A stretch of 16,124 nucleotides of DNA from NCBI GenBank assembly GCA_046292385.1, contig JBKBRF010000081.1, forward strand, positions 1 to 16,124, given 5' to 3'. Position 1 is the first letter of the stretch, and every line of letters starts with the position of its first letter. Below are positions 1 to 16,124 of the stretch, in pieces. The notes beneath the pieces are model-generated. The model saw only the letters and a list, made by a program, of their open reading frames with translations. It was not told the DNA's origin and searched no databases. The DNA is from Armatimonadota bacterium. Lineage in GTDB: Bacteria; Armatimonadota; SYMT01. Both the position numbers and the translations under genes were made by a program.

Positions 1-102
1 CGTGGGCCTGCAGGTAGCGCATCCCCGGCCTCCTTCGCGCAAGCGAGCGATGCGGCAAAACCTTCCTGCGCCACCAGCGGCGTAACTTTACAGCGTGTGA
101 CA
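1..102. mobile_element. End of a putative insertion sequence, truncated by the window edge; terminal inverted repeat at 84-102
   Basis: 84-102 AACTTTACAGCGTGTGACA is the exact reverse complement of 16022-16040. It ends in CA and is followed directly by CAAG and half of a REP-like hairpin. The + frame 2..85 is open (VGLQVAHPRPPSRKRAMRQNLPAPPAA*) and stops at the inner TIR edge, as transposase ORFs often do. No transposase motif is visible. Confidence 0.7.
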
Positions 103-121
103 CAAGCTACCGCACTCCAAA
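103..121 (+). repeat. 3' half of a REP-like palindrome (CAAG-CTACCGC-ACTCCAAA), interrupted by the IS end
   Basis: 103-119 matches 9088-9104 (CAAGCTGCCGCACTCCA) with one substitution. The ACTCCAAA tail matches the reverse complement of 9020-9027. Confidence 0.8.
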
Positions 122-187
122 TTCGGGACCGTTCTGTGAGCTCCGCCTCTCGTTCTGCCCCTACGACGCCAGTTGGCTCTCGGCCCT

Positions 188-1369
188 CTACGAACTGTCC
201 CAATACCCGCGCAGGGTGCCGCAGTGGCGGCAGCGGAAGGCGTAGTAGGATGCGGTCCACTCCGGCTCGACCTCATCCGGTGTCCAGAGTAAGGCCAGAT
301 CCGGGTCTGTCATCGCCAGAAAGAGACCGCGTCCGTCTCCGTCCGCCGCCTGCTCCCGGAAGTCCGCCGCGATCCACTCGCCGAGGTAGACCATGAAATC
401 GTCGCAGTGGCACAGCCAGACGCTGCCCTGCCAACTGGACCAGGTTGGCGTGCGGCGAAGCTCGACTATCGCTTCGGGCGGGATGCCGGACTTCGGAGTA
501 GACGTCGAAGGGAGTGCATCGAGGATGAAGCCAAACGCGTCGACCGGATAGACCGGGGCACTCTCTCCATCCCGCAATTCATCGTGCAGCCCATCTTCGT
601 CCACGAGTCCCGCCTCGGTGTCGTGCCAGAACTCGAAACGCCCCTCCCGCAGGCAGGCATAACAGCCCACGGAGTTCTCTCGACGATCCTCGGGAATCTC
701 CGAGCAGCTCGCCGAATCCAGGACAAAGCAGTCGCCGACCCGGCCACACAGATCGCAGCGCCGCGGCCCGTCCTCTATCCAGTCGTCCATCTCTTCCGGA
801 CTGGCCTGGAAGTAGACAAACGCCATCGGTTCCCCGCCTGCTGTTCGTTGGCCCGGTGAGGCTTGCGGATCTGGTGCCAACCGCGGAGGGGGCGAGGCCG
901 CGCTGGCGTGCTCTGCAGACGGGAGCCCGACCCGGTCGGACGGAGGCGGCAGAGCAAGGGGCTGATATGCAAGCAGCTCGTCGACGATCTGCTCCGGCAA
1001 CTCCGCATATCGCTGTCGCAAGATCGCCACTGCGTCGGGATTGTGGGATCGGGCAGCGATCTCGGCAAGCGCCGTGGCGATCTTCTTTGGCCGGTCTTGC
1101 CAGGTCATGAACTGGCGGACCAAATCCACTAACTCGGCGTGGAGTGCGCCCCCTTGCTCTTGAGACGTCGACGGCGGCAGAAGCTCGCTCAAGACTTGCT
1201 CCGGAAACCTCCCGTAGTGCCGATCGATGACCTCACCCACCGCGTGGTGCGCCACGGCAAACCTGATCTCAAACAACAGGCTATCGGCCCTGCGCTGGCT
1301 CTTGGGGTGCGCGATGAATTCGCGCACCAGGTCAATTAGTCTTTGCCGTGTGAGCTCCGTGTCTGCCAT
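188..1369 (-). CDS. CbrC/UPF0167-family protein with two N-terminal immunity-protein-like repeats (393 aa from ATG 1369; alternative internal ATG at 826)
   Basis: The C-terminal 212 aa show CbrC-like motifs: CDLCG, CYAC, ELRRTPTWSSWQGSVWLCHCDDFMVYLGEW and YAFRCRHCG...YWD. The N-terminus has an ungapped 69-aa duplication ending PEQIVDELLAYQPLAL. The ORF extension to 1654 crosses terminator hairpins and was discounted. Confidence 0.75.
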   Translation of the reverse strand: MADTELTRQRLIDLVREFIAHPKSQRRADSLLFEIRFAVAHHAVGEVIDRHYGRFPEQVLSELLPPSTSQEQGGALHAELVDLVRQFMTWQDRPKKIATALAEIAARSHNPDAVAILRQRYAELPEQIVDELLAYQPLALPPPSDRVGLPSAEHASAASPPPRLAPDPQASPGQRTAGGEPMAFVYFQASPEEMDDWIEDGPRRCDLCGRVGDCFVLDSASCSEIPEDRRENSVGCYACLREGRFEFWHDTEAGLVDEDGLHDELRDGESAPVYPVDAFGFILDALPSTSTPKSGIPPEAIVELRRTPTWSSWQGSVWLCHCDDFMVYLGEWIAADFREQAADGDGRGLFLAMTDPDLALLWTPDEVEPEWTASYYAFRCRHCGTLRGYWDSS

Positions 1370-1613
1370 GGGCGTGCCGGGGTAGAGCTGCCTCTTGGAG
1401 AGGGCGGGGTGCGGCCAGGGGGTAGAACGCTCTGGCGTGGTGCCGCTTCGAGGGTGAGAACTTCCTCCAGCGCTCCAGAAGGCTGTCGCGAAGATAGCGT
1501 CCCTTTCAGGCGGAGCGCCGATCGTTCCTGCATCGATGAAGCAAGCGCAGGTCCGCCACCCCAGAGCGGCGGGATGGCGGCTGCTACGCGCCGTCTCTGG
1601 GGCAGTCCTGCCC

Positions 1614-1660
1614 AAAGAGAAAGGGCTGTGCGCGAATGGCGAACCATCGCACACAGCCCT
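1614..1660 (-). terminator. Intrinsic terminator downstream of the tricorn-like gene
   Basis: The minus strand reads AGGGCTGTGTGCGATGG-TTCG-CCATTCGCGCACAGCCC followed by TTTCTCTTT, about 40 nt after the stop at 1697. Confidence 0.7.
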
Positions 1661-1688
1661 ACACCCTACACCCTAGCCGCTACACCCT
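1657..1688 (-). repeat. Degenerate heptamer tandem repeat, (TGTAGGG) about 4.5 units
   Basis: The + strand reads CCCTACA CCCTACA CCCTAGC CGCTACA CCCT. Confidence 0.7.
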
Positions 1689-1696
1689 CGCGAGGT

Positions 1697-4600
1697 CTAC
1701 TTCGCGCCGAGCTGCTGCAGGAGCGCCTTGACCGCCGCTTCGAGCTGCGGGTCGCGGCCTTCCTTGCTGGCGATCGGGTCGTAGGGGACCATCAGGTCCG
1801 GCTGGCGGCCCTTCTCTTCCAGGTTCTCGCCGCTGGCGCTGTAGACGCCGGAGTTCGGGACGCGGATGGTCCCGCCGTCCAGGAACCGCCAGCTGCCGGT
1901 GGCGATGACCGCGCCCGCGGTGGGGGTGCCGACCACCGGCCCGATCCCGAGCGCCTTGAAGCCCTCCGCCATCATCTCGGAGTTGGAGGCGGAGTCCTGG
2001 TTAACCAGCAGGGCGGACGGCTTGCCCCAGAGGTACTCGCCGAACCAGTCCGCATAGTAGTCCTTCGCCAGGGAGCGGGAGCGGAACCGGACGTACGGCT
2101 TCTTGCGCAGGATGTCGAGCATCCGGTGCTGCGTGTTGCCGCCGCCGTTGTAGCGGACGTCGACCAGCAGCGCGTCCCGGCCGGTGCCCTCGCCGATGAA
2201 CTCTTCCTTGAAGCGCATCTCGGAGGGGACGTTCATCTGCTCGATGTGGAGGTAGCCCACGCGGCCTCCGCTCAGCTTGTGCGCCAGCTCCCGGCGGCTC
2301 GCCACCCACTCCTCGTAGCGGAGCTCGTCCCCGGCCGACTGGCTGATCGGCTTGATCGCCACCTGGCGGGCGCCGTCCATGCTCGGGGAGGCGTTCACCG
2401 TCAGCACCACGCGGCGACCGACCTTCCGGTCGAGCAGCTCGTCCATGGTCGTCCCCTGCCCCAGCGGCGTGCCGTCGATCGCGAGGATGTACTCCCCGGG
2501 ATTGATCTTGCTCCACTTCGAGTCGGCGGGGCTGTCCTTCACCACGTGCGCCACCTTCACCAGGCCCTGCGCGTCGAGCACGGCCCAGTCCGGCTCGATG
2601 CCCAGGAACGCGGTGGAAGACGGCACCGGCGCGGAGTAGTCGGAGGGGCCGGTCGTGCCGAGGTGGCTGCCGCGCAGCTCCTGCACCATCTCCGCCATCA
2701 TGTCGTAGAAGTCGTCCTTGTACGGCACGTGGGGCAGCAGCGCTTCATACTTGGCGCGGATCGCCTGCCAGTCGACGCCGTGGTGCTTCGGATCGTAGAA
2801 GTAGCGGTCCATCAGCCACCAGGCCTCGTTGAAGACCTGCCGGTTCTCATCGGTCAGGCTCACCGGCAGCGTGGCGGTGAAGCTGGTGGTGCGCCGGTCC
2901 CGCTGGGCCACGCCGATCGACTGGATCTGGTCCCCGCTGAAGAAGAAGAGGCGGCTGCCGTCTCGCGGCAGCTCCGGGGCGATGGCGTTCTCCGCCAGCA
3001 GGCTGCCCCGGGCATCCTTCGCGTCCGCCGGCACGGTGAAGAGGCTGGAGCCGACCTGCACGAAGAAGGTCCGGCTGTTCGGCGCCATGTTCGCATCCGA
3101 GACGTTCGCGCCGAGCGTCACGCGGCGGAGGCGGCGCTCCACGGTGTCGAAGTCGATCTTCACCTCCGGGGAGCTGGGGCGGTCGGGCCGCTGCCGGGGC
3201 ATGTCGAGCTGATCGAGCGCGTCCTCTTCGAACTCCGGCGCCTCGCCCTCGTCGAGGTCGATGGCGTAGAGGTTCGACGAGTCGACCGCCATACCGCTGA
3301 AGTAGATCATGGTGCCGTCCGGCGACCAGTGCGGCGAGCCGACGCTGCGAAACGGCCGGCTCACGCGGCGCGGCTGCGGATCGGTGAGGGAAGCGACGTA
3401 GATCGCCTGCTCCATCCGGTCACCGGTCTGCTCGAAGACCAGCCACTTGTTGTCCGGCGACCACTCGAAGTGCGCGCCGTAGCCGCGGCTCACGTCGAGG
3501 AAGTCGCCCTGGATCGTCGCCACCGGCTGCCCGCCGCCCGCGGGGATCACGACGATCGCCTTATCGCCGCGGTGGAACGCCACGTACTTGCCGTCCGGCG
3601 ATGACTTCGGGCTCGTCTCGTCCTCCCCGCTCTCCGCCAGCGACTTTTCGTTCTCGCCGGAGATCTCGATGCTGCGGAGGTCCTTCTGCCCCTTCTGGTC
3701 GGTCACGAAGAGGATCGTCTTGCTGTCCGGCATCCAGGCGATGTGGCTCTCCCGGCTCTCCGGCCGCGAGACCAGCACGCGGGCCAGGCCGCCGGTAGCC
3801 GGTACGACGACGAGGTCGCCGCGGACGATCAGCGCGACCTTCTTGCCGTCCGGAGAGACGGTGAACTCCGTCGGGTCGGAGGTCACGGTCCGCTCGCCGT
3901 TCAGGTTGCGGACGTCATCCGTCACCGCCTCGATCGGGACCGCGCGGGTCTTTCCGCTCTTCAGGTCGAGCAGCCAGATCTCGGAGTTGAACTCGTAGGC
4001 GATCCTGTCCGCCTTGGGGGCGTAGCTCGGCACGCGGACGCCGTCGGTTTCGTGGAAGGTGAGCTGCTTCTGGGCGCCGCCGCGGGTGTCCATACTCCAG
4101 AGGTTCACCTGCCCGTTCCGGTCCGAGACGTAGTAGATCGTCTTGTTGTCCTTGCCGAACAGGGGGAGCAGGTCGTGGCCCGCGTGGGTGGTGACCCGCT
4201 TCGGCTCGGAGACCGGGGCGGTAAAGCGCGCGATCCAGACGTCGGCGTTCCCCGCGCCCTCGTAGGCCCGCCGCCGCCAGGAGCCGGGCGCGCCGTTGTG
4301 GTTGTAGACGATCCACTGCCCATCCGGGGAGACGCTGCCGAAGTACTCCCGCTCCAGCCGGTCCCAGGTGAGGCGCACCGGCTCTCCGCCCGCCAGCGGC
4401 ATCCGGTAGAGGTCGAGCGAGCCGTAGGCGCCGCCGTAGAAGATCACCCACTTGCCGTCCGGGGTGATTGTGCTCGGGTACTCCGCCTCGCTGTGATGCG
4501 TCAGGCGCCGGGGCGTCCCGCCCTCCGCCGGCATCACGAAGAGGTCGTAGCTGCCGAACCGGTTGGAAGCGAAGACGATGCTCTTGCCGTCCGGCGTGTA

Positions 4601-4807
4601 GACCGGCTGGATGTCGCGCGCGGGATGCGCGGTGATCCGCTCCGCGCGCCCGCCCTCCGCCGGGACGGTCCAGAGATCGCTGCGATAGGTGAAGGCGATC
4701 TGCTTGCCGTCCGGGGAGAGGCTGGGATAGCGGGTGCGTTTGACCGGCTCCGCATAGGCGGCCGATCCCGCGAGCAGCAGGAGGGGCAGGGCGTAGCGAA
4801 TCTTCAT
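1697..4807 (-). CDS. Secreted tricorn-like S41 peptidase (PD40/TolB-like propellers, PDZ, S41 catalytic domain), 1036 aa
   Basis: Signal peptide MKIRYALPLLLLAGSAAYA; many SPDGK-type PD40 repeats; ELRGSHLG; PDZ-like VKDSPA...GEYILAIDG; VGYLHI, DVRYNGGG, SASNSEM (catalytic Ser region), GPVVGTPTAG and a DPQLEAAV C-terminus. Confidence 0.95.
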   Translation of the reverse strand: MKIRYALPLLLLAGSAAYAEPVKRTRYPSLSPDGKQIAFTYRSDLWTVPAEGGRAERITAHPARDIQPVYTPDGKSIVFASNRFGSYDLFVMPAEGGTPRRLTHHSEAEYPSTITPDGKWVIFYGGAYGSLDLYRMPLAGGEPVRLTWDRLEREYFGSVSPDGQWIVYNHNGAPGSWRRRAYEGAGNADVWIARFTAPVSEPKRVTTHAGHDLLPLFGKDNKTIYYVSDRNGQVNLWSMDTRGGAQKQLTFHETDGVRVPSYAPKADRIAYEFNSEIWLLDLKSGKTRAVPIEAVTDDVRNLNGERTVTSDPTEFTVSPDGKKVALIVRGDLVVVPATGGLARVLVSRPESRESHIAWMPDSKTILFVTDQKGQKDLRSIEISGENEKSLAESGEDETSPKSSPDGKYVAFHRGDKAIVVIPAGGGQPVATIQGDFLDVSRGYGAHFEWSPDNKWLVFEQTGDRMEQAIYVASLTDPQPRRVSRPFRSVGSPHWSPDGTMIYFSGMAVDSSNLYAIDLDEGEAPEFEEDALDQLDMPRQRPDRPSSPEVKIDFDTVERRLRRVTLGANVSDANMAPNSRTFFVQVGSSLFTVPADAKDARGSLLAENAIAPELPRDGSRLFFFSGDQIQSIGVAQRDRRTTSFTATLPVSLTDENRQVFNEAWWLMDRYFYDPKHHGVDWQAIRAKYEALLPHVPYKDDFYDMMAEMVQELRGSHLGTTGPSDYSAPVPSSTAFLGIEPDWAVLDAQGLVKVAHVVKDSPADSKWSKINPGEYILAIDGTPLGQGTTMDELLDRKVGRRVVLTVNASPSMDGARQVAIKPISQSAGDELRYEEWVASRRELAHKLSGGRVGYLHIEQMNVPSEMRFKEEFIGEGTGRDALLVDVRYNGGGNTQHRMLDILRKKPYVRFRSRSLAKDYYADWFGEYLWGKPSALLVNQDSASNSEMMAEGFKALGIGPVVGTPTAGAVIATGSWRFLDGGTIRVPNSGVYSASGENLEEKGRQPDLMVPYDPIASKEGRDPQLEAAVKALLQQLGAK

Positions 4808-5100
4808 GCTGGGCTCAACCTCTTGGGGGCGGATGGAGAATCGGAAAGCGGAACGCCGCCGGGCCGGGGACAGGCCGGCAGATCACTCAGTTACTTACGA
4901 AGCTCGCCGCCCCGTACGACAACGCGCAGAGGAGGGTGCGGCGGAATTCCCTAAAACTCAATACGAGATCGCGGCAACGGCCCGCGAGGTTTCGAGGCGA
5001 TCCGGCGGAGCGCCGGACGGTTGTTCGGGCCGCCTGCATCCGGTGAAGAGGTTCGGCGGCAGGACCGCTCCTCTCCTGCGGCGAGGGAGTATCGCGTCGG

Positions 5101-5187
5101 GGTTAGCAGGTTACAGGTTGGCAAGTTGCAGGTTCCGGACCTCGTATCCCGGAGGCGCCCAGCAGCAACCTGCTAACCTGCCAACCT
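5101..5187. repeat. Inverted arrays of 7-8-mer tandem repeats (GGTTAGCA-like) in the divergent intergenic region
   Basis: GGTTAGCA GGTTACA GGTTGGCA AGTTGCA GGTT (5101-5134) faces GCAACC TGCTAACC TGCCAACCT (5165-5187). Confidence 0.75.
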
Positions 5188-5387
5188 CCCCCGTCCACTC
5201 TCCGGCCATCTCGCCGCCGGCCGGGCGGCGTAACAGGCTGCCGGCGGGCGCTCGGGAACGGACGACGGGTAGGCGGCACGTAGTGTGAGTGGCAGCCGTG
5301 CGGCTCTCCATAGAATCGCCTCAAACTCCGGGGGCGCTGCAGCGGCCTAGTAGTCGAGAAGGCGCTTCCGCTGCGTGCTCGGTCGCG

Positions 5388-5396
5388 TGGTATGCT
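5388..5396 (+). promoter_or_regulatory. Possible extended -10 element (TGGTATGCT) for the PSCyt gene
   Basis: TGn-TATGCT lies about 75 nt upstream of ATG 5472. There is no convincing -35. Confidence 0.3.
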
Positions 5397-5471
5397 GGAG
5401 TTAGTCTCGAACGGGCCCGGGCGCGCATTGCGCGGCCGGGCGTGCGCGTCGCTTGGGGTTAGGGAATACGC

Positions 5472-8400
5472 ATGCGTGCCGGAGTCTGGACCCTCTTCTC
5501 TATCAGCCTGGTGCTGCCCGCCGCGGCGGCGCTGAACGCCCCTGCCGCCAGGCCGAAAAAGCCCGCGCCCGCCCGGGTCAAGCCGGCGGCGAAGCCTGCC
5601 GCGGCGAAGCCTACTACGGCGAAGCCTGCCGCGCCGGCGCCGGAGGCCGGAACGGCCGATCCGAAGGCGCTTGAGTTCTTCGAGAAGAAGGTCCGCCCCC
5701 TCCTCAGCACCCAGTGCGCCGGGTGCCACACCGGCGCCAAGGCGAAGGGGAAGCTGGAATTCAACACCCGCGCCGCGCTCCTGAAGGGCGGCAACCTGGG
5801 CCCCGCGGTGGTGCCGGGCGATCCGGACAAGAGCCTGCTGATCCAGGTGATCCGCTTCACCGGCGACCTGAAAATGCCGCCGCAGGGCAAGCTGAAGCCC
5901 CACGAGATCGCGGACCTGGAGGAATGGGTCCGCATCGGCGCGCCGTGGCCCGGGCAGACGCCGGCAGCCGGCAGCGCGAAGGAGCGGGAGTCGCACTGGT
6001 CGTTCCAGCCGATGAAAGACCCGGCGGTGCCGAAGGTGAAGAACGCCGCGTGGGTCCACTCCCCGATCGACGCCTTCATCCTGGCGAAGCTGGAGGCGAA
6101 GGGCCTCGCTCCCGCCCCGAAGGCCGACAAGCGGACGCTGATCCGGCGCGTGACCTTCGACCTGACCGGCCTGCCCCCCACCCCCGCGGAGATCGACGCG
6201 TTCCTGGCCGACACTTCCCCGCAGGCGCTGGCGAAGGTGGTCGACCGGCTGCTCGCCTCTCCCGCCTACGGCGAGCGCTGGGGGCGCCACTGGCTCGACG
6301 TCGCCCGCTACGCCGACAGCAACGGCCTGGATGAGAACACCGCCTTCGGGAACGCGTGGCGCTACCGCGACTACGTGGTCCGCAGCTTCAACGCGGACAA
6401 GCCGTACAACCAGTTCGTGAAGGAGCAGCTCGCCGGCGACCTCCTCCCGGCGTCAAACGATCAGCAGACGGTGGACCAGCTCACCGCTACCGGGTTCCTG
6501 GTGCTCGGCCCCAAGGTGCTGGCGGAGCCGGACAAGGGCAAGATGGTGATGGACATCGTGGACGAGCAGATCGACACGGTGGGCAAGGCGTTCATGGGCC
6601 TCACCCTCGGCTGCGCGCGCTGCCACGATCACAAGTTCGACCCGCTCCCGACCAAGGACTACTACGCCCTCGCGGGGATCTTCAAGAGCACCCGCACGAT
6701 GGAGACGCTCAACACCGTCGCCCGCGCGCTGGAGCGGCCGATCCCCGACGCCGAAGCGGAGGCGCAGCGGAAAGAGCACCAGCAGAAGGTGGCCGCCCGC
6801 CGCGAAGAGCTGCGGAAGGCGACCCTGCAGGCGGACGCGGAAGTCTCGCGCCGGGTGGTCGACGCCCTCCCCCGCTATCTGCTCGCCGGCCTGCAGGCGA
6901 AGCTGGAGACCGGCGGCGCGGTGACCGACGCGGAGCTGGCCCGGCCCGGCGCGGTGGTGCTGGAAGCGGAAAAGTTCACACGCGGCGACGTGCAGGTGAG
7001 CACCAGCGGCTACGGCGAGGGCATCGGCATCATCGAGAGCGCCGGCCGCTCTGAAGCGTTCACCGAGTACGAGGTGCAGATCGCCCAGGCCGGGCGGTAC
7101 TCCCTGGCGGTCCGCTACGCCTCCGGCGAGGCCCGGCCGGTGCAGCTCAGCATCGACGGGAAGGCGGTCGCAGACCGCGCCCTGAACGGCGCCACCGGCG
7201 GCTTCAACCCGCCGAACCAGCGCTGGGAGCGGATCGCTGCGGTGGAGCTCGCCGCGGGCAAGCACCTCCTGCGGATGGACCAGCGCTCCGCCTCACTCCC
7301 CCACCTGGATAAGCTCGCGCTCCTGCCGGAGGTCGCGGACGCCGCGCCGGTCCCCGGCGCCCGCCCGCGGACCCTCTCCCCGGCCGAGCTGGCGAAGAGC
7401 CACTCGCTCGACGCGGCGCTGCTGCGGCGCTCCGCCGCCTACCTGGATGCCGCGCGCCAGCAGCCCGGCGCCTCCATCTGGGAGCCGTGGAACCAGCTCG
7501 CCGCGCTGCCGGAGGACCGCTTCGCCGCGGAAGCGGAGCGGCTGGTGAACGAGTGGAAGGCGTCCGGCAAGCTGATGACCTGGAGCCCGGCGCTCGCCGG
7601 CGCCTTCTCCAGCGCGCCGAAGAGCCTGGCGGAGACCGCCGAGCGCTACCGCGAGCTGTTCCGCCAGGCCAACGACGCCTGGATCCGGCTGCTGGCGGAG
7701 AAGCCGGACGCGAAGAAGCTGGAGCATCCGGGCCTGGAGCCGTTCCGCGCCGCGCTCTACGAGGAGCAGGGCGCCTTCGGCCTGGCGAAGGCGGAGCGGC
7801 TCTACGCCGGCGCGAGCGCGGAGACGGTCAAGAAGCTGAAGGCGGAGGTGGAGGAGCTGCAGAAGCAGGCGCCGCCGATGCCGGTGGTGCTGGCGGTGGA
7901 AGAGGCGAAGGAGATCGCCAACTGCCAGGTCCACCTCCGCGGCAACCACCTGACGCTGGGAGATGAGGTCCCCCGCCGCTTCCCGGTGATCCTGGCGGGC
8001 GAGAAGCAGGAGCCGGTCCCCGCCGGCCGCAGCGGCCGGCTGGAGCTGGCGGAGTGGCTGACGGAGCCGGACCACCCGCTCACCGCGCGCGTGATGGTGA
8101 ACCGCATCTGGCAGCACCACTTCGGCGAGGGGATCGTCCGCACGCCGGACAACTTCGGGCTGCTCGGCGAGAAGCCGACCCATCCGGAGCTGCTCGACTG
8201 GCTCGCGAAGCGGTTCGTGGAGAAGGGCTGGTCGGTCAAGGCGATGCACCGGCTGATGATCCTCTCCAACGCCTACCAGATGAGTACCGCGCACCATGCC
8301 AAGGCGGCGCTGGCCGACCCGGAGAACCGGCTCTTCTGGCGATTCAACCGGCGGCGGCTGGAGGTGGAGGCGATCCGCGACAGCATGCTCGCGCTCTCCG

Positions 8401-8909
8401 GCCGGCTCGAACGCACCATGGGCGGCACGCTGCTGCGGACGAAGAACTTCGACTACGTGACGAACGACCAGTCCGGCAACGGCGCCCAGTACGACGCACC
8501 GCGCCGCAGCCTCTACCTCCCGGTGATCCGGAACGCCGTCTTCGACGTCTTCCAGATCTTCGACTTCGTGGAGCCGAGCTTCCTGAACGGCAAGCGGGTC
8601 AGCACGACGGTCGCCCCCCAGGCGCTCTTCCTGCTGAACGGCCAGTTCGTGCTGGACCAGTCGAAGGCGCTGGCGGAGCGGATGCTGAAGCTGCCCGGGG
8701 ATGACGGCGCGCGGGTCCGCACCCTCTACCTGGAGGCATTCGGCCGACCCGCGGCGGCGGAAGAGGTGACGGCGGCGCAGCAGTACCTGAAGGCCTACGC
8801 CGACCGCCTGGCCGACGAGGAGAAGGACCCGGAGGCGCGCCGCCAGCGGGCGTGGCAGAGCCTGTGCCAGGTGGTCTTCGCCGCCAGCGAGTTCATCTAC
8901 GTGAATTAG
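5472..8909 (+). CDS. PSD1 and planctomycete cytochrome c domain protein (PSCyt1 + DUF1549 + DUF1553) with an internal CBM6/CBM35-like module, 1145 aa
   Basis: Signal peptide and AKPAA-rich linker; [10 protein letters not shown]...CAGCH (5715-5729); [42 protein letters not shown] and [11 protein letters not shown] (CxxCH at 6612-6626); [46 protein letters not shown] and a SEFIYVN C-terminus. Confidence 0.95.
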   Translation: [1145 protein letters not shown]

Positions 8910-8970
8910 GGGCCAGGGGCCAGGGGCCAGGGGCCAGGGGCCAGGGGCTAGGGTCTAGGGTCTAGGGTCC
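8908..8970 (+). repeat. Heptamer tandem repeat, 9 units: (AGGGGCC)5 AGGGGCT (AGGGTCT)2 AGGGTCC
   Basis: Read directly from the sequence; it begins within the TAG stop of the upstream gene. Confidence 0.95.
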
Positions 8971-9021
8971 CGTGCAGCGATCCGCTGAGCGGTGCTCGAG
9001 AGAGGCGTTCGGAGCAGTCTT

Positions 9022-9104
9022 TGGAGTGCGAGAGCTTGCTCTCGCTTTCGGCTGCCGGGCTAAGACTCGGAGGTCGGAAAGCGGCAGCAAGCTGCCGCAC
9101 TCCA
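9022..9104. repeat. Inverted doublet of REP-like palindromes (REPIN/BIME-like)
   Basis: TGGAGT-GCGAGAGC-TT-GCTCTCGC-TTTC (9022-9049) and GAAA-GCGGCAGC-AA-GCTGCCGC-ACTCCA (9077-9104). Each has a perfect 8-bp stem, and the two are inverted relative to each other. Confidence 0.85.
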
Positions 9105-9249
9105 CAGGCCGGAGCCGAGGGGTGGTCCATCGCGTGCGAAAGGGCCGGCCGTGACGGATCAGCCCCGGAGGGGCGGCGGATCTCCCCGCCCGCGGAACAT
9201 CGTTAGTGGAAGAGATCGGTCCGGAATGGCGGACAGGGAGAAGCGACCC

Positions 9250-10701
9250 GTGAATTGCAATCGGTTTATCCCCGTGCAGAGCCGGCGAGACCTGCTGAAG
9301 GTCTCCGCCAACGGCTTCGGCCTGATGGCCCTGGCGGCGCTCTTCCAGGACGAGGCCCGCGCGGCCCAGAAGGCGGCGGCGAAGGCGGGCGCGCGGCCCG
9401 CGGCGGCCCCGGTGACGCCTCTCAGCCCCAAGCAGCCCCACTTCAAGCCGAAGGCGAAGCGGATCATCTTCCTCTTCATGCACGGCGGGCCGTCGCAGGT
9501 CGACACCTTCGATCCCAAGCCGCTCCTCACCCGGGACAGCGGCAAGCCGTATCCCGGCCAGAAGCCGCGCGTGCAGTTCGCCCAGACCGGCAACCTGCTC
9601 AAGTCGCCGTGGGAGTTCAAGCAGTACGGGCAGAGCGGCATCCCGGTGAGCGACCTCTTCCCGCACACCGGCTCCTGCGTGGACGACCTCTGCGTGCTGC
9701 GCTCCATCCACGCCGATAACTCCGCCCACGGCGGCGCGCTGCTGCAGCTCCACACCGGGTCCGACACCTTCGTCCGGCCCAGCATCGGCTCCTGGGTCAC
9801 CTACGGCCTCGGCTCCGAGAACCAGAACCTGCCCGGCTTCGTCACCATCTGCCCCACCCTGGGCCACGGCGGCGTGCAGAACTGGAGCTCCGCCTTCCTA
9901 CCGGCCGACTTCCAGGGCACCCCCATCGGCAACGCCAGCGTGAAGGCGAAGGAAGCGCAGTTCAAGTACATCCGGAACCCGGAGACCACCGCCGACCTCC
10001 AGCGGGTGCAGTTGGAGATGCTGGAGCGGATGAACCGCCGTCACCTGGAGAGCATGGGGCCGGACCCGCAGCTCGAGGGGCGCATCAACTCGTTCGAGCT
10101 GGCGTTCCGCATGCAGAGCGCCGCGCCGGAGCTGATGGACATCTCCGACGAGTCGCCGGAGACGCTGAAGCTCTACGGCATCGGCGAGGAGCCGACCGAC
10201 AACTTCGGCCGCCAGTGCCTCCTCGCGCGCCGGTTCGCGGAGCGGGACGTCCGCTTCATCCAGTGCACCCACAGCTACAAGTGGGACCAGCACGGCGACC
10301 TCCGCAACGGCCACAGCCAGAACGCGAAGGAAGTCGACAAGCCGATCGCGGGTCTCCTGAAGGACCTGAAGGCGCGCGGCCTGCTGGACGATACCCTCGT
10401 CTGGTGGGGCGGCGAGTTCGGCCGCACCCCGACCGCGCAGGGGAACGACGGGCGCGACCACAACCCGCACGCCTTCAGCATGTGGCTGGCCGGCGGCGGC
10501 GTGAAGGGCGGCATGACCTACGGCGCCACCGACGACTACGGCTACTACGCGGTCGACAACAAGGTGCACATGCACGACCTGCACGCCACGATCCTGCACC
10601 TGCTCGGCCTGGACCACGAGCGGCTCACCTACCGCTACGCCGGCCGCGACTTCCGCCTCACCGACGTGCACGGCCACGTGGTGAAGGAGATCATCGGGTA
10701 G
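9250..10701 (+). CDS. DUF1501 domain-containing protein with a Tat-like leader, 483 aa
   Basis: GTG 9250 follows GGGAG; SRRDLL twin-arginine motif; KRIIFLFMHGGPSQVDTFDPKP, NFGRQCLLARR, WDQHG, GLLDDTLVWWGGEFGRTP, GRDHNP and HDLHATILHLLG. It is the usual partner of DUF1549/DUF1553 genes. The exact start is uncertain (ATG 9226 is possible). Confidence 0.93.
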   Translation: MNCNRFIPVQSRRDLLKVSANGFGLMALAALFQDEARAAQKAAAKAGARPAAAPVTPLSPKQPHFKPKAKRIIFLFMHGGPSQVDTFDPKPLLTRDSGKPYPGQKPRVQFAQTGNLLKSPWEFKQYGQSGIPVSDLFPHTGSCVDDLCVLRSIHADNSAHGGALLQLHTGSDTFVRPSIGSWVTYGLGSENQNLPGFVTICPTLGHGGVQNWSSAFLPADFQGTPIGNASVKAKEAQFKYIRNPETTADLQRVQLEMLERMNRRHLESMGPDPQLEGRINSFELAFRMQSAAPELMDISDESPETLKLYGIGEEPTDNFGRQCLLARRFAERDVRFIQCTHSYKWDQHGDLRNGHSQNAKEVDKPIAGLLKDLKARGLLDDTLVWWGGEFGRTPTAQGNDGRDHNPHAFSMWLAGGGVKGGMTYGATDDYGYYAVDNKVHMHDLHATILHLLGLDHERLTYRYAGRDFRLTDVHGHVVKEIIG

Positions 10702-10744
10702 GCAGCGCTTTTCGCCCGGGGCTCGCCGCGGCTACCGATCCGAG

Positions 10745-11302
10745 TCAGTTCCGCACCATCTCGGGCCGGTAGCCGCGCAGCAGCCGGCTGTCCGGATAGA
10801 GCCGGAGACCCTCGTCGAGGGTGGCCAGCGCCTCGTCCCACCGCCCGAGCCCGCGCAGTGCCTGGGCCCTATCGCTGTAGAGCGACTCGGCGACGTTCTG
10901 GTAGACTTCGGGGCTTTCGAGATCGCCGAGACGCAGCGGCAGCACCTCGAGACCCTTCTCTGCCGCTGCGAGGGCCTCTTCAAAACGGCCGAGCCAGACC
11001 AGTGCCAGCGCCTTGCCCGCCCAGGGATCGGCGTGACGCGGCTCGATGGCCAGGGCGCGCTCGTAGTAGCTGAGTGCTATGGCGCAGCCGGTTTTCGCGT
11101 CCCGTATCTCGGGACAATCGATGTCGTCCCACTCCAGCAGGGCGAGATCGCCAGCGAGGGTCAGCGCCTCCAGGTGATCGGGCTCGATCTGGAGTGCTTC
11201 CAGGAGACAGCGCCATGCCTGCGGCTCGTTTCCCTCACCGGAGCTCCGGCAGGAGAGTTTCAGCGCTCGTCGGAAGAGCGCTTCAGCATCCGGGTGACTC
11301 AT
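10745..11302 (-). CDS. Tetratricopeptide repeat protein, 185 aa
   Basis: Strong RBS (GAAGGAGG-TTA-ATG). TPR patterns: EALQIEPDHLEAL, YERALAIEPRHADPWAGKALALVWLGRFEEAL and LGRWDEALATLDEGLRLYP. Confidence 0.85.
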   Translation of the reverse strand: MSHPDAEALFRRALKLSCRSSGEGNEPQAWRCLLEALQIEPDHLEALTLAGDLALLEWDDIDCPEIRDAKTGCAIALSYYERALAIEPRHADPWAGKALALVWLGRFEEALAAAEKGLEVLPLRLGDLESPEVYQNVAESLYSDRAQALRGLGRWDEALATLDEGLRLYPDSRLLRGYRPEMVRN

Positions 11303-11405
11303 TAACCTCCTTCTGCCCCCACGACTGCGGGCATCCTCACGCGTAGACTACCGACAATTGTAATGATACCGGATCGCAGTACGCCGGTAGACAGGGGCCA
11401 CGGAC

Positions 11406-12167
11406 GTGCACATCGCGGAGGTCGCGCTCAGTTCGGAGACAGGCGAGGAGGGACTGGAGGCCCTGGGTAACCTCCTGGGTGCTTACCGTCTGAACGGCCA
11501 GGCGCTCGGCCGGGAGTTTCCGCTGTACGAGCGGGACGGCGCCTATCGGGCGGTGGTGCTGGTGCCCGCTCGGGACTCTCTCGAGCCGCGGTATGCCAAC
11601 CGCTGGGTTGCCGATTGGCTAGCCGACATCAGCCGGATCTCGCATCACGCGCCGGTGATCTCGATACTGGGTGAGGCCCCGGACGCCCGCGATCCCTGCG
11701 CGTGCGAGGAGCGTACCTCGCTCATCCTCTACACCACCTATGTCTCGCTGGAATCGTGCCTGCGGTGCGGGGACTGCTTCGACCCGGTGCCGCTCTACAC
11801 CATTCCCGCGACGGCGGACGCGGAATACCACGACATTCTCTCCTGGCAGAGCGATTACCAGGCGTGCGACCAGCTCCAGATGAACTGCCGCACGGGAGAG
11901 CGGTTCGGACTGCGGGAGCTGTCCCGGCTCGACAGCAGCCTCTCCCGCCGCGGCCTGGAGATCTGTCGAAAGATCGAGGCGGGCACCGGCTTGCCGACGT
12001 TCTACTACCTCTTGCGCTACTACGGAGTAAGCGCTCGCCGGGAGCGGGAGCGGCCCTGCCCCGGGTGTGGGCAGCCCTGGCGCCTGGATGAGCCGCTGCA
12101 CCGCCTCTTCGACTTCCGCTGTGAGCCGTGCCGCCTGCTCTCCAACCTCGCGTCAATGGTGCGATAG
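11406..12167 (+). CDS. DUF2310-family Zn-ribbon-containing protein, 253 aa
   Basis: NGQALGREFP, CAC...ILYTTYVS..SCLRCGDCF.PVPLY, WQSDYQACDQLQMN, PTFYYLLR, CPGC..W, FDFRCEPCRLLSN. GTG start. Confidence 0.85.
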   Translation: MHIAEVALSSETGEEGLEALGNLLGAYRLNGQALGREFPLYERDGAYRAVVLVPARDSLEPRYANRWVADWLADISRISHHAPVISILGEAPDARDPCACEERTSLILYTTYVSLESCLRCGDCFDPVPLYTIPATADAEYHDILSWQSDYQACDQLQMNCRTGERFGLRELSRLDSSLSRRGLEICRKIEAGTGLPTFYYLLRYYGVSARRERERPCPGCGQPWRLDEPLHRLFDFRCEPCRLLSNLASMVR

Positions 12168-13184
12168 GCGCCGGCTCTCACCGGAAGCGAGCCTCAGCTT
12201 CTCCTGCCCGGGCGGAGTAAGCGGGGCGAGGTAGAGGTTCCGGTTCGGGAAGTCAATGAGCATCCGGAACTGCGACAGAACGTTCATCCCCAGGGTAATC
12301 GGTGAAGCGGCGCCTTCCCCCTCCAAGTACGCGACCTCGGGCCCGGAGATGGTGTGCGGGCCGATGCGGATGGTCGGAATGCGGGTGCGGCGCAGCCGTT
12401 CTGCCGAGAAGCCGCTGGAGTACGGCTCTATCAACCCGTCAGGCTTCAGCCGCAGCGCCTCCGCCATCTCTCCGGTGATGAAGGTGATGGAGGACCCGGT
12501 GTCGAGGACCGCGGCTTGCTCGATGCCGCCGAAGTTAACGAGCAGCCAGAAGAGTCCTCCGGAGGCCCGGGTGATCGGGATCGGATCGCCGAACTGGAGC
12601 GCCGCCAGCTCACGCCGGGAGACCTGAGGCAGAAGCGCGCAGCGGGAAAGCTCCGGATCGAGGACCCACGCGGTCCTTTCGAGCGCGTCGGTCCCCAGGC
12701 TGCCGTCGGGCGCCCCGTCAACCGGCCACTCCGCACCACTTTTGACGAGGCGGAAGGAAGGCTCGTTGATCCCGCGCCTGCTCAGCGGAGTGTGAGAGAC
12801 ATAGCTGGGCCCGGGATCTTGACGGTAGAGGAGCAGCGGCAGGTTCCGGAACACGACCGGTGCGATGTTCAGACGGTCGATCGTCACGCAGGTGGTGTTC
12901 GGGTTCCGCGGGAGCTGCATGAGCGAGCGCTTCGGGCGCAATCCGAGTTGCCCGGCGACGGTCGCCCTGGCCTGCGAGTGGCGAATCGCCGTGTCTACCA
13001 CCAGGCGGAGGTGCTGGCCGCCGGCGACCTCCGCGGTCACGACCGGCTGGTGCTGGGGAGAGGCCTCCAACGGGTGCCAATGCGGGTCGGACGCTCCACG
13101 CGGAATTCGTTCAAGGAAGAGGGCGCCGGCTCCGGCGAGCAGCGCGAGGACGAGCAGGACGTAGGCGCCGCGAGGAAGCTTCAC
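12153..13184 (-). CDS. Exported or membrane-anchored retropepsin-like aspartyl protease with two domains, 343 aa
   Basis: N-terminal hydrophobic helix; LVVDTA...GSLGTDAL (lobe 1); AVLDTGSSITFI...TLGMNVLSQFRMLIDF (lobe 2). It overlaps the convergent DUF2310 gene by 15 bp. Confidence 0.8.
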   Translation of the reverse strand: MKLPRGAYVLLVLALLAGAGALFLERIPRGASDPHWHPLEASPQHQPVVTAEVAGGQHLRLVVDTAIRHSQARATVAGQLGLRPKRSLMQLPRNPNTTCVTIDRLNIAPVVFRNLPLLLYRQDPGPSYVSHTPLSRRGINEPSFRLVKSGAEWPVDGAPDGSLGTDALERTAWVLDPELSRCALLPQVSRRELAALQFGDPIPITRASGGLFWLLVNFGGIEQAAVLDTGSSITFITGEMAEALRLKPDGLIEPYSSGFSAERLRRTRIPTIRIGPHTISGPEVAYLEGEGAASPITLGMNVLSQFRMLIDFPNRNLYLAPLTPPGQEKLRLASGESRRLSHH

Positions 13185-13217
13185 CTGTCCTGGCTCCTGT
13201 GCCCGGCCGCCGCCGGC

Positions 13218-13249
13218 AAGAGATGGCGGGCAGGCTGCCGCCCGCCATC
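13218..13249 (-). terminator. Hairpin, possible terminator after DUF1080
   Basis: Perfect 10-bp stem GATGGCGGGC/GCCCGCCATC (13222-13249) with an 8-nt loop and only a short TCTT tail on the minus strand. Confidence 0.45.
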
Positions 13250-13275
13250 CGTGCTCTGGAGCTGGACGCCCGCCG

Positions 13276-13989
13276 TCAGTCGAGCGGCTCCAGCACGATG
13301 TTGCGGTAGAAGACCTCCGCGCCCTCGGACTGCAGGTTGATCTTGCCCCGGGTGCGGCTCAGGTTGGTGCCGACCATGTTCACCTTGCCGTTGACCCAGT
13401 GCTCCACGCGGTTACCGCGCGCCACCACCGTCACGGTGTTCCACTCGCCGTGCGGCTTCTCGTGGTCGGCGAACTTGACGGCGCGCTGGTAGTCCTTGCC
13501 GCCGCCCAGCTTCTTGCCGAGCACGAAGAGCGACGGCGCCTCGGTGCCGCCGGTGATCAACCACATGTCGCCGGTGTCGCCCTCCTGGATCTGCAGCTCG
13601 TAGGAGTTGGCCCACACCAGGTCCGGGCCGACCACGTGGTAGAGCAGGCCGGCGTCGCGCACCGCGTTCTCGCGCGGCGGCCACTTCTTCTGGCCCCACT
13701 TGAAGTCGACGCTTAGCCGGTAGTTCTCGTACTCCCGCTCCGTGCTGAGGTAGCCGAACGTCTGCCCGCTGACGTGAATCACCCCGTCCTCGACCTTGAA
13801 GACGCCCTGCGGGTCCTGGTTCTTGCCCACGCCGTCCAGGAAGGTGTACCAGCCGTCCAGGTTCTTGCCGTTGAAGAGCACCTGCCGCCCCGGCTGCCCC
13901 GCCGCGGAGCCGCTCGAGGCCCCCAGCGCCAGCGCCGCCGCCGCCGCGGCGAGGACCGCCATTCCGAGCCGAGCCATACCCGATCGCAT
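13276..13989 (-). CDS. DUF1080 / 3-keto-disaccharide hydrolase family protein, secreted, 237 aa
   Basis: AAAGGA RBS before ATG 13989; signal peptide; LFNGKNLDGW, GYLSTEREYENYRLSVDFKWG, YELQI, KPHGEWN and GKINLQSEGAEVFYRNI. Confidence 0.92.
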   Translation of the reverse strand: MRSGMARLGMAVLAAAAAALALGASSGSAAGQPGRQVLFNGKNLDGWYTFLDGVGKNQDPQGVFKVEDGVIHVSGQTFGYLSTEREYENYRLSVDFKWGQKKWPPRENAVRDAGLLYHVVGPDLVWANSYELQIQEGDTGDMWLITGGTEAPSLFVLGKKLGGGKDYQRAVKFADHEKPHGEWNTVTVVARGNRVEHWVNGKVNMVGTNLSRTRGKINLQSEGAEVFYRNIVLEPLD

Positions 13990-14104
13990 GCTTCGTTGTC
14001 CTTTCCCACGCCTCTGCCGGCCGAAGCCGGTCTGGAGGGAAAGTTCACCGCGCGGGGAGAGGATTCCCCCGGCCACCGGTAGCGAGCCGGGCACCGGAGA
14101 GGCA

Positions 14105-14698
14105 TCACTCGGTGGCGAACGACTCCAGGCCGGCGGGGAGCTCCACCCAGCGGTCTTCCCGGAAGACGGCGCCGTGGCTCGCCGGATCGAAGCCCTCCGG
14201 CCAGACCGTGAGCTCGTCGTAGAGCGCGGAGGTGAGCGCGGCGCCGTCCAGTGCGGCGCCGCGCAGGTCCGCCCCGAAGAGCGCGGTATTCCGGAGATCG
14301 GCGCCGCGCAGGTCGGCGCCGCGCAGGTCCGCGCGCCGGGCGAAGGAGAACTGGAGCCGCGCGTCTCGCAGGCTGGCGCCGCGCAGGTTGCTCTCGGTGA
14401 GGTCGGCCGCCGCGAGGTTCGCCCCCGCGGCGGCGGCGGAGGTCAGGACGGCCCGCCGCAGGTCCGCGCCGGCGAGGACAGCGCCCTCCAGGCGGGCGCC
14501 GCGGAGGTCGACTCCCGAAAGCCCGCGCTGCCGGAGGTTCTGCCCGGTCAGCCGGGCGCCGGCCAGACTGCCGCCGCGCAGCAGGGCATACTGGACGCTG
14601 CACTGCCGGAGCGCCGCATCCGCCCCGGCAAGCGCGAGCCCGAGCGCGAGCACGACCGCCACTCTCCTGACCTGCATCCGGCTCCGTTTCATCGGCAT
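14105..14698 (-). CDS. Pentapeptide repeat protein with an N-terminal hydrophobic segment, about 197 aa
   Basis: About 20 A(D/N)LxG-type pentapeptides (LRGARLEGAVLAGADLRRA...ADLRGADLRGADLRN) and a typical YDELTVWPEGFDP tail. The start could be 14698, 14692 or 14677. Confidence 0.88.
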   Translation of the reverse strand: MPMKRSRMQVRRVAVVLALGLALAGADAALRQCSVQYALLRGGSLAGARLTGQNLRQRGLSGVDLRGARLEGAVLAGADLRRAVLTSAAAAGANLAAADLTESNLRGASLRDARLQFSFARRADLRGADLRGADLRNTALFGADLRGAALDGAALTSALYDELTVWPEGFDPASHGAVFREDRWVELPAGLESFATE

Positions 14699-14853
14699 CC
14701 CATTCCTAGAAGAGTCTGAAATGGTGTTCGGCGCCGGGCGGACGCTCCCTCCCAGGCGAGCCGCATCGGGAGCTGCTTCGCTCGCGGCGGGTAGGAGTGC
14801 CGCCTCGAAACCGCGAACTCCCCTGCGGCCGATCCGGCCGCCAGGAGCCCGCC

Positions 14854-15801
14854 ATGTCCTCTCTCGAGCAGATCTATTCCCGCATTCGCCCCGGCCGCCT
14901 GATCCACGGCATCGCCGCCGCGCTCCTCCCGTTCCGGGAGGACGGCCGCATCGCGGAAGACGACTTCGCGCGCCACCTCCAGGCAACCCACGCCGCCGGT
15001 CTCACCAACGCGGTGAACATGGACACCGGCTACGCCAACCTGCTCTCGGACGAGGAGAAGGAGCGGGTGCTCCGCGTCACGCGCGAGGCGCTGGGGCCGG
15101 AGGTCGACTTCGTCGCCGGCGCCTTCGTAGAGGGGCGCGAGGGGGAGGTGGCGGCGCTCTACCGCCGCGAGATCGACCGCATCCACGCCTTCGGAGGCAC
15201 CCCGATCCTCTTCCAGACGAGCCGGGTTCACGGCAGGTCGCCGTCCGAGAAGGTGGCGCTCTACCGAGAAGTCTGCCGCGGGCAGGGGCGCGTGCTCGGC
15301 TTCGAGCTGGGGAAGATGTTCGCTCCGAACGGGGAGATCTGGGACGAGGAGACGTTCCGCGGCATGCTGGAGATCCCGGAGCTGGTCGGCGCCAAGCACT
15401 CCTCGCTCAGCAAAGTGGAGGAGCTGAAGCGCCTGGAGCTGCGCGATCGCCTCCGCCCGGAGTTCCGCGTCTACACCGGCAACGACCTCGGGATCGACAT
15501 GATCGAGTACGGCAGCGACTACCTCCTCGGGCTCGCCACCTTCTGCCCGGAGAAGTTCGCGGAGCGGGACCGCCTCTGGGCCGCGGGCGATCCCGCCTAC
15601 CTGGAGCTGGCGGAGGCGCTGCAGTACCTGGGGAACGTCGCCTTCCGGAGCCCCGTGCCGGCGTACAAGCACTCCGCCGCCCACTTCCTCCACCTGCAGG
15701 GCCGCCTCGCCACCGCCCGCACGCACCCCCGGAGCCCGGAGCGCCCGCCGTGGGAGCCGGAGATCCTGCGGAGCTGTTTGGAGCGGCTGGCGTTGGGATA
15801 G
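14854..15801 (+). CDS. Dihydrodipicolinate synthase family (class I aldolase-like) protein with non-canonical active-site motifs, 315 aa
   Basis: AGGAG RBS before ATG 14854; AALLPFREDGRI, LLSDEEKERVL, GAKHSS (Schiff-base Lys position), VYTGND and YGSDYLLGL. Confidence 0.85.
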   Translation: MSSLEQIYSRIRPGRLIHGIAAALLPFREDGRIAEDDFARHLQATHAAGLTNAVNMDTGYANLLSDEEKERVLRVTREALGPEVDFVAGAFVEGREGEVAALYRREIDRIHAFGGTPILFQTSRVHGRSPSEKVALYREVCRGQGRVLGFELGKMFAPNGEIWDEETFRGMLEIPELVGAKHSSLSKVEELKRLELRDRLRPEFRVYTGNDLGIDMIEYGSDYLLGLATFCPEKFAERDRLWAAGDPAYLELAEALQYLGNVAFRSPVPAYKHSAAHFLHLQGRLATARTHPRSPERPPWEPEILRSCLERLALG

Positions 15802-16006
15802 CGTGTTCCGGGCGTTGGGTACCGCTCCGCCGTGGTATGACCCCGGGGCATTGTCTCCCGCTCCCGTTCCAGGAGCCCCGGTATCTCACCGAGGGTCGAC
15901 CCCGAGCCCTTGTCTCCGGCGCCAGCCCTGGCGACATACTGTAGACGAAATCAGCGGGGCAGGAGGATCACCGGCTGCGAGCACTCCGGCGAGATTCCCC
16001 TGACGG

Positions 16007-16021
16007 GGAAGCGGTGGCAAG
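16007..16021 (+). repeat. 5' half of a REP-like palindrome (GGAA-GCGGTGG-CAAG), interrupted by the IS end
   Basis: Parallels 9077-9091 (GAAAGCGGCAGCAAG) and ends at CAAG immediately before the TIR. Confidence 0.7.
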
Positions 16022-16124
16022 TGTCACACGCTGTAAAGTTGGTGCGCCCCGGGGCGCAGAGTATGTTTTGCCGGCTGCAGGGCGGGTACTCGCTTTACAG
16101 CCGGAATCAGGGCCGGAGGTCCGC
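16022..16124 (+). mobile_element. Start of a putative insertion sequence, truncated by the window edge; TIR at 16022-16040
   Basis: TGTCACACGCTGTAAAGTT is the reverse complement of 84-102. Subterminal motifs GGCGCAG, GTTTTGCCG and CTCGCTT are shared with the other end. GGAGG at 16115-16119 suggests a start codon just beyond the window. Confidence 0.7.

Follow-up and report, generated by a model that had tools for sequence, protein, structure and literature searches.

A recently amplified insertion sequence specific to the four-nucleotide loop of a REP hairpin family, probably of an IS481-like lineage

IS1397 and ISKpn1, two insertion sequences of the IS3 family from enterobacteria, insert in the loop of REP palindromes and duplicate 3-4 bp of the target as they do so. 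The transposase of IS3-family elements is encoded in two parts, orfA with a Transposase_8 helix-turn-helix (HTH) and orfB with an rve core, which are joined by a -1 frameshift. DDE/rve transposases as a group carry out a staggered strand transfer on the two strands of the target, and the duplication on either side of the inserted element arises when the resulting gaps are repaired.

A survey of REP-targeting insertion sequences published in 2006 ascribes the REP specificity of IS1397 and ISKpn1 to the transposase and places REP-specific elements in the IS3, IS110, IS4, IS256 and IS5 families; the name IS481 does not occur in it (PMC1525189). In the same source, IS621, ISPpu9, ISPpu10 and ISPa11 of the IS110 family have every copy in a REP (7/7, 7/7 and 6/6 in its Table 2), and the REP targeters of this family are DEDD recombinases, mostly without terminal inverted repeats (TIRs). 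The target of IS110-type elements is selected by a guide RNA, according to the excerpts of two further reports used here (PMC11208160, PMC11187229). For the IS481 family, the excerpted text of PMC10045372 gives TGT..ACA termini, target duplications of 2-15 bp, mostly 6 bp, and kinship with IS3 and IS1202. A comparison with the literature by title and abstract brought up no paper on the topic of IS481 and REPs together, and the REP passage of PMC11708052, the part of that paper considered, is unrelated to REP targeting by IS481.

The locus described here adds an element to this group. In the account that we consider quite likely to be correct, it is a recently amplified insertion sequence (hereafter the IS) that is specific to the 4-nt loop of a REP family and is probably IS481-like.

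The window and its two IS ends

The window, a stretch of 16,124 nucleotides, is the whole of contig C81 in the 7.04-Mb, 91-contig assembly G000. Since it is an entire contig, its two ends belong to two different copies of the IS, and between them lie 15.9 kb of ordinary chromosomal genes. The features of the window that bear on the IS are the following:

1-102, minus strand: A end, the outer 102 bases of an IS copy on the side where the putative transposase gene starts, recognised by identity to other A ends
84-102, minus strand: 19-bp TIR of the A end, matching 16022-16040 in inverted orientation
103-106, plus strand: CAAG, the REP loop, as one of the two copies made by the 4-bp target duplication
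107-121, plus strand: right arm of the interrupted REP, with the CTACCGC stem (107-113) followed by ACTCCAAA (114-121)
188-1654, minus strand: UPF0167 gene
9023-9045, minus strand: intact REP variant with stem GCGAGAG, inverted relative to the next REP
9077-9104, plus strand: intact, unoccupied REP, GCGGCAG-CAAG-CTGCCGC-ACTCCA
15944-16017, plus strand: left part of a composite repeat module, with the REP left arm GCGGTGG at its 3' end (16011-16017)
16018-16021, plus strand: CAAG, the loop and target-duplication copy of the second insertion
16022-16124, plus strand: B end, the outer 103 bases of the second IS copy, with its TIR at 16022-16040

Besides the UPF0167 gene, the window encodes a tricorn-like protease, a PSCyt/DUF1549/DUF1553 protein, a DUF1501 protein, a TPR protein, a DUF2310 protein, an aspartyl protease and a 3-keto-disaccharide hydrolase. 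The REPs of the window are intergenic, and both insertions lie immediately 3' of gene ends. The right arm at 107-121, which matches intact paralogues elsewhere (for example ..GCGGTAGCAAGCTACCGCACTCCA.. in contigs C1 and C2), is 67 bases downstream of the UPF0167 gene stop, and the module part at 15944-16017 begins directly past the stop of the ORF at 14232-15944. The two intact REPs lie between the DUF1553 gene and the DUF1501 gene, where they form an inverted doublet. Of 22 sequencing runs from 9 studies, mostly soil, root and hot-spring metagenomes, 20 shared part of the window and 3 at least half of its words.

A perfect 19-bp inverted repeat at 84-102 and 16022-16040, reported in the preliminary description, was confirmed, with tips that read TGT...ACA. 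The tip has two matches in the window, and a search of 200 dinucleotide shuffles that tolerated up to 3 mismatches turned up none. In the assembly as a whole the exact 19-mer occurs 59 times, and 57 of these tips point outward within 125 nt of a contig end, so that they account for 57 of the 182 contig ends. The 59 tips comprise 26 A ends, 27 B ends and 6 tips with variant interiors. All 26 A ends are 100% identical over their overlaps, as are all 27 B ends, and the identity of these 53 ends points to a recent burst. At most 120 nt of the A end and 119 nt of the B end are known; because these do not overlap, the IS must be longer than 239 bp. It is present in at least 27 copies with identical ends, and its interior is absent from the assembly.

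Two other interpretations of the window were tried and rejected. The first, a circular 16-kb molecule carrying a 205-bp MITE, conflicts with the occurrence of the same ends at 57 contig ends and with A and B ends that do not overlap. The second, a composite transposon, fails on the flanking copies, which are direct and lie each in its own REP, and on the ordinary chromosomal nature of the genes between them.

The A end has the layout of the start of a gene. Read on the minus strand from the tip at 102, it holds a Shine-Dalgarno-like GAAGGAGG at 36-29 and an ATG at 22-20, 81 nt from the tip, which begins an ORF (MRYLQAH..) that stays open to the contig edge. The 13 residues of its N-terminus that can be read are MRYLQAHDPLRRE...

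Insertion at the loop of a REP family

The preliminary description had proposed a site-specific IS at the loop of one palindrome family, from a left junction with CAAG-CTACCGC after the tip and a right junction with GCGGTGG-CAAG before it. Both junctions read as described. When the flanks of all copies were tabulated, 59 of 59 tips were found to abut half a REP, either ..AAGCGGNNN-CAAG leading up to the tip or CAAG-NNNCCGCACTCCA leading away from it, and site specificity for the REP loop is borne out by these flanks. The ends are neither single-copy nor set among random sequence. In outward notation, the flanks are ..AAGCGGNNN-CAAG for a left arm and ..TGGAGTGCGGNNN-CTTG for a right arm, with a minority of CGAG or CTCG loops, and at each of the 59 junctions the insertion point is at the stem/loop boundary, with the CAAG or CGAG loop beside the IS. 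The IS is thus real, recently expanded and specific to the REP loop.

An intact REP has just one 4-nt loop, which means that insertion duplicates it. The contigs break at the IS copies, which leaves the IS ends unpaired, and the two copies of the loop were therefore paired on complete MITEs (see below), where the 4-bp target duplication anticipated earlier is seen directly. It had also been suggested that the duplication might instead be AA, with a TIR of 20 bp in place of 19 bp. The loop in this genome always starts with C and ends with G, which is compatible with that reading, but the bases adjacent to the tips of a metagenomic relative, L017, are A and A, and for this reason it is not favoured.

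Relative to the REP, the IS is found in both orientations, with 18 B-left and 16 A-right ends as against 10 A-left and 9 B-right ends. The loop itself has its canonical orientation at 55 of the 59 junctions.

At the 4 other junctions (C27:94681, C47:51628, C86:120 and C76:119) the loop is the reverse complement of the canonical one, a form seen in 0 of the 70 intact hairpins of the census. Conversion from one end to the other, inversion in place and a target of hairpin type are all possibilities for these flipped loops.

The target family has the form AAGCGGNNN-C(A/G)AG-NNNCCGC-ACTCCA, with a 7-bp stem and a 4-nt loop. The uninterrupted palindrome that had been pointed out at 9077-9104 is indeed there, with its 7-bp stem and CAAG loop, and it folds with -10.1 kcal/mol (z -3.9). 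Over 9018-9107 the inverted doublet, whose stems are GCGAGAG and GCGGCAG, folds as a single long REPIN-like hairpin (-29.5 kcal/mol, z -5.6). In the genome, the 57 intact REPs with a perfect stem have 45 CAAG loops, 11 CGAG loops and 1 TGAG loop. A census by right-arm signature counted 68 intact REPs and 31 that carry an IS or MITE end, an occupancy of about 31%.

Two REP-associated tyrosine transposases (RAYTs) are encoded in the genome (93.5 and 96.2 bits with the NCBIfam model NF047646, whose cut-off is 80), and the REPs beside both genes belong to the family that the IS targets:

C83, about 9530-10400 (locus L046): RAYT gene between two same-strand REPs of the GCGGTGG type
C40, about 62170-62790 (locus L045): RAYT gene with a REP directly upstream

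The target is a bona fide REP, that is, an extragenic, palindromic, multi-copy sequence associated with RAYTs.

REPs of the GCGGTGG type belong to a larger conserved unit, a composite module about 160 bp long, which has additional hairpins on both sides and is strongly favoured by the IS as a landing site. Intact modules are found, for example, on C6 near 73906 and on C48 near 3420, and the right end of the window is part of the same module. GCGGTGG stems make up 50 of the 59 occupied ends as against 18 of the 57 intact perfect REPs (Fisher p 6e-9, counted by ends). Most of the occupied sites with this stem lie inside the composite module, and the bias could come in part from history instead of enzyme preference. 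The remaining 9 flanks have other, covarying stems (TAG, GAG, CAG, GAA) that are matched by intact paralogues.

The genome also contains non-autonomous MITE derivatives of the IS, older and 342-357 bp long, which again sit in REPs and are more diverged than the IS copies:

C56:17904-18252: complete MITE, duplication CAAG/CGAG
C59:24198-24546: complete MITE, duplication CTTG/CTTG
C22:49182-49538: complete MITE, duplication CAAG/CAAG
C78:4580-4930: MITE derivative
C6, C43, C74, C80, C20, C30, C41 and C63: variant MITE ends

The three complete copies on C56, C59 and C22 combine the TIRs of the IS with a target duplication, small size and no transposase ORF. In four older copies the duplications are too decayed to read, and one variant is repeated enough to break contigs. 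Inside the MITEs, a GTCATCCTGAACG..AGTGAAGGATC motif is present as two inverted copies, and the motif recurs at the start of contig C91. The similarity of the MITEs to the IS ceases about 40 nt from the tip, so that they have neither the Shine-Dalgarno-like motif nor the ATG of the A end.

Relatives of the IS and their transposases

A scan of metagenome contigs with the tip gave one true relative, L017 (Ga0182024_10453190), besides 5 unrelated low-GC loci; DNA scans of genome contigs and of viral contigs gave 6 unrelated single matches and none, respectively. L017 is an element of 1478 bp with a 36-bp TIR. Its first 19 bases are identical to the tip of the IS at 18 of 19 positions, and in both elements a GCGCAGGAA box follows some 32 nt inward of the tip; past about 40 nt, the ends of L017 and the IS gave no alignment. 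The flanks of L017 read GTCAGGCT-GGAA on one side and AGAA-AGCCTGAC on the other, an 8-bp stem with a 4-nt hairpin loop, and its 4-bp duplication is imperfect (GGAA/AGAA, one mismatch).

The transposase of L017 has HTH_28/HTH_23 domains and a DDE core with the invariant D, DNG and E-R columns, and its two halves match the NCBIfam IS481 model collinearly (E 3e-10 and 7e-9; 40 and 35.6 bits). Unsplit relatives of about 400 aa (P0240, P0278 and P0304) score 100-117 bits with this model, far ahead of IS630, ISNCY, IS3 (28-33 bits) and IS21, and show Pfam HTH_28/HTH_23/HTH_32 domains plus an rve match that spans the full length of the rve domain. The cut-off of the IS481 model (NF033577) is 224 bits, and on these scores the relatives are best regarded as a divergent IS481-like clade. 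At 50% identity and E <= 1e-30 this clade has 308 representatives.

Protein searches in particular groups of genomes gave few members of the clade. Among 351 cyanobacteria a member was present in 1 genome, G463, and in a search of 121 genomes directed at relatives of G463, G463 was the only one with a member. Searches of 301 genomes of the same phylum as the host of the IS gave weak matches of about 30% identity and no close clade member, and 401 Pseudomonadota gave none. Among plasmids, the best match was a decayed, ORF2-only remnant in Spirosoma, and annotated IS481 members had about 24% identity.

The G463 member is 1395 bp long, with a 27-bp TIR and a tip that agrees with that of the IS at 12 of 19 positions. 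In one complete copy, a CAATG duplication of 5 bp falls exactly on the dyad of GGGCATGGCA-A-TGCCATGCCC, a palindrome that is part of a repeated module, and two more ends, at contig breaks, adjoin the same repeated palindrome. One further copy, L036, has the duplication AGCTT at a site that is not palindromic. The flanks at the two contig breaks (loci L037 and L040) would give CAATG/CATTG if they belonged to one copy.

In many of the relatives the transposase is split into ORF1, with the HTH and the first catalytic D, and ORF2, with the second D and the E, in frames 0 and +1 (proteins P0001-P0221). The two ORFs overlap at a T3C7 run in L017 (L017:139-1345) or at T4C5 in the G463 element (L035, G463:C4). 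Of the best 120 ORF2 clusters, 119 consist of ORF2 alone. The exception, P0117, is a longer protein of 401 aa but not an intact fusion, its middle being out of frame and the second catalytic D skipped. Of 57 ORF1s, 52 end at most 52 residues after the T/C-run site, and a +1 fusion of ORF1 with ORF2 matches the unsplit relatives across the junction. The conserved split points to programmed +1 frameshifting or transcriptional slippage.

The N-terminus of the A-end ORF offers a further point of contact with the clade. A motif P-[LIV]-R-x-[QE] is found near the N-terminus in 61 of 101 ORF1 hits, with the P 7 residues after the Met in 59 of the 61, and the A-end MRYLQAHDPLRRE contains the same motif one residue later than usual. 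No N-terminus like that of the A end occurs among the 101 ORF1 hits or among the best 150 of the 308 strong representatives, and the peptide was not found in a collection of 5.8 billion protein clusters. Within the assembly, tblastn with the two halves of the L017 transposase found nothing; profile HMMs built from 66 ORF1 and 112 ORF2 homologues and run against the six-frame translation gave weak HTH-type matches (best E 1.6e-4), and with the ORF2 profile nothing. A DNA search of 40 related genomes gave none but one chance-level match of 30 nt.

With no homologue in the assembly and no match to the N-terminal peptide, the family assignment rests on the relatives. Judged from their domains and scores, the transposase of the IS is probably a DDE (HTH-rve) enzyme of this divergent IS481-like clade. 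The suspicion, raised from the ends of the element, that they were of IS481 type agrees with the termini and the duplication, and an IS481-like identity is likely.

Mechanism, alternatives and known systems

How might a transposase come to bracket a hairpin loop so precisely? The staggered target cut, symmetric about the dyad, encloses the loop exactly and leaves CAAG on both sides. A transpososome with dyad symmetry probably recognises either the palindrome's two arms or an extruded hairpin; such two-fold symmetry would explain both the insertion in either orientation and the dyad-centred insertions of the relatives. Extragenic REPs would serve as safe landing sites where gene disruption is avoided, and this in turn would account for the occupation of about one third of the REP sites.

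Three other explanations have to be weighed. The 27 identical copies could themselves be a non-autonomous MITE of more than 239 bp, mobilised in trans by an enzyme that is absent or unassembled. No transposase was found in the assembly, MITE derivatives with the same ends are present in the genome, and just 120 and 119 nt are known at the two ends, all of which would suit this explanation. Against it, the A end has a Shine-Dalgarno-like motif, an ATG and an open frame that the MITEs do not have, the A and B ends do not overlap, and the identity of 53 ends suggests a very recent burst that needs an active enzyme. We regard it as improbable.

An IS3-family element of the IS1397/ISKpn1 type would have the TG..CA ends, the 4-bp duplication and the loop insertion seen here, and REP targeters of the IS3 family are documented in the 2006 survey (PMC1525189). 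The tip, however, is identical to that of L017 at 18 of 19 positions, the transposases of the L017 clade score 100-117 bits with IS481 against 28-33 bits with IS3, and the 13 N-terminal residues resemble the motif of that clade, so that membership in IS3 appears even less probable than a MITE. Finally, the idea that the REP arms belong to the mobile unit, as long composite ends or through spread of the IS along with the 160-bp module, and that the specificity is illusory could draw on the 50 of 59 flanks with the same GCGGTGG-type arm in a conserved module, but it is very unlikely given an IS in both orientations against an asymmetric module, the absence of the IS from 18 intact REPs with a GCGGTGG stem and from about 50 others, 9 flanks whose covarying stems recur in intact paralogues, and relatives elsewhere that sit in unrelated palindromes.

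The reading of a REP-loop-specific, probably IS481-like element can be carried further, though here we are more tentative. It is conceivable, with the odds somewhat against, that the IS is the first in situ sighting of a large IS481-like clade that has yet to be described and that is marked by two unusual traits. One would be integration at the dyad of host palindromic repeats with duplication of exactly the hairpin loop, with the REP loops here, the cyanobacterial palindromic repeat and the hairpin on the metagenome contig as its instances. The other, confined to one sub-lineage, would be production of the transposase only after a conserved +1 change of frame at a T3-4 C5-7 run in the catalytic core. 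On such a reading the flipped loops could have been left behind when the element integrated into a hairpin or cruciform target, or by conversion across one.

Natural examples of a DDE transposase that chooses a small structured DNA site are few, and REP targeting is one of them. The present genome provides an unusually clean data set for it, with 59 junctions that all share a single phosphodiester position in the hairpin, cover both orientations and reveal a measurable preference among stems. Together with relatives that hit unrelated palindromes at the dyad, these junctions suggest a rule of a symmetric cut that brackets the loop. They also illustrate that an IS can reach a high copy number, with about one third of a REP family occupied, without visible gene damage. 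On the practical side, the IS accounts for about 30% of the contig breaks in this metagenome-assembled genome.

Compared with described elements, the IS shares TG..CA ends and insertion in REPs with IS1397 and ISKpn1. It differs from them in host phylum and REP sequence, in a nearest relative with a visible transposase that is IS481-like and not IS3, and in a far higher copy number (at least 27, with about 31% of REP sites occupied). Its closest relatives also depart from the IS3 plan, with HTH_28/HTH_23 in place of Transposase_8 and a +1 instead of a -1 frame relation. The perfect 19-bp TIRs and the 4-bp duplication show that it is not of the IS110/IS1111 type. With IS481 it has in common TGT..ACA termini with TIRs, a duplication of 4 bp that is within the range of 2-15 bp though not the modal length, and relatives with HTH and rve domains whose best NCBIfam match is IS481, below the 224-bit cut-off; unlike IS481, many of these relatives depend on a +1 shift of frame within the catalytic core. 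The likeness is closest to the clade of L017 and the G463 element, with which the IS shares tip bases (18/19 and 12/19), the GCGCAGGAA box (L017), insertion at the centre of a palindrome and a duplication of 4-5 bp, but the first 13 residues of its ORF are not close to any clade member retrieved. REP targeting is a known behaviour, and the IS probably brings it to a family for which it had so far gone unrecorded and to a lineage of transposases with which it had not been associated.
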